Shown: one piece after another, positions 1 through 64,000 of the stretch
Position numbering within the stretch: the stretch's first letter is position 1
How the letters are laid out: every line of letters begins with the position of its first letter
Source of the DNA: an uncultured Gemmatimonadales bacterium
GTDB taxonomy: Bacteria > Gemmatimonadota > Gemmatimonadetes > Gemmatimonadales > GWC2-71-9
Assembly: GCA_963844035.1 (NCBI GenBank)
Contig: CAWJMT010000009.1
Coordinates: 32,001 to 96,000 of the forward strand
Length of the DNA stretch: 64,000 nucleotides
Reading direction: 5' to 3'
The notes under the pieces: model-generated
What the model was told of the DNA's origin: nothing
The model's database searches: none
Seen by the model: only the letters and a program-made list of their open reading frames with translations
Made by a program: the position numbers and the translations under genes

Positions 1-271
1 CGCGCAGGATGTCGGCATCGGTCGGGATCTGGCCGCTCGCGGTCGTACGGATCTTGTAGATCGCACCCGTGAAGTCGCGGGGACGCGGCTGCATGTACGT
101 CGCCGCGTAGCCCTGTCCATCCCCGGCGTCGCCATGGCAGCCAGCACACCAGCTGACATAGACGGCTTTGCCCTTCGTCGTGTCCTGGGCCGCGAGGGCG
201 GGCGAGGACGCGAACAGCAACGCCGCGCCGAGGCCGACCGCCCAACCGCCCAGCCGCCTAGTGGCCGCCAC
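1..271 (-). CDS. Secreted c-type cytochrome, 3' end runs off the window
   Basis: Manual translation from GTG 271: signal peptide, then YVSWCAGCHGDAGDGQGYAATYMQPRPRDFTGAIYKIRTTASGQIPTDAD (CxxCH). Confidence 0.85.
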   Translation of the reverse strand, partial: MAATRRLGGWAVGLGAALLFASSPALAAQDTTKGKAVYVSWCAGCHGDAGDGQGYAATYMQPRPRDFTGAIYKIRTTASGQIPTDADILR

Positions 272-1064
272 TTTTCTCTCCTCCCTCATGCTCCTCCTCC
301 ATGACCCGCGGCTTCCACCCTGTCTGCTGGTAGATGAAAATGATCACCTGCCAGATCTCGCGCTCGGTGAGGAAATCTTCCCACTTCGGCATCGCCGAGT
401 TCCAGGGCGTGGCCTCGCGCGGCAGTCCGGGGCCGCCCTTCGCCACGCGCCAGAAAACGAAGCTCTCGCTGAGCTGGGCGATGGTGCCGTTGTCCTGGAA
501 GTTTGCCGGGAGCGGATTGAAGCCGTGCGCATAGTGGCCCAGTCCATCCAGGTGGTCGCCATGGCACGCCATGCAGTTCTGATAGTAGATGCGCTTGCCT
601 GCTTCGGTATGCGCGGCGAGCGACTCGGCATGTTCCCGCAGGGGGTTCTTGAGCGCCTTCATGTTGAGCGACTTGCCGCGGAAGGTGATCTCGGTCGGCG
701 GCGCCGGGTGAATCGAGCGCAGGTTGGGCGGCGCGGACACGGTCGTGCGGGCCTGCGCCAGGGTGATCCACCCGATCAACAACGTCAAGACCCCGAGCAC
801 GCCGCCGCGCAGCATCCGGAGCCGGGGCTCGATCAGCAGCGCGGCGATCGGCTCCTGGAAACGCGCCCAGCGGTCCTCGCTGTCGCTGACGTAGATCAGC
901 ACGCCCACCAGGACGGTCAACATGTACTGCAGGGCGACGCTCTTCGGGACGATCGCGCTCCCGGGAAGTGCGGGAACGAGCACTTCGATTACGAGGAAGG
1001 CAAGCACCATGATCCCCAAGGCCTGCCAGAACGGATGAGCGAGGTAGCCTCGGTTCTTGGTCAT
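258..1064 (-). CDS. Membrane-anchored monoheme cytochrome c
   Basis: ATG 1064 overlaps the upstream stop (ATGA); 3 N-terminal TM helices; CMACHG; distal Met in WNSAMPKW. Confidence 0.85.
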   Translation of the reverse strand: MTKNRGYLAHPFWQALGIMVLAFLVIEVLVPALPGSAIVPKSVALQYMLTVLVGVLIYVSDSEDRWARFQEPIAALLIEPRLRMLRGGVLGVLTLLIGWITLAQARTTVSAPPNLRSIHPAPPTEITFRGKSLNMKALKNPLREHAESLAAHTEAGKRIYYQNCMACHGDHLDGLGHYAHGFNPLPANFQDNGTIAQLSESFVFWRVAKGGPGLPREATPWNSAMPKWEDFLTEREIWQVIIFIYQQTGWKPRVMEEEHEGGEKSGGH

Positions 1065-1858
1065 TTGTGACTCGCTAGGTAGGCAACCAGCGCCTCGAGC
1101 TGCGTCGCGTTCATCCGGGTTCCGAAGTCCTTGGGCATGACGCCCGCCATGGTTTCGAAGCCTTTCGTGATGGACCACTCCGGGTCGAGGATCTTGTGGC
1201 GGATCGACGCCGCATCGCGTCGCGCGCCGAGGTGGGCCAGGTCGGGACCGAGCTCACCACCCTCACCGTCGACCTTGTGGCAGTTACCGCACTCCGCCTC
1301 TTTGATGATCGCTTTGGGATCGGTGCTGCCACCGGCAAACGCGGCCGGTGCGCCCCCTGCTGCCGGAGCTGCCCCACCAGCCGGCGCAGCGGACTCGAAG
1401 TCCGCGGCAGTCACGTCCACGGTGCCCCCGAGCGACTCGAGGTACGCGACCAGGGCCCAGATCTGCTCGGGAGGCATGAGCTTCGTGATCACCGGCATGA
1501 TCGGCTGGTAGCCTGGTACGACATAATCCGCGGGCTCGGCCAGCGATTCGTACAGATACTTCTTGCAGTTCTCTCCCGATTCGCGCTTGCCGCAGCGCGC
1601 GCCGATCGGCCCGGTGCCCTTTTCGTCAGTGAGCAGGTTCGGAGCGCGCGACCCGAGGCCGTGACACGCGGTACAGCCACCGACGCCGTTGAACACCTTC
1701 TCTCCCGCAGCGGCAAGCTGCTCGGGGGTGGCGTTCGCACCGAGGCTCAGCTTCTGCGGCACCTCGGACTGCATCTGCGGAATCTTGTTGCAGATCAGCG
1801 TATACACGAACAGCGTGCCGAGCACGACGCCGATCACCTTCAGGTTAGTGGCCCACAT
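1061..1858 (-). CDS. Membrane-anchored diheme cytochrome c
   Basis: N-terminal TM; CTACH and CGNCH separated by an Ala/Gly/Pro linker; IMP and VMP Met ligands. Confidence 0.9.
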   Translation of the reverse strand: MWATNLKVIGVVLGTLFVYTLICNKIPQMQSEVPQKLSLGANATPEQLAAAGEKVFNGVGGCTACHGLGSRAPNLLTDEKGTGPIGARCGKRESGENCKKYLYESLAEPADYVVPGYQPIMPVITKLMPPEQIWALVAYLESLGGTVDVTAADFESAAPAGGAAPAAGGAPAAFAGGSTDPKAIIKEAECGNCHKVDGEGGELGPDLAHLGARRDAASIRHKILDPEWSITKGFETMAGVMPKDFGTRMNATQLEALVAYLASHK

Positions 1859-3554
1859 TGCTGCCTCCCTTCCCTGCGGTGCCGAACGTGGACTTTTCGG
1901 CGAGCCCGCCGAGCCAGAACACGAAGCCGACCAGGCTGAGGAAGATCAGCACGCTGAGGCTGATCATCTTGGAGGCGTAGCCGAGCGCGGGTGTCGCCGC
2001 ATACTTGCTCGTGTCTTCCATCACCTGCCACACGTGCCAATACTGCCGGATCCCCGAGCGGGCGAAGCCCATGAGCGCCATGAGCCACGTGAACGTGACG
2101 GCGAGGATGAAGAGTGCATACTGGGACCGTGCGGGCATCTTGCCCCACTGGATTTCGCCGGCCGACTTGGCGCCGCGTCCCATCATGCTGTCGATCACGG
2201 TGACGAACACGATGCAGCACAGCACCGCGCCCACCTGGTAGACGCTATAGCCGATCCGGACGATCGCCTCGACGAAGTAGCCCCGGATCCCGTAGAAGAG
2301 CACGATCGCGGCGGCGATGGCAAACATGGCGCCCTGAATCTTGGTCCCCGTTTTCTCCCATGGCACGACGAGCTGTTTGTTGCCGCGGCGATACATGAGG
2401 AACGAGAGGAACGTCGCCAGGATCATCAGATTGACGGCGGTGTTCTTGGCGCTCATCACGCCGAGCGCGCCGAGCAACGGATGGTGCGAGCCCCCCATCG
2501 CGGCGAGCTCCTTGGTGTCCGCGATCATCGTATGCGGTGTTCCCCACACGATCGCGCCGAGCACGAGCACGATGAGCAGATACTTGATGTACGGGCGGAA
2601 CCGCTCGGCGCCTGGGATACGGCCCATGCCGATCCAGAGGTAGTAATTGCCGGCCAGGAACAGCACAGCGATGAGGAACGCCTGGACCACCCAGAGCCAG
2701 CTCATGAAGCCGCCCATCATGGTGATGCCCATCGACTGATCGTACATGTAGATCTCGCGGCCCAGCCAGTACCCGGCGAAGGGCAGGACGATCAGGGCGG
2801 CCATGGCGATGAAGTTGCCGACGTAGCCCATCCAGTCGTAGTGCGCGCGCTCTTCGTCGGTCTTGGCGGCGAGGAACCGATAGCTTGCATACGCCGCCGC
2901 GATCGCGCCGCCGAACACGACGTTCGCAATGATCCGGTGGATGTTGATCGGCATCCAGCTCGCGTTGGCGATGGCGTGCCAGAGTTTGATCGTGGTGGGG
3001 TCGGTGCTCGCGTCGATGTCGCGCGGGGGCGTCATCATGTAAGTGAGCCACGAATTCGCGATGAGCATCACGACCGTGCCCCACACGTTGAGCATGATGC
3101 CGAGCACCCAGTGCACGATCTTGGCGCGGCCGTACTTCCAGCGGTCCCACCCGTAGTAGTACAGGTAGAGGGTGAAGGACTCGAAGAAGAACAGCCCGGC
3201 GTACAGCCACATCGACGGTCCGAAGATCGTCGTCAGGTACGCCCAGAACTTGGCGTACAGGGTGGCGAGCAGGAACACGAGGATCGCCCCCCAAATCGCG
3301 GTGGCGCTGTACGCCACCAGCAACAGGCGGGTGAATTCCTTCGCGAGGCCGTCGTACTTCGATTCGCCGCCGAAAATCCCGATCGCCTCCGCCACGACGG
3401 CAAACATCGGCACGCCGAGGACGAAGGCGGCGAACATCAGGTGCACCTGGGCAGCGATCCAGATCGCTCCCCGTGACCCGACCACCGGGAACTCCCCGTA
3501 GGAGCGGATCGAATCCGCGACCGCGGTGATCATCAATAGGCCGTCAGCCATCAA
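1845..3554 (-). CDS. Cytochrome bd-like oxidase subunit I (CydA-like, non-canonical)
   Basis: Polytopic membrane protein; AQVHLMF, FFFES, NSWLTYMMTP, NIHRIIAN and MGFARSGIRQYW align to CydA motifs; no obvious Q-loop. Confidence 0.85.
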   Translation of the reverse strand: MMADGLLMITAVADSIRSYGEFPVVGSRGAIWIAAQVHLMFAAFVLGVPMFAVVAEAIGIFGGESKYDGLAKEFTRLLLVAYSATAIWGAILVFLLATLYAKFWAYLTTIFGPSMWLYAGLFFFESFTLYLYYYGWDRWKYGRAKIVHWVLGIMLNVWGTVVMLIANSWLTYMMTPPRDIDASTDPTTIKLWHAIANASWMPINIHRIIANVVFGGAIAAAYASYRFLAAKTDEERAHYDWMGYVGNFIAMAALIVLPFAGYWLGREIYMYDQSMGITMMGGFMSWLWVVQAFLIAVLFLAGNYYLWIGMGRIPGAERFRPYIKYLLIVLVLGAIVWGTPHTMIADTKELAAMGGSHHPLLGALGVMSAKNTAVNLMILATFLSFLMYRRGNKQLVVPWEKTGTKIQGAMFAIAAAIVLFYGIRGYFVEAIVRIGYSVYQVGAVLCCIVFVTVIDSMMGRGAKSAGEIQWGKMPARSQYALFILAVTFTWLMALMGFARSGIRQYWHVWQVMEDTSKYAATPALGYASKMISLSVLIFLSLVGFVFWLGGLAEKSTFGTAGKGGSNVGH

Positions 3555-4828
3555 CCGTTAGCCTCCGTGAAGAACGGCCGCCGCTTGGAGAAATCAATCG
3601 GCATCGCGCTGCGTACCTCCGCCAACATGTCGAGCGTGATTTCGCGCACGCCCTGCTTGCGCGCAAAGTCTTCCATCCGCTGCATCACGACGCCGCGCAC
3701 GAACGAGGGAATGCGCTGCATGCGCTCCCGCGCCGCCGGGCTCCAGGCGAGTACCGGCTCGAAGTCCGCCCCGTACATCACGGCCCGTGCCGGCTCGATC
3801 AGCGTCGCGCCGGGCCGCGGCTCGTAGTCGCACGACGGATCCTCGGCCAGCACATCACCGGTGACTGCAAATGCGCGCGCGCGGCAACCGCCGCATACCT
3901 GCCGGTATTCGCAGCTGCCGCACTTCCCACCCAGGGTGCCCTCGCGCAGCTGGCGGAACAGCGGCGACGCGCGCCAGATCTCGGCGAACGACCGCGTGCG
4001 CAGGTCCCCGGCGACCTCCGGCATGTAGGGACAGGGCGTGAGCTTGCCGTCGGGGGTGATGCGGCAATACTGCGTCCCGCACGGGCAGCGCGTCTCGTAA
4101 TTGAGGACCGGCGACTCGGGGTCCGCCTGGTGGACGTGCCGCATGAAATGCGGCGCGCACTTCGAGCGGACCAGCATGCGGCCGCGGAAGTCGCGCTGCC
4201 AGCGGGCCAGGTCGGCGAGCACGGACTCGTATTCGGAGGGCGAGAGGTCGGTCAGTCCCGCTCCCCGCCCCGTCGGCACCAGGAAATAGCAATTGAAGGC
4301 GACCGCCCCCTGCTCGGCCGACCATTGCACCAACCGCGACAGCTCATCGCGATTGCCCTTGGTGACGGACGTCTGAATGATGAAGTCGAGCTTGTGCGAG
4401 CGGAGCCGGCCCAGAGCCGCCTGCGTATCCGCGAGCGATCCCTTGAGGTGGCGAAAGTTGTCGTGATACGACGGGCGCAGCGAGTCGACGCTCACCGCAA
4501 CGCCGCGTACGCCAGCCTCCTTGAGGGCGGCGATCCGCTCGTCGGTGAGCAGCGTGCCGTTCGTCCCCACCACGACCGTCGCGCCCCGCTCGGAGGCGCG
4601 CCGGGCGATCACGGTCAGATCGTCGCGCAGCAACGGCTCGCCGCCGGAGAGGATCAGCAGGGGGGAGGGATTCACCGCGAGCAGCTCGTCAACGATGCGC
4701 AAGCAGGTCGCCGTGTCGAGCTCCGACGTCGCCTGCTCCGTCGGGCCGGCGGAGATATAGCAGTGGGCGCACTCGAGATTGCAGCGACGAGTGAGATTCC
4801 ACGCAACTACGTGCGGTACGAAGTCCAC
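3551..4828 (-). CDS. Radical SAM/SPASM protein (AhbC/AhbD/NirJ-like) with C-terminal PCP_red-like domain
   Basis: WNLTRRCNLECAHCY, SGGEPLLR, KCAPHF; SPASM Cys set CPCG...PCPY...CGSCEYRQVCGGCRARA...DPSC; C-terminal WSPAARERMQRIPSFVRG. Confidence 0.9.
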   Translation of the reverse strand: MDFVPHVVAWNLTRRCNLECAHCYISAGPTEQATSELDTATCLRIVDELLAVNPSPLLILSGGEPLLRDDLTVIARRASERGATVVVGTNGTLLTDERIAALKEAGVRGVAVSVDSLRPSYHDNFRHLKGSLADTQAALGRLRSHKLDFIIQTSVTKGNRDELSRLVQWSAEQGAVAFNCYFLVPTGRGAGLTDLSPSEYESVLADLARWQRDFRGRMLVRSKCAPHFMRHVHQADPESPVLNYETRCPCGTQYCRITPDGKLTPCPYMPEVAGDLRTRSFAEIWRASPLFRQLREGTLGGKCGSCEYRQVCGGCRARAFAVTGDVLAEDPSCDYEPRPGATLIEPARAVMYGADFEPVLAWSPAARERMQRIPSFVRGVVMQRMEDFARKQGVREITLDMLAEVRSAMPIDFSKRRPFFTEANG

Positions 4829-6844
4829 TCAGTCGCCCGCCTGCTCCTGCAGCATCCGCTCCATGGCTTCCTTCGCCTCTTCCGGCTTCATCCCCTTGAA
4901 CTCGACCGGACACTTGCCGGCCTTTTCTTCGATGTCCCGGATGGGGCAGCGCGTGATCCCCTGCGCCTTGGCTTCTTCGATGAAGGCCCGCATCTCGGGC
5001 GTCATGCCGTCGCGTCCCTCGGCTTCGGCGCGGATCTGCTTGGCGCGGAGCTCGGTGAACATGACCATCATCGTCTCGACGTCGAACTCGTCGGCCTCGA
5101 TCATCTTCTGCTTGTTTTCGTCCATCACCATGGTGGTGACGCGCCAAATGTCGTGGCTGCGTGCGAACCGCTCGACGGTGTTGCGCGCCAGCGGCCGCGC
5201 GATCAGCGGAACCGCCTGCAGGCGCTGCCACCCTTCCTCCGTCCAGATGATCGGATCGGTGGCCACGCGCGCCCGCCGGCTCACGTTTCCGGTCACCGGA
5301 CACTTCACCTCAATCTCCGCGGTGGCCGGCACGAGATCGCTGTCGTGCCCCTGGACCTTGGTGGTCTGGAGCTGCTCGGTCGCCTTCTCCTCCGCGAGCA
5401 CGATCTCCTCTGCCGTGCCGATGCCCATGATGAGCTGCATATGGGTCGGCAGCAGCTTCTTGATCGCTTCGTCGAGCCACTTGTTGGTGATGATGGTTGC
5501 GGCCCCGCCGGTCTGCTCGAGCGTGTACTCCTCGACGGCGCGCCGCGCGATGCCCTGCGCGAACGGCGGCACGCGAAGGATGCGCACTTCGGCATCGGGC
5601 GCCCACGGCATGCCCGCCTGGCCATCTTCTTCAATCCAGGGAATGTCTTCCGGACGGATGCCCACGGTGCCGATCATCAGGGTGTTGCACGGCGCGAGAC
5701 GAACCAGGTTCTCCGCCTGCGAGCCCAGCTGGGTGTTTTCGATCCGGTGCGCTCCATGGCGCGACAGGACGAGCAGTGACGGCTTGATCTCCTCCGCCCA
5801 CTGCATCACCACCTGGAAGGGCTTCCCAACGAGGATCTGCGTCTTGATGGGAACGTCGGGGAACTCCTGGGCCATCACCTCGGCGCGCTTCAGGTTCGCC
5901 TGGCAGAGCTTGAGCAGCCCCTTGTCGATGATGTTGTTGTGGAGCTCCTCCTGCTCCTCGAACTTGAACACCTTCGAGGCCTGGTAGGACAGCACGTCTT
6001 TGATGTTGTTGAAGACGACGTGGTGATACTCCACGTCGAATGCGCTGCAGACATAGAGCGAGCCGCCGAACTCCTTGGCCAGCTCGAGTGCGACGCGCAT
6101 CGCCTTGTAGCTGTAGGACGAGCCGTCCACGCACACCATGTAGCGACCATCCGCGAACGGCTTGTCGTCGCGGACGATCAGCAGATCCTTTTCGATGCCG
6201 CGCAGGATGCGCGCCACGACCCCACCGAGCTGCGAGAACGGCTGACGGCCGAGGCCGTGCGCGCCGATCGTGAGCAGGTCATACTGGCGACCCGACGTCC
6301 CCACGAGACGCGCCGCGGTGTCTTCCTCCTCCGCGATGAGCCGGCCGTTTTCGCCGACCTGGACGTCGCTGCGCACGGTGGCGCCGCCGTCGTATGTGGC
6401 GGCGCGATTTGGATCGAACCCGATCAGCCCGGGCAAGCGGCCCGCGCCGCGGTTCACTTCCGCGACGATTTCCTCATAGTTGATCCCCTCGAGCAGCTGG
6501 CGCGTCAACGCCACGCCCGCCGCCTCGCACCGCTTCCCGACCTGATCAAGGAAGCTGTCGGCGATGAGCTGCAGGCCCTTCTCGATCAGCTTGTCGTGGA
6601 TCTTGCGCTGCTTCTTGATTTCTTCCGGCGTCTGAAACTGCGCGGGGAGACCGGTCTCGAGTTGGCGGAAGCGAACGTCGTGGAGGCGTGCGGCGTAGAC
6701 ATGGTTACCGGTGATGCGCCCGCCGGACTGACGACACAGCTCAAGCGCCCGATCAATCGCCCAATCCGAATGCTGTGAATTGTCGACGGGCGCAAATATC
6801 TCGCGATACACCGGCACCTCGGGCGCTAGAGTCATGTCGGGCAC
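4829..6844 (-). CDS. Tandem universal-stress-protein domains plus two PCP_red-like domains
   Basis: PVDNS/CVDGS USP starts; GAHGLG...LGG and RHG...LGSQAE motifs; WAPDAEVRILRVPPFAQG and WTEEGWQRLQAVPLIAR. Start may be ATG 6835. Confidence 0.85.
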   Translation of the reverse strand: MPDMTLAPEVPVYREIFAPVDNSQHSDWAIDRALELCRQSGGRITGNHVYAARLHDVRFRQLETGLPAQFQTPEEIKKQRKIHDKLIEKGLQLIADSFLDQVGKRCEAAGVALTRQLLEGINYEEIVAEVNRGAGRLPGLIGFDPNRAATYDGGATVRSDVQVGENGRLIAEEEDTAARLVGTSGRQYDLLTIGAHGLGRQPFSQLGGVVARILRGIEKDLLIVRDDKPFADGRYMVCVDGSSYSYKAMRVALELAKEFGGSLYVCSAFDVEYHHVVFNNIKDVLSYQASKVFKFEEQEELHNNIIDKGLLKLCQANLKRAEVMAQEFPDVPIKTQILVGKPFQVVMQWAEEIKPSLLVLSRHGAHRIENTQLGSQAENLVRLAPCNTLMIGTVGIRPEDIPWIEEDGQAGMPWAPDAEVRILRVPPFAQGIARRAVEEYTLEQTGGAATIITNKWLDEAIKKLLPTHMQLIMGIGTAEEIVLAEEKATEQLQTTKVQGHDSDLVPATAEIEVKCPVTGNVSRRARVATDPIIWTEEGWQRLQAVPLIARPLARNTVERFARSHDIWRVTTMVMDENKQKMIEADEFDVETMMVMFTELRAKQIRAEAEGRDGMTPEMRAFIEEAKAQGITRCPIRDIEEKAGKCPVEFKGMKPEEAKEAMERMLQEQAGD

Positions 6845-6965
6845 ACACCGCTCTCTCGCCGAGCTCCAGACGAACTCGGTCCTGACAGAGATCCAGCAGC
6901 TGTGTGCTCAACCGCGTCGACCCGTGGGCCGCCGCATGAGCTATGGTTCGATTTTGACCGCCGCG

Positions 6966-6994
6966 AGTATGCTCCGTGCAGCCTGACCTGTCAA
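6966..6994 (-). promoter_or_regulatory. Putative sigma70 promoter for the USP/radical SAM/oxidase operon
   Basis: Minus strand TTGACA-17 nt-CATACT in the intergenic gap. Confidence 0.55.
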
Positions 6995-7010
6995 GGCTCG
7001 CGTCCGCGGT

Positions 7011-7256
7011 TCATTTGGGGACGATCTGGCTCCCGGATTCGTCCCACACGGTGATCGCATCCACCGGACACGAATCGCAGGCGCGCAGCAGGCGCTCCCG
7101 CTCGACGGCCTCAGGATCTGTGAAGACAGCGATCGTATCTTCATCCAACTTGAATGCTTCGGGTGCTTCCTTCACACAATCCCCGAAGCCCACACACTGC
7201 TCGCGGTCGATCACTACCCGGAGGCCGTGCACCACGCGCTCGACCAGCTGGCTCAC
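7011..7256 (-). CDS. Small ferredoxin, probably [3Fe-4S]
   Basis: IDREQCVGFGDC...APEAF...ACDSCPVDAI; GTG overlaps the upstream stop. Confidence 0.85.
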   Translation of the reverse strand: MSQLVERVVHGLRVVIDREQCVGFGDCVKEAPEAFKLDEDTIAVFTDPEAVERERLLRACDSCPVDAITVWDESGSQIVPK

Positions 7257-7699
7257 ATCCCCTCCAGGCCGAGCTCCGTGCGCGCGGTGTCCATCACCGC
7301 CGGTGTGATCTCGGTGATCCCGTGGTCCCGGGCGTATTCCGTGTAGATCCGCTTCACCATACCCTTCACGAAGTTCGGTACCTTGGCCAGCCGCTCCACG
7401 GCATCCGCGGACCACGTCACGCCCAAGACGGTTTCCGGCCCCCGGCTCTCGCCGAACGCGTTGTCCTTTCCGGTCGCGACGGTGCTGCGGACCATTTCCA
7501 TCGGTTGCTCGGGCACCGTGCGGCCGCCGATCACCACGCCGAGGGAGCTGACCAGCTGGGTCTCGAACGGGTTCGTGAGCATGCCGACCCGGCGACCGCA
7601 GCCGGGACAGGAGAATGCGATCGCGAGCGTGCCGTCCCCCGGGAGCTCGCGCTCCTCGAACGTCATCTGCCGGTCGCACTCAATGCAGAGAAATTTCAC
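7253..7699 (-). CDS. Zn-ribbon/rubredoxin-like (CxxC...CxxC) plus PCP_red-like domain protein
   Basis: CIEC and CPGC; C-terminal WSADAVERLAKVPNFVKGMVKRIYTEYARDHGITEIT. Confidence 0.8.
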   Translation of the reverse strand: MKFLCIECDRQMTFEERELPGDGTLAIAFSCPGCGRRVGMLTNPFETQLVSSLGVVIGGRTVPEQPMEMVRSTVATGKDNAFGESRGPETVLGVTWSADAVERLAKVPNFVKGMVKRIYTEYARDHGITEITPAVMDTARTELGLEGM

Positions 7700-8478
7700 A
7701 GGCGTGCTGCGAGGTCGGACCAGACGGCATCCGACGGGTGAAACGGGATGCGGGCCAGGACCGGGATAGCGAACTCCGCTGCCAGCGAATCGGCGGCATC
7801 GCCCCGAAACTGCTCCCCGACCATGTTCTCGACGATGCCGAGCGCCGGTGCGCCGCGGTCCACCGCCGCCCGCAACGCGCGCCGCACGGCGTCAGCCGAC
7901 TCCGGGGTCGGAATCGTCACGGTGACCACCGCCGGGGCGGTCGGCAACAGGGTGGCGAGCTCCGCGAACCGCGCGATTCCGGGCGGCAAGTCGACGAACA
8001 GCACATCGAGCGCCCCCCACGCAACGTCCGACAAGAACTCCCGCAGCGCGGCCACCTCCTGGGCTCCGCGCCAAATGAAGTTTTCGGCCTCCGGGCCGCG
8101 AAACGCCAACGGGCGGCCGTCCTCCACGAGCTGCGCCATCGAGATCAGGCGTACCCCATCCGCGGCCGTCGCTGGAACCACGGCATCGTCACGCACGGTC
8201 AGCGGGATCCGGGGCGCGTCGAGCAGGCGTGCGGCGGTGGGGCCATTCAGGTCGGCATCGAGCACCCCGACCGCGCGCCCGGCGCGTGCGCAGGCACGGG
8301 CCAAGTGGGCCGTCACAAAGCTCTTGCCCACGCCACCCTTGCCGCTCATGACGGCCACGACACGGCCCACACCGACCAGCCGGGCGCCAACCCTGGCCCG
8401 TTGGGCCACGACCTGGTCCAGCAGCCCCGATGCGTCCGGGTCGGTCAGATCGTGATAGGTGCGAATATTGAGTGGCAT
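7696..8478 (-). CDS. Mrp/NBP35 (ApbC-like) P-loop ATPase
   Basis: SGKGGVGKS, LDADLNGP, IWRG, VDLPPG, GIVENM. Confidence 0.9.
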   Translation of the reverse strand: MPLNIRTYHDLTDPDASGLLDQVVAQRARVGARLVGVGRVVAVMSGKGGVGKSFVTAHLARACARAGRAVGVLDADLNGPTAARLLDAPRIPLTVRDDAVVPATAADGVRLISMAQLVEDGRPLAFRGPEAENFIWRGAQEVAALREFLSDVAWGALDVLFVDLPPGIARFAELATLLPTAPAVVTVTIPTPESADAVRRALRAAVDRGAPALGIVENMVGEQFRGDAADSLAAEFAIPVLARIPFHPSDAVWSDLAARL

Positions 8479-8515
8479 AATCCGCCAATTATGCCTAGGT
8501 TCTCCCCTTCCCGCT

Positions 8516-9016
8516 ATGCTCGACGAACTCAAGAACAAACTCCAAGCCGAAGTCGAGCGGCTCAATCACGAGATCAATTTCATCCTCCCCAAGGAAATTG
8601 AGAAGGCTCGTGCGCACGGTGACCTGCGCGAGAACTCGGAATACAAGGCCGCACTCGAGCGCCAGCAGTTCACCCAGGCCCGCGTGCATCACCTCCGACT
8701 GCGGCTCTCCAAGTTGTCCAGCGTCTCGGAGAAGGACATTCCGCGCGACCGCGTGGGATTCGGGTCGCGCGTGACGGTGCAGGACCTCGACACCAAGAGC
8801 ACCGAGATCTACGCGCTCACGCTCGGAGAATTCGTCGAAGGCGGCGAAGAAGACGGCCAGGAGATCCATGTGTCCATGGCGTCGCCGCTCGGCAAGGCGC
8901 TGCTCGGGTGCAAGAAGGGTGAAACCGTGAACCTCGCGCTCCCGGTGGGGAAGCGACGTCTCAAGATCATGCAGGTCCTCACCGTACACGACTTGGCGGC
9001 CGGCCATCGGGACTGA
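8516..9016 (+). CDS. greA: Transcription elongation factor GreA
   Basis: ARAHGDLRENSEYKAA, SMASPLGKALLG. Confidence 0.93.
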   Translation: MLDELKNKLQAEVERLNHEINFILPKEIEKARAHGDLRENSEYKAALERQQFTQARVHHLRLRLSKLSSVSEKDIPRDRVGFGSRVTVQDLDTKSTEIYALTLGEFVEGGEEDGQEIHVSMASPLGKALLGCKKGETVNLALPVGKRRLKIMQVLTVHDLAAGHRD

Positions 9017-9077
9017 AGCGCCCAGGAACAGGGAAATTCCCGCCTCTTGACTAAGCCGTTTGCCCGGTGTCACTTAG

Positions 9078-9959
9078 TTGCGACAAATGTCATCATTGGC
9101 GGAGCGTAGCTCCGCACGTCGTAACGCCGGGGTCCATTTGGCAGCGCACACTGAGACGAGCGAAGAGCGGTTTTCTTTCACTCCCTTCACGCGGCACGCA
9201 TTCTTCACTGACGTCAACCGTTGGATTGTGGAACGGGTTATCAGCCCGGGCCGACGTACTATCGTGGACCTGGGGTGCGGCCCCGGCGCGGTTACGCAAC
9301 TCATCGTTGATCAGTTGGGAAAGCGGGCCGATGCGCGCGTCATCGGCGTGGATCCGTCCCCTTCAGCACTCGAGAAGGCGCGCGTTGCGGTCACGTCCCG
9401 CGTCGCCGAGTTCGTGGAGGGCAGTGCCGAATGGGTGTCGCGCCTGGTGCCATCGGCCGATGCTGTCATTTTCTGCAACGCGATCCATCTTGTCCCGGAC
9501 AAGGCGAAGGTCATCGGCGAGATCCGCAAAGTCCTGAAGCGCGGTGGCGTGCTGGCCTTCAATTCCACCTTCTTCAACGGTGCCTACGTCGAGGGCACGA
9601 CCGGGTTCTGGCGGCGCTGGGTGGTGCGTGCCGTACAGGTACTGCGCGAGCGCGGGATTGCGGTCAACCACCAGGAACGGGCGACGGCGCGAGAGTTTCT
9701 GACCGCCGAAGACTACGCCAACCTCTGCGTGCAGGAGGGGTTCCGGCGCCCGACCGTCGAACTGCTCCGTGTGGAGATGACGCCCGAGAGCTTGGAAGAC
9801 ATCGGACGGTTCTCGCTCTTCATTGAGGGTGCCCTCCCGGGCGTACCCCTCGAGCAGGGTGCCGACGCACTGAGCGAAGGGCTGCGAAGAGCGCTCGATG
9901 AGACCGGGTTCAGTGGCGTGCCCCGCAACTGGCTCGAGTGCGTGGCGGTCGCGGCTTAA
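9078..9959 (+). CDS. Class I SAM-dependent methyltransferase (start uncertain, 9078-9138)
   Basis: IVDLGCGPG, IGVDPS, VLKRGG. Confidence 0.85.
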   Translation: MRQMSSLAERSSARRNAGVHLAAHTETSEERFSFTPFTRHAFFTDVNRWIVERVISPGRRTIVDLGCGPGAVTQLIVDQLGKRADARVIGVDPSPSALEKARVAVTSRVAEFVEGSAEWVSRLVPSADAVIFCNAIHLVPDKAKVIGEIRKVLKRGGVLAFNSTFFNGAYVEGTTGFWRRWVVRAVQVLRERGIAVNHQERATAREFLTAEDYANLCVQEGFRRPTVELLRVEMTPESLEDIGRFSLFIEGALPGVPLEQGADALSEGLRRALDETGFSGVPRNWLECVAVAA

Positions 9960-11227
9960 CTCAGGACGAATCGCAGCCGGCGGTGCGATTCCCGTAACGC
10001 CGCTTCGACCTGCTCCGGACGGTCACCCCGCGCGAAAATGAATCCCGGATAGCGAGCCCCCTCAGGCAGCGGCACCAAACGTTGCCCGCGGTGGGCCGTG
10101 ATCACTACCGCCTCGACCAGCGGCACCGCACGCGCTTCGTCCAATCCCTCCACCTCGCGCAGTTCCCCTGCCCCGGGAACCGGAATCATCATGACCCCGG
10201 ACGCCTGATCCTCTCGTCGTAACGCCGGCAGGTCCATCGCGAGGGCGTGACACACGATCAGCTCCTCCAGCGACGACCCTTCTTCTTTTCCACTTCCCTC
10301 TTCCCCGACGTTGAATCGAAGCGCCGCGCTGCAGCGCCCGCCGATGGGACGAGCCGCCAGCTCGATCAGCCAGGGACCCCGATCGTTGTGTCGCAGCTCC
10401 GCATGCACCGGACCCTCGACCAGACCCAGCGCCGTCACGGCCGCCTGCGCGGTCGCCGCGATCGCACGCAGCGCACCATCCCCCAGGCGCGACGGGGTTA
10501 CGTAGATCGTCTCCTCGAAGAACGGCCCGTCGAGCGGATCGGGCTTGTCGAACACCGCGAGCACCTGCAGGCGCCCACTGACCAACAATCCTTCGAGTGC
10601 GACCTCGGGTCCCGGGATGAAGTCTTCGACCAGCATGCGCCGCGCGGGCTCACCGCATGCCGCGACTTCGGGGGCGGCCAGGATGGCACACAGGCGGCGG
10701 AACGCGGCCGTGAACCCGGTGGGCGTGTCGGCGCGGATGACGCCACGCGAGGCGGACAGACGCAGCGGCTTGAGCACGCACGGGTAGGCGACTTGGCGCG
10801 CGAGCGCCTCGGGATCGGCGTCGCTCGGGAACACGGCGAAGCGCGGCACGGGGACGCCGGCCGCGGCGAGCCGCTCGCGCTGCTGGTGCTTGTCACGCGC
10901 CGCGAGCGCCGCCTGCACCGGATTGCCGCGCAACTCGAGCCGGGCTGCGACCGCCGCCGCAACGATCGCGGTGTCGTCGTCCACGCCGACCACTCCGGCG
11001 ACCGGATGCTCGAGCGCAAAGGCGCCCGCTTGCTCCGCGGCGCGAGCGGGGTCGGCGAACGCGAGGGTGAGCAGGCCGCTCGGCTGCGCGCTCTCGAACG
11101 TACTGGGGAACTCGGAGGCCACGGTCAACTCGACACCGAGCCGCCTGGCGGCTTCGACGAACGCTGTGGCGCGGTACGTGGTGGTGGGCAACAACAACAG
11201 CAGGCGAGGCGAATCGGGGCGCGCCAT
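9956..11227 (-). CDS. ATP-grasp ligase (L-amino-acid-ligase-like)
   Basis: ARDKHQQR, YPCVLKP, SASRGV, VEDFIPGPE, HAELR, IELAARPIGG. Confidence 0.88.
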   Translation of the reverse strand: MARPDSPRLLLLLPTTTYRATAFVEAARRLGVELTVASEFPSTFESAQPSGLLTLAFADPARAAEQAGAFALEHPVAGVVGVDDDTAIVAAAVAARLELRGNPVQAALAARDKHQQRERLAAAGVPVPRFAVFPSDADPEALARQVAYPCVLKPLRLSASRGVIRADTPTGFTAAFRRLCAILAAPEVAACGEPARRMLVEDFIPGPEVALEGLLVSGRLQVLAVFDKPDPLDGPFFEETIYVTPSRLGDGALRAIAATAQAAVTALGLVEGPVHAELRHNDRGPWLIELAARPIGGRCSAALRFNVGEEGSGKEEGSSLEELIVCHALAMDLPALRREDQASGVMMIPVPGAGELREVEGLDEARAVPLVEAVVITAHRGQRLVPLPEGARYPGFIFARGDRPEQVEAALRESHRRLRFVLS

Positions 11228-11235
11228 AGCGCGCG

Positions 11236-11844
11236 CTACTTCTTGGCGGAGGCGAAGTAGGGGTTGGAGCCGGAGGAGTGGTCGGTCACGTCGACCAACC
11301 CTTTCACTGCGGGCGCGTGCTCATGCAGCATCGCTTCGATGCCCTGGCGGAGCGTTACGTCGGCCATGCCGCATCCCTGGCACCCGCCACCCATCCGCAG
11401 CATGACCACCCCGTCCTGAACGTCGATCAGTTCCACGGCACCGCCGTGGCGTGCGACCATCGGGTTCACCTTGGTCTCGAAGATCTGGGCGACCTGCTCG
11501 TACAAGGCGTCATCGTCCGTCGATGCCGCCGCTGTCTCGCGGGGCGTGACGGCGGGAGCGCTGGTCGAGAGCGCCGCGCGAATCGCCGCGCCGACCGACT
11601 TGCCGATGGCGGTCCAGGGGGTGGGGCTGCGCTTGACGACGGTGACCAGGTTGCCCGACACAACGACCTCGGCAACCCCCGCCGCTGGGATGCCGAAGAT
11701 CGCCGCCGCGAGCGGCGAGCCGGCCGCTTCGTCGGCCGAGGCAAAGCGCCGCACCCCGCCCGCGTGCACCGGCTGGCTGACGAGGAACTTGCAGCGATCG
11801 TTGTCGATCGGCTCGGCGGTAATCTTTACGTCGGGACCGCTCAT
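11236..11844 (-). CDS. NfuA/NifU-like Fe-S carrier
   Basis: Nfu N-terminal domain, then NPMVARHGG...MGGGCQGCG. Confidence 0.9.
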   Translation of the reverse strand: MSGPDVKITAEPIDNDRCKFLVSQPVHAGGVRRFASADEAAGSPLAAAIFGIPAAGVAEVVVSGNLVTVVKRSPTPWTAIGKSVGAAIRAALSTSAPAVTPRETAAASTDDDALYEQVAQIFETKVNPMVARHGGAVELIDVQDGVVMLRMGGGCQGCGMADVTLRQGIEAMLHEHAPAVKGLVDVTDHSSGSNPYFASAKK

Positions 11845-11895
11845 ATAGCGAAGTATGCCCGCCCAGTGTGAAGCGGTCAACGGCGCGGACTGCGC

Positions 11896-14190
11896 TCAAT
11901 CCGCGGGCGCCTTGCTCCCGGTCCGGAGCCGGCGGGCCGCCTCGACCATGTTCCGCAGGGAAGGCAATGTCTCTTCCCACCCGCGCGTTTTGAGGCCGCA
12001 GTCCGGATTCACCCAGATCTGCTGGCGATCGAGTACGTCCCGCATCCGGTTCAACGCATCCACGATTTCGGTCGTGCTCGGAACGCGGGGGGAATGGATA
12101 TCGTAGACGCCCGGTCCGATCTCGTTCGGATACTTGTACTCCTTGAACGCCTCGAGCAGCTCTGAGCCCGAGCGTGCGCTCTCGATCGAAATCGCATCCG
12201 CGTCCATTCGCTCGATCACGCGGATGACGTCGTTGAACTCGCTGTAACACATGTGGGTGTGGATCTGCGTCTCATCCTTGACGCCGGCGGTCGCGAGGCG
12301 GAATGCGTTGACCGCCCACTCGAGATACCCGGCCCACTCGGCCCGTCGCAGCGGCAGCCCTTCCCGTATCGCAGGCTCGTCGATCTGGATCACCCGGATC
12401 TTGGCGGTCTCGAGGTCGCGCACTTCGTCGCGGATCGCGAGCGCGAGCTGTTTCGCGGTCTCCGACCGGGGCTGATCATCCCGCACAAACGACCACTGCA
12501 GGATCGTCACCGGACCGGTCAACATGCCCTTGACCGGCTGGCTGGTTTGCGACTGGGCGTACGAGGTCCACCGCACGGTCATCGCCTTGGGGCGCGACAC
12601 GTCGCCGAAAATGATCGGCGGCTTGACGCAGCGGGTGCCGTACGACTGCACCCAGCCGTACTCCGTGAACGCGAACCCCTGCAGCTGCTCGCCGAAGTAT
12701 TCCACCATGTCGTTGCGTTCGAACTCCCCGTGGACCAGCACGTCGAGTCCGATCTCCTCCTGCACCTTCAATGTCTTACGGATCTGCTCCTCGATGAACG
12801 TGTCGTATACGGCGGGCGTCATCTTGCCGTCGGTCAGCTGGCGGCGCGCGTTGCGCACCTCGGCGGTCTGCGGGAACGAGCCGATCGTCGTGGTCGGGTA
12901 GAGTGGAAGCGCGACCTGCGCGCGGCGCCGCGTGGCGAACGGCGACGTCCTGCGGTAGTCGGGTTCGGCGACCGCCGCCGCGCGCTGCTTCACGGCCGCG
13001 TTATGGATCCGGGTCGACGTACGCCGTCCGGCGATCGCTTTGGCGTTGGCCTCGAGCTCGGCCGCCACTGTGGCGCGACCTTTTCCCACCGCGCGGGTCA
13101 GCGTGGCTACTTCGGTCAGCTTCTGCTTTGCGAACGCCAGCCAGCCTTTGAGTTCGGGATCGAGCTTCTGCTCCAGGTCGAGGTCGACCGGGACATGCGC
13201 CAGCGAGCTGGACGGCGCCACCCACAGATGTTCGGCTCCAGCCTTCGCCTGGCCGCGCTCCAGCAAACTGAGTGCGGCGCCGAGATCGCCCTTCCAGATG
13301 TTGCGCCCATCGATCACGCCCAGCGACAGCACGCGGCCGGAGGGCCACGCCGCCAGCAGCGCGTCGAGCTGCCGTGGCGCGCGCGTGAGATCCACGTGCA
13401 GTCCGGCAGCCGGCAGCGCGAGCGCGGTGCTCAGGTTGTCGTCCAGACCGCCGAAGTACGTCGTCAACAGGATTTTCGCCTTCGGAGCCCGCTCCGCCAG
13501 CAGCGTGTACGCCCTGCGATAGGCGTCCCGTTCCGCCGCCGTCCGATCGAGCACCAGGCAGGGTTCGTCCAGCTGCACCCAGGTTGCTCCCGCCGCAACG
13601 AGGCCGTTCAGCACCTCGACGTAGATCGGCAGCAGGCGGTCCAGCAGCTCGAGACGATCGAACCGCGCGCCGCGGCTCTTCCCGAGGAGCAGGTAGGTCA
13701 TCGGTCCGACGAGCACCGGCTTCGTGGTGATGCCCAGCGCCTTTGCCTCCCGGAACTCGTCGATCGGCTTGGTGGACGCCAGGCTGAACTTCTGGTCGCG
13801 GTCGAACTCGGGCACGATGTAGTGGTAGTTGGTATCGAACCACTTCGTCATTTCCATCGCGATGACGTCGCGCCCCGCCCGCTGCGCGCCGCGCGCCATT
13901 GCGAAATACGTGTCCAGGTCCACCTTGCCGCCCGTCCACCCGTAGCGCTCGGGGACTGCCCCGACCAGCGCGCTCGTATCGAGGACGCGGTCGTAGAACG
14001 AGAAGTCATTCGACGGAACCAGGTCGATTCCCGCCGCCTGCTGGAGGCGCCAGTGCGCCGCGCGCAATTCGGATCCCGCTCGCAGCAAGTCCGCCTGGGA
14101 CGCTTTGCCGCTCCAATAGCTTTCGGTGGCGCGCTTTAGCTCGCGTTTCGCGCCGATCGACGGGAACCCGAGTGTGTGAGAGGTTGGCAT
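11896..14190 (-). CDS. metE: Cobalamin-independent methionine synthase
   Basis: EMTKWFDTNYHY, TTTIGSFPQT, HTHMCYSEF, WVNPDCGLKTR. Confidence 0.98.
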   Translation of the reverse strand: MPTSHTLGFPSIGAKRELKRATESYWSGKASQADLLRAGSELRAAHWRLQQAAGIDLVPSNDFSFYDRVLDTSALVGAVPERYGWTGGKVDLDTYFAMARGAQRAGRDVIAMEMTKWFDTNYHYIVPEFDRDQKFSLASTKPIDEFREAKALGITTKPVLVGPMTYLLLGKSRGARFDRLELLDRLLPIYVEVLNGLVAAGATWVQLDEPCLVLDRTAAERDAYRRAYTLLAERAPKAKILLTTYFGGLDDNLSTALALPAAGLHVDLTRAPRQLDALLAAWPSGRVLSLGVIDGRNIWKGDLGAALSLLERGQAKAGAEHLWVAPSSSLAHVPVDLDLEQKLDPELKGWLAFAKQKLTEVATLTRAVGKGRATVAAELEANAKAIAGRRTSTRIHNAAVKQRAAAVAEPDYRRTSPFATRRRAQVALPLYPTTTIGSFPQTAEVRNARRQLTDGKMTPAVYDTFIEEQIRKTLKVQEEIGLDVLVHGEFERNDMVEYFGEQLQGFAFTEYGWVQSYGTRCVKPPIIFGDVSRPKAMTVRWTSYAQSQTSQPVKGMLTGPVTILQWSFVRDDQPRSETAKQLALAIRDEVRDLETAKIRVIQIDEPAIREGLPLRRAEWAGYLEWAVNAFRLATAGVKDETQIHTHMCYSEFNDVIRVIERMDADAISIESARSGSELLEAFKEYKYPNEIGPGVYDIHSPRVPSTTEIVDALNRMRDVLDRQQIWVNPDCGLKTRGWEETLPSLRNMVEAARRLRTGSKAPAD

Positions 14191-14280
14191 AGGGGGGAGA
14201 ATCTACCTAGGGGGTGAAGTGGGGGAAACCGGTTATCTTCCCCGCCAGGCCCGGAACGACATTCTCGACACGGAGGATTT

Positions 14281-14646
14281 GTGCGTCTTGCTACACTCGC
14301 GATAGCGGCCGTCGTGGCCGCCTGGGGATGCGCCTCGACGTCAACCGCGAGCAAGTCGGCGGTGATCGTCAATGCTCCCAAGCCCAGCAGTCCAGAAGAA
14401 ATCATCATCTATGAGTACAAATACGTCCCGTCGACCCTGACCGTCCCGGTCGGCACGACCGTCACATGGGTCAACTACGACGTCGCGCCCCACACCGCCA
14501 CGTACCGGAGCTTCACCGACGAGGCCTTCGATACGGGCAACATGGCGGCCAATGCGCTCTATCGCCACAAGTTCCGTACGGCCGGGACCTACGGCTACAT
14601 CTGCGTCTACCACCAGGGGATGCGCGGAACCGTCGTCGTTCAATAG
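14281..14646 (+). CDS. Cupredoxin (amicyanin/plastocyanin-like) lipoprotein
   Basis: Lipobox AWGC; type-1 Cu ligands PHTAT...CVYHQGM. Confidence 0.88.
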   Translation: MRLATLAIAAVVAAWGCASTSTASKSAVIVNAPKPSSPEEIIIYEYKYVPSTLTVPVGTTVTWVNYDVAPHTATYRSFTDEAFDTGNMAANALYRHKFRTAGTYGYICVYHQGMRGTVVVQ

Positions 14647-14663
14647 TCCCGCCCGCGGCGACT

Positions 14664-15116
14664 CTACCGCCGCCGCATCACGAAGTTGACGGTATCGACG
14701 ACCCACGGCTGCAGCGCGACGTGGTCCGCATCGGCCAGCACTGCGATCAAGCGATGGGGCCCGTTCGCCACACCTTCGAACGTGTACTCCGATTGTCCCT
14801 TGCCGAGGTGCACGATGTAGGGATTCCCTGAGGGGATGCCCTGGTCGGGCTTGGTCACATCGACGTCGAGGAACAGATGGTGGTGCGCCGTTCCCGCGCG
14901 ATGCTCGGCCGCGGGGGCGATCTCTACACCCTCGGCTTCGAGCTTCACGAGAACGCTGCTGCCGGTGATGGTGTCGTTTTCAGCCGGCTGGACGATCCGC
15001 ACCTTCGGAGCGTGGGCCGCGTGCGGGGCAGCCTGGGCTGCGGCAGCGCCGAACCCCGACGCGACCAGCGCAACAGCGCCGACACCACTGGCCAGTGTGC
15101 ACATCCTGCTCATCAT
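14664..15116 (-). CDS. Secreted DUF4399-like His-rich protein
   Basis: Signal peptide; GTAHHHLFLD, IVHLGKGQ, LADADH. Confidence 0.7.
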   Translation of the reverse strand: MMSRMCTLASGVGAVALVASGFGAAAAQAAPHAAHAPKVRIVQPAENDTITGSSVLVKLEAEGVEIAPAAEHRAGTAHHHLFLDVDVTKPDQGIPSGNPYIVHLGKGQSEYTFEGVANGPHRLIAVLADADHVALQPWVVDTVNFVMRRR

Positions 15117-15277
15117 AGAGAGATGACCCCCGTCCGAAGGGTGTGATAGGTTGATCGCGGAACGAGCGCCCGCGGCATTGTCAGGAAACATACCCGGTGA
15201 ACGGGGACCCCGGAGCACCCAGGGCGCCAGGGCCGTTCCACTGTGGAGCGCCCCCCGGGTTGAGTCGACCAACACTG

Positions 15278-16117
15278 TCAGCCGATCATGCCGAGTTTGC
15301 GCTCGAGCGCCTGGTGCCGTGATCGACTGACCTTTAACCGCGTGCCCGATTTGAGCTGCACTTCGTAGTCGCCGCCGGGCCGCCGCCGCAAGGAATCCAC
15401 CAGGTCCAGCCGGACGATCCGCGAGCGATGGATGCGCATGAATCGCTCCGGGTCGAGTTGCTCCTCTAGCGTCTGCATCGAAACACGGATGATGTAGCGC
15501 TGATCGACTACGTGTAGCCGCGCATACGGTCCGCTCGCGGCGATGAACTCGATCTCCGCCACCGGTACGACGCGCGTCTGGCCGGCGAGTGTCACCGGAA
15601 TCCGTTCGATGTACCGCTTCCCGGTGGCGGATGCCGACGGTGTGACCGCAGCCGCTGTCGCTTCTGCCGTCGGACCGCGCGGCATGCCCGGGCTCTGGAG
15701 CACCGTAAGAAGCCGGTCACGCAGCTGGCCGATCTCCTCATAGGCGATCAGGCGTCTAGCCCGGCGGAAGGCTTGCTCGAAGCGCTCATCATCGAAGGGT
15801 TTCACCAAGTAGTCCACTGCCGCCACATCGAAGGCCTGCAGGGCGTATTGATCGCCGGCCGTCACAAAGACGGTAGCCGGCATTGCGACCGGTCCGATTT
15901 CGCGCACGACGTCGAGCCCGGTCTTGCCCGGCATTTGGACGTCTAGGAAGACGAGGTCTGGGCGGAGCGTGCGTATCGCTTCGACGGCGGCGGCGCCATC
16001 GCCTGCCGTGCCCACCACTTCGACTCCCTCTTCGTGTGCGAGCAGATCTTCGACCCGCATGCGTCCCAAGGGCTCGTCGTCCACGACCACTACGCGGAAT
16101 ACGCGATCAGTGGGCAT
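15278..16117 (-). CDS. LytTR-family response regulator
   Basis: VVDDEP, FLDVQMP, YLVKPFD; LytTR FMRIHRS. Confidence 0.93.
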   Translation of the reverse strand: MPTDRVFRVVVVDDEPLGRMRVEDLLAHEEGVEVVGTAGDGAAAVEAIRTLRPDLVFLDVQMPGKTGLDVVREIGPVAMPATVFVTAGDQYALQAFDVAAVDYLVKPFDDERFEQAFRRARRLIAYEEIGQLRDRLLTVLQSPGMPRGPTAEATAAAVTPSASATGKRYIERIPVTLAGQTRVVPVAEIEFIAASGPYARLHVVDQRYIIRVSMQTLEEQLDPERFMRIHRSRIVRLDLVDSLRRRPGGDYEVQLKSGTRLKVSRSRHQALERKLGMIG

Positions 16118-17288
16118 GACTCATCGCTTCCATTGGGGCGGGCGTGGTCAACGCCACGCGTTGCGGAACGCGCACTTCGGCGATCATCCCTCCGCCTGCC
16201 TGCGGGACCAGCCTGAATCGGCCCGCCGTGCCGTGCAGCTGCTCCAGACGCGCCACAGTGTTGCGGAGTCCGATGCCGCTGCGACGCGCGGGTTCCTCAC
16301 CCACAGCCGGCGTCGACATGCATGGCGAGGTCTCAACGGGCCCATTGTCTCGCACCCGCAACACGAGCTCCGTACCCTCCAGCCTCGCCTCGATATCGAT
16401 CCGTCCAGTGTCGGTCAAGCGCTCCACGCCGTGCGTGATCGCATTCTCCGCAAGCGGCTGTAGGATCAAGGTCGGCACTAACAGGTCGAGCGCGCGTGTC
16501 TCCGCGTCGATCTCGACCTGTAGTCTGTTCTGAAAACGCACCTGCATGATGTCCAGGTAGTGCCGGAGTAGCACCAGTTCCTGCCGCAGCGGAATTTCAG
16601 GGGCGTCGGCCCCCTCCAAGCTGAAGCGCAGTAGCTCACTGAGACGGGCAATCATCCGCCGCACGACTTTGGGGTCGCGCTCCACCATCGAAGCGATGGC
16701 GTTCAACGTGTTGAAGAGGAAGTGAGGATCGAGCTGGCGCCGCAGCGCGTCGAGGCGAGCTTGCGCGAGTCGGGCCTGAAGGTGGGCCGTCTGTGCTTGG
16801 CGTGCCCGGTAGCGCAGCGAATAGGCCCGCGCGAGCCCCGCAGCGACAACCCCGAGATAGAGGCCCAAAGCGTTCATGAAGCCGAACCAAAACGGCGGGG
16901 GCAGCCGCCGCATCCCGAGTGGTGGCTTGAAGGCTATCTCGCGGAGTGCCGTTCCTAACTCGGCGAGCCCTCCAGCGATGAGCGCGCCAAGGGCCGTGAA
17001 CAACAACAGCTGTCCAGCAGGACTCCGACCTTCACTGCTCGCACGGCCGGTGATCCAGAAGAGAAGAGGGGTAAGCAGAGCCCAGCAGAGCGACTCGACC
17101 ACGGCGATCAGCACCGGCCCCGATGCCAAATCGAATCGCGCGCCGGCCCAACCCACGCCGAACACCCGATTCGCGACGGTCAGGAAGGCGTACAACGTCC
17201 AGAACGCGGCGATAAACGCCAGCTCGCGCCGGGTGAGCGGAAGCTGTTCCGTCGGTGCTATGCCGCCACGTGCATCGGATCCGCGCAT
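16107..17288 (-). CDS. LytS-type membrane sensor histidine kinase
   Basis: TM N-terminus; QLDPHFLFNTLNAI, QPLAENAITHG, GIGLRN. Start uncertain. Confidence 0.9.
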   Translation of the reverse strand: MRGSDARGGIAPTEQLPLTRRELAFIAAFWTLYAFLTVANRVFGVGWAGARFDLASGPVLIAVVESLCWALLTPLLFWITGRASSEGRSPAGQLLLFTALGALIAGGLAELGTALREIAFKPPLGMRRLPPPFWFGFMNALGLYLGVVAAGLARAYSLRYRARQAQTAHLQARLAQARLDALRRQLDPHFLFNTLNAIASMVERDPKVVRRMIARLSELLRFSLEGADAPEIPLRQELVLLRHYLDIMQVRFQNRLQVEIDAETRALDLLVPTLILQPLAENAITHGVERLTDTGRIDIEARLEGTELVLRVRDNGPVETSPCMSTPAVGEEPARRSGIGLRNTVARLEQLHGTAGRFRLVPQAGGGMIAEVRVPQRVALTTPAPMEAMSHAH

Positions 17289-17576
17289 GCCCTGCCGTAG
17301 TGAAAGGTCCCCTTCAGCATACCCGCACCAGCGCGGCTTGCCTAGGAATTCTATCACTGCTGGCACAGCCGGCCGCCCGTCCCGCGCCGAGTCTGCGGAG
17401 CAGGGTATTCCAGCGCTCCATTCGTTTCACGCACGTGCCGTTCGCGACAGCCGCGTGCAAGTCGTGACAAGACAAACACTTCGGGTCCTGCTCCGCGGTA
17501 TGTTCGTCTCAGGCGGTCGCGTTGCAGGGTGGCGGACTAGCAGTCAGCGCAGTGCCGCCTCGAATGTGAGGACACG

Positions 17577-18037
17577 ATGATGATGAAGCAGCGAATCATG
17601 GCCGCGACAGCGGTCATCGGTAGTAGCGCCTTGGGGCCTGGGGATATCAGCGCGCTGAGGCGAACACGGAGCCGACCTACCGTCTCGCTCCCGTCGAGCG
17701 CGGTACGCTGCAGTGGACGGTCGAAGTTGGCACGCAGGTGTCCGGACAGGTGTCAGCAATCCACGCCGACTATAACGACACAGTGAAACAAGGGCAGCTC
17801 TTGGCGCGCATCGACCCAACGCTGCAGCACCAGGCGGCGCAGGACGCGCAGCCTGGCGTTGCCCGCGCGCAGGCGCAGCTCACGCAGGCACAGCCGGAGT
17901 ACGAGCGGACGAAGACGCTGCACGATCAGAAGATCCTCACCGACACCGAGCTCAACACGGCTGCCTCCAACTATGCGGTGGCACAGGTGGATGCAACCGT
18001 CGGCCCGCTCGATGCCGAGTGTTGCACGGCATGGTAA
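17577..18037 (+). pseudogene. Truncated efflux periplasmic adaptor (MacA/HlyD-like) remnant
   Basis: VEVGTQVSGQVSAIHADYNDTVKQGQLLARIDP, but frameshifted N-terminus, apparent internal deletion and no C-terminal half. Confidence 0.65.
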
Positions 18038-18041
18038 CGCG

Positions 18042-18452
18042 ATGACCGAGCCACCTGCCGCGTCCCCCGGGCGCCCGTCCGCACGGGTGTTCGCCAGTCT
18101 CGTCCTGGCGTTGGCCTTGGCGGTCGGGGTGCTAGCAGGGATCGCGCTCGACCGTCTCGTGCTACTCCCCCGGCCGTTCCGTGGCGTCATGCGGCCTCCC
18201 GGCTGGGTTGGCGGGCCACCGCGAGGCGGTCCTGAGCTCCTGGGAGGTCCCGCGCCGGAGCGCGACGACGTCACGCGTCGCTTTCTCGGGGAGCGCTTGG
18301 CGCGGGAACTCGAGCTCACGCCGGCGCAGCGCGTCCTACTCGATTCGATCGTGGCGCGGCAAGTGACGGAGCTGACCGCGTTCCGGAACGACGTTCAGCG
18401 ACGGCTCTGGCGCAGGTTCGAGTCTTGCCGCGATACCCTGGAGGCGATCTGA
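18042..18452 (+). CDS. Membrane-anchored helical periplasmic protein, possibly frameshifted near the C-terminus
   Basis: TM ALAVGVLAGIALDR; LARELELTPAQR motif. Confidence 0.5.
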   Translation: MTEPPAASPGRPSARVFASLVLALALAVGVLAGIALDRLVLLPRPFRGVMRPPGWVGGPPRGGPELLGGPAPERDDVTRRFLGERLARELELTPAQRVLLDSIVARQVTELTAFRNDVQRRLWRRFESCRDTLEAI

Positions 18453-18597
18453 CGCCCGAGCAGAGGCGCGCTTCCGCCTGCTGCGCAAACGAGAATGGTT
18501 CGGCGAGTAGTGGTGGTATCGTGCCCTGTGACCCCCACTGGTGCAGTTTCCAAGTCACGATCAACAACAAATGATGAACAACAAATAAGGAGGAAGT

Positions 18598-19146
18598 GTG
18601 CGTACACGGACTGTGGCTCTGTTCTTTGCCGCGCTACTCGTGGTCGCAACCGCTGCCGAAGCTCAAGGAGGCGGTTCTGGGGGCGGCATGGGCGGTGGCG
18701 GCATGGGCGGTGGCGGCATGGGAGGCGGAGGGATGGGTCGGCCGATGGGACCACCCCGGGGCGAACATCCTGATCCCCTGCTCCTCGAAGGGCCACCGGC
18801 ACCCAAGGAGATGGGGACGATCGTCACCCTCGACACCACCCAACGAGCTCGATACGCGACGCTCTACGAAAACTTCATGAAGGACACTAAGGCCGATCGC
18901 GAAGAACTGCGCAATCTCCACCAGCAGATGCGGGAGGCTATGGAGAATCAAGACCGGTCCAGCGGCATGCGGTTCATGGAGACGACGCGGGAGCTGACCG
19001 ATCGTCTTCACACGGGACAGGAGGCGTTCGACAAGAGCCTGAAGTCGCTCTTGAGCAAAGAGCAGTGGAAGACGTACGACAAGTGGCGAAAGGATACCCG
19101 GAAGAAGATGGAAGACGCGCATGGCCCGCAGCGAGGGCACCCGTAA
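18598..19146 (+). CDS. Secreted Gly/Met-rich helical protein (Spy/CpxP-like)
   Basis: AGGAGG RBS; signal peptide; GGGMG repeats; LDTTQ and LSKEQW motifs. Confidence 0.7.
   Translation: MRTRTVALFFAALLVVATAAEAQGGGSGGGMGGGGMGGGGMGGGGMGRPMGPPRGEHPDPLLLEGPPAPKEMGTIVTLDTTQRARYATLYENFMKDTKADREELRNLHQQMREAMENQDRSSGMRFMETTRELTDRLHTGQEAFDKSLKSLLSKEQWKTYDKWRKDTRKKMEDAHGPQRGHP
18682..18738 (+). repeat. 15-bp coding tandem repeat (GGGMG)n
   Basis: GGCGGCATGGGCGGT x2 plus degenerate copies. Confidence 0.8.
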
Positions 19147-19276
19147 GTGGGACGGCGTTCTGGCTGATGCCTTGCCCGTGCTTGACGCGGGCCGTCCGTC
19201 TCGCCGCCGGGGGACAATAGGGGACAATGCGCCAAAACGACGGGATGCGCTCTTCGCTAACTGCTTGTGCGACAAG

Positions 19277-19349
<73 letters not shown>

Positions 19350-19404
19350 GGGCTATGCAGGGGAAGAACTTAGCGGGCTGCGGGGTGCGGTGGGAGTGCT
19401 GGTG

Positions 19405-21279
19405 CTAGTGTGCCGGCGTATACCAGATCGGGCTGGTATAGGCCCGCTCCTGGAGGGTGCGCGCCAGGTTGGCCGGCGCCGCCAGGCCGGTGCGGAGGTG
19501 CTCCCAGGTACTCCAGCGGCAGGTCGGGTCCTCAAGCACGCGTACGTAGTAGAAAGCGCTCTGCGCGCCATCGAATGAGGGGTCGGTCCAGAACGCGGCC
19601 AGCTCGGCGTCGCCCTTCTCCTGCGAGAAGGCACAGTTCGTCGTGTCCACGGTGGCGCCGTTGTCGGGGCAGCGATTGGTGCCGGCGGCCGGCCGGCCGC
19701 CGTCGGCGCAGGCCACATCGAACACCCGCTCGTGCGTCTGTCCCGACGCATCGAGCCAACCCTTGATGATCTGCGCGCGCTGGAGCGGTGCGCTGTTCGG
19801 ATCGCGCGCGGCCCACAGCATGAACGTCGGGGCGCCGGTGCCGGCGCGGGCCGGCAGGTCGCTGCCCATGGGAACGCCGCCATGATAACCACGCTGTACC
19901 ATATCGGCTGCCGCGGCGTCAGCGGCCGAGTATGACCAGCCGCCGAAAAAGCGGACCCGGATGCGCGGGCCGGTGGTGCCGAAGGTCTCTCGGCGCGCCA
20001 TCGCGTCGAACAGCGACTCGCGGGTGTTCTCCTCGGCCCACACACCGGCCAGCCCGGCCGCACCGTAGGACCTGAATATGTTGCCCACCAGACTCGAGTC
20101 GCCGAGACGCACCTGCGGGGTGTCATCCTTTCGTCCGAGCATCCCGAAGTAGTTGCTCTCCTCGTATGGGCCGGCCGCGTTGTGCGTGTCGGAGGAACCG
20201 ACCACGCCGAACTTGAACGGATTCACCCCCACGCGAGCTTCGACCGCAAGGCCGGTACGAAGCGCTTCGCGCACGTAGCTGCCCGACGACCGGCCGTGCA
20301 CGGTGCCGGTCTGTTTCACCGGCCGGGATGAAGTCCGAGATCTCGGCACTGGCAAATTCATCGTTGGGCGAGAGGGCCGGGTGCGTTTCCGACCAGCCCT
20401 TGATCTGCGCGATCTCGACCAGCGGCTCGTTGCGGATGCGCGACTCCGCGTAGGCGCGGTCGATCGGGCGACCTTCCGAGTTGGCGTCGGGGAACATCAG
20501 CCCGTCGCTGAAATTGGAGTTGTGTGGAATGGCCAGCAACTGGATGCCGCGGGCCCGCGCGGCATCCATGTAGCGCCACAGGTCCTCGGGGCGCCGGGAG
20601 TCGAACGCCGTGAACGGGACCTCAGTGACCTGGTTTCCCCGAAACAGCACGTTGCGGTGCAGGTTGCGGTTCTTGAAATTCGAAGTCCATTCGTACCCAA
20701 TGAACGTCGTGAACCTTCCCGGGCGGTTGTAGCGTTCGGCCGTCTCCTGGATCCGCTGCCACGCCTGCCGCACCAGCGCGGGGGCCATCAAGGCGGGATC
20801 GGTTTGGCGGAGACGATGCTACCGCTGATCCGCTGCAGGGCTTGCTGCTGGCGCTCGGCGTCGCCGCTGTTCAGGTCGATTGCGATGGGGTGCCGCGCGA
20901 GCGGGTTCGCCGAGTCGAGCATGTCCGGCAGCACGCTCATGTACTCGGAGTGGTCGGTGACGGCGTAGAAGTCGAGCGGGCCACCGTGCAGGCGCACGTA
21001 CCCGGTGCCGACGTGCGGGATAGAATCGCCCAGGGCGTAGTGATACGCATCGTCCGGCGTCACGCGCACGTTGCTCATGAACGCATCCGGCGACCAGCTC
21101 GTATGCACGTGAGTATCGCCGAAATAGGCGTTCCGCAGGGGGTTTCTGGCCGGGCGGTCGGCCTGCCCGGGCGGGCCGCCGCTCGTCACGGAGGCCGACC
21201 TCTCCGGGCGACTTGTGCATGCGGCAAGTGCCACGAGTAGCGCGACGGCGAGTGTGGCGCGTGGAATCGGGAAGCGCAT
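19405..21279 (-). CDS. DUF3604-like lipoprotein (PHP-like metallohydrolase), two frameshifts (~20790, ~20320)
   Basis: Lipobox LAAC; FGDTHVHTSWS, AVTDHSE, IGYEWTS, NLHRNV, IPHNSN, GSSDTHNA, QERAYTSPIWY across three ORFs. Confidence 0.85.
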
Positions 21280-22280
21280 CACCACGGGGTCCAGAACGAG
21301 ACGGTGCGTTGCACGGCCCAGAATGCCGCCGTGGTGCCGATGCCGTAGGCCGGCAGGCGCCATGCCCGGGCAGGCAACGGCACCGCGAGGCGACGGGCCA
21401 ACGCCGACACGGCGAGCACCGCCGCCACGAACAGCAGCTGGCCTAGTTCAACCCCAATGTTGAACTGGAGCAGCGCCAAAGGGATCTGCCCCTCCGGCAA
21501 ACCGATCTCGGCGAGCGCGCCGGCGAACCCCAGACCGTGCAGCAGCCCAAAGGTGAACGCCACCACCCAGGGCGCCCGGCTGGTGAGTCCGGGCCGGCCT
21601 TGCTTGAGATACGCCAGCTCCGCGGCCAGGAACACCACGCTCAGCGCGATCGTGGCCTCTACCGGCCGGCCGGGCACGTGCACGGCCCCCAGCGTGGCCA
21701 GCGCCAGCGTCATGCTGTGGGCCACGGTGAATGCGGTGATGGTCTTCAGCAGCACCACGCGGGTGGGCACGATGAGTATCAGCGCCAGCACGAACAGCAG
21801 GTGGTCCACGCCGCCCAGGATGTGCTCAACGCCCAGCATGAGATACGTGCGCGCCACCTGCCAGGCGCTCGGCACGGCGGGCACGACGAGCGAGGGTGCC
21901 GTCGGCTTGACGCGCTGGATGATCGTGCGGCCGTCGCGCGTCTCGATGCGCACCAGGACCTCGATCAACGTACCGGAGAGACCCTGGATGGAGATGGTCT
22001 GGCCCGCCAGCGAACTGGCGCAGGCCACGGTCCAGCGCTCGAGAACAGCGGTCTGTGTTTCGTAGGTCGTCGCGGGACCCTGGGAGCGACACCCGGCCGG
22101 CAGCACGGGCCGCAGGTTGAACCGCATGCCGCCGAGCATCGGCATCTTGAACAGCACTTCGAACACCCCGGGCGACGCCTCCCGCAGCTCGAGATAACCC
22201 GGTCGGACTTCGTGGGCACTCGCCGCCCCGGCGGCGAGCAACAGCGCCGCTGCCAGCAGCGGCGCGGGTGCGACCCTCAT
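21279..22280 (-). CDS. HupE/UreJ-family membrane protein
   Basis: AHEVRPGYL; LGVEHILGGVDHLLF, FTVAHS, FGLLHGLGFA, FNIGVELGQ. Confidence 0.9.
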   Translation of the reverse strand: MRVAPAPLLAAALLLAAGAASAHEVRPGYLELREASPGVFEVLFKMPMLGGMRFNLRPVLPAGCRSQGPATTYETQTAVLERWTVACASSLAGQTISIQGLSGTLIEVLVRIETRDGRTIIQRVKPTAPSLVVPAVPSAWQVARTYLMLGVEHILGGVDHLLFVLALILIVPTRVVLLKTITAFTVAHSMTLALATLGAVHVPGRPVEATIALSVVFLAAELAYLKQGRPGLTSRAPWVVAFTFGLLHGLGFAGALAEIGLPEGQIPLALLQFNIGVELGQLLFVAAVLAVSALARRLAVPLPARAWRLPAYGIGTTAAFWAVQRTVSFWTPW

Positions 22281-23179
22281 CGCGTGTTCCCGCCGAGGCT
22301 GAGACCCCGAAACGCGGCGCTGTCGATGGTCACCGTGTAGCGGCGCCGCAGCGACGCGTAGCGCTGGGCGTTGCCGTCGTTGCGGCGCTGGAGGTCGTAG
22401 TCCTGGGTCACCAGCGCCGCGACTTCGTCGAGTGCGGGCAGGCGCCCCGGAGTGCGCCCGATGACGCGGACCAGGTGCAGGCCGAAGCTGGAGGTCACCG
22501 GGCCCTGCCATCCCGGAACCTGCGGCAGTGCGAACAGCGATTCGGCGAACATGCCGCCGAACAATTGGGCGATCTCGTCGGGCGAGCGCTCGGCGAAGTC
22601 GTACTGGAGCATGAACCGGTCGCCCAGGTCCGGGGCCCGGGCTGGCGCACCGGCGCGGCGCAGCCCGGCCAGGGCGCGCTCGGCATCAGCGCGGGCCGCG
22701 CCGCCGCGCCGATCGGTGCTGAAGTAGACGTGGGTGAAAGTGAGTCTCAGCGGCAGCCGGTAGCGTTCCTGGTTCGCCGCGAAGAACCGCTCCAGCTCCT
22801 GACGCGTCGGGGGCCGCTGTGTGGCCACGTCTTCGGTGAGGAACCCCATCTTCTGCACCATGCGGCGCTTGACGATGATGTCGTCGCGGTCCAGGTGCAT
22901 CGCGAGAGCCTCGCGATACAACACCTCTTCGCGCACGTAGTCATCGACCAGACCGCGGAGCTCCGAGTCGGTGGGGGGCCGGCGATACTGCTGGAGCCAC
23001 GTCGTGGCCATCCACGCCAATTCGTCCGGGCCGACGTCGATCCGGGTGGTGCGGCGGCCAATTGCCAGGGGGTTGACCAGCGCCTGGAGCACGAACAGCC
23101 CGGCCCCAAGGACGATGAAGTGCACGAGTGGCTCACGGACGAGGCGACCCAGGAGGCCGCGCCCTGAGTGTTCCGTCAT
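22277..23179 (-). CDS. PpiC-type peptidyl-prolyl isomerase-like protein
   Basis: LVREPLVHF, REEVLYREA, WQGPVTSSFGLHLV. Confidence 0.85.
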   Translation of the reverse strand: MTEHSGRGLLGRLVREPLVHFIVLGAGLFVLQALVNPLAIGRRTTRIDVGPDELAWMATTWLQQYRRPPTDSELRGLVDDYVREEVLYREALAMHLDRDDIIVKRRMVQKMGFLTEDVATQRPPTRQELERFFAANQERYRLPLRLTFTHVYFSTDRRGGAARADAERALAGLRRAGAPARAPDLGDRFMLQYDFAERSPDEIAQLFGGMFAESLFALPQVPGWQGPVTSSFGLHLVRVIGRTPGRLPALDEVAALVTQDYDLQRRNDGNAQRYASLRRRYTVTIDSAAFRGLSLGGNTR

Positions 23180-23190
23180 GTCGCCGCCCG

Positions 23191-24361
23191 TCAGGACGCG
23201 CGCAGCGCTCCCACGATGCTCAGGCGCGCGGCACGAATCGCGGGGAAAAATCCGCCCACCACACCCATGATCACCGCAAACGCCAGCGCGCCAAAGACGA
23301 CTTCCGGCGACATCGAGAAGCCGAACGCGATCTCCGAGAACGAGGTGAAATTCACGGTCGAGACGCGCGCGAACGAAAGCAGCGACGCCAGCCCCACGCC
23401 GATGCCGCCGCCGATCACGGCCAGGACCATCGACTCCACGAGGAACGCGGCCAGCACGCTCCGGCGGTGGAACCCCAACGCGCGCAGCGTGCCGACCTCC
23501 ACCACCCGGTTCGCCACGGCGGCGTACATCGTGATCATGGCGCCGATCATCGCCCCGACGCTGAAGATGATGGTGACCATCAATCCCATGATGCGAATGA
23601 ACGTGGCCAGGGCCTGCGACTGCTCGTTGTAGTAGGTCCGCTCGGGCTTGAGTTCGATGTACTGCGTCCGGGGATCGGCTTGCATGCGCGCTTTGAGACC
23701 GTCGAACTGGGCGCCATTGCGCAGCCGCAACGTGACCGACGAGTACGAGGGGCGTCCGAACGATTGCATCAGCTGGTCCACGTCGCCCCAAATTTCTGAA
23801 TCGAACCCGGTGCCCCCTGCGTCGAACAACCCGACCACCGTCCAGCGATCGCCGGCGAATGACAGCTCCGCGCCAAGCGCCACTCCCTGAAACCGCCGGG
23901 CGATGTTGCTGGCCACGACCACTTCGTGAGTGCCGAACTGGAAGGGGCGTCCGGCGGTGACATGCACTCCCGGTCGCAGCTCGAAGCGCCCGCGGCGATA
24001 CGCCGCGAATCGACACGTTGCCGAGCCCATTCGTCTGCTTGCGGTACAGCCCGGCCACGAGCATCAGCTCTTTCGAGATGAGCGGCCGGCCGTCGGCTGC
24101 CGCCGCCACCTCCGGTTGCGATTCCAGAATGGCGGCAGACTCCCGATCGACCTGACTCACCAGCTCCGATGTCGCCGAGCGGCGCAACACGATGACGTTG
24201 TCCGGCGCCCCCGTCTCAACCAGTGTTTCCCGGAGGCCGCGAGCAAGCATCAGGACGCCCGCGAACACGAACACCACCAGCGACACGCCGCCGATGGTCA
24301 GGGCCGTGGTCAGGCGGCGCGCCCACAGGCTGCGCCAGATGTATGAGAAGGGAATGCGCAT
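23191..24361 (-). CDS. MacB/FtsX-type ABC permease, frameshift ~23990
   Basis: RRLTTALT...; EVGTLRALGF; GGFFPAIRAAR. Confidence 0.88.
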
Positions 24362-24370
24362 GGCCCCGCC

Positions 24371-25539
24371 CTAGCCGATCATCCGGAGCCCGGACACGAT
24401 CGGTGTCCGGAGCGCCCGCACGGTAGGAACAGCCGCCGCCGCCAGGCCTGAGAGCAGCGCAGCGCCGAGCGCCAGAACGATCGTAAGCGGTTCCACACGG
24501 ACGATCGGGAAGAACCCCGGCAGCGCCGCGCCAAAGCCGCCCACGATCGGGAACGTGAGCGCCAGCCCGAGCAACCCGCCGCACACCGCGATCAGCAGCG
24601 ATTCCCCGATGATGAAGCCGGCGATGTGGCGCCCCTGAAATCCCAGGGTCTTCAGGACCGCGTACTCCCGGGTCCGCTCGCGCGCCGTCATCAGGATCGT
24701 GTTGGCCAGCACCAGCAGGATGATGCCCACGATGACGAACGAGACCACCTTGAGCGACGTGATGATGGCGCTCGACATCGACACGAAGCTCTGCTGGAAC
24801 TCGCGCTCACTTTCCGTCTTGGTCGGGGCGCGCGAGTTCGTGAACAGGCTGTCCACCGCTGCGCCGATGCGCGCCATGTCTGCCAGGGCCGCCCACCCGC
24901 AACACGAAGAATCCCGCTTCGGTCGACCGTCCCGGCTCCCGCTGCTTGACCTGCTCGTACAGATACTCCCAGTGGAAGAACATCTGCGTCTCGTCCACCG
25001 CCGGGTCCCGACCCGTGTAGATACCGCGCACCACGAACTGCCAGGGACCGGGATAGATGTCCCCTTCCATCGTGATCACGTCGCCGATCTTGAAGCCGTG
25101 GTCCGTCGCGACCTTGCGCGCCGAGGATGCACGCGCTGCGCTCCTTGCGGAACGCGGCGAGCTGGTCGGGAGGCACCACGAACTCAGGGTAAAGCCCGAA
25201 GTAGGATTCGGCGTCCACCGCGAACCGCGGCCAGAAGTTCTTGAAATCGCTCGGGTCGCCGTACACGCCGCCGAACCAGTTCGCCCAGGAGACTCCGGTC
25301 ACGCCGGGGATCCGGCCGATCGCGTCGCGGTCGACGAGCGGGACGGGAAAGATGATCGAGACCTTGTGACGGGTGATCATGCGGTTCGCGGCCGAGGCCT
25401 CGACCCCTGCGTTCCACGCCGTGACGATCGTGCGGATCAAGCCGAACGCCATCACCGCCGTCGCGATCCCGACCATGGTGAGAATGGTGCGCAGCCGGTG
25501 CCGGAACGCGTTTCGCAAGACGATCTTGACGATGGCCAT
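24371..25539 (-). CDS. MacB/FtsX-type ABC permease, frameshifts ~25120 and ~24880
   Basis: [29 protein letters not shown]. Confidence 0.88.
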
Positions 25540-25551
25540 CGCTCCCCCGTC

Positions 25552-26226
25552 CTACTGCAGCTCACCCTTGTCGAGGTGCCGCACCGTGTGCGCCCGCTCG
25601 GCCGCGTGCGGGTCGTGCGTCACCATGACAATGGTCTTGTGGAACTCGCGATTGAGCCGCTCGAGCAGCGTCAACACCTCGTCCGCAGCCTGCCGGTCGA
25701 GGTCGCCGGTGGGCTCGTCAGCCACGATGATCGTGGGATCGGGCACGATCGCCCGCGCGATCGCGACGCGCTGCTCCTGTCCACCGGAGAGCTGGCGGGG
25801 GTAGTGATGCATCCGGTCCGCGAGGCCCACCAGACTCAGCGCCGCTTCGACGTGCTGCTTGCGATCGGCCTTGGACAACGGCGTCAGGAGCAGCGGCAGC
25901 TCGACGTTCTCGTACGCCGTGAGGACCGGGAGCAGGTTGTAGAACTGGAACACGAAGCCGATGTGCCGTGCCCGCCATTTGGCGAGGTCGGACTCGCCCA
26001 GGCGAGTGACGTCGGTTCCGCCCACCGTGACGCTCCCCGCGTTCGGGCGATCGATCCCGGCGATGAGATTGAGCAGGGTCGTCTTGCCGGAGCCGGAGGG
26101 GCCCATGAGGGCGATGAACTCTCCGTCCGGGATGTCGAGCGTGATGTCGTGCAGCACCGGGATCGCGAGGCTATCGCGACGGTACGATTTGGCGACGCCG
26201 CGAATTTGAATGATCGGACTGGTCAT
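25552..26226 (-). CDS. ABC ATP-binding protein (LolD/MacB-like)
   Basis: [26 protein letters not shown]. Confidence 0.95.
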
Positions 26227-26236
26227 GGAGGATTCC

Positions 26237-27433
26237 TTACCGGACCGTGACTTTGACACCGGGCTGCACACGGTCGCTGATGCTGTCGATCACCAGCGCA
26301 CCGGGCGCGAGGCCCTGAAGAATGCTGACGGCACTTCCCAGCCGCTTGCCGGTGGCGACCGGTATCTCGGCCGCCCGGCCCCCGTTCACCATATAGACGA
26401 CGGTGCGCCCGCCGCGGTCCGCCACCGCGCTCGCGGGCACGGTCAGGACGGACTGCGTATCCGCCTCCGTCGCTTGGACCGATGCCGGGAGAAAGTGCAC
26501 CTTGGCGGCCATTTCTGGCAACACGCGCGCATCGTAGGAGCGGAACGCCACCTTCACCTGGACCGTAGCCTTCGCACGATCCGCGGTGGGCACGATCATC
26601 GCGACCGATGCGGGATACCGCTGGTCCGGGTAGGCATCGAGCACGATCTCGCTGGGCTGCCCGACGGCGACTCCTTCAAGATTCGACTCCGAAACATCCG
26701 CCTCCACCTCGAGCGAGCGCAGGTCTGCAATCGACACCACGGCCGCTTTGGAAAACGCGCTCGCGGCGAGTGGCGCAACCACTTCGCCCACGTCGGCGTC
26801 CTTGGTCAGGACCGTCCCGTCGAACGGGGCACGGATGACCGTGTTCTCCAACGCCACCTCCGCGCCCTCGACCATCGCCTGGGCTACCGCGATCCCGCTC
26901 TTCACCTGGAGATAGCGCGCTTCCGCCGAGTCGACGCTCGCCGACGTGGTGTACCCGCTGTCCTTCAGCACCCGCGCACGCGACAGCGACTGCTCCACGT
27001 TGTGAAGATCGGCCTGGCTGAGCTGCAGGTTCGCGCGGGCCTGCGCGAGCTGCGCTCGAACATCCGCGTCCTCGAGCCGCGCGATCACCTGGCCCTTTCG
27101 GACCCGGTCCCCTTCCACCACGCCCAGATAGACGAGCCGCCCGGTGCCCTTCGACGCCACCGCCGCGCGGCGCTGCGCCACGACGTAGCCGCTGGCCACG
27201 AGCGTCGCGCCAAGTCGCCTCGGGGAGACCATGGTTGCAGGAGCCATGCGCACTTCGAGTGTGGAGTGGAACATGCCACGAGCGAGGAGGACCAAAGCGA
27301 CGAGGAGCACTGCGCTCCCTGCCATGATCGCCATGCTCCCCCGCTGCCGCGCGGGAGCGGGTGCGGCCGTCGGCTCGGCACCCCGGTTGATCCGCAGCGC
27401 GGAGAGATCTGCGTTCTTGGCATCCATATTCAA
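26237..27433 (-). CDS. Efflux periplasmic adaptor (MacA-like)
   Basis: [29 protein letters not shown]. Confidence 0.92.
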
Positions 27434-27539
27434 TCAGCGCTGGCTCTGAATCCGGGGTGGCCGGGCTGGTGAAGATAGGCCGGACGCACGGGGACGCCAA
27501 GTGTGGCGTCGTCGAGGCACGGCGCATAGGTTCTCGCGC

Positions 27540-28187
27540 ATGCCGCACGTGGACTTCCCGAACCTCACCGTTTTGAACCACCCCCTGATCCAACACAAAC
27601 TCACCATTCTGCGCGACAAGCGAACGGGCACGCGCGATTTCAGGCAGCTTGCCGGTGAGATCGCGATGCTCATGGCGTACGATGTGACGAAGGACCTGGA
27701 CCTGGAGCCGCTCGAGATCGAAACACCCCTCGAATCGATGCGCGGCGTCGAGGTGGCAGGGAAGAAGCTCACCCTGGTGCCGATCCTCCGGGCCGGGCTC
27801 GGCATGGTGGACGCAATCTCGCAGCTCATCCCTTCGGCTCGCGTCGGTCACATCGGTCTCTACCGCGACCATGAGAGTCTTCGCCCCGTGGATTACTACT
27901 TCAAGATCCCCGGGAGCGAGCAGGATCGCACCTTTTTCGTGCTCGACCCGATGCTTGCGACCGGAGGCTCGGCGGTCGCGGCAACGACCGCGCTCAAGCA
28001 CGCCGGCGCGCGGCGGATTCGCTTCCTGTGTCTGGTCGCGGCCCCTGAAGGCGTACGGCGCATGCTCGCCGCCCACGCCGACGTGCCGCTATACGCCGCC
28101 GCGCTCGATCGCCAGCTCAACGAACACGGCTACATCCTTCCCGGCCTCGGTGACGCGGGCGATCGGTTGTTCGGCACGGGGCGGTGA
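27540..28187 (+). CDS. upp: Uracil phosphoribosyltransferase
   Basis: [41 protein letters not shown]. Confidence 0.97.
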
Positions 28188-28238
28188 CGCTGGCGCGCGA
28201 CACCTCGGAGCGGTTCCCCCAGTCTCTATATTCCCCCC

Positions 28239-28841
28239 ATGACGTTCTGGACCGTACGCCGGCGACTGTTCGTCACCGCCGTACTCGCGGTGCTGCTGCT
28301 CATGGGCTGGGCCGCCCTGATCATTGCCGTCTCAGTCACTGGCGAACGCGATCAGGCGACCACCACCGACGCGATTGCGGTCCTCGGCGCCGCCCAATAC
28401 AACGGACGGCCCTCTCCAGTGTTTCGGGCCCGGCTCGATCACGCGGCGGCCCTGTATCAGCGGGGGTACGCACCGGTCGTATTGGTGACGGGGGGTGTCG
28501 GCTCCGGGGAGACCCAGAGCGAGTCCGACGTCGGCCGGCGCTATCTGCTCAAGCTCGGGCTCCCCGACCATAGCCTCGTCGCCCTCAATGCGGGCTCGAG
28601 TACGTATTCGTCGTTGGTGAGCGTGGCGGGTTGGTTTCGCGACAAGCAGAGTCGCCGCACGTTGCTGGTGAGCGACGGGTTCCATATGCTCCGACTCAAG
28701 ATCATCGCCGCACGCCTAGGCCTCGTCCCCTTCACATCGCCCGTCCCGAATTCGCCGATCGGCGCGAATCCCCGGCTCCACGCCAGTTACCTGCTGCTCG
28801 AGGGCCTCAAGGTCCCCGTGACCTGGCTCTTTCAACACTAG
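28239..28841 (+). CDS. YdcF/DUF218-family protein
   Basis: AVLGAA...RARLD...VTGG...VSDGFHMLR. Confidence 0.85.
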   Translation: MTFWTVRRRLFVTAVLAVLLLMGWAALIIAVSVTGERDQATTTDAIAVLGAAQYNGRPSPVFRARLDHAAALYQRGYAPVVLVTGGVGSGETQSESDVGRRYLLKLGLPDHSLVALNAGSSTYSSLVSVAGWFRDKQSRRTLLVSDGFHMLRLKIIAARLGLVPFTSPVPNSPIGANPRLHASYLLLEGLKVPVTWLFQH

Positions 28842-28852
28842 GGAGGAAGCGC

Positions 28853-29392
28853 ATGCTGCTCGACACCCGCCGAGTGTACACCGGAAAGGTCGTGCGCTTG
28901 GATGTGGACACGGTGGGCTTTCCCGACGGATCGACGGGGGACCTCGAGCTCATCCGGCACCCCGGCGCGGCGGCCGTCATCCCCTGTGCGAGCGATCCCG
29001 CTGGGGGGGACCCGAGCATTCTGATGATCAGACAGTTTCGCCATGCGGCCGGTGGCCCGCTGTGGGAGATCCCTGCCGGGACTCTCGCCCCGGGCGAGAC
29101 GCCCGAAGCGTGTGCGCACCGCGAACTGCGGGAGGAGACGGGCGTTGTGGCCGAACGAGTCGAGCGGCTCACCTCGATCTACACCACCCCGGGATTCACT
29201 GACGAAGTGATTCACCTGTTCTGGGCCCAAGGCCTGACGATGGGGGAGGCGGCGCGCGAGCGGGACGAGTTTATCGAGGTGGTGCCACAGCCCCTGTCCC
29301 AAGTCCTGGCGGGCATTCGTGGGGGGGAAATCCGCGACGCGAAAACGGTAGTCGCTATCCTTTATATGGCGGGATTCATTTTGGGTGTGTAG
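28853..29392 (+). CDS. NUDIX hydrolase (ADP-ribose pyrophosphatase-like)
   Basis: GGAGG RBS; EIPAG...AHRELREETG; YTTPGFTDE. Confidence 0.9.
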   Translation: MLLDTRRVYTGKVVRLDVDTVGFPDGSTGDLELIRHPGAAAVIPCASDPAGGDPSILMIRQFRHAAGGPLWEIPAGTLAPGETPEACAHRELREETGVVAERVERLTSIYTTPGFTDEVIHLFWAQGLTMGEAARERDEFIEVVPQPLSQVLAGIRGGEIRDAKTVVAILYMAGFILGV

Positions 29393-29589
29393 AGCCACAG
29401 GTGTAGCCCGAGGGGGACAGGCCCCCTCCCACCCTCCGAGGGAACAATCGTAAGTCGTTCCCAGTTAATAACCTTAAAGTGGGCTGCGACGGGTACGGTT
29501 CCTGCCGTATCTATACATATGGAGGGGCTGGTCAGGATGTGCCGGTAAGTTTCTTTCTGCAACGCGGGAGTCGCCATGCGAACGGTCCT

Positions 29590-30222
29590 ATGAAGAGCAA
29601 GTCGCAGCCGGTTGAAAGCCCACGTGCGGTGGAGCGCCAGACGCTCCATGAACTCGACGACAGTCAGCTCGTACAACGCCATCTGAGCGGTGACGCCCAG
29701 GCCTTTGGCGCTGTGGTCGACCGGTACCAGACCAGGTTGCTGAACTTCATCAATCGGACGATCGGGGATCGCGAGCGCTCGGAAGACCTCGTACAAGAGG
29801 TCTTTATCCGGGTGTTCCGGCATCTGCACCGCTTCGATCAGACGAAGAAGTTCTCGACGTGGATCTACACCATTGCCTCGAACCTCGGCAAGAACGAGTT
29901 GCGGAATCGGAGTCGCAATCCCTTGGTCCTGTTTCAGACCATCAAGAAGAACTGGGAGGCAGACCACCGACCGCTGCAGTTCGAAGACACGGCGGCACGG
30001 CCCGACGACCTGTACCGCAAACGGTTTCTCAAAGAGGCCGTCGATCAGTGTGTCGGGCAGCTCCCGGTCCATCACCGGGCCGTCTTCGTACTCCGCGAGC
30101 TCGAGGGAAAGAGCTACGCCGAGATCGCCGACATCACCGGCTGCAACCTCGGCACGGTGAAAAGCCGGCTGAATAGGGCCCGGAACAGCTTCGCGCAAAC
30201 GATAGCACCGCTGCTCGAATAG
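29590..30222 (+). CDS. ECF RNA polymerase sigma factor
   Basis: EDLVQEVFI, FSTWIYTIA, SYAEIA...GTVKSRLNRAR. Confidence 0.93.
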   Translation: MKSKSQPVESPRAVERQTLHELDDSQLVQRHLSGDAQAFGAVVDRYQTRLLNFINRTIGDRERSEDLVQEVFIRVFRHLHRFDQTKKFSTWIYTIASNLGKNELRNRSRNPLVLFQTIKKNWEADHRPLQFEDTAARPDDLYRKRFLKEAVDQCVGQLPVHHRAVFVLRELEGKSYAEIADITGCNLGTVKSRLNRARNSFAQTIAPLLE

Positions 30223-30264
30223 CCCCCTCCCGCCCCTCCCCCCCTACACCGGGGCGGGAGGGGG
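30223..30264. repeat. Perfect 14-bp inverted repeat between sigma and anti-sigma genes
   Basis: CCCCCTCCCGCCCC-14 nt-GGGGCGGGAGGGGG; no U-tract. Confidence 0.75.
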
Positions 30265-30309
30265 GCGGGGAACCCCACGCCGATCCGTATGGTAGTACAT
30301 TTCCCAGCC

Positions 30310-30801
30310 ATGACTTGCGCAGAGTTTCTACACCGCTACACGGAGTTCCGTGACGGCCTCCTGACCAGCCCAGGGGAGGCACGGCGCTTCGGACGCCACT
30401 TGGCGGAATGTCCCAACTGCCGCAACTACGAAGGGACGCTACGACGCGGCGTGCAGGCGCTGCAGACGGTGGAGGTCCTGGTGCCGTCCGCGGACTTCCG
30501 TGCCCGTTTGGACTCGCGGTTGCGGAGCGAGGGGCTAGGGTCGGGACCGAAGCCGTCGGCGCGCACCGGCGTCGCCGCGGCGCTGTTCATCGCGGTCGCG
30601 ATTGCGCTCCTGGCCCTCGCCGGAGTGAAGCGGGTCGGGGTGGCCCACGCACCGATGCTCCCTCCAGTGCCGTTCCCCAAGCCGGTCGCACAGGCCGGGG
30701 TTCCGTTCGTCACATTCCAGGATCCCCGCGCGAGCGTGGTAATCAGCAACCCCAATCCCTACGGCACCGCTCTCGTCGAGCCTGCCGTCGCACGACGTTA
30801 G
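30310..30801 (+). CDS. Zinc-finger (HxxxCxxC) anti-sigma factor
   Basis: MTC...RHLAECPNC followed by a TM helix; alternative start 30289. Confidence 0.85.
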   Translation: MTCAEFLHRYTEFRDGLLTSPGEARRFGRHLAECPNCRNYEGTLRRGVQALQTVEVLVPSADFRARLDSRLRSEGLGSGPKPSARTGVAAALFIAVAIALLALAGVKRVGVAHAPMLPPVPFPKPVAQAGVPFVTFQDPRASVVISNPNPYGTALVEPAVARR

Positions 30802-30854
30802 CGACCGCTCCCGCACTTTCTTCGAACCCGTCGCAGCGATAACTTCCGCCGCGT

Positions 30855-31907
30855 ATGGGAGCTCTCACCTTCGACGCGCTCCTTCGGGGCCTCAAACGCA
30901 GCACGCCCGATCCCGTCTACTATCTCCATGGTGACCAGGACGTCCTGAAGGACGAAGCGATCCGGGCGCTGCTCGATCGAGCACTCGAGCCCGGGGCACG
31001 TGATTTCAATCTTGATAACCGCAGCGCCGCGAGCCTGGACCCGGAGGCGTTTCACGCCCTCGTCAACACTCCCCCGATGCTCGCCCAAACGCGCGTGGTC
31101 ATCGTCCGGGGGGTGGAGCAGGTCAAGAAGGCGTCCGCGCTCTACAAGGAAATGACTCGCTACTTGGCCGCTCCGAATCCCACCACTGTGCTGATCCTCG
31201 TTCAAGGTGCCGGCGAAAGTCCTGATGGAGGCTTCGTCAAGGAAGCAACTTCGGTCGCGGTGGAGCCCCTGCCTCCGGAGCGGGTCGCCAAATGGATGGC
31301 GCGCAAAGCAGCTGAATTGCGGCTGGCATTGGAGCCCGACGCCGGTACGCTGCTGCTTGATGTCGCGGGACACGATCTAGGGTTCCTCGGGCAGGAGCTC
31401 GAGAAACTTGCAGTCCTGACCGGCGGCCGGCCGGGGACGAGCGCGGACGTCGCGGCGCTGGTTGGGGTGCGGCACGGTGAAACGTTGGCCGACCTGGTCG
31501 AGGCCGCGCTCGCGCGTCGCGGTCCCGCAGCCGCGCGGCTCGTCGAGCCGGTGCTCCAGCAGTCTGGGATGTCGGGGGTTCGCGTGGTGACCGCCCTGGG
31601 AACGGCGTTGGTGGGGACTGCCCTGGCCCGGGCCGAGCTGGACCGGGGGGTGGGAGCGGCCCGGCTTGCCGACGTCCTGTTCCGCCACATCGTCGCGGCC
31701 CGGCCGTTTGGTCTCGGCAACTGGAAAGAAGAAGCGGCACGGTGGGCCCGCTGGGCTACCGGATGGCAGCTGGCCGGGCTGCAGCGGGCGCTCCGTCGCA
31801 CGCTGGCCGCCGACGGTGCACTGAAGACGTCAACCGTGAGCGACGAGGGGGCGATCGTGATGGAGCTGCTGCTCACGTGGGCGGTGCCGGAACGGGAGGC
31901 CGCGTGA
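30855..31907 (+). CDS. holA: DNA polymerase III delta subunit
   Basis: PVYYLHGD, DFNLD, TPPML...RVVIV, QELEKL. Confidence 0.9.
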   Translation: MGALTFDALLRGLKRSTPDPVYYLHGDQDVLKDEAIRALLDRALEPGARDFNLDNRSAASLDPEAFHALVNTPPMLAQTRVVIVRGVEQVKKASALYKEMTRYLAAPNPTTVLILVQGAGESPDGGFVKEATSVAVEPLPPERVAKWMARKAAELRLALEPDAGTLLLDVAGHDLGFLGQELEKLAVLTGGRPGTSADVAALVGVRHGETLADLVEAALARRGPAAARLVEPVLQQSGMSGVRVVTALGTALVGTALARAELDRGVGAARLADVLFRHIVAARPFGLGNWKEEAARWARWATGWQLAGLQRALRRTLAADGALKTSTVSDEGAIVMELLLTWAVPEREAA

Positions 31908-32755
31908 GAACAGCGGCGGTCGGGCGGTCGGCCGGTCAGGCGGTCGGGCTCGCGTTGATGCTGTTGACCGGCGGACCGCCTGACCGCCTGACCGCTCAAC
32001 GGGCGGACTCACTTCGCCGTGCAGCGCTCAGCGTCGCCCAAACTCGGCCCGATTCCGCGCGCGCGATCCTGCGGCGACTGCTCGCCTCCCTGCCGCCAAG
32101 CGACTCGCTCTACCCGGGCGTGCTGTTGACGGCGGCGCGGCTCGCAGCGGATGCGCCGACAGTCGCGACCTACCTGCAGCGCGTCGCGATCGAGTATAGC
32201 CGCTCGGTGTGGGCCGACTCGGCACTGCTCCTGCTCACTCAGCTCAACTTCGCCCAGGGCGACCCCGCCGCCACCGTGCAGGCGACCGAACGCCTGCGGC
32301 GTGACTACCCCGATTCGCCGCTTAAGCCCAGGGGCGCGTTCTGGGGTGCGCGGGCGTACTTCGATTTGAAGGACGATGCACGCGGGTGCGCCTTGATCCA
32401 GGAGGCCCTGGCTGGCGCCGGCAGCGACGTCGAGTTCAGAAACCAGGTGTTATTCTACGCGTCACGCTGCACCAACCTGCCCCCGCCGGTGGCCGTGGTG
32501 CCGCCGGACAGCGCTGGTCTCCCTGCGGGGTCGACGTACGCCGTCCAGGTTCTCGCCGTGAAGAGCGCACCCCAGGTGGACGACATGTTGAGCCGCCTCA
32601 AGGTCATGGGTTTCGCGGCGCGGGTGGTGCGTGACACCAGCGGCCTCTTCAAGGTGAGAGTCGGCCGCTACGCCACTCGCGAGGAGGCGCAGCAGACGCA
32701 GCGTAATCTGAAGACGCGGCTGGGAGGCCAGCCTTTCGTAGTGGTCGAGCCGTGA
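31904..32755 (+). CDS. TPR-like plus C-terminal SPOR-domain protein
   Basis: YAVQVLA...FKVRVGRYATREEA. Confidence 0.82.
   Translation: MRTAAVGRSAGQAVGLALMLLTGGPPDRLTAQRADSLRRAALSVAQTRPDSARAILRRLLASLPPSDSLYPGVLLTAARLAADAPTVATYLQRVAIEYSRSVWADSALLLLTQLNFAQGDPAATVQATERLRRDYPDSPLKPRGAFWGARAYFDLKDDARGCALIQEALAGAGSDVEFRNQVLFYASRCTNLPPPVAVVPPDSAGLPAGSTYAVQVLAVKSAPQVDDMLSRLKVMGFAARVVRDTSGLFKVRVGRYATREEAQQTQRNLKTRLGGQPFVVVEP
31916..31995. repeat. 4+4 inverted octamer array (GCGGTCGG-type)
   Basis: GCGGTCGG GCGGTCGG CCGGTCAG GCGGTCGG ... TTGACCGG CGGACCGC CTGACCGC CTGACCGC. Confidence 0.8.
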
Positions 32756-35346
32756 CGGCGCGCGTCGAGGCCGGGACCCCGCTGATGCAGCAGTACCGTG
32801 AAATCAAGGCGCGGCACCCCGACACCATTCTGTTCTTCAGGATGGGCGATTTTTACGAAATGTTCGAGGACGACGCGCGTGTTGCCGCGCGCGACCTCGG
32901 GCTCACACTGACGTCGCGGAACAACGGCGGCGCGGCGGAGGTGCCGCTCGCCGGCGTGCCCGTGAAGGCGGCGGCCGAGTACCTTCGGCGTCTGATCGCC
33001 AAGGGACACCGCGTCGCGATCTGCGAGCAGACCGAAGACCCCAAGCTCGCCAAGGGCCTGGTGCGGCGCGAGGTGGTGGAGACAGTGACGCCGGGAACGG
33101 TCCTCGCCGACGAATGGCTGGAGCGCAACCGCAACAACTATTTAGTCGCCGTCGACCCCCGGGGGAGCAACGCAGGTATCGCCGCTCTCGACCTGATCAC
33201 CGGCCAACTGATCCTCGAGACGGTGCCGGGCGCTGAATTGGGGCCGGCGCTGGGGCGCTACGAGGCTTCCGAGGTCGTGCTGCCCCAGAGTACGGCGCTG
33301 CCGCTGACCGACACGCCGGCACGCACCGAGCGTGACCACTGGGAATTCGATGCCGAGCTGGCGCGCACGGATTTGAGTCGCACGTTCGGACTGTCGTCGC
33401 TCGACGGCCTCGGGGTGGGGCCCGGGGACGAGCCGGCGCTCGGCGCGGCCGGCGCCCTGCTCCGCTACGCTCGGGAGCTCAAGCCCGGCGGCCTTCCCCA
33501 CATCTCCCGACCCACGATCGTACGGCGCGGCGACGTGCTGCCGCTCGATGACATGACACGCCGCAACCTGGAGCTGGTGGAGTCACTACGCCCAGGCACC
33601 ACCGGCGCAACCGTGCTCGACGTGCTGGACCGCACGCTCACCCCGCTGGGTGCACGGCTGTTGCGGCGCTGGCTGCTTGCCCCGCTGGTGGCGCCGGACG
33701 CGATCAACGCGCGGCTCGACTGCGTTGCCGTGCTGGTGGCGGACCAGCGCGGCCGGGACCGTCTGCGGGAAGCGCTGGACGGCGTGCGCGATCTGGAGCG
33801 TTTGGCCGGGCGGGCAGCCCTGGGCCGCGCGACCCCCCGAGAGTTGGGGGCGTTGCGCGACTCGATCCTCCGTCTTCCCGACGTGCAGGCGGCGCTCGAC
33901 GGGCTCGAGGCGCGCGGCGGGGCCGCCCTGCTCGAGCAGACCGCGGAGCGCTTCGATCTGTTGGGGGACGTGGGGAACGAGCTCGCTCGCGCACTCGTCG
34001 ACCGGCCACCCGCTCAGTTGAGCGACGGCGACGCGATTCGGGCGGGGTTCGATCGCGAGCTCGATGAACTCACCGACGCACGCGACGGCGGCAAGGAATA
34101 CATCGCGTCGCTGCAAACGCGGGAGCGGGAGCGGACCGGCATCCCTTCCCTCAAGGTCGGCTTCAACAAGGTGTTCGGCTACTACATCGAGGTCACGCGG
34201 CCGCATCTCGCGCGCGTGCCGGCGGATTTCGAGCGCCGGCAGACCGTGTCGGGCGCCGAACGATTCGTCACCGCCGATCTGAAGGAGCACGAAGCCAAGG
34301 TGCTCGGGGCGGAGGAGAAAATCGGAGCCCGGGAGGCGGTGCTGATCGAACGGCTCCGCGCCAGCGTGGCAGCCGCAATCGTGCGAATCCAGACGACCGC
34401 AACGCTGCTCGCCCAGCTCGACGTTTGGGGGGCGCTCGCGGACCTGGCGCACCGCGAGGGGTACGCCCGCCCGACGGTCGACGACGGGTTCGTGATCGAG
34501 CTCGAGGGCAGCCGCCACCCGGTCGTAGAGCGCATGATGCCTCGGGAAACGTTCATCCCGAACGACGTCCTGCTGGACGACGCCGGCCGGGTGATCGTCC
34601 TTACGGGGCCCAACATGGCGGGCAAGTCCACCTTGCTGCGGCAGATCGGCCTGTGCGTCCTGCTCGCCCAGATGGGCGCATTCGTGCCTGCGCGCCGGGC
34701 GCGCATCGGAGTGGTGGATCGCCTGTTCACACGCGTCGGCGCGTCGGACAACCTCGTGCGCGGCCAGTCCACGTTCATGGTGGAAATGAGCGAGACGAGC
34801 GCGATCCTCCACGGCGCGAGCGCCCGGAGCCTCGTGCTGCTCGACGAAATCGGGCGCGGCACGTCCACCTATGACGGGGTCGCCATCGCGTGGGCGGTGA
34901 CCGAATTCCTGCACAGCGCGATCGGGTGTAAGACGATCTTCGCGACGCACTACCACGAATTGACGCAGCTGACCGAGGAGCTGGCGCACGCGCGGAACTA
35001 CAACGTGGCGGTGCGCGAGGTGGGAGACGATGTCGTCTTCCTGCATCGGCTGGAGCCCGGGGGAGCCGATCGTTCGTACGGGATCCATGTGGGCCGGCTC
35101 GCCGGCCTGCCGGCGCCGGTGTTGTCGCGGGCACGAGAGGTGTTGCGGCTGCTCGAGGCCGGCCACCGCGTCGCGCACCAGCCCGCGCCGCCGCCGCCGG
35201 ACGCGCAGCAGCTCGCCCTGTTCGTCCCGGCGGCGCGGCACCCGCTGCTGGCAGAGCTCGATGGGCTGGACGTGAATGCTCTGTCACCGCTCGAGGCGCT
35301 GAACCGCCTGGCCGCGTGGAAAAAGCAGCTGGGCGGAGCGGCGTGA
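32752..35346 (+). CDS. mutS: DNA mismatch repair protein MutS
   Basis: TPLMQQY, FRMGDFYE, TGPNMAGKST, DEIGRGT, ATHYHEL. Confidence 0.98.
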   Translation: MTARVEAGTPLMQQYREIKARHPDTILFFRMGDFYEMFEDDARVAARDLGLTLTSRNNGGAAEVPLAGVPVKAAAEYLRRLIAKGHRVAICEQTEDPKLAKGLVRREVVETVTPGTVLADEWLERNRNNYLVAVDPRGSNAGIAALDLITGQLILETVPGAELGPALGRYEASEVVLPQSTALPLTDTPARTERDHWEFDAELARTDLSRTFGLSSLDGLGVGPGDEPALGAAGALLRYARELKPGGLPHISRPTIVRRGDVLPLDDMTRRNLELVESLRPGTTGATVLDVLDRTLTPLGARLLRRWLLAPLVAPDAINARLDCVAVLVADQRGRDRLREALDGVRDLERLAGRAALGRATPRELGALRDSILRLPDVQAALDGLEARGGAALLEQTAERFDLLGDVGNELARALVDRPPAQLSDGDAIRAGFDRELDELTDARDGGKEYIASLQTRERERTGIPSLKVGFNKVFGYYIEVTRPHLARVPADFERRQTVSGAERFVTADLKEHEAKVLGAEEKIGAREAVLIERLRASVAAAIVRIQTTATLLAQLDVWGALADLAHREGYARPTVDDGFVIELEGSRHPVVERMMPRETFIPNDVLLDDAGRVIVLTGPNMAGKSTLLRQIGLCVLLAQMGAFVPARRARIGVVDRLFTRVGASDNLVRGQSTFMVEMSETSAILHGASARSLVLLDEIGRGTSTYDGVAIAWAVTEFLHSAIGCKTIFATHYHELTQLTEELAHARNYNVAVREVGDDVVFLHRLEPGGADRSYGIHVGRLAGLPAPVLSRAREVLRLLEAGHRVAHQPAPPPPDAQQLALFVPAARHPLLAELDGLDVNALSPLEALNRLAAWKKQLGGAA

Positions 35347-35780
35347 CGTTACGGTATGGGCGGGCGATCGCGGTCGCGGCATTCTGTGCCGGCGCCGGCT
35401 GCGACAAACCGGCCCCGCCTCCCGGACAGGCAGCGACTACCCCGGCCCCCGCGGCCGATCAAGAGCCCCCGGTGGCGTTGAACGCGGACTCGCCCATTCA
35501 GTATCCGCCACGGCTGTTCGATCGCAGAGTGGAGGGCGACGTGGTGTTGCGGCTGTTCATCGATTCAACGGGTAAGGTGATACCGGAGTCATCGCGGGTG
35601 GGCGAGTCGAGCGGCTATCCCGCCCTGGATTCCGCGGCGCTCGCCGGGGCGAAGAAGCTGCGGTATGCGCCGGCGCGCCGGCGGGGATCGCCCGTGGCCA
35701 CCGCGTTCCTGCAACGCATCGAGTTCCGCCATCCGGAGGGCAACGTGCTCCAGGGGAGTCCCGATGCCTCCGCACGCTAG
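35343..35780 (+). CDS. TonB C-terminal domain lipoprotein
   Basis: GAGC lipobox-like; YP...VEGDVVLRLFIDSTG...SSGYPALDSAA. Confidence 0.8.
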   Translation: MTLRYGRAIAVAAFCAGAGCDKPAPPPGQAATTPAPAADQEPPVALNADSPIQYPPRLFDRRVEGDVVLRLFIDSTGKVIPESSRVGESSGYPALDSAALAGAKKLRYAPARRRGSPVATAFLQRIEFRHPEGNVLQGSPDASAR

Positions 35781-37149
35781 ACCTTACGCGAACATTCTCG
35801 AAACGATCGGGTGGACGCCGCTGATCCGTTTGAACGCGGTGGCCTCAGGGATCCGCACGCCGGTGTACGCGAAGGCCGAGTTCTTCAACCCCGGCGGATC
35901 GGTCAAGGATCGGATCGGGCTCGCGATGATCGAAGCGGCCGAGCGGGAGGGCCAGCTCAAGCCGGGAGGGCTGATCGTCGAGGCAACGTCGGGCAACACC
36001 GGCGTCGGCCTCGCCATCGCGGCCGCTGTGAAGGGGTACCGGTGCATCTTCACGATGCCCGACAAGATGTCCCAGGAGAAGGCCCGGCTGCTCCGGGCAC
36101 TGGGCGCCGAGGTGGTGATCACGCCGACCGCGGTCCCGGCGGATCACCCCGAGAACTATATCGTGAAAGGCCGGGCCATCGCCGCCGCGCACCCGAACGC
36201 CGTGTTCGTGGACCAGCACTACAACCCGGTGAACCCCGAGGTCCACTATCGCACGACCGGGCCCGAGATCTGGGAGCAGACTGAGGGCCGCGTGACGCAC
36301 TTCGTCTGCTCCCCCGGAACCGGCGGCACGGTGAGCGGCGTCGGGCGGTACTTGAAGGAGCAGAACCCCAAGATCCGGGTGATCGCGGGCGATCCGGTCG
36401 GGTCGATCTACCTCCAGTACGCCAAGACCCATCAGAAGACCGACGGTCACCCCTATAAGGTCGAGGGGATCGGAGGCGATAAGATCCCGTCCTCGCTGCA
36501 TTGGGACGTCATCGACGAGTGGCAGGCGGTGAGTGACCAGGACGCGATGCTGATCGTCCGGCGCCTGGCGCGGGAGGAGGGCCTGTTCACCGGCGGGTCC
36601 ACCGGGGTGAACATCGTGAGCGCGCTGGACGTGGCGCGTCGCGTGAATGACCCAGCCGCGCTGGTGGTCACCGTCCTGGCCGATACCGGCGAGCGGTATC
36701 TCTCCAAGGTGTACAACGACGAGTGGCTGCGCGAAAATCAGATCCTCGAAGCGGAGCGGGTGACGGCTGGGCGGCTGGTGGGCGCGAAGGGCAACGGTGC
36801 CCCGCCACTGATCCACGTCGCTCCGCAAGCTACGGCGCGGCAGGCGCTCAATCTCATGAGCACGTACAACGTGTCGCAGCTCCCGGTGCTGGACGGCGGG
36901 GACGGGGTGGGCGCGGTGTCGGAGCAGGCGTTGATGGCGAAGGCCCTCGCGGAGCCGGGGACTTTGGACCGGCCGATCGGCGAGCTGATGGACCCGCCGT
37001 TTCCAGTTGTGGATGCCGATCTTCCCGTCGACCGCCTGACGACACTGCTGTCGCGCGGCACGCCGGCGGTGTTGATTCGCCACATGGGAACCATCACCGG
37101 AATCGTGACCCGGTATGACGTCCTGCATCAGCTCGCAGGGATTCAGTGA
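35764..37149 (+). CDS. Cystathionine beta-synthase (PLP) with C-terminal CBS pair
   Basis: NPGGSVKDR, EATSGNTG, GTGGT, DTGERYLSK, SQLPV. Confidence 0.92.
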   Translation: MPPHARPYANILETIGWTPLIRLNAVASGIRTPVYAKAEFFNPGGSVKDRIGLAMIEAAEREGQLKPGGLIVEATSGNTGVGLAIAAAVKGYRCIFTMPDKMSQEKARLLRALGAEVVITPTAVPADHPENYIVKGRAIAAAHPNAVFVDQHYNPVNPEVHYRTTGPEIWEQTEGRVTHFVCSPGTGGTVSGVGRYLKEQNPKIRVIAGDPVGSIYLQYAKTHQKTDGHPYKVEGIGGDKIPSSLHWDVIDEWQAVSDQDAMLIVRRLAREEGLFTGGSTGVNIVSALDVARRVNDPAALVVTVLADTGERYLSKVYNDEWLRENQILEAERVTAGRLVGAKGNGAPPLIHVAPQATARQALNLMSTYNVSQLPVLDGGDGVGAVSEQALMAKALAEPGTLDRPIGELMDPPFPVVDADLPVDRLTTLLSRGTPAVLIRHMGTITGIVTRYDVLHQLAGIQ

Positions 37150-38168
37150 TGCGCATAACCGTGCTGACGGGCGGCGCGACGCCCGAGCGCACCGTCGCGT
37201 TGGCGGGTGCGGCACAAATCGTCGCAGCGCTGCGGAGCCGCGGCCACACGGTGCGGGTAGTCGACACGACCCAGGGTCTCATGTCGGAGGGGGAGGAGAC
37301 CCGGCTGCTCGCGAGCACGGTCGGCGCGGGCCCGAGCGACGTGGGAGACCTGGAAGATCGCGAGCGCGCGATGCTGGGCAGCGGCCTCGCAAACCTGCCC
37401 GCGGTGCGCGATGCGGAGGTGCTGTTCCTGTCGGTGCACGGGGGCGCGGGGGAGGGTGGCGCGCTGCAGGCGGCACTCGACCTGCTCGGCGTGCCCTACA
37501 CGGGAAGCGGGCCGCTCGGGAGCGCGCTCGCGATGGACAAGGACCTGGCCAAACGCCTGTTCCGGGCCGCCGGCGTACCCGTACCAGCCTGGTTCATGGC
37601 CCCGGTCAGCCCGGAGGACGTGACCACCGCGCTCGGATGGCCGGTCATTGTGAAGCCGTCCCGCGGAGGATCGACCGTCGGGCTCTCGCTCGTCCAGAAC
37701 GCGAAGGGGCTGGACCAGGCGCTCCACCTCGCGGGGCGCTACGACGACGACGTGATGGTGGAGCAGTTCATCCCCGGGCGCGAGTTGACGGTTGGCATCC
37801 TGGGAGACGTCCCGTTGCCGGTGGGCGAGATCATTCCCAAGCACGAGTTGTTCGACTACGAGTGCAAGTACACGCCCGGAATGTCCCAAGAGATCTTTCC
37901 CGCCGACCTCGAGCCCAGCCTGGCGCGCCAGCTCCAGGAGCTGGCGCTGACAGCGCACCGCGCGCTGAAACTCGGGGGCTATTCCCGCGTTGACTTCCGT
38001 TTGAGCCCCGAGGGCGACATCTTTTGTTTGGAAGCCAATACGCTTCCTGGTATGACACGAACGAGCCTTCTCCCCCAGGCCGCCCGGGCCGCGGGGATCG
38101 AGTTTCCCGAGCTGTGCGAGCGTCTCTGCCGACTCGCTCGCACCCCCGGGAGTGGGCGCGGGAGATAA
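37149..38168 (+). CDS. ddl: D-alanine--D-alanine ligase
   Basis: HGGAGE, AMDK, GSTVG, FDYECKY, RVDF, LEANTLPGMT. Confidence 0.93.
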   Translation: MRITVLTGGATPERTVALAGAAQIVAALRSRGHTVRVVDTTQGLMSEGEETRLLASTVGAGPSDVGDLEDRERAMLGSGLANLPAVRDAEVLFLSVHGGAGEGGALQAALDLLGVPYTGSGPLGSALAMDKDLAKRLFRAAGVPVPAWFMAPVSPEDVTTALGWPVIVKPSRGGSTVGLSLVQNAKGLDQALHLAGRYDDDVMVEQFIPGRELTVGILGDVPLPVGEIIPKHELFDYECKYTPGMSQEIFPADLEPSLARQLQELALTAHRALKLGGYSRVDFRLSPEGDIFCLEANTLPGMTRTSLLPQAARAAGIEFPELCERLCRLARTPGSGRGR

Positions 38169-38171
38169 GCT

Positions 38172-39008
38172 GTGATAGACGCGCCGCGAATGTTTGGCAT
38201 GACCCCGTGGGTGCGACGGTTGCTCGTCGCCAACCTCCTCGTGTTCCTGTGCCAAAAAACGGTTCTGGTGGACCCGCGCTTCCAGGTGATTTTCGGCTTT
38301 CAGCCCCTGGACGCGGCGGCACGACCGTGGACGTTCGCAACGTACATGTTCCTGCACGGCGGCCTGCTGCACCTCGCGTTCAACATGCTCGCGTTGTTCA
38401 TGTTCGGACCGCCGGTCGAGGAGCGGATGGGCAGCCGGTCGTTCCTGACCTACTACGGCCTGTGCGGCCTTGGTGGGGCGGCGTTTTCCTTCCTGCTCAT
38501 GCAGATCCGCCCTGTGGACCATCCGATCGTCGGGGCGTCAGCGGCGATCTACGGTGTGCTGCTCGCGTTCGCGTGGGCGTGGCCCGACCAGCCGATCTAC
38601 GTCTTCCCGTTCCCGGCGCCGATCCCCGCGAAATGGCTGGTGACGTTCGCGGTGGTGATCTCGCTCGTGCTCGCGCTGCTCGACCTGTCGAGCGGGGTCG
38701 CGCATCTCGCGCACCTGGGCGGGTTCGCCACAGGGTTCCTCTACCTCAAGGCGTCGGACTGGCGCCTGGCACAAGCGGAGCGCCAGGTGCGCCGCACGGC
38801 CCAGCCGAGCGTGGTGGTGCAGTCCGCGCGCACGGCTGGCGGGGGCGACGCGAGCCGCAAGCCGCGTCCGGCATCGGAGCGGGACACCTCGGCGGCAGAG
38901 ATCGATCGCGTGCTCGACAAGATCTCGGCTCGCGGCATCGAGAGCCTCACGCCGGCGGAGCGGAAGTTTCTGTCGGAGACCAGTCGCAAGATGCGCGGCA
39001 AGCCGTAA
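38172..39008 (+). CDS. Rhomboid intramembrane serine protease
   Basis: HLAFNM, VGASAA, AHLAHLGG; C-terminal IDRVLDKI...LT..ER. Confidence 0.92.
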   Translation: MIDAPRMFGMTPWVRRLLVANLLVFLCQKTVLVDPRFQVIFGFQPLDAAARPWTFATYMFLHGGLLHLAFNMLALFMFGPPVEERMGSRSFLTYYGLCGLGGAAFSFLLMQIRPVDHPIVGASAAIYGVLLAFAWAWPDQPIYVFPFPAPIPAKWLVTFAVVISLVLALLDLSSGVAHLAHLGGFATGFLYLKASDWRLAQAERQVRRTAQPSVVVQSARTAGGGDASRKPRPASERDTSAAEIDRVLDKISARGIESLTPAERKFLSETSRKMRGKP

Positions 39009-39121
39009 GGCGCGCCGCACAGAATGTCAAGGCGGCGCCGCGCGCGCCCGCCGACACGCTCCCACAACACGTGCTTGTCACTCCGGCGACCGCTTCCCAG
39101 ATTGGAGCGGCCAATCGCTCC

Positions 39122-40066
39122 ATGCTCGTCAACCTCGTGCCGGAATTCCTCGCGGTGCTCGCCGCGCCCGACCCCACGGTCGCGTATCGGCGCTATATGG
39201 AGCGCCATCGACCGATCCTCGCCGCGTACTGGCAGAACTACGTTCTCGATCCGGAGTCGCCGCACGCCGCGGATGTGATCGCCGGCACGCTCCGGGCCGA
39301 CCGCAGCGATCTGCATCGTCTGCTCGACGACGTGGACGTCGCATCCATCGCCGAGGACGCGCTGCAACGCACGCTCGCCCAGCTCGAGGCCGACTGTCCG
39401 GTGGACTTGTACCTCACGGTGGGAGTGGGCGCGGCCAACGCCGGTGAGCTGGTGGTCGGCGGCCGCGGCATCGCGGTGGTGTGCCTGGAGCATTTCACCG
39501 GACGGGCCAACCCCGAGACCTTCGGGTTGGGGCTCGCTCCGCATCTGCTGCCGCTATGGATTGCACACGAGGTGGCGCACGCCGTCCGCTACACTTCGCC
39601 GACGAGCCGTGCCGACCTGAAGCGCCTGGTCGCGGAGGCGCGCGGCAATTACGACTACTGGGACACGGGGAGCCGGGCCACGCTGCGGGAGCTGCTCGTG
39701 AACGAGGGGGTCGCGGTCGCCACCGCGCAGGCGGTAGCGCCCGGATTCGAGCCGTGGTCGTACCTCGGCTACACGCGCCGGCAGTATCGGCGTTGCCGCG
39801 AGCTGGACGCGTTCCTGCTGCGGGTGGTTGGCCCCGAGCTCGATCAGCAAGGCCTGGGGCTGCGGCTGCGGTACCTGTCGGGCGGCATGCGGCCCACGGC
39901 GCGAGTCGCGAGCGGTAAGGTGCTCCCCGAGCGATCCGGGTACTACGTCGGGCTGCGGTTAGTGGAGCCCTTCCTCGCCGAAGCCGGCCTCGCGTCCGCC
40001 GTGCGGGCCGATGCGAGTGAGTTCCGCCAGGCGGACAACCGGGCTTTGGGGATCCAGTCCGCGTGA
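39122..40066 (+). CDS. Hypothetical protein, putative Zn metallopeptidase
   Basis: HEVAH...NEGVA...GYYVG (HExxH plus downstream Glu). Confidence 0.65.
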   Translation: MLVNLVPEFLAVLAAPDPTVAYRRYMERHRPILAAYWQNYVLDPESPHAADVIAGTLRADRSDLHRLLDDVDVASIAEDALQRTLAQLEADCPVDLYLTVGVGAANAGELVVGGRGIAVVCLEHFTGRANPETFGLGLAPHLLPLWIAHEVAHAVRYTSPTSRADLKRLVAEARGNYDYWDTGSRATLRELLVNEGVAVATAQAVAPGFEPWSYLGYTRRQYRRCRELDAFLLRVVGPELDQQGLGLRLRYLSGGMRPTARVASGKVLPERSGYYVGLRLVEPFLAEAGLASAVRADASEFRQADNRALGIQSA

Positions 40067-40263
40067 GCCCGAAACCCCGAGAAGAGCGCCGGCACAACCG
40101 GCCGCTGCGCGAAGTGTTGGACGAGCTGATGCATCACTCACGCGATGTGGCCAAGCGTGCCAAGACGATGACCGCCGCAGAAATGGACTACGCGCAACAG
40201 CGTCTCGAGTGGCTGGCGGACGAGGTGTGGCGCCTGGCCGCGGGAACCCCGCCCCCCGATTGA
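40063..40263 (+). CDS. Small hypothetical protein
   Basis: GTGA overlap with upstream stop; helical 66-aa ORF with typical codon bias. Confidence 0.55.
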   Translation: MSPKPREERRHNRPLREVLDELMHHSRDVAKRAKTMTAAEMDYAQQRLEWLADEVWRLAAGTPPPD

Positions 40264-40303
40264 TTAGCGCCGGCGACGTGCTCGTTTCGGAACGCCGCCG
40301 CTC

Positions 40304-40332
40304 TTGACACCCCCAGAAGGCGCGGGCACGTT
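40304..40332 (+). promoter_or_regulatory. Putative sigma70 promoter of the C1 cluster
   Basis: TTGACA-17 nt-CACGTT, ~150 nt upstream of fae. Confidence 0.45.
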
Positions 40333-40484
40333 AGCTCCCTCTCCAAGGATTTCTGGAAGGGCTACCCGCAGCAGCGGGACCGCGTGGCTTCGACGTCACA
40401 CCATGCCACGCCGCTCCAATATTCAGATGGGACTCAAAGCCCCAGCGCAGGTTTAGCGCATCACCTCGGAATCGGGAGGGGTTT

Positions 40485-41000
40485 ATGGCCGCGGATTTCT
40501 TTTTGGGAGAATCGCTGGTGGGCGAGGGCAACGAGGTCGCCCACGTTGATCTGATCATCGGATCCAAGATGGGCCCCGCAGGACAGGCATTCACGCAGGC
40601 GCTGTCGCGCAACAGCGACGGGTTCACCACGTTGCTGGCCGTCGTGGCGCCAAACCTGCCGGCGAAGCCGGACACGCTGCTGTTCAACAAGGTCACGATC
40701 AAGGGTGCGGCCCAGGCGGTACAGATGTTCGGACCGGCACAGGCGGCGGTCGCCCGCGCGGTCGTGGACTCCGTCGCGTCGGGGGTGATCCCGCGCGCCA
40801 AAGCGGACGACTACTGCATTCTGGTGGGCGTGTTCATCCATTGGCAGGCGAAGGACGACAAGAAGATCTTCAAGTACAACTATCAGGCGACCAAGGAATC
40901 GATTGAGCGCGCCCTGAAGGGCCAGCCCACGCTGGACGCCGTGATCAGCGGCGCGAAGACCGCCACCCATCCGTTTGCCGGCGGCGCCGACAAGAGCTGA
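40485..41000 (+). CDS. fae: Formaldehyde-activating enzyme
   Basis: [48 protein letters not shown]. Confidence 0.96.
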
Positions 41001-41012
41001 CGCTCACGGCAG

Positions 41013-41886
41013 ATGCGCAGGATTCTGGTGCAACTCGACAGCTCCCGGCTGCCGAGCGTGTTCGACCGCGTTGTCGCGTACGATGCCGGCGCGGACGAGG
41101 TGCTGAGCTACGGCGCCGTCACGGAAAGCGATGTTCGCGATCTCGTGCACGGATGCATTTTCACCCGTGGCCCCAAGGACCTGAAGCACACCGCGGTGTT
41201 CATCGGGGGGAGGGACTTAGCGGCGGGGGAGCGCCTGCTCGCCGCCGCGCGCAAGGCGTTGTTCCCGCCCTTCACCGTCTCCTTGATGCTCGATTCCAAC
41301 GGCTCGAACACGACCGCGGTTGCCGCGGTAGCGCGACTGCTCGAGGCCGCGGGGGGCGCGCGCGGTCAGCGCGCCGTGGTGATCGCGGGGAGCGGCCCGG
41401 TCGGGGCGCGAGCTGCCGGGCTGCTCGCGAAGGCTGGGGCCGACGTGCTCATCACGTCGCGCCATGCCGATAGCGGGGAGCGGGCACGCGATGCGATCCT
41501 CCGGCGGTTCGGGGGCAGTGTGCGATCGGCCCCGGCCGGCACGCCCGACGAGATCGCACGGGCGCGTCGAGGGCGCCACGCTGCTCCTGAACGCCGGTCC
41601 CGCCGGCGTGCCGGTCGTGGGCAAGAGCGCCTGGGCCGGCCGACCCGGCCTGCGCGTCGCTGCCGACTTGAACGCCGTCCCACCCCTCGGCATCGAGGGG
41701 ATTACCGCCGCCGATGACGGGGTGACGAAGGACGGCGTGATCTGCCTGGGCGCGCTCGCGATCGGCAACGTGAAGATGAAGCTGCACAAGGCCTGTATCG
41801 GACGCCTGTTCGAGCGCAACGACCTGGTGCTGGACGCCGAAACAATTGCCGACGTCGCGCAAGAGTTGCGGACGTCCAAGGCGTAG
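41013..41886 (+). CDS. mtdB: NAD(P)-dependent methylene-H4MPT dehydrogenase, frameshift ~41565
   Basis: PSVFDRVVAYDAG, IFTRGP, DSNGSNTTA, DLNAVPPLGIEG, GALAIG; mtdA/B/C subtype not resolved. Confidence 0.85.
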
Positions 41887-41891
41887 CGGCC

Positions 41892-43043
41892 GTGACCGCG
41901 CGTCGGGTCCTGATCGCCGGCGTTTCCACGCGCGCGTTGGCCGAATCGGCCGCGCGGGCGGGATATCGGGTGCTCGCGGTGGACGGGTTCGCAGATCTGG
42001 ATCTGAGCGCCTGCGCGGACACGGTGCTTCGGGTGCGCGACGCCGCGGGGCGGTTCCAACCGCGGCTCGCCGCTCGCACGGCCCGCTCGCTCGCGACGCC
42101 CGCCGTGTGCTACGTCGCGAGCTTCGAGAACGATCCGCGCGCCGTCCGGAGCCTCGCGGCGGATCGCGCGCTGTGGGGCAACGCCCCTGCGGTGCTCACC
42201 CGCGTACGCAATCCGGAGCGCCTCGCCCAAACCCTCGAGCGCCGGGGCTTTGCGGCACCGCAGGTGCGCGCCACCCGGCCCACGCGGGCGAGCGCCACCC
42301 GCTGGCTCATGAAATCACGCGCCTCGGGGGGCGGGCACGGCGTTGTGACTTGGCGGCCTCGGCGCCGGCGCGCGGATCCCCCCGGCGTGTACTTCCAAGA
42401 GCAGATCGCGGGCATTCCGGGATCGATCGTGTTCGCGGCCGACGGGCATCGCGCGGTCGCTCTTGGGTTGTCGCGGCTGCTCGTGGGAAAACGGGCGTTC
42501 GGGGCAGCGGGATTTCGTTACTGCGGGAATATCCTGGCGGACGCGCGCCACCCGCAGTTCGCTCGCGAAGCGGGTTTGCTCGCCTGGGGCGTGGCACTGG
42601 CGGCGAGCCTCACGCAGGCGTTCGGGCTCGTGGGCGTGAACGGGATCGATTTCGTCGCCCGCGCCGGACGCCCGTACCCGCTCGAGGTCAATCCGCGATA
42701 CACCGCGTCGATGGAGCTGGTCGAGCGCGCCTACGGCCTGTCGATGTTCGACATCCACGTCCGCGCATGCGCGGGCGACCTGCCGGCGTTCGAGCTGTTC
42801 AAGGCGCGCGCAGTGGACCACGGCGCGGTGGGCAAGGCCGTGGTGTACGCACGCCACGACATGGTCGCAGGAGACACGCGGGCGTGGCTCGAGGACGACA
42901 CGGTGCGGGACATCCCGGCACCGGGCGAGCGCATTCCGCGGGGGCATCCGATCTGCACCGTGTTCGCGCGGGCGCCGGACGCGGCTGCGTGCCTGCGCGC
43001 GTTGGAGACCCGCGCCGCGGCCGTGTACCGGCGTCTGGCATGA
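41892..43043 (+). CDS. ATP-grasp protein (OrfY-like glutamate ligase, methylofuran side chain)
   Basis: STRALAESA, DGFADLD, SGGG, GIDF...LEVNPRYTAS; position in the C1 cluster. Confidence 0.8.
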   Translation: MTARRVLIAGVSTRALAESAARAGYRVLAVDGFADLDLSACADTVLRVRDAAGRFQPRLAARTARSLATPAVCYVASFENDPRAVRSLAADRALWGNAPAVLTRVRNPERLAQTLERRGFAAPQVRATRPTRASATRWLMKSRASGGGHGVVTWRPRRRRADPPGVYFQEQIAGIPGSIVFAADGHRAVALGLSRLLVGKRAFGAAGFRYCGNILADARHPQFAREAGLLAWGVALAASLTQAFGLVGVNGIDFVARAGRPYPLEVNPRYTASMELVERAYGLSMFDIHVRACAGDLPAFELFKARAVDHGAVGKAVVYARHDMVAGDTRAWLEDDTVRDIPAPGERIPRGHPICTVFARAPDAAACLRALETRAAAVYRRLA

Positions 43044-44303
43044 CGCCGGCCGCGAAGCTGGTGACGGAACACGCCACGTGTCTCGGCTGCGGTTGCGCCT
43101 GCGACGACATCTCGGTGGTCGTGCAGGGCGATGCGATCGCCGAGGCCGGCAACGCATGCGCGCTCGGCCGCTCCTGGTTTGGCGACGGCACGGTCGCGGC
43201 CGCACGTGCGCTCGCATGGCCGCGCGGTTCCCCTGGACGAAGCGGTCGCGGACGCGGCGACGCTACTCGGAGCGGCGCGCCGTCCGCTGGTTTACCTGGC
43301 GCCGGACATCACGGTCGGAATGCCAACGCGTGGCGGCCGGTATCGCCGACCGGCTGGGCGCGGTGCTCGACAGCCCGACGTCCCAGATCGCGGACGGAGT
43401 TCTCGCGGCGCAGCGGCGCGGGCAGGCGGGTGCGACGCTGGGCGAAATCCGGCAGCGGGCCGACTTCATCGTGTTCTGGGGAATCGATCCGGCGTTACGC
43501 TACCCGCGGTATTCCTCCCGCTACGCTGCCCTCCCGGCGGATGCCCAGACGCCCGAAGGACGCAGGACCCGCACGGTGGTCGCGGTCGACGTCGGTCGCT
43601 GCCCGGGGCGCTGGGGACGCGGATGAGCGCATCGCCATCTCGCCCGAGGAGGAGGTAGACGCGCTGGGCGCCATGCGAGCGGCGGTCCTGGGGCGCAGCA
43701 CGGGCGTGCCAGAGCTCGACCGCGTGGAGCAGCTCGCCCGGCGGATGGCGCAGGCGCGGTATGCGGTGATCGTGCACGACGCCGAACCGGGCGACCTGGC
43801 CGCCGATGCCGGGCGCGTAGAGGCGTTGCTCGCCCTGGCGGCGGAGCTCAACGGGCCGAGTCGATGCGCGGTGTCGTTGCTGCGGGCCGGCGGAAACCGG
43901 TCGGGGGCCGATCTCGTGCTCACGTGGCAGACCGGATTCCCGATGGCGGTGGATTTCGCGCCCGGGTACCCGTGCTATCGGCCTCGAGACGGCGCGGCCG
44001 TGTGGTTGCAGCGCGGCGAGATCGACGCTGGCCTAGTGGTGGGCGCAGCGGCCCATCTCCCGGCGGAGGTCGCACAGGGACTCGCCGCCGTGCCCGACTG
44101 TCCTGATCGGCCCTGCGGCGACGACCGCAGCGCTCAAGAGCGCGGTCGCGATCGATACCGGCGTCGCCGGAATCCACGAGGGCGGCACGGCCTTCCGCAT
44201 GGACGGCGTCCCGCTCCCGCTGCGTCCCGCCCGCGGCGTTACCCCCGCTCCTGCGGCACTCGGGATCGTGCGGGCGCTCAGCGAGCGGCTGGAGGACCGA
44301 TGA
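43040..44303 (+). CDS. fhcB: Formyltransferase/hydrolase complex subunit B, several frameshifts
   Basis: CLGCGCACDD, ATLGEIRQRADFIVFWG, GNRSGADLVLTWQTGFP, FRMDGVPL. Confidence 0.85.
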
Positions 44304-45958
44304 CCGCGCCCACGCGGCTCCGCATCGCAGGTGGGGCGGTGTACGATCCGGCGAACGGTGTGGACGGCGTGGTGCGCGATGTCTGCATTGAAAACGGGCG
44401 CGTCGTGGCCGAGCTGCCGAAGGATGCACCGCGGCTCGATGCCAGCGGCATGGTCGTGATGCCGGGCGGCGTGGACATCCACGCGCACATCGCCGGGTCG
44501 AGTGTGAGCCATGCCCGTCACCTGCTCCCCGAAGAGCACGCCGCGGATCCGGCACCGCGTCCCGCGCTCTTGGACCACGAGCCCGCCCGCTCAGGGACGG
44601 GGGGCACGGTGCCCAGCACGTTCACGACCGGCTACCGCTACGCCCAGCTCGGCTATACCACGGTGATGGAGGCGGCGATTGCGCCGGTCGCCGCGCGGCA
44701 CGCGCACGCCGAGCTCGACGACACACCGCTTGTGGACGCGGGCTTCTTCGTGCTGCTCGGCAACGACGATTACTTGCTGGAGCAGCTGGCCAAAGGCGAG
44801 CAGCGACGGGCCCGCGACTACGCCGCCTGGCTGCTCGGCGCGGCGGGCGCCTACGCCATCAAGATCGTCAACCCGGGCGGGATCGCGGCCTGGAAATCGG
44901 GGGCGCGCGAACGTCGCGGGAATCGATGACCCGGTGGGATCGAGCGCGGTGACGCCACGCAGGATTCTGGAAACACTGGCCGATGCGGCGAACGCGCTCA
45001 ACCTGCCCGCATCCGGCGCACATTCACTGCAACAATCTCGGCCAAGCCGGGAACGTCGCGACCACCCTCGATACGATGCGCGCGCTCGCGGGACGGCGGG
45101 CGCACTTTACGCACCTGCAGTTTCACAGCTACGGAGGCGAGCGCGGGGGCGCCTGGAAGTCGGGGGCGCGCGAGGTCATCGAGTACGTCAACAGTCACGC
45201 CGAGTTGAGCGTGGACGTCGGTCAGGTGATGTTCGGGCCCGCCACGACGCTCACGCGCCGACGCGCCGGTCGAGTACCACCTGCACGCACGCACCGGCCG
45301 CAAGTGGGTGAACCTGGACGTCGAGCTCGAGAGCGGTTGCGGCATCGTGCCGTACGAGTACAAGGAGAAGGCGGCGATCGCGGCGTTGCAGTGGGCGGTG
45401 GGGCTCGAGCTGTTTCTGCTCGCGCGGAATCCCTGGCAGGTGGTGCTGTCCACCGACCACCCGAATGGCGGCTCGTTTCTGGCCTACCCGGAGCTGGTGC
45501 GGCTGCTCATGAACCGCACCTACCGCGACGCGTGCCTCAAGCGGGTGAATCCGAAACTGCTCGGGGGCAGCGCGCTGCTCGACGGCCTGGCGCGCGAATA
45601 CTCGCTGTCGGAAATCGCCATCGTCACGCGCGCCGGTCCGGCGAGGCTGCTCGGCCTGCGCCACAAGGGGCACCTCGGCGTCGGGGCAGACGCGGACGTG
45701 ACTCTGTACAGCAGGCAGGACGATGCGGCCGCGATGTTCGCGGCGCCCCGCTATGTCGTCAAAGCCGGGACCGTCGTCGTACGCGACGGACAGCTGCAAC
45801 ACGCGCCCGCCGGACGGCGGCTCCACGTGCACCCGGAATACGACGCGGCCGTGACCCGGGACGTGAAGCGGCACTTCGAGCGTCACGCCACCGTCTCGTT
45901 CGAGAATTATCCCATCGGGCCCGCTCGCCGATGCCCCCGTAGGCGGAGCGTGAGATGA
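44300..45958 (+). CDS. fhcA: Formyltransferase/hydrolase complex subunit A (amidohydrolase), frameshifts
   Basis: YDPANG, PGGVDIHAH, IKIVNPGG, HIHCNNLG, THLQFHSYG, STDHPNGG. Confidence 0.92.
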
Positions 45959-46855
45959 AGATCAACGGCGTGACGATCGAAGACGCGTTCGCGGAGGCGT
46001 TCACGATGCGCGCCGCACGCATCGTGATCACGGCGAAAAACGCGAAGTGGGCGCGCGCGGCGGCCCAAAGCCTGACGGGATTCGCCACATCGGTGATCGG
46101 TTGCAAGTGCGAGGCGGGAATCGAAGGTGATGTCGCCGCCACGGACACGCCCGACGGCCGACCCGGTCTCAGCGTGCTGCTACTCACGATGGACAAGGAG
46201 AGCCTGCCGGAGCGCCTGATCGAGCGACTGGGGCAGACCGTGCTCACCTGCCCCACGACGTCCTGTTTCGACGGTCTCCCGGCCGCGCCGAGACCGGCTG
46301 GCGGTCGGGAAGGCGCTGCGGGTGTTCGGCGATGGGTTCCAAGGGAGCAAGGTGGTCGGCGGCCGCCGCTACTGGCGCGTGCCCGTGATGGAGGGTGAGT
46401 TCCTGATCGAGGAGTCGTTCGGGGCGCAGAAAGCGGTGGGGGGCGGGAATTTTCTCATCCTCGCCGAGGATGCGGACGCGGCGCTCGCGGCGGCGGAAGC
46501 GGCGGTCGCCGCCATGGACCCGCTGCCGGGCGTGATCACGCCGTTCCCGGGCGGCGTGGTGCGGAGCGGGAGCAAGGTCGGCTCGCGGCGCTACAGCGAC
46601 ATGATTGCGACCACCAACGACGCGTTCGCCCCGACCCTGCGGGCGGTCACGGATACCGCGCTCCCGGAGGGGGTGAACTGCGTCCTCGAAATCGTGCTCG
46701 ACGGCCTGGACGCGCCATCGATCGAGGCCGCGATGCGCGTTGGGATCCACGCCGCGTGCTGCCCCGGAGTGCGCAGCATCACGGCGGGGAACTACGGCGG
46801 CAAGCTCGGGCCGCACCATTTTCACCTGCGGCAGATCATGGGAACGGCAGGGTGA
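45955..46855 (+). CDS. fhcD: Formylmethanofuran:H4MPT formyltransferase, frameshift ~46290
   Basis: IEDAFAEAF, GFATSVIGC, QTVLTCPTT, FPGGVVRSGSKVGS, ITAGNYGG. Confidence 0.93.
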
Positions 46856-47618
46856 GCGACGAGGTCGTGCTGACGCTGCGCGCGCCGCTCGACCGCGCGC
46901 TCGAGGCGTCCTGCATCGCGCCGGACCGGTTCGCCGACGCTCGGCGAGCGGGAGATCGCGGCCCTCCCGATGCGCCAAGGCGGACGCGCGGCCGTGTTAG
47001 GTGATTTCTTTGCGGTGCGGGGCGCGCGCGCGGCCCGGGTCCGTGTGGCCGGGAAGCCTCGAGCAGGCGGACGGGATCGGGACGGGAATGACAGGCGGCG
47101 AGTTGGTGATCGAAGGCAATGTCGGACGGGATGTGGGGCTCGCGATGTCGGGCGGCAGCGTCGAAGTGCACGGCGACGCGGGGGTGAACGCCGGCGGCGC
47201 CCCTCCGGGGGCTGCGCGGGGGGTCACGGGTGGAGAGATCGTCGTACGCGGGTCGGTCGCCGGTGATGCAGGGGCTGGAATGCGCAGAGGGCTGGTCGTT
47301 GTGATGGGGGACGCGGGACGGGGGACGGCGCAAGGCGTGATCGCTGGCACGGTGGTCGTGTTCGGAACCATCGCAGCCGGAGCCGGCCGGTTCATGAAGC
47401 GCGGCTCCATCGTCGCGCTCCACGAGATCGCGCGGCCGGCGACGTTTCGCTACGCGTGCACCTATCGGCCGCCGCATCTGCAGCTGCTGTTTCAATACCT
47501 GCGCCGGCGCTACACGTTGCCGGTCACGGAAGCGCACGTCACCGGCCGGTATCACCGCTATTCGGGCGACCTCGCGGAGCTGGGACGAGGCGAGATTCTG
47601 CAATGGGCGGGGGAATGA
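46852..47618 (+). CDS. fhcC: Formyltransferase/hydrolase complex subunit C, frameshifts
   Basis: GXGXG beta-helix repeats, LGDFF, GMRRG, RYSGDLAELGRGEIL. Confidence 0.88.
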
Positions 47619-48584
47619 GCGGCGCAGGCGCCGGGCTCAACGCGCGGGCGTGGGCGATCGCCGACCGGCTCGCGGCCCCGGACGCGTTGCAGCGCGTCGC
47701 GGTGCGGCACGCTGGCGAACGGCGCCCGCGTGATCGATGCCGGGATCGCGGCGCAGGGTGGGCTCGGAGCCGGGCTCGCCCTCGCCGAGATCTGCATGGG
47801 CGGGCTGGGCCGCGTGAACTACCGGCCGGTGACGATCGGCGGCGAGGCGTGGGCCGGGGTGCAGGTGTGGACCGACCATCCCGGCGGTGAGCTGTATGGC
47901 CTCACAGTACGCCGGCTGGGCGATTCAGGTGGACAAGTACTTCGCGATGGGCTCCGGCCCGTTGCGGGCACACGCCCGCGTGGAAAAGGAGCTGTTCGCC
48001 AAACTCGGCTATGCCGAGCAGGCCGAGCGCGGGGTGCTGGTGCTCGAGACCCGGACTCCCCCAGGCGACGCCGAGGCGGCGTGGGTCGCGCGAAAGGCGG
48101 GGCTCGAGCCCTCGCAGCTCACCCTCGTGGCCGCGCCCACGGCGAGCATCGCCGGCACGGTGCAGATCATCGCCCGCATCCTCGAAACGGGGCTCCACAA
48201 GATGGACACGCTCGGATTCGACGTGAACAAGGTCGTCGAGCGGGATCGGCACGGCTCCGCTGCCGCCGGTCGCGAATCACGACCTGCGGGCGATCGGCCG
48301 CACGAATGACTGCATCCTGTACGGCGGGCAGGCGCGCTACACCGTGGACGCGGGCGACGCCGAGCTCGCGGCGCTCGTGCCCAACCTGCCGGCCTCGGCG
48401 TCCAAGGACTACGGCACGCCGTTCGCCGAGATCTTCGAGCGCTACGACGGCGATTTCTATCAGATCGATCCGCTGCTGTTCAGCCCGGCGGAGGTGTGGC
48501 TGACGAGCGTGAAGAGCGGCAAGACGTATCACGCGGGGCAGCGTGAACCCCGAGGTGCTGCGCACCTCGCTGTTCGCGGACTGA
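47615..48584 (+). CDS. mch: Methenyl-H4MPT cyclohydrolase, several frameshifts
   Basis: EICMGGLG, CMASQYAGW, AMGSGP, IARILETGLHK, GRTNDCILYGG, FYQIDPLLFSPA. Confidence 0.92.
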
Positions 48585-48590
48585 CGCGGC

Positions 48591-49472
48591 GTGCGGATCG
48601 CAATTCTGGCCGCGCGGGAGGGCTGGCACACCGCCGAGTTGTGCCGGGCGCTGGTGGCTCGGGCGTGCCAGCCCTCGGTGCTTGCCTACGAAGCGCTCGT
48701 CGGGCGCCTGGGCGCCGGGCCGGGATCCGGGCTGACGAGCGGCGGCGAGGATCTCGACAACGCCGCGGCGGTGCTGCCGCGCATTATTCCCGCGGGCTCG
48801 CTCGAGCAAATCATCTTCCGAATGGACGCGCTGCACCGCCTGGAGGACCGTGCCATTCCGGTGATGAACTCGCCCCGCGCGCTCGAGCGCACCGTGGACA
48901 AGTTCTGGACCACGGCACTGCTCGAGCAGGCGGGGCTTCCCGTCCCGGAGACGATCGTGTGCGAGCGCCCCGAAGACGCGGTGGCGGCGTTTCGCGAGCT
49001 GGGAGACGTGATCGTCAAGCCGCTGTTCGGCTCGATGGGACTCGGCATGGTGCGCGTGAGCGACGAGGAGATGGCGTTCCGCGTATCGCGCACGTTGGAG
49101 GCGATCCGAGGGGTATATTATCTCCAACGCGCGATCGATCATGGCGGTTGCGATGTGCGGGCGTTCGTGGTCGGCGACCGGGTGATCGGCGCGATCGAGC
49201 GGCGGGCCCCCGGCTGGCGCACCAACCTGGCCCGGGGCGGCGAGGCGCACCCCATTACCCTGAGCCCCGAATGGACGGCGCTGGCACTCCGTGCCGCCCG
49301 CGCGGTGGGGGCGGAATACGCCGGGGTGGACCTGCTCCCGGCGCAGGACGGCTCGGTGTACGTCGTCGAGGTGAACGGAATCCCGGGATGGCGCGGCCTG
49401 CAGGACGCGACGTCGGTCGACGTCGCCGGAGCGATCGTCGAGCATCTCCTCGAGCGGGTGGTGCGGCGGTGA
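48591..49472 (+). CDS. RimK-family ATP-grasp glutamate ligase (Orf5-like)
   Basis: GWHT, GSLEQIIFRMDAL, KPLFGSMG, WRTNLARG, EVNGIPGW. Confidence 0.9.
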   Translation: MRIAILAAREGWHTAELCRALVARACQPSVLAYEALVGRLGAGPGSGLTSGGEDLDNAAAVLPRIIPAGSLEQIIFRMDALHRLEDRAIPVMNSPRALERTVDKFWTTALLEQAGLPVPETIVCERPEDAVAAFRELGDVIVKPLFGSMGLGMVRVSDEEMAFRVSRTLEAIRGVYYLQRAIDHGGCDVRAFVVGDRVIGAIERRAPGWRTNLARGGEAHPITLSPEWTALALRAARAVGAEYAGVDLLPAQDGSVYVVEVNGIPGWRGLQDATSVDVAGAIVEHLLERVVRR

Positions 49473-50349
49473 GCCGACGCGAGCGATGTCGCCGCGCTGG
49501 CCCAGCTCGCGTGCCTGCTCGAGGTCAGCGCGCCGAAGCCCGGCAACGTGTCCCCGGCGGCCCCGTTCCACGACACGCGCTACGAGGACTTCCTCGCCAG
49601 CGCCGTGGCGATCGGCCCGTCGCTCGCCGCCGCGGCCGTCCAGCCCCTGGGTGTGACCATCCGGAACGCCGTCGAAGCCACGCGCCGCTGGACGCGCGAC
49701 CAACACGAACCTCGGCATCGTGCTGCTGTTCGCGCCGCTGGCCCGAGCGGCCCTGACTCGCGACGCGGGCAGCCTGCGCGACGCGGTGCGCGCGACCCTC
49801 GCCGCTACGACGGTGGCGGACGCACGCGAGGCGTATGCCGCGATCCGGCTGGCGTCCCCGGGTGGATTGGGCACCGCGCCGGAGCAGGACGTCGCCCGTT
49901 CCCCCACGGTGTCACTGCTCGAGGCGATGGCGTTGGCGCAGGGGCGCGACGCCATCGCGCGTGAATATGTGTCGGGGTTCGAGACGATCTTCGACGCCGG
50001 CGCACCGGCGCTGGACCGCGCCCGCGCTGCCGGGCTACCGTGGCGCGATGCGATCGTCCACACCTACCTCACATTGCTCGCCGGCGCCGCCGACACGCAC
50101 ATCGCGCGCAGGGCGGGCGCCGCGGCCGCCCGCGACGTGCAGCGGAGGGCGCAGGCGGTGCTCGACGCGGGAGGGATGCACCAGCCGGCCGGCCGGGAGG
50201 CGGTCGCCGAGCTGGACCGCGCCCTGCGCGACCCATGTAACACCAGAAACCCGGGCGCCACCGCCGACCTCACGGCCGCGGCGATATTCGTTACGCTGCT
50301 CGAGGGCGGCTGGTCCGAACGGACGGAGGAGCACCATGCCGGGGCGTAG
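49469..50349 (+). CDS. CitG-like triphosphoribosyl-dephospho-CoA synthase family (Orf7-like), frameshifts
   Basis: ACLLEVSAPKPGNV, NTNLGIVLLFAPL, DTHIAR, NPGATADL. Confidence 0.85.
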
Positions 50350-50846
50350 CCAATTCAAGGTGTCGCTCACGAAGGACCACATCGTGTTCGCCTCCGCGCA
50401 TTTCATCACGTTTCGCGGCCACCGCTGCGAGACACTGCACGGCCACAACTACCGGACGCGTGTGTCGGTGGAAGGCGGGCTCGATCCCGAGACCGCCTTC
50501 GTCATCGACTTCGCCGAGTTGAAGCAGCTGATGAAGCGGCTCGTGGACGAAATCGACCATCGCGTGCTGTTGCCGCTCGAGAACGCCAAGCTGCAAATCA
50601 CGGAAGAGGGCGACTCGGTGATCGGTCGCCTACGAGGGCGTGCGGCGGTACGTGTTCCCGAAGCGGGACTGCGCGCTGTTGCCGATTCCGAACACAACCG
50701 TCGAGATGCTGGCGCAATATCTCGCGGTGCGCGCGCGGCGCGAGCTGGAGCAGGCCGGCGGCGACGCGGTCGAGCTGACGTCGATCGAGGTCGAGGTGGA
50801 GGAAAACTTCGGCCAGTCGGCCACCTACCGCGAATCACTCACGTGA
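50336..50846 (+). CDS. 6-pyruvoyl-tetrahydropterin synthase family (COG0720), frameshift ~50625
   Basis: FASAHF, CETLHGHNY, IDF, DHRVLLP, NTTVEMLA. Confidence 0.88.
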
Positions 50847-51882
50847 CCGGCGTGCTCGGCTGGGACATCGGCGGCGTGAACACCAAAGTCGCGCGCGTCG
50901 CGCACGGCGAGGTCGTCGACGTGCAGGCCCGGCCGTTCGAGATTCAACGGCACCCGCATGCCTTGCGACCGCTGCTCGTAGAGCTGGGCCGTGCGGTGGG
51001 GATGCAGCCGGGCGACGTGCACGCGGTCACCATGACCGCCGAGTTGTCCCAGACCTTCCGCACCAAGCGGGAGGGCGTCGGGTTCGTCCTCGATCACGTC
51101 CTCGCCGCCTTCCCGGACGAGGCACATCGGGGTCCACACGGTGGACGGTCGCTTCATCGACGCCGCCGCCGCACGCGAGGCGCCGCTCGCGGTGGCCGCC
51201 GCGAACTGGGCGGCCACGGCGCGTCTCGTGGCGCAGGAGTGGCCCGACGGTGTGCTGATCGATGTCGGATCCACGACGACGGACATCACGCCAATCGTCG
51301 CCGGTGCCATCGCCGCCCGGGGCCGCACCGACCCCGAACGGCTGCGCGAGGGTGAGCTGGTGTACACCGGGGCGCTGCGCACGCCCGTCGAGGCGATTGC
51401 GCCGACCGTTCCGCTCTGGGGTGGGGCAGCCGGAGTCGCCGCGGATGGCTTCGCGCTGGCGGGGGACGTACACCTGTGGCGCGGGCAACTGGTCCCCGAC
51501 GACTATTCCGTCCCCACGCCCGATGGACGCCCCGCCACGCGCGAGTTCGCCGGCGGGCGTCTGGCGCGGGTCGTGTGTGCCGACCGCGAAATGCTTGACG
51601 AGAGTACCATCGATGCGATCGCCGACGGCTTGTGGGAAGCGCAGGTGGAGCGGATCGCGCGCGCGCTGGCGCGCATCGGTGGACCGCCACGCGACGCTGG
51701 CGCGCGGCATCGCCATCGTCACGGGACTCGGCGATTTCCTGGCGGCCGAAGCAGCCCGCCGGGCAGGCCTTCAGGTGACCAACCTGTCCGCACACTGGGG
51801 TCGTGGGGCGCGGCACGCTCCCGCAGCGGCCGTCGCGTTGCTGCTCGACGCCAAACTTGAGCTGGAGACCATAGCGCGATGA
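50843..51882 (+). CDS. Hydantoinase/oxoprolinase-like MfnF homolog (Orf9-like), frameshifts
   Basis: GWDIGGVNTK, VTMTAELS, AAANW, IDVGSTTTDI, ELVYTGALRTPV, RLARVVCAD. Confidence 0.85.
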
Positions 51883-52475
51883 CGGCAGGGCGGAGCGGGG
51901 TTGAGACGATTGTGAAGGTGGGCGGCGGCCTGCTGAGCCGGGCCGGTGCGTTCGAGCTCGTCACCGGGGCGTTGGCGTCGTTCGGGAAAGGGCGTCGCCT
52001 GCTGGTGATCCCGGGCGGGGGACCGTTTGCCGAGGCGGTGCGCGAGCTCGTACGGCGCGTGAAAGTCGGCGACGAGGCGGCGCATTGGATGGCAGTGTTG
52101 GGCATGGACCAGTACGCCCACGCCCTGACAGAACGGACCGCCGGCGCGGTTTTGGTCGAGCAGCTGCCCGAGGTCCACGCGGCTCTCGACGCCGGCCTAA
52201 TCCCGGTGCTCGCCCCGTACCGCTGGCTGCGTGCCGCCGATCCCCTTCCCCACTCCTGGAATGCCACGAGCGACAGCGTCGCCGCCTGGGTGGCCGGTGC
52301 GGTGAACGCCAAACGCATCGTGTTGATCAAGCCGGCCAAGGGCGAGACATCCAGGCTGGTCGACCCCCTGTTTCTCAAGACGCTGCCGCCGGGGGTCGAT
52401 TGTGTGGTGCTCACGGCGCATGAGATGGAGAAACTCGGCGAGGTTCTAGACAGGCGCGCCGCAAGCAAGGTCTGA
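51879..52475 (+). CDS. Amino-acid-kinase family MfnE homolog (Orf21-like)
   Basis: VKVGGG, PGGGPFAEAVR, AHWMAV, LPHSWNATSDS. Confidence 0.85.
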   Translation: MTAGRSGVETIVKVGGGLLSRAGAFELVTGALASFGKGRRLLVIPGGGPFAEAVRELVRRVKVGDEAAHWMAVLGMDQYAHALTERTAGAVLVEQLPEVHAALDAGLIPVLAPYRWLRAADPLPHSWNATSDSVAAWVAGAVNAKRIVLIKPAKGETSRLVDPLFLKTLPPGVDCVVLTAHEMEKLGEVLDRRAASKV

Positions 52476-53141
52476 GAGCGCGGCCGCACGGGCCACCGAG
52501 CACCCGTCCGGTGCGCCCACCGTCGCACGCGGCACCACGCACCCCAACAATGTCGGCACCGGCCTCCCGGGCCGCAGGCAGGTCCGCCCCGCGGAGGCTT
52601 CCCGCCAGAGCGACGAGCAGTCCGGCTGCGTGCGCCGTCGCTGCCCACGTTGCGACGTGGTCCTGTGGGATGAGCTCGAACAGGGTCGCGTCCTTGATGG
52701 CGGTGTCGAGCAGTACTCCGGTGGCGCCCACGGCAGCGGCGACTTCCAGGATCACGTCGGGCCGCGGTGCATGCCGACGCGGTCCCAGTCGGCATAGCCC
52801 ACCAGGATCACGTGCCCGTCCGTCCCTGCCCCGCAGGCGTCGGCAAGCTCACGGACCCGAGCGGCCGACCCGGTGCCGCGGAATCCGATTTTCACATAGG
52901 TGACGCCAGCGGCCACCGCCGCCCGGGTAGCGCGCCCGATGTGCGCGCTGTCGGTCGCATCACCCAATGCGGCGCTGACGGGCCGGTGAGCACCCACGGC
53001 CCTGCAGATCGCGCGCAGGCGCTCAGGCGCGACGGCACCGAGGGCGCCACGACGCGGCTCTTTCGCGTCGATCAGGTCGGCACCGCCCGCGAGCGCCGCA
53101 CGCGCATCACGTACATCCGCAACGCTCACCAGGAGTTGCAT
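52446..53141 (-). CDS. (5-formylfuran-3-yl)methyl phosphate synthase MfnB homolog (DUF556), frameshifts ~52755 and ~52500; 3' end approximate
   Basis: MQLLVSV, GGADLIDAKEP..GALG, SAALGD, YVKIG, LLDTAIKD, ALAGSL, VGVRGAAC. Confidence 0.85.
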
Positions 53142-53202
53142 AGCTTGGGCGTCCCTTGTGGCTGCCGCGAAATCGCCGGTAGGTTAGGGTTTGGGAAACC
53201 CG

Positions 53203-54030
53203 ATGCCAAAACCTAGCGCCGAAGGGCCGGTCGTGCGATCCACGCCGGCTGAATCTCCCCCGGTCGGGGAACTATCACTCGCCGGGAAAGTGGTGCTCGT
53301 CACCGGCGGCTCGACGGGGATTGGCCGCGCTACTGCCGTCGCGTGTGCGGCGGCCGGAGCGGACCTGGCGATCACGTATGCGTCGAACCAGGCGGGTGCC
53401 GCGAGCAGCGCCGAGGAGATCCGCGCCCTCGGACGGCGTGCCGAGGTATTCCATGTGGATCTGGCGAATGCCGCCGGGGTCACAGAGCTGGCGGCGAGTG
53501 CGCGCGCCGCGCTCGGGCGCGTGGACGTATGGATCAACAACGCCGGCGCGGACATTCTGACGGGCTCCGCGCGCAACCTCACCTGGACCGAGAAGCTCGA
53601 CCGGCTGCTGAGCGTAGATCTCCGGGGCACCGTGCTGGCGTCGTGGGCGGCGGTGGAGCTGATGCGCGCGCAGCAGGCGGGGGGCGTGATCCTCAACATG
53701 GCCTGGGACCACGTGGCGGCGGGCGGGATGACGGGTGAGTACGCCCAGGTGTTCTGCGCCGCGAAGGGCGGCGTCCACAGCTTCAGCCGTGTCCTGGCGC
53801 GCTCGGTGGCGCCGCACATCCGGGTGAACGTGCTCGCCCCCGGCTGGGTCGAGACCGACTACGGGGCTGCGCTCGATCCCGCGGTCAAGCAGCGGATCGC
53901 CGGAGGCATCCCCCTGCAGCGCTGGGCCCGTCCGGAGGAGGTCGCCGCCGCCGCGGTATTTCTCGCGTGCGACGCAGCTGGCTACATCACCGGACAGATG
54001 CTGATGATCAACGGCGGCGACGTGATCTAG
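53203..54030 (+). CDS. Short-chain dehydrogenase/reductase with atypical active site
   Basis: TGGSTGIG, INNAG, NMAWD, FCAAK, VLAPGWV, YITGQ. Confidence 0.88.
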   Translation: MPKPSAEGPVVRSTPAESPPVGELSLAGKVVLVTGGSTGIGRATAVACAAAGADLAITYASNQAGAASSAEEIRALGRRAEVFHVDLANAAGVTELAASARAALGRVDVWINNAGADILTGSARNLTWTEKLDRLLSVDLRGTVLASWAAVELMRAQQAGGVILNMAWDHVAAGGMTGEYAQVFCAAKGGVHSFSRVLARSVAPHIRVNVLAPGWVETDYGAALDPAVKQRIAGGIPLQRWARPEEVAAAAVFLACDAAGYITGQMLMINGGDVI

Positions 54031-54051
54031 CCGCCTCACCAGGAGGTCCCG

Positions 54052-54411
54052 ATGGCGACGAAGGAACGCACCTACACCGAAGCGGAGATCGAGGGGAAGC
54101 TCAAGGACTTGCCCGGGTGGTGGGTCGAGAACGGCTGGATCCGCCGCATGTACAAGACCGACGGGTGGCCGATCACGCTGATGCTGGTGAACGCGATCGG
54201 CTATGTCGCCGAGGCGGCCAATCACCATCCCGATCTCACCGTGACGTGGGCGAAGCTGACGGTCAAGCTGCAGAATCACGCCGCGGGCGGGATCACCGAC
54301 AAGGATTTCGAGCTGGCCCGCAAGATCGAGGACGTGGTGCTGTGGCGGCCGCAGGGCGGCGCGCTCGAGGGGACACCCAACAAGTTCGTGCGCTCCGGCG
54401 ACCCGCGGTGA
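54052..54411 (+). CDS. Pterin-4a-carbinolamine dehydratase family
   Basis: AGGAGG RBS; AEAANHHPDL...H..GGITDKDFELA. Confidence 0.9.
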   Translation: MATKERTYTEAEIEGKLKDLPGWWVENGWIRRMYKTDGWPITLMLVNAIGYVAEAANHHPDLTVTWAKLTVKLQNHAAGGITDKDFELARKIEDVVLWRPQGGALEGTPNKFVRSGDPR

Positions 54412-55818
54412 GCAGCGCGTCTCGCGCTCCGCGGCGGGTGCTGTTCGTCACCGGCAAACTCGCAGAGCCCGCGCTGCGCCGCACCCTCGAACAGCTCGCC
54501 CCGGAGTTCGTCTACGACGTCGCCGTTCTCAAGATCACGGTCGCCGCGCTCATGACGGCGTCCTGGATCGCGCGGTTTCTCGAAGTCCCGCCCGGCACCG
54601 ACCTGGTGCTGATTCCCGGCCTGTGCGAAGGCGACCCCGCGCTGATCACCGAGCAGGTAGGCGTTCCGGTGCGAGAAGGGGCCCAAGGATCTGCGCGAGA
54701 TTCCCGAGTACTTCGGCCGGGAGAAGGTCGCCGGTACGTACGGCGCCTGGAACATCGAGATCGTCGCCGAAATCAACAACGCGCCGCGGCTGCCGCGCGA
54801 AGCGGTGCGCCGCGAAGCCGAAGCGTTCCGCGAGAGCGGGGCCGACCTCGTCGACATCGGATGCACGCCTGGGCGCGCGTATCCCGACTTGGGCGGGGTC
54901 GTCCAGGAGCTGGTGGGTGCCGGGATGCGCGTCAGCATCGACTCGTTCGATCCGGGAGAAATCCGGACGGCGGTCGCGGCGGGCGCAGAGCTGGTGCTGA
55001 GCGTGAACCGGTCGAACCTCGAGGTCGCGCGGGAGCTTGCCGGCACGAGCGCGCGCGTGGTGGTGGTGCCGGATTTCGGCGCGGGGCTCGAGACGCTCGA
55101 GCCCAGTATTGCCGCCCTCGACGCCTGGGGGGTGCGCTACCTGATCGACCCGGTCATCGAGCCGATCGGGTTCGGCTTCGTCGCGTCGCTCGAGCGCTTC
55201 ATCGAGGTGCGCCGGCGCTACCCGAGTGCCCCGTTGTTCATGGGCGTGGGAAACATCACGGAGCTCACCGAGGCCGACTCGACGGGTATCAACGCCATTC
55301 TCATGGCGATCTGCCAGGAGCTGGGCGTCGGTGCGGTGCTCACCACGGCGGTGATTCCCTGGGCCCGAGGAGCGGTGCGCGAGCTCGCCGTGGCGCGACA
55401 GCTGATGTACCACGCCGTCACGCAGAAGACCTTGCCCAAGGGCATCGACGACCGCCTGCTCACGGTGCGAGACGCGAAGGTGCTCGCGTACCAGGAAGAC
55501 GAGTTGCGCGCGATTCAGGCGACCGTGACCGATCCCAACTTCCGCATTTTCACCGACGCCGACACGATCACCGTCTTCAACGACGAGATCTTCGTGCGCG
55601 GCACGGATCTCGATGAGCTGTTTGCGCAGCTGCCCGTCACGGACCCCGCGCATGCCTTCTACCTCGGGCGCGAGCTCATGAAGGCGAAACTGGCGATCAC
55701 GCTCGGCAAGACGTACCGCCAGGAGGGCGCATTGCGGTGGGGCTATCTCACGCCGCCCGACGACCGCGCTCCCAAGCACGTGAAGCGCCGGCGGGCCCGG
55801 GCCAAGGGCGGCGTGTGA
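54408..55818 (+). CDS. Dihydropteroate-synthase-like methanopterin biosynthesis protein (Orf20-like), frameshift ~54675
   Basis: LFVTGKLAEPAL, VAALMT, GPKDLR, GADLVDIG, SIDSFD, GNITELTEADS, HAFYLGRELMKA. Confidence 0.85.
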
Positions 55819-57295
55819 GTGGGTTCCCCCTGGTCGAGGAGCTGATCCCGGCTCCCGATCCGCTGGAAGCGTGCGCGCAGCTGGCCGACCTTCCGTATCT
55901 CGTCTTGCTCGACAGCGCGACCACCGAGACACCCGTCGGGCAGCACTCATTTCTCACCGCCGATCCCCCAGCGCTGGTTCGCAGCAAGGGCGATCTGACG
56001 CAACAGCGCACCCCGGCGAGCGAGGTGTGGACGCGCGTGGACGGCGATCCGCTCAGCGCCGCGCGGCAGCTGCTCGCGCCCTTCGCTGCGGCGCCCGTAC
56101 CCGGGCTGCCCCCCTTTCAGGGAGGGGCAGCCGGTTACCTGGGCTACGATTGGGGCGCGATGCTCGAGCGTGTGCCCCGCGCCGCATACGACGACCTCGC
56201 CATCCCGGACGTCTTGCTCGGCATTTACGACTGGGTGATCGCCTGGGACCATCGGACGAACCGCGCCTGGCTCGTGTCGACGGGGATGCCCTGAGACGGG
56301 ACCGGCTCGGAGCGAGCGCGCGGCTGAGCCGCATGGCGTTCGTGAAGGAACGGCTGGCGGGCAGGCGGGCAGGCGGGCAGGCGGGCGGCGAAGGCAAAGC
56401 CCGCCCACCCGCCGACCCGCCCACCCGCCCCTCCGCCCCGACGTATCCCGTCCCCGACATCGCGGACGCCTCCCGTCTCGGGCTCCGCTCGACGTTCACC
56501 CGCGCCGGCTACCAACACGCCGTGGCGCAGGTGATCGAGTACATCTGCGCCGGGGACATCTTTCAGGCCAACCTGTCGCAGCGGCTCGAAGCCCCGCTTG
56601 TGGGCACGCCGTTCGAGCTGTACCGCCGGCTCCGGTCCCGCAATCCCGCGCCGTTCGCGGCGTTTCTCGATTTCGGCGAGCTGGTGGTGGCGAGCTCATC
56701 CCCCGAACGCTTCCTGCGCCTCGATGGCCGGCACGTGGAAGCCCGCCCCATCAAGGGAACGCGGCCCCGCGGGGTGGGACCGGAGCACGACGCGGCTCTG
56801 GCCATGGCGCTCGCCGAGAGCGACAAGGATCGCGCGGAGAACGTGATGATCGTCGATCTCCTGCGGAACGACCTGTCGCGCGTGTGCGAGCCGGGATCGG
56901 TGCGGGTGCCCGAGCTGTTCGCGCTCGAGCACTACGCGACCGTGCACCACCTGGTCTCGACCGTCGTGGGCGACCTCATCCCGACGCACAATGCGGCAGA
57001 CCTGGTGCGCGCCGCATTCCCCGGCGGGTCGATCACGGGCGCGCCCAAAGTCCGCGCGATGCAGATCATCGCCGAGCTCGAGCCGACGCGGCGCGGGGTG
57101 TATTGCGGCGCGATCGGCTACTGGAGCACGACTGGGGCATTCGACACGAGCATCGTCATCCGCACGTATCTCGTGCTCGGGGACGTCGTGTATTTCCAGG
57201 CGGGGGGCGGGATCGTCGCCGACTCCGATCCCGAGCAGGAGTACCGGGAAACGCTCGACAAGGCCGGAGGCCTCATCGCCGCCCTGGTGCCATGA
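55815..57295 (+). CDS. pabB: Aminodeoxychorismate synthase component I, frameshifts ~56290-56330
   Basis: LLDSA, FQGGAAGYLGYD, GDIFQANLSQR, PIKGTRPR, AENVMIVDLLRNDL, GSITGAPK. Confidence 0.88.
56357..56428. repeat. 4+4 inverted octamer array (GCGGGCAG-type) in the pabB linker
   Basis: GCGGGCAG x3 GCGGGCGG ... AAGCCCGC CCACCCGC CGACCCGC CCACCCGC. Confidence 0.8.
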
Positions 57296-57906
57296 TCCTG
57301 CTCATCGACAACTACGACTCCTTCGTCTACAACCTGGCGCGCTACACGCGCGAGCTGGGGCTCGAGCCGCACGTCGTGCGGCATGACGCGATTTCGGTAG
57401 CAGGCGTCGCGGCGCTCGCCCCGTCGCACATCGTGATCTCGCCCGGCCCGTGCTCGCCCACCGAAGCGGGGATCTCGACCGACGTGGTGCGCCGGCTGGG
57501 CGCCACGATCCCGATCTTGGGCGTATGCCTGGGCCACCAGTGCATCGGAGCGGCGTACGGCGCGCCGATCGTCCGCGCGGGACGACCGATGCACGGAAAG
57601 GCATCGTGTATCCACCACGATGGGCGCGGCATTTTCACCGGGCTCCCGAACCCGTTCCAGGCCGCCCGTTACCACTCGCTCGCCATCTCCCGCGCGGGGA
57701 TGCCTCCCGAGCTGCGCATCACGGCCACGAGCGACGACGGTGAGATCATGGCGGTCGAGCACACGCACCATCCCGTGGTGGGACTGCAGTTCCATCCCGA
57801 GTCGGTGCTGACAGAGCACGGCTACCGCCTGCTCGATCGATTCTTCCGGGGCGCGGCGTCACGGGGAGATCAGCTGCCCGACCGCGCCGACGGCATGGCC
57901 CGATGA
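57292..57906 (+). CDS. pabA: Glutamine amidotransferase, ADC synthase component II
   Basis: LIDNYDSF, ISPGPC, GVCLGHQ, RYHSL, QFHPES. Confidence 0.9.
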   Translation: MILLIDNYDSFVYNLARYTRELGLEPHVVRHDAISVAGVAALAPSHIVISPGPCSPTEAGISTDVVRRLGATIPILGVCLGHQCIGAAYGAPIVRAGRPMHGKASCIHHDGRGIFTGLPNPFQAARYHSLAISRAGMPPELRITATSDDGEIMAVEHTHHPVVGLQFHPESVLTEHGYRLLDRFFRGAASRGDQLPDRADGMAR

Positions 57907-58466
57907 TCCTCGAAACGATCCTCACCACTCAGGATTCCGCGGGCACGGTGCACTGCGCGCCGATGGGTGTGGAGTGGGGCGAGGAGGAAATCGTGATCAA
58001 GCCGTTTCTCGAGACGACGACACTGCGGAACCTCCGCGCTACGGGCGTCGCGGTCGTGAGTCTCACCGACGATGTGATGCTGTTCGCCCAGGCGGCGATC
58101 TCGGACGCGCGGTTTCCGACTTTCCCCGCGGCCGTGGTACCGGGCGTCGTACTCGAAGCCGCGTGCTCGTGGCGCGAGGTGCGGGTGCACGCCATCGACA
58201 CGACGCCGCCGCGCGCCCGCGTCGTCACCACCGTCGTCCATCGCGGTGTGCGCCGGGAGTTCATCGGCTTCAACCGGGCCCGGCACGCCGTGCTCGAGGC
58301 CGCGATCCTCGCGACGCGTACGCACCTGCTTCCCGTCGAACAGATCCGCGACGAGTTCGCACGGCTGCAGGTGATCGTCGACAAGACCGCGGGCCCAAGC
58401 GAGCGGGAGGCGATGGCGCTGCTCACCCAGCACGTGCGCACGGCCGTCCCGGTGGCGGCACGATGA
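57903..58466 (+). CDS. DUF447-like protein (H4MPT cluster, Orf19-like)
   Basis: ILETILTT...APMGV...PF...GFNRARHAVLEAAILATR. Confidence 0.8.
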   Translation: MILETILTTQDSAGTVHCAPMGVEWGEEEIVIKPFLETTTLRNLRATGVAVVSLTDDVMLFAQAAISDARFPTFPAAVVPGVVLEAACSWREVRVHAIDTTPPRARVVTTVVHRGVRREFIGFNRARHAVLEAAILATRTHLLPVEQIRDEFARLQVIVDKTAGPSEREAMALLTQHVRTAVPVAAR

Positions 58467-59446
58467 CGCGGACGGCGCCGGCGGTGTTTGTCGAGGCGCC
58501 GGCGCGGCTGCATTTCGGTATGCTCGACCTGCGCGGCACCCTCGGGCGCCGGTTCGGGGGCATCGGCGCCGCTGTGCCCGCGCCGTCGCTCCTGCTCGAG
58601 GCGCGCCCCGCCGCGGGCTTGAGCGCGGAGGGACCCCGGGACCACGTCGAGCGCGCGCTCGAGTTCGCGCGTCGCTTCCTGTCCCATCACCATCTCGTTG
58701 CGGGAACCGAGTTGTGTCTGCACCGCACGATCCCGGCGCATGCGGGCCTCGGCTCAGGAACCCAGCTGGCTCTGGCGGTCGCGCGGGCGCTCGCCGAGCA
58801 GCACGGGCTTCCCACGGACATCGCCGCCCTCGCGCACGCCGTGGGCCGGGGCCGCCGCTCGGGCGTCGGCACTTGGACCTTCGCGGGCGGCGGATTCGTG
58901 CTCGGAGGGCGGCCGGCGGCGCACGGACACCGGGATCGCTCCCTTGCTCGCGCGGCTGCCGATACCGGCGGCGTGGCGCTGCGTCATCGTCGTGCCTGAG
59001 GGCGCGCCCGGGCTGGCCGGAGACGAGGAAGCGGCGGCGTTCGCGCGGCTCCCCCCCCGGACCCGCACGCGGTCGAGCACGTGGCGCACGTCGTGGTGAT
59101 GCAGCTGCTCCCGGCGCTCGCCGAGGCGGACCTGGCTGAATTCGGTGCGGCGTTGAGCGAGGTGCAACGGGTTACGGGCGGCTGGTTTGCCGAAGCTCAA
59201 GGGGGGGTGTTCGCGCCGGGCCAGAGCGCGGCGCTGGTGGAGCGCCTGCGCGAATGGGGAGCCACCGGCGTCGGGCAGAGCTCGTGGGGACCGGCGGTCT
59301 ATGGGTTGGTCGCGGACGCGTTCACCGCCGGCATGATCGCTGACCGGGCGCGCGACGTGGTGGGAGCTCGGGGTGCCGTGTACGAGGGCCCGTTCAGCTC
59401 GGGCGGCGCACGGATCGCGCGGGGCGCGCCACCCGAGCCGCTGTAG
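58463..59446 (+). CDS. mptG: Beta-ribofuranosylaminobenzene-5'-phosphate synthase (GHMP family), frameshifts ~58905 and ~59055
   Basis: PARLHFG, RRFGGIG, HAGLGSGTQLAL, GRGRRSGVG, GVGQSSWGP. Confidence 0.88.
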
Positions 59447-59449
59447 GCG

Positions 59450-60800
59450 CTACTTGCCTACGCAAAACGTCGCGAAGACGCGCTCGAGCACATCGTCAGG
59501 CGTCACGGCGCCGATCAGCTCGTCGAGCGCGCCCACGCTCGCCCGCAGGTGGGTGGCCGCGGCTACGGCATCCACTCCGTTCGCGCGCGCCGTGTGAAAC
59601 GCCTCGATTTCGCCGAGCGCACGCTCGAGCGCCACGCGGTGGCGCGCGCGCGTCACCACCGGCTCCACGTCACCGAGGCGCAGCAGCTGGCCGAACGCGA
59701 CTTCGGCGAGGCGACGCCGTAGGGCATCGAGACCTTCGCCGGTCATCGCCGAAACACGAGGGAAGGGGGAAGAGGGAAGAGGGAAGGGTAAATCTGCTTT
59801 CGTGTACACAGTAACGACCGGAGCTGTGCACTGCGCAAGGAACTCGTCACGCGCATCCCCTTCCCCCTTCCCCCTTCCCTCTTCCCCAATCGCTTCGCAG
59901 AACAAGATCAGGTCCGCCGCCGCGAGGTAGCGGCGACTCACTTCGATCCCGAGCCGCTCGACGTGATCCTCGCTGTCGCGCAGGCCCGCCGTATCGACGA
60001 GCCGGAACGGGAAGCCTTCGATCACGGCGGTCGCCTCGATCGCGTCCCGTGTGGTGCCGGGGATCTCGGTGACGATGGCGCGCTCGCGCCCGAGCAGCGC
60101 GTTGAAGAGCGACGACTTGCCCGCGTTGGGCCGGCCGGCGATGACCAGCAGGGCGCCTTCGTGGAGTCGTTCCCCCTCGGGCGCAGTTTTGACGAGCTGC
60201 GCGAGCCGGTCCCGCACGACGCGCCAGGTACGCGCGACGCGCTCCGGACTCACAGGGCCTTCGTCCTCGTCGGGAAAGTCGATGTCGTACGCCAGCAGCG
60301 CCTCGAGCTGCGAGCAGATCGTCGCGCAGTGCCTCGAGCCGCTGGGACAGGCCCCGGTCGAGCTGCTGCAATGCGTGCCGGCGCTGGACGGGAGAGGCTG
60401 CGTCGATCAGGTCGGCGGTGGCTTCGGCCTGGAGCAGGTCGAGCTTGCCGTTCAGGAGCGCCCGGCGGGTGAACTCGCCGGGAGGCGCGGGGCGGGCACC
60501 GGCGGCGACGAACGCCGCAACGGCGTCCGCCGGGACGAGCAACCCGCCGTGGGTGAACACTTCCACCATGTCCTCGCCGGTGTACGAGCGGGGCGCCGCA
60601 TACCAGGCGACCAGCGGTTCGTCGATCAAGTCGCCGGCGGCGGTGACGAGGCTGGCTCGCCGCATGGTGCGCGCGGCGTCGGGGAACGGGCGCAGGCAGC
60701 GCGCCGCCACTTCGCGCACGCCGGTGCCCGACAACCGGATCACCGCGACCGCGGAGCGTCCCGGTGGGGTCGCGAGGGCCACGATCGGATCCGACAACAC
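59450..60800 (-). CDS. mnmE: tRNA modification GTPase MnmE, frameshift ~60310
   Basis: DPIVALATPPG, SYTGEDMVE, GRPNAGKSS, GTTRD, DTAG, FCVGK. Confidence 0.95.
59760..59886. repeat. 4+4 inverted heptamer array (GGGAAGR) in mnmE
   Basis: GGGAAGG GGGAAGA GGGAAGA GGGAAGG ... CCTTCCC x3 TCTTCCC. Confidence 0.8.
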
Positions 60801-60828
60801 CGCTCCCCCGACCCCCCTTCCCTCGTGA

Positions 60829-62482
60829 CTACGTGGTCTTGCCCTGCTGTCGCAGCCGCCGTTGCGCGATCAGCCACTGTTGCGGAATGCTGAAGATGTT
60901 GGAGACCGCGTAGTACAGGTTCAACCCCGCCGCGAATCGGTAGAACAGCACGGTCATCATGATCGGCATGAAGTACAGCATCATCTTCGCCTGCGGGTTC
61001 GGCGGCACGCCCATCTGACCGACCTTGGAGAGCACAAACATCGACAAGCCCCATCATCACCGGGATGATGTAGTACGGGTCGTGACGCGAGAGATCCGGC
61101 AGCCAGAGGAAGGGGACGCCGCGGAACTCGATCGTGTTGGCGAACACGAAGAACAACGCGAACAGGACCGGCATCGGGATCAGCATCGGCAGACAGCCGC
61201 CGAACGGATTGACCTTATGCTCCTTGTATACCTTGAGCATCTCCCGTTGCAGCCGCTCGGGATCGTCTCGGTGTTTATCCTGCGTCGCTTTGATCAGCGG
61301 CGCGGCGGCCTGCATGCGGATGCTCGATTCCATCGCCTTCTGGTTCAACGGCCAGAGGACCAGACGGACCGCGATGCCGAAGATGACCAGCACCCAGCCG
61401 TAGGGAAGTTGGAGCCGCTCGTGCATCCACAACAACACCGTCTCGACGAGGCTCGTCACCGGCTGGATCAGGGGACGGAAAAATCCGCCGTAGGGGTTGG
61501 CGTTTTCGAGGTCGTGCCCGATGCGCTCCAGGCGCCGGTATTCGAGCGGGCCGATGTACATCTGATAGCGAAAGCCCCCCGCCGGCGCGACCGGCAACGT
61601 GACGGCGACCGCCATGCGGGTGGCCGTCTTCCCCTGGCGCGGACCGCCCACCGCGATGCTGCCGGCAAGCTTGGGATGGTTCTCCTCGAGCGCGAGCGCG
61701 GCCAACAGGAAGTACTTCGACTTGAGGGCCACCCACTCGAACGGACCGTCGAGGATCCTCTGCTCGCCCGGCTTGAGCGACGAGAACGCCGTGCTCTGCG
61801 TTTTGGCCGCCTTGGTGACGACGGCGAAATGGCGGAAATCGTCGACGGTATCCGCCTCCACCGACCGCGGCCCTTCGCCGAGTCCGAGGACGAGGACGGC
61901 CCCTGTCGGGCCCAGGCCGGTGACGCGGCCGAGCGCCGCGAAGCGGTACCCCTCGGGGTCGAACACGTATTCGAGGGTCACCGTCGCGCCCTGGCGTTCG
62001 CCCGAGAAGGTGAGCCGCGTATGTTCGCCGTCGACCTGCAGGGCACGAGTGCTCGGCTCGAACACCCAGTCACTCAACGCCACCGTGTCCCCGCCCACGA
62101 CCAGGCGAGTCGCCAGCACCGAGTGCCCGGCGGGCACGAGCTGTACGACCCCACCGCTGTCCGCAGGGGCAAACGACCGATAGCGAAGGAGTTCCGCGGC
62201 TACCAGCTGACCCCCGGCGGTGCTGAAGCCGAAGCGAGTGGTGGGGGAGGTGACCCACACCGTCTCCGCTGACGCGGAGACGGGGGCGGTCGGGCGGTCG
62301 GCCGGTCGGCCGGTCAATCGCGAGGTGCCTGCCGTTGAGTCGGGAGCCGGCGCCGGGTGCGACGTGTCTTCGACCGCCTGTCCGCCCGGCCGCCCGACCG
62401 GCTTCTTCGGCGGAAACAGGATGCTCGGTATCACTGCCACGCCGAGCATGAGGACGATTGCTAAGATGAGCCGTCGGTCCAC
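60829..62482 (-). CDS. yidC: Membrane protein insertase YidC, frameshift ~61050
   Basis: MDRRLILAI, YIGP, YGWVLVIF, NPFGGCLPMLI, FLWLPDLS, AGLNLYY. Confidence 0.95.
62286..62401. repeat. 4+4 inverted octamer array (GCGGTCGG-type) in the yidC linker
   Basis: GCGGTCGG x2 CCGGTCGG CCGGTCAA ... TCGACCGC CTGTCCGC CCGGCCGC CCGACCGG. Confidence 0.8.
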
Positions 62483-62488
62483 GAGTCC

Positions 62489-62716
62489 TCAGGGTACCGG
62501 GTCGAACCCGCCGGGGTGAAAGGGGTGGCAGCGAAGAATCCGCTTCGCGCCGAGCCAGCTCCCTTTGAGTGCCCCGTAGCGTTCGACCGCCGCGAAGGTG
62601 TAGTGCGAGCACGTCGGAGTGAAGCGACACTGCGTCAACATGTACGGGGCCAGAGTGACCTGGTACGCGCGGATCATCCCCATCACGGCAAGGCGAGGCC
62701 AGCGTCGCGGGTTCAT
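62489..62716 (-). CDS. yidD: Membrane protein insertion efficiency factor
   Basis: IRAYQ...[10 protein letters not shown]...[17 protein letters not shown]. Confidence 0.93.
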
Positions 62717-63051
62717 ATGATGCGCCTCACACTGTCCATCAATTCTGCGCGGAGTGCTGGCGGTGGGGCGGAGTACGCGGAGCGTTTCGTGCGCACCACG
62801 AGGTCGACCGACGGCAGTGTCGCGATGGCTTCGCGCCTCAGCACCTCCCGGAGGCGCCGGCGCAACCGATTGCGTGCCACGGCGGTGAACTGGAAGCGGG
62901 GAACGACGAACGCGATCCGTGGATGGCCCAACTGATTGACGCGCCACGCCAACTCGAGGTGCGGTGTACGCCACCGGCGCCCTTTTTCCCAACAGGCCGT
63001 GAGCTCCGCGCTGCGCGCCAATCGCACGCGGCGCGGAAAGCGCTCGCGCGT
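62713..63051 (-). CDS. rnpA: RNase P protein component (start codon non-canonical or uncertain)
   Basis: [28 protein letters not shown] (RNR motif), DLVV. Confidence 0.9.
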
Positions 63052-63212
63052 TAGTGGCTCCGATGCTTGGACGGCAGTCGGACGGTGAGGCGCTTGCGCC
63101 CCTTCTTGCGCCGACGCGACAAGACCGCGCGGCCCCAAACGTCTTTCATCCGCGCCCGGAAGCCGTGCTTGTTGATCCGTCGCCGGTTGCGTGGACGATA
63201 AGTCGGACCCAT
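63051..63212 (-). CDS. rpmH: 50S ribosomal protein L34 (not in the ORF track)
   Basis: [62 protein letters not shown]. Confidence 0.96.
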
Positions 63213-63235
63213 AAATTTCCTCTCGTGAGGCGGGA

Positions 63236-63296
63236 AACGTACACCGCGCCGCGCGCCGCGGTCAAGGTTGACTTTTCCACAGGCGGGTCATAGCTT
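63236..63296. promoter_or_regulatory. Back-to-back promoters for rpmH and dnaA with a DnaA box
   Basis: Plus strand TTGACT-17-TAGCTT containing TTTTCCACA (63273-63281); minus strand TTGACC-18-TACGTT. Confidence 0.6.
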
Positions 63297-63336
63297 CGCG
63301 CTGCCCTTCGAAACTCCCACCCTTATTTCAGCATCG

Positions 63337-64000
63337 ATGGAGCAGTCCACAAAAGAAGCTTGGAAGCGCCTGCTCGACGAGGCGCGCCGTGAACTACCCG
63401 ACGCGACGGTGCGGACGTGGCTCGAGCCTATTGAGCCGATCGCACTGGACGACGGTCGACTGCTCGTCGGCGCGCCCGATCAGTTCGCCGTGGAGTGGAA
63501 CGAGTCGAAACACGCCGGCGTGCTCGCGCGCGCCGCGGAGCGCGTTTTCGGCCGGCCCACCACCGTGGTGTTCCGCGTCCAGGAAGATCGCCAGCAGCGC
63601 CCGCAGATGGACTTCTTCGTCGCTCCGCGTGAAGCTGCCCGCGGGAACCGAGAAGCCATCCGCCGCCACGACGCCGCTCAACGAGCGCTACACGTTCCAG
63701 ACGTTCGTGATCGGCAAATCGAACGAGCTGGCCGCGGCCGCGGCGCACGCCGTCGCGGAAGCGCCCGGCAAGACCTACAACCCCCTGTTCATCTACGGCG
63801 CCACCGGCCTGGGCAAGACGCACCTGATGCAGGCGATCGCCCACGCCGTCCTGCAGCACAATCCCGGGACGCGGTTGCAGTACTTCGGCGCCGAGCAGTT
63901 CATCAACGAAGTGATCGAATCGATTCACGCCCGCACGATGTCGGAGTTCCGGCGGCGCTATCGCAACGACGTGGACCTCTTCCTGGTGGACGATGTGCAT
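63337..64000 (+). CDS. dnaA: Chromosomal replication initiator DnaA, partial, frameshift ~63640 (not in the ORF track)
   Basis: W...TWLEPI; LNERYTFQTFVIGKSN, YNPLFIYGATGLGKTHL, LFLVDDV. Confidence 0.96.
   Translation, partial: MEQSTKEAWKRLLDEARRELPDATVRTWLEPIEPIALDDGRLLVGAPDQFAVEWNESKHAGVLARAAERVFGRPTTVVFRVQEDRQQRPQMDFFVAPREAARGNREAIRRHDAAQRALHVPDVRDRQIERAGRGRGARRRGSARQDLQPPVHLRRHRPGQDAPDAGDRPRRPAAQSRDAVAVLRRRAVHQRSDRIDSRPHDVGVPAALSQRRGPLPGGRCA

Follow-up and report, generated by a model that had tools for sequence, protein, structure and literature searches.

A candidate haem finishing and delivery module encoded beside an OR-N-type bd-like oxidase

What do the five genes that directly precede a bd-like oxidase gene in this genome do, and why do three of them encode the PCP_red domain? 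The genes in question lie at one end of the window, i.e. the whole stretch of 64,000 nucleotides that was analysed, and all of them are co-oriented:

7696..8478, minus strand: Mrp/NBP35-family P-loop ATPase (PF10609, 155.8 bits) with a conserved N-terminal extension; CxxC absent in this copy
7253..7699, minus strand: CxxC...CxxC ribbon protein (CxxC-PCP) with C-terminal PCP_red at 7280-7414, from profile search; C5, C8, C31 and C34 invariant
7011..7256, minus strand: single-cluster ferredoxin of 81 aa (Fer4_13, PF13370, 49.4 bits)
4829..6835, minus strand: tandem USP protein with two PCP_red copies (about 5450-5605; 5111-5245), from profile search and structure model
3551..4828, minus strand: AhbD/NirJ2-like radical SAM-SPASM enzyme with C-terminal PCP_red at 3611-3745, from profile scores and tree
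1845..3551, minus strand: CydA-like subunit of OR-N ('bd-like') type, no adjoining cydB (PF01654 over residues 27-272 only)
1061..1858, minus strand: membrane-anchored dihaem cytochrome c (PF00034, two stretches)
258..1061, minus strand: membrane-anchored monohaem cytochrome c, from domain search

Base 3551 is common to the radical SAM stop and the oxidase start (TGATG), and the junctions of the CxxC protein with the Mrp and ferredoxin genes overlap as well. A third cytochrome c gene is truncated by the window start. A preliminary description of this DNA had reported four copies of one motif on three co-oriented neighbours, a ferredoxin and an Mrp ATPase in the same run (here Fer4_13 and PF10609) and the overlap of the radical SAM stop with the oxidase start. 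Its observation is confirmed, including the motif coordinates, which agree with a six-frame scan, and its interpretation is partly supported. It also knew of no description of such a system; our literature search, which included the supplements of PMC12342949, found no published description of this gene set. In our reading the five genes probably belong together as a module dedicated to finishing haem and delivering it to the OR-N-type bd-like oxidase whose gene lies directly downstream. We build this on gene content, domain make-up and co-occurrence, all of which are observed, and we infer the individual steps of the mechanism.

The motif is one domain family. All three proteins score above the Pfam whole-protein cut-off for PCP_red (PF08369) of 32.5 bits: the CxxC protein with 50.1, the USP protein with 61.7 (two stretches) and the radical SAM enzyme with 47.9 bits. 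The six-frame scan of the 3.47-Mb genome gives exactly four matches, at window positions 3611-3745, 5111-5245, 5513-5605 and 7280-7414, and pairwise identity among the copies is 11 to 17 of 47 residues. Scored singly, three of the four pass the cut-off; the first USP copy alone reaches 29.3 bits, which is below it, with only model positions 1-31 matched, and its predicted structure has the same three helices. The resemblance to the C-terminal domain of BchB/ChlB that had been noticed earlier agrees both with PF08369 and with the PDB, where the C-terminus of the CxxC protein matches only BchB/ChlB chains (cf. 2YNM) and the lone PCP_red structures 2KRU and 2L09. Unlike in BchB/ChlB, the domain stands here on non-photosynthetic proteins, is repeated 1 to 6 times among the homologues and is shuffled between proteins. 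Only one of 14 control genomes has PCP_red above the cut-off.

The gene set had been proposed to serve a bd-like oxidase, and the genome counts show a strong link between the two across lineages. In the window's phylum an OR-N-type CydA is present in 72 of 251 genomes, every one of which also has PCP_red (83 genomes in total); in a second phylum 63 of 101 genomes have the CydA, again without exception among the 69 with PCP_red. The 11 remaining PCP_red genomes of the first phylum comprise nine with PCP_red inside bchB, one whose contig ends within the radical SAM gene and one with a divergent set, and six genomes of the second phylum have PCP_red and no CydA match. The USP gene is followed by the radical SAM gene and CydA in all loci with enough flank (62/62). 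It is important to note that the counts include related genomes, and kin are not independent. Because the genes are physically linked in the window's phylum, co-occurrence partly reflects block inheritance. Three genomes (G058, G084, G125) have a second CydA paralogue without an adjoining set, and another (G276) has four CydA-like matches and one PCP_red match. At locus L089 a possible lone USP tail next to the second CydA paralogue was considered and rejected, being a weak match with no matching reading frame.

The CydA-like protein itself departs from canonical cytochrome bd. Aligned to 5DOQ it keeps the His19-type haem ligand and the N-terminal helices, and its likeness to solved CydA fades past residue 272. 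His37, His147, His205, His357, His506 and Glu124 are invariant wherever aligned in 91 homologues. There is no CydB partner, and the next genes encode c-type cytochromes. The same combination of a long CydA with N-terminal haem helices, no cydB, flanking c-type cytochromes and no second CydA in the operon marks the OR-N family of the cytochrome bd superfamily (OR-N2 / NIDE0901 / TO_1; Murali, Gennis and Hemp 2021). OR-N1/N2 have 14 transmembrane helices and lack a quinol site, and a crude hydropathy scan of our protein gives 11 segments. The window CydA differs from the OR-N descriptions in being followed then by aa3-type oxidase and coprohaem pathway genes, and the accessible part of that work describes no maturation genes (Murali, Gennis and Hemp 2021). 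OR-N 'bd-like' oxidases have been proposed to be the principal oxygen-reducing enzymes in nitrite oxidisers and in manganese oxidisers, and the part of the literature available to us calls these oxidases experimentally unconfirmed.

CydA is likely the client of the gene set. The set could instead serve the c-type cytochromes or the aa3-type oxidase, with the CydA association reflecting a shared block, and the neighbourhood speaks for this to some extent: CoxA comes next in 39 of 39 loci with 9 kb flank, a close CoxA paralogue is found in 71 of the 72 carriers, and several second-phylum loci have the USP and radical SAM genes after the cox genes, some 15 kb away from CydA. Haem-copper oxidase subunit I as such is nearly universal in the window's phylum (239/251 genomes, as a control). 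However, three of the 74 genomes (out of 251) with the close CoxA paralogue have neither PCP_red nor CydA, which weakens the aa3 oxidase as sole client. At locus L114 the set adjoins CydA and the cytochromes, and 20 kb contain no cox gene, an argument that bears on the cox part only. Moreover, Nitrospira keeps the USP-radical SAM pair, while haem-copper oxidases are mostly absent there according to the accessible part of PMC10579370. We regard another respiratory client as improbable. On Nitrospira-type contigs CydA lies beside the set in only 3 of 23 loci of at least 15 kb.

If the oxidase is the client, the radical SAM enzyme indicates what it may receive. AhbD (TIGR04545) and NirJ2 (TIGR04055) are its best-scoring families, with 302 and 299 bits. 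The AhbD score is below the curated cut-off of 500, as it is for all 28 homologues (range 273-340 bits), and the cut-offs of NirJ (TIGR04051, 187 vs 515 bits) and AhbC (TIGR04546, 166 vs 650 bits) are missed as well. AhbD is described by CX3CX2C plus a SPASM motif, CX20-33CX17CX36-37CX2CX5CX2CX17-35C (PMC10452713). Our enzyme has CX3CX2C and the exact full eight-cysteine AhbD SPASM spacing at residues 224-333; with the first gap relaxed the motif matches 139 of 147 related frames, and other SPASM enzymes are similarly spaced. In the tree, PCP-bearing radical SAMs form one clade next to an AhbD-type gene, the nearest among outgroups taken from plasmid records (one AhbD-type, one AhbC-type, two TIGR04053 and two peptide-maturase sequences, with no Desulfovibrio or Methanosarcina AhbD). 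The enzyme is thus AhbD-like and lies outside the curated AhbD family. It differs from AhbD and NirJ2 in its PCP_red tail and its tie to one oxidase, and since it scores 302 bits against a cut-off of 500 its chemistry could differ from that of AhbD. Some homologues carry the JGI label 'AdoMet-dependent heme synthase'.

There are precedents for radical SAM proteins whose haem delivery or tailoring serves a single respiratory enzyme, namely the chaperone HemW and the NirJ haem d1 cluster, as described in the accessible part of PMC10114771. HemW is of HemN type, the NirJ model falls far below its cut-off here, and neither has USP, Mrp or PCP_red partners in that part of the source. A SPASM enzyme might also modify a protein, for example by introducing a cross-link into the active site of CydA or altering a residue there, with PCP_red as the substrate-recognition or docking element. 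Among its relatives of solved structure, peptide or protein maturases predominate (PqqE, SkfB), and CydA offers conceivable targets in its extra invariant His357 and His506 and in a Tyr that faces the first proton-channel Glu. The haem-type models are nevertheless far ahead of GeoRSP (166 bits) and PqqE (114 bits), and the His and Cys-Pro motifs of the USP protein and the ChdC link described below indicate haem, so that we give protein modification little probability.

The expected substrate would be available in most carriers. A ChdC-family gene is present in 66 of 72 carriers and in 41 of 179 other genomes; ferrochelatase was found in 5 of 5 carrier genomes tested, in none of which AhbA/B (PF17805), a mark of the sirohaem route, was detected, as against 3 of 14 controls. 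AhbD without AhbA-C is known, and AhbD occurs alongside the coproporphyrin pathway in other prokaryotes (accessible part of PMC13564367). These facts also fit a different role, in which the radical SAM enzyme makes haem b without oxygen for general use and stands in for ChdC when oxygen is low, adjacency to the oxidase is co-regulation and the other proteins service Fe-S clusters. The ChdC enrichment and the JGI label are in its favour, and growth of Haloferax volcanii relies on ChdC under aerobic and on AhbD under anaerobic conditions (PMC5746218). A general back-up would, however, be at odds with the 41 of 107 ChdC-family genomes without such a CydA, only one of which has the set (G178, on a broken contig), and with the failure of all 28 homologues to reach the AhbD cut-off. 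Published proteomes of Nitrospira marina point the same way. The likely counterparts (IMG genes 2597410680-81 and 2597410652-53), matched by size, order and label, are abundant and show no rise at 5.6 uM O2 (PMC8115632, supplement 4), and low-oxygen induction of the set is therefore not seen for them; the likely radical SAM falls from 38/43/44 to 32/18/27 spectra at low oxygen and USP is flat (PMC8115632). The lack of a rise argues against a mere anoxic back-up, and we consider this role unlikely.

In the haem module that we favour, the tandem USP protein is the candidate for handling the product. Its fold matches Rv2623 and TTHA0350 in Foldseek (E about 1e-14; model pLDDT 82.9). ATP-binding USP domains carry the motif G-2x-G-9x-G-S/T, which is found twice in the family consensus; the window copy deviates at one position per domain. 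The tail has six near-invariant His and three Cys-Pro motifs, the latter kept in 90 of 91 full-length copies of the window's phylum, and distant USP tails contain 22 Cys-Pro motifs versus 9.2 +/- 3.0 in shuffles. A Cys-Pro motif can be a sign of haem binding, although a literature search on it in this sense found nothing. Judged from sequence, these conserved His and Cys-Pro motifs suggest haem handling. Many USP homologues are fused to rubredoxin-like knuckles. In Nitrospira-type and related loci the gene after the radical SAM or the USP gene is CopD-like, and NIDE0901-like oxidases have been suggested to contain a copper site. One could accordingly regard the set as serving metal or redox maintenance, by repairing Fe-S clusters or loading copper, without any step on tetrapyrroles. 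This would leave the AhbD-like enzyme without an explanation; most CopD matches score below cut-off and no CopD-like gene is present within the window, which makes such a function very improbable.

The Mrp protein shares the deviant Walker A ATPase core of the Mrp/ApbC/NBP35 Fe-S carriers, with GKGGVGKS invariant or nearly so, and scores below the ApbC and MrpORP cut-offs. The C-terminal CxxC of Mrp/ApbC is the cluster-binding motif. It is missing in the window copy and kept in 30 of 60 aligned homologues, and because of its absence the earlier proposal that Mrp supplies Fe-S clusters does not hold, in the standard form, for the window protein. A special N-terminal extension likewise separates it from the known carriers. 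A complex of the Mrp dimer with the CxxC-PCP protein is predicted (0.67 versus 0.02 for the best control; of 157 solved pairs 116 reach the mark, of 215 mismatched pairs 2), with runs sharing at least 83% of contacts and partner pLDDT of at least 74. Its confident interface would involve CxxC protein residues 1-84, i.e. the CxxC domain, in this sole pair modelled. C5, C8, C31 and C34 are invariant across 58 CxxC-PCP sequences, 12 of which have a Cys-Pro-Phe motif. A four-cysteine partner recalls the N-terminal cysteine domain that Nbp35 carries. The best ESM Atlas match of the CxxC domain, at 0.84, is a lead only. PCP_red had been interpreted as a docking tag, an idea that loses ground as the modelled interface names no PCP_red residue (unnamed residues being uncertain) and copies vary from 1 to 6 and move. 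A repeatable module that handles tetrapyrroles or adds avidity is a likelier role for the domain than that of a specific docking tag. Electron supply was the remaining part of the earlier proposal: the ferredoxin gene is confirmed in the window, but outside its phylum none was seen beside the set except at locus L048. Since the second Cys of its CxxCxxC is Phe, the protein is presumably of [3Fe-4S] type.

Taken together, the dedicated haem module may work as follows. The radical SAM enzyme would take coprohaem from the coproporphyrin pathway and decarboxylate it as AhbD does, to haem b or a partly modified haem. The tandem USP protein would hold this haem via its paired His and Cys-Pro motifs and hand it over to the oxidase. 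The Mrp dimer and the CxxC-PCP protein are predicted to form one ATPase unit, whose metal site would come from the small partner's four invariant cysteines; this unit could serve the three Fe-S clusters of the radical SAM enzyme, with the ferredoxin as an optional electron carrier. That the OR-N oxidase receives a modified haem is a tentative, putative extension. A similarly speculative idea concerns OR-N oxidases, presumed to be the main terminal ones in Nitrospira-type nitrite oxidisers and manganese oxidisers: they would use a new haem, which this radical SAM clade produces from coprohaem and which a haem-binding USP scaffold and a split Mrp ATPase insert. Outside photosynthesis, PCP_red would then handle tetrapyrroles in general. 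If OR-N oxidases depend on a haem module of their own, the genes listed here are those to express together with the oxidase to obtain a first working enzyme, and its cofactor content becomes directly testable. PCP_red would then gain a function outside chlorophyll synthesis, and so would a very conserved USP family, whose mean identity in 80 loci chosen as best USP matches is 83%, the highest of 11 genes compared.

A tightly packed run of genes on the minus strand joins the helper set to a CydA-like gene and two c-type cytochrome genes (residues are numbered from 8472 for Mrp and from 6829 for the USP protein):

8478-7696, minus strand, Mrp ATPase
7699-7253, minus strand, CxxC/CxxC protein
7256-7011, minus strand, ferredoxin
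6835-4829, minus strand, tandem USP protein
4828-3551, minus strand, radical SAM-SPASM enzyme
3551-1845, minus strand, CydA-like protein

A dedicated cofactor kit for a single respiratory enzyme is an already known kind of system; a description of this particular gene composition was not found in the open-licence papers searched. Past the window start the same contig carries a third cytochrome and a set for an aa3-type oxidase (coxB, coxA, coxC and coxD, named by reading only, together with a haem O synthase of the UbiA family), as well as a fusion of ChdC to a Rieske domain, hemE and a gene resembling hemY. The run thereby extends into a respiratory and haem supercluster (G000:C9:22135-30540 on the source contig, locus L220). 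The third cytochrome c (window 1-290 and G000:C9:31181-32289) and the ferrochelatase (G000:C4:394341-395241) are split over different frames here and occupy single frames in relatives; both splits are likely assembly errors. On the other side, greA, a methyltransferase, an ATP-grasp enzyme and nfuA (window 8498-11853) are kept upstream in close relatives, and a 764-aa gene at 11896-14190 was recognised by eye as resembling cobalamin-independent methionine synthase MetE.

The link between the set and the CydA is close. In a first survey of 251 genomes drawn evenly from the Gemmatimonadota, PCP_red was present in 83, mostly in exactly four copies, and the CydA (E <= 1e-30) in 72, all 72 of them among the 83; 168 genomes have neither. 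Eleven genomes have PCP_red only. Nine of these carry the domain inside bchB, in G178 the contig stops within the radical SAM gene, and the set of G050, on a 9.6-kb contig (G050:C4, loci L087 and L108), is divergent (35-44% identity) and reflects either transfer or contamination. Among 101 genomes of a second phylum, that of G251 (its record is labelled Rokubacteria), PCP_red occurs in 69 and the CydA in 63, all within the 69, leaving six with PCP_red only and 32 with neither. These tallies take in the unpublished genomes G180 and, as double positives, G279, G297, G308 and G350, which contribute to the counts alone. No statistic accompanies the tallies, because related genomes are not independent samples and the genes are physically linked. 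As a control, haem-copper oxidase subunit I of some kind was found in 239/251 genomes; the close paralogue is present in 74/251, namely in 71 carriers of the CydA and in three genomes lacking both PCP_red and CydA. Three genomes (G058, G084, G125) have a second, split CydA paralogue (about 52% identity), which is accompanied by cytochromes of its own and has no helper set next to it (L089:7857-13209, L090, L091).

Stretches encoding a relative number 501, and the 80 best relatives in GTDB are labelled Gemmatimonadota (78), Rokubacteria (1) and unclassified (1). Radical SAM and CydA are present in all 62 of the 80 loci that have 2.5 kb downstream; in the 66 with 2.5 kb upstream we found Mrp in 62, the CxxC protein in 63 and the ferredoxin in 64. 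It is decidedly unlikely that the set serves another client. On metagenome contigs (23 loci of at least 15 kb) the radical SAM gene lies beside USP in 18 and CydA is there in only 3. One radical SAM of this kind has close relatives named Nitrospira or Nitrospirota. The genes are arranged differently in other loci. Locus L114 has the order USP, radical SAM, membrane gene, Mrp, CxxC-PCP, CydA, and other second-phylum loci have USP and radical SAM 3' of cox genes, with the CxxC-PCP gene elsewhere. In L048:8194-22013 (G251, labelled Rokubacteria) the helper set is of Gemmatimonadota type (69-82% identity, and placed within that group in the tree), and the CydA and cytochromes behind it are more distant (35-61%); this points either to transfer of the whole set in one piece or to a chimeric assembly. 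In other loci the set often comes with a small membrane gene, which is CopD-like in Nitrospira-type and related loci (L141:13520-14035, L178:15213-15674, L146:12092-12538) or belongs to an unnamed family that matches no Pfam entry (L114:9893-10285, L128:9200-9679, L085:5423-5812); neither kind is in the window.

The CydA profile match of the oxidase is confined to residues 27-272. His37, His147, His205 and Glu124 are retained, His357 and His506 are additional invariant residues, and a Tyr stands opposite the first channel glutamate. This fits the OR-N family, probably subfamily N2, commonly found without a second CydA according to the Murali et al. preprint. An enzyme of this type appears as TO_1 of Manganitrophus, and in PMC12342949, PMC10839748, PMC10579370 and PMC5029188 such bd-like enzymes figure as the main, though unconfirmed, oxidases in Nitrospirales and Nitrospinota.

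The radical SAM protein is an AhbD-like yet distinct enzyme. Its top families are AhbD (302 bits) and NirJ2 (299 bits), both with a cut-off of 500, and the AhbD cut-off was reached by none of 28 homologues; the SPASM cysteine spacing of AhbD, as defined in PMC10452713, is complete. A FastTree analysis of 37 sequences, with few outgroups and no characterised AhbD among them, gathers the 31 PCP-bearing enzymes in a single clade (support 0.946); nearest to it is the AhbD-type gene from an ahb cluster of Paenibacillus, and TIGR04053 lies outside. That the enzyme modifies a protein instead of a tetrapyrrole is considered about as unlikely as another client. A ChdC-family gene is present in 66/72 carriers vs 41/179 others (the ChdC and haem-copper tallies include the unpublished G055, G095 and G155), ferrochelatase was found in 5/5 carriers tested and AhbA/B in 0/5. 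Carriers thus seem to use the coproporphyrin route, so that coprohaem is available to them and haem b can already be produced.

In PMC13564367, PMC10114771 and PMC5746218 AhbD is described alongside ChdC as the alternative for anoxic conditions, and a general back-up haem synthase would be in line with this; we regard it as unlikely. The Nitrospira marina proteome (PMC8115632) speaks against an anoxic-alternative role, although its proteins are matched to the set only through size, order and label, and 5.6 uM O2 is not anoxia. Spectra in air and at 5.6 uM O2 were 112/132/125 and 132/97/128 for a 699-aa UspA protein, 38/43/44 and 32/18/27 for the adjoining 460-aa SPASM enzyme (both identical in size to those in loci L141 and L134), 43/38/37 and 24/19/13 for a 306-aa Mrp-type ATPase, and 53/45/49 and 50/45/46 for the adjoining 257-aa 'Proto-chlorophyllide reductase subunit'. 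None of these four likely counterparts increases at low oxygen in those data; four other UspA proteins do. A 159-aa protein with the same label (IMG 2597407147, supplements 2 and 4) is encoded two genes away from bd-like_2; the distance to the most abundant bd-like oxidase is eight genes.

We consider it fairly probable that the set is a dedicated haem module for the oxidase: the radical SAM enzyme would act on coprohaem, the USP protein would carry the haem, and the haem would be delivered to the oxidase. The smaller share of this probability goes to a modified haem, which we regard as possible. The USP protein is a tandem USP with helical inserts (model pLDDT 82.9; Foldseek). Conservation in 119 sequences is at least 90% for each of His43, His50, His78, His269, His297 and His361, and each half has one pair spaced by 28 residues (His50/His78 and His269/His297). 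Its tail has three Cys-Pro motifs, retained in 90/91 full-length copies of the phylum; 46 distant tails have 22 such motifs outside CxxC knuckles vs 9.2 +/- 3.0 (maximum 19) in 200 shuffles. A Cys-Pro-Phe motif precedes PCP_red in 12/58 CxxC-PCP proteins, all 12 divergent. Both kinds may be haem-regulatory motifs. Among 60 distant homologues rubredoxin-like matches occur in 11 and a PNPOx-like match in one. Some USP homologues (P0154, P0156 and P0205) have related fusion domains at their N-termini, and in one of them this domain gives a weak PNPOx-like match; the PNPOx-like fold is able to bind flavin or haem.

In a profile search PCP_red scored over its cut-off on the CxxC, USP and radical SAM proteins, and the four copies of the preliminary description are borne out, as the only four matches of the genome sit there. 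PDB matches are BchB/ChlB and lone PCP_red structures. Distant USP homologues have 1 to 6 copies (57/60 scanned), radical SAM tails with three or four copies occur in other loci, and stand-alone proteins of four copies were also found. The idea that PCP_red is a one-to-one docking tag does not hold up well: it is improbable because the copy number varies, the domain is shuffled between proteins, and none of its residues is named in the modelled interface of Mrp and the CxxC-PCP protein.

This model, an Mrp dimer with the CxxC-PCP protein, ATP and Mg, scored 0.67 vs 0.02 for the best control; the score mark, reached by 116/157 solved complexes and 2/215 mismatched pairs, is a rough guide here, with our own alignments and ligands. 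Contacts agree between runs to at least 83%, partner pLDDT is at least 74, and on the Mrp side conserved residues, Q20 and E145 among them, face residues 1-84 of the partner. The model supports binding, and an Mrp/CxxC-PCP unit is predicted. Four cysteines are invariant in the CxxC protein; Mrp of the window has one cysteine and has lost the CxxC, which is retained in 30/60 aligned homologues. Metal upkeep as the role of the set we rate as highly improbable. nfuA turns up chiefly in loci whose Mrp has no CxxC, a pattern confounded by kinship, and could be a stand-in for the missing motif.
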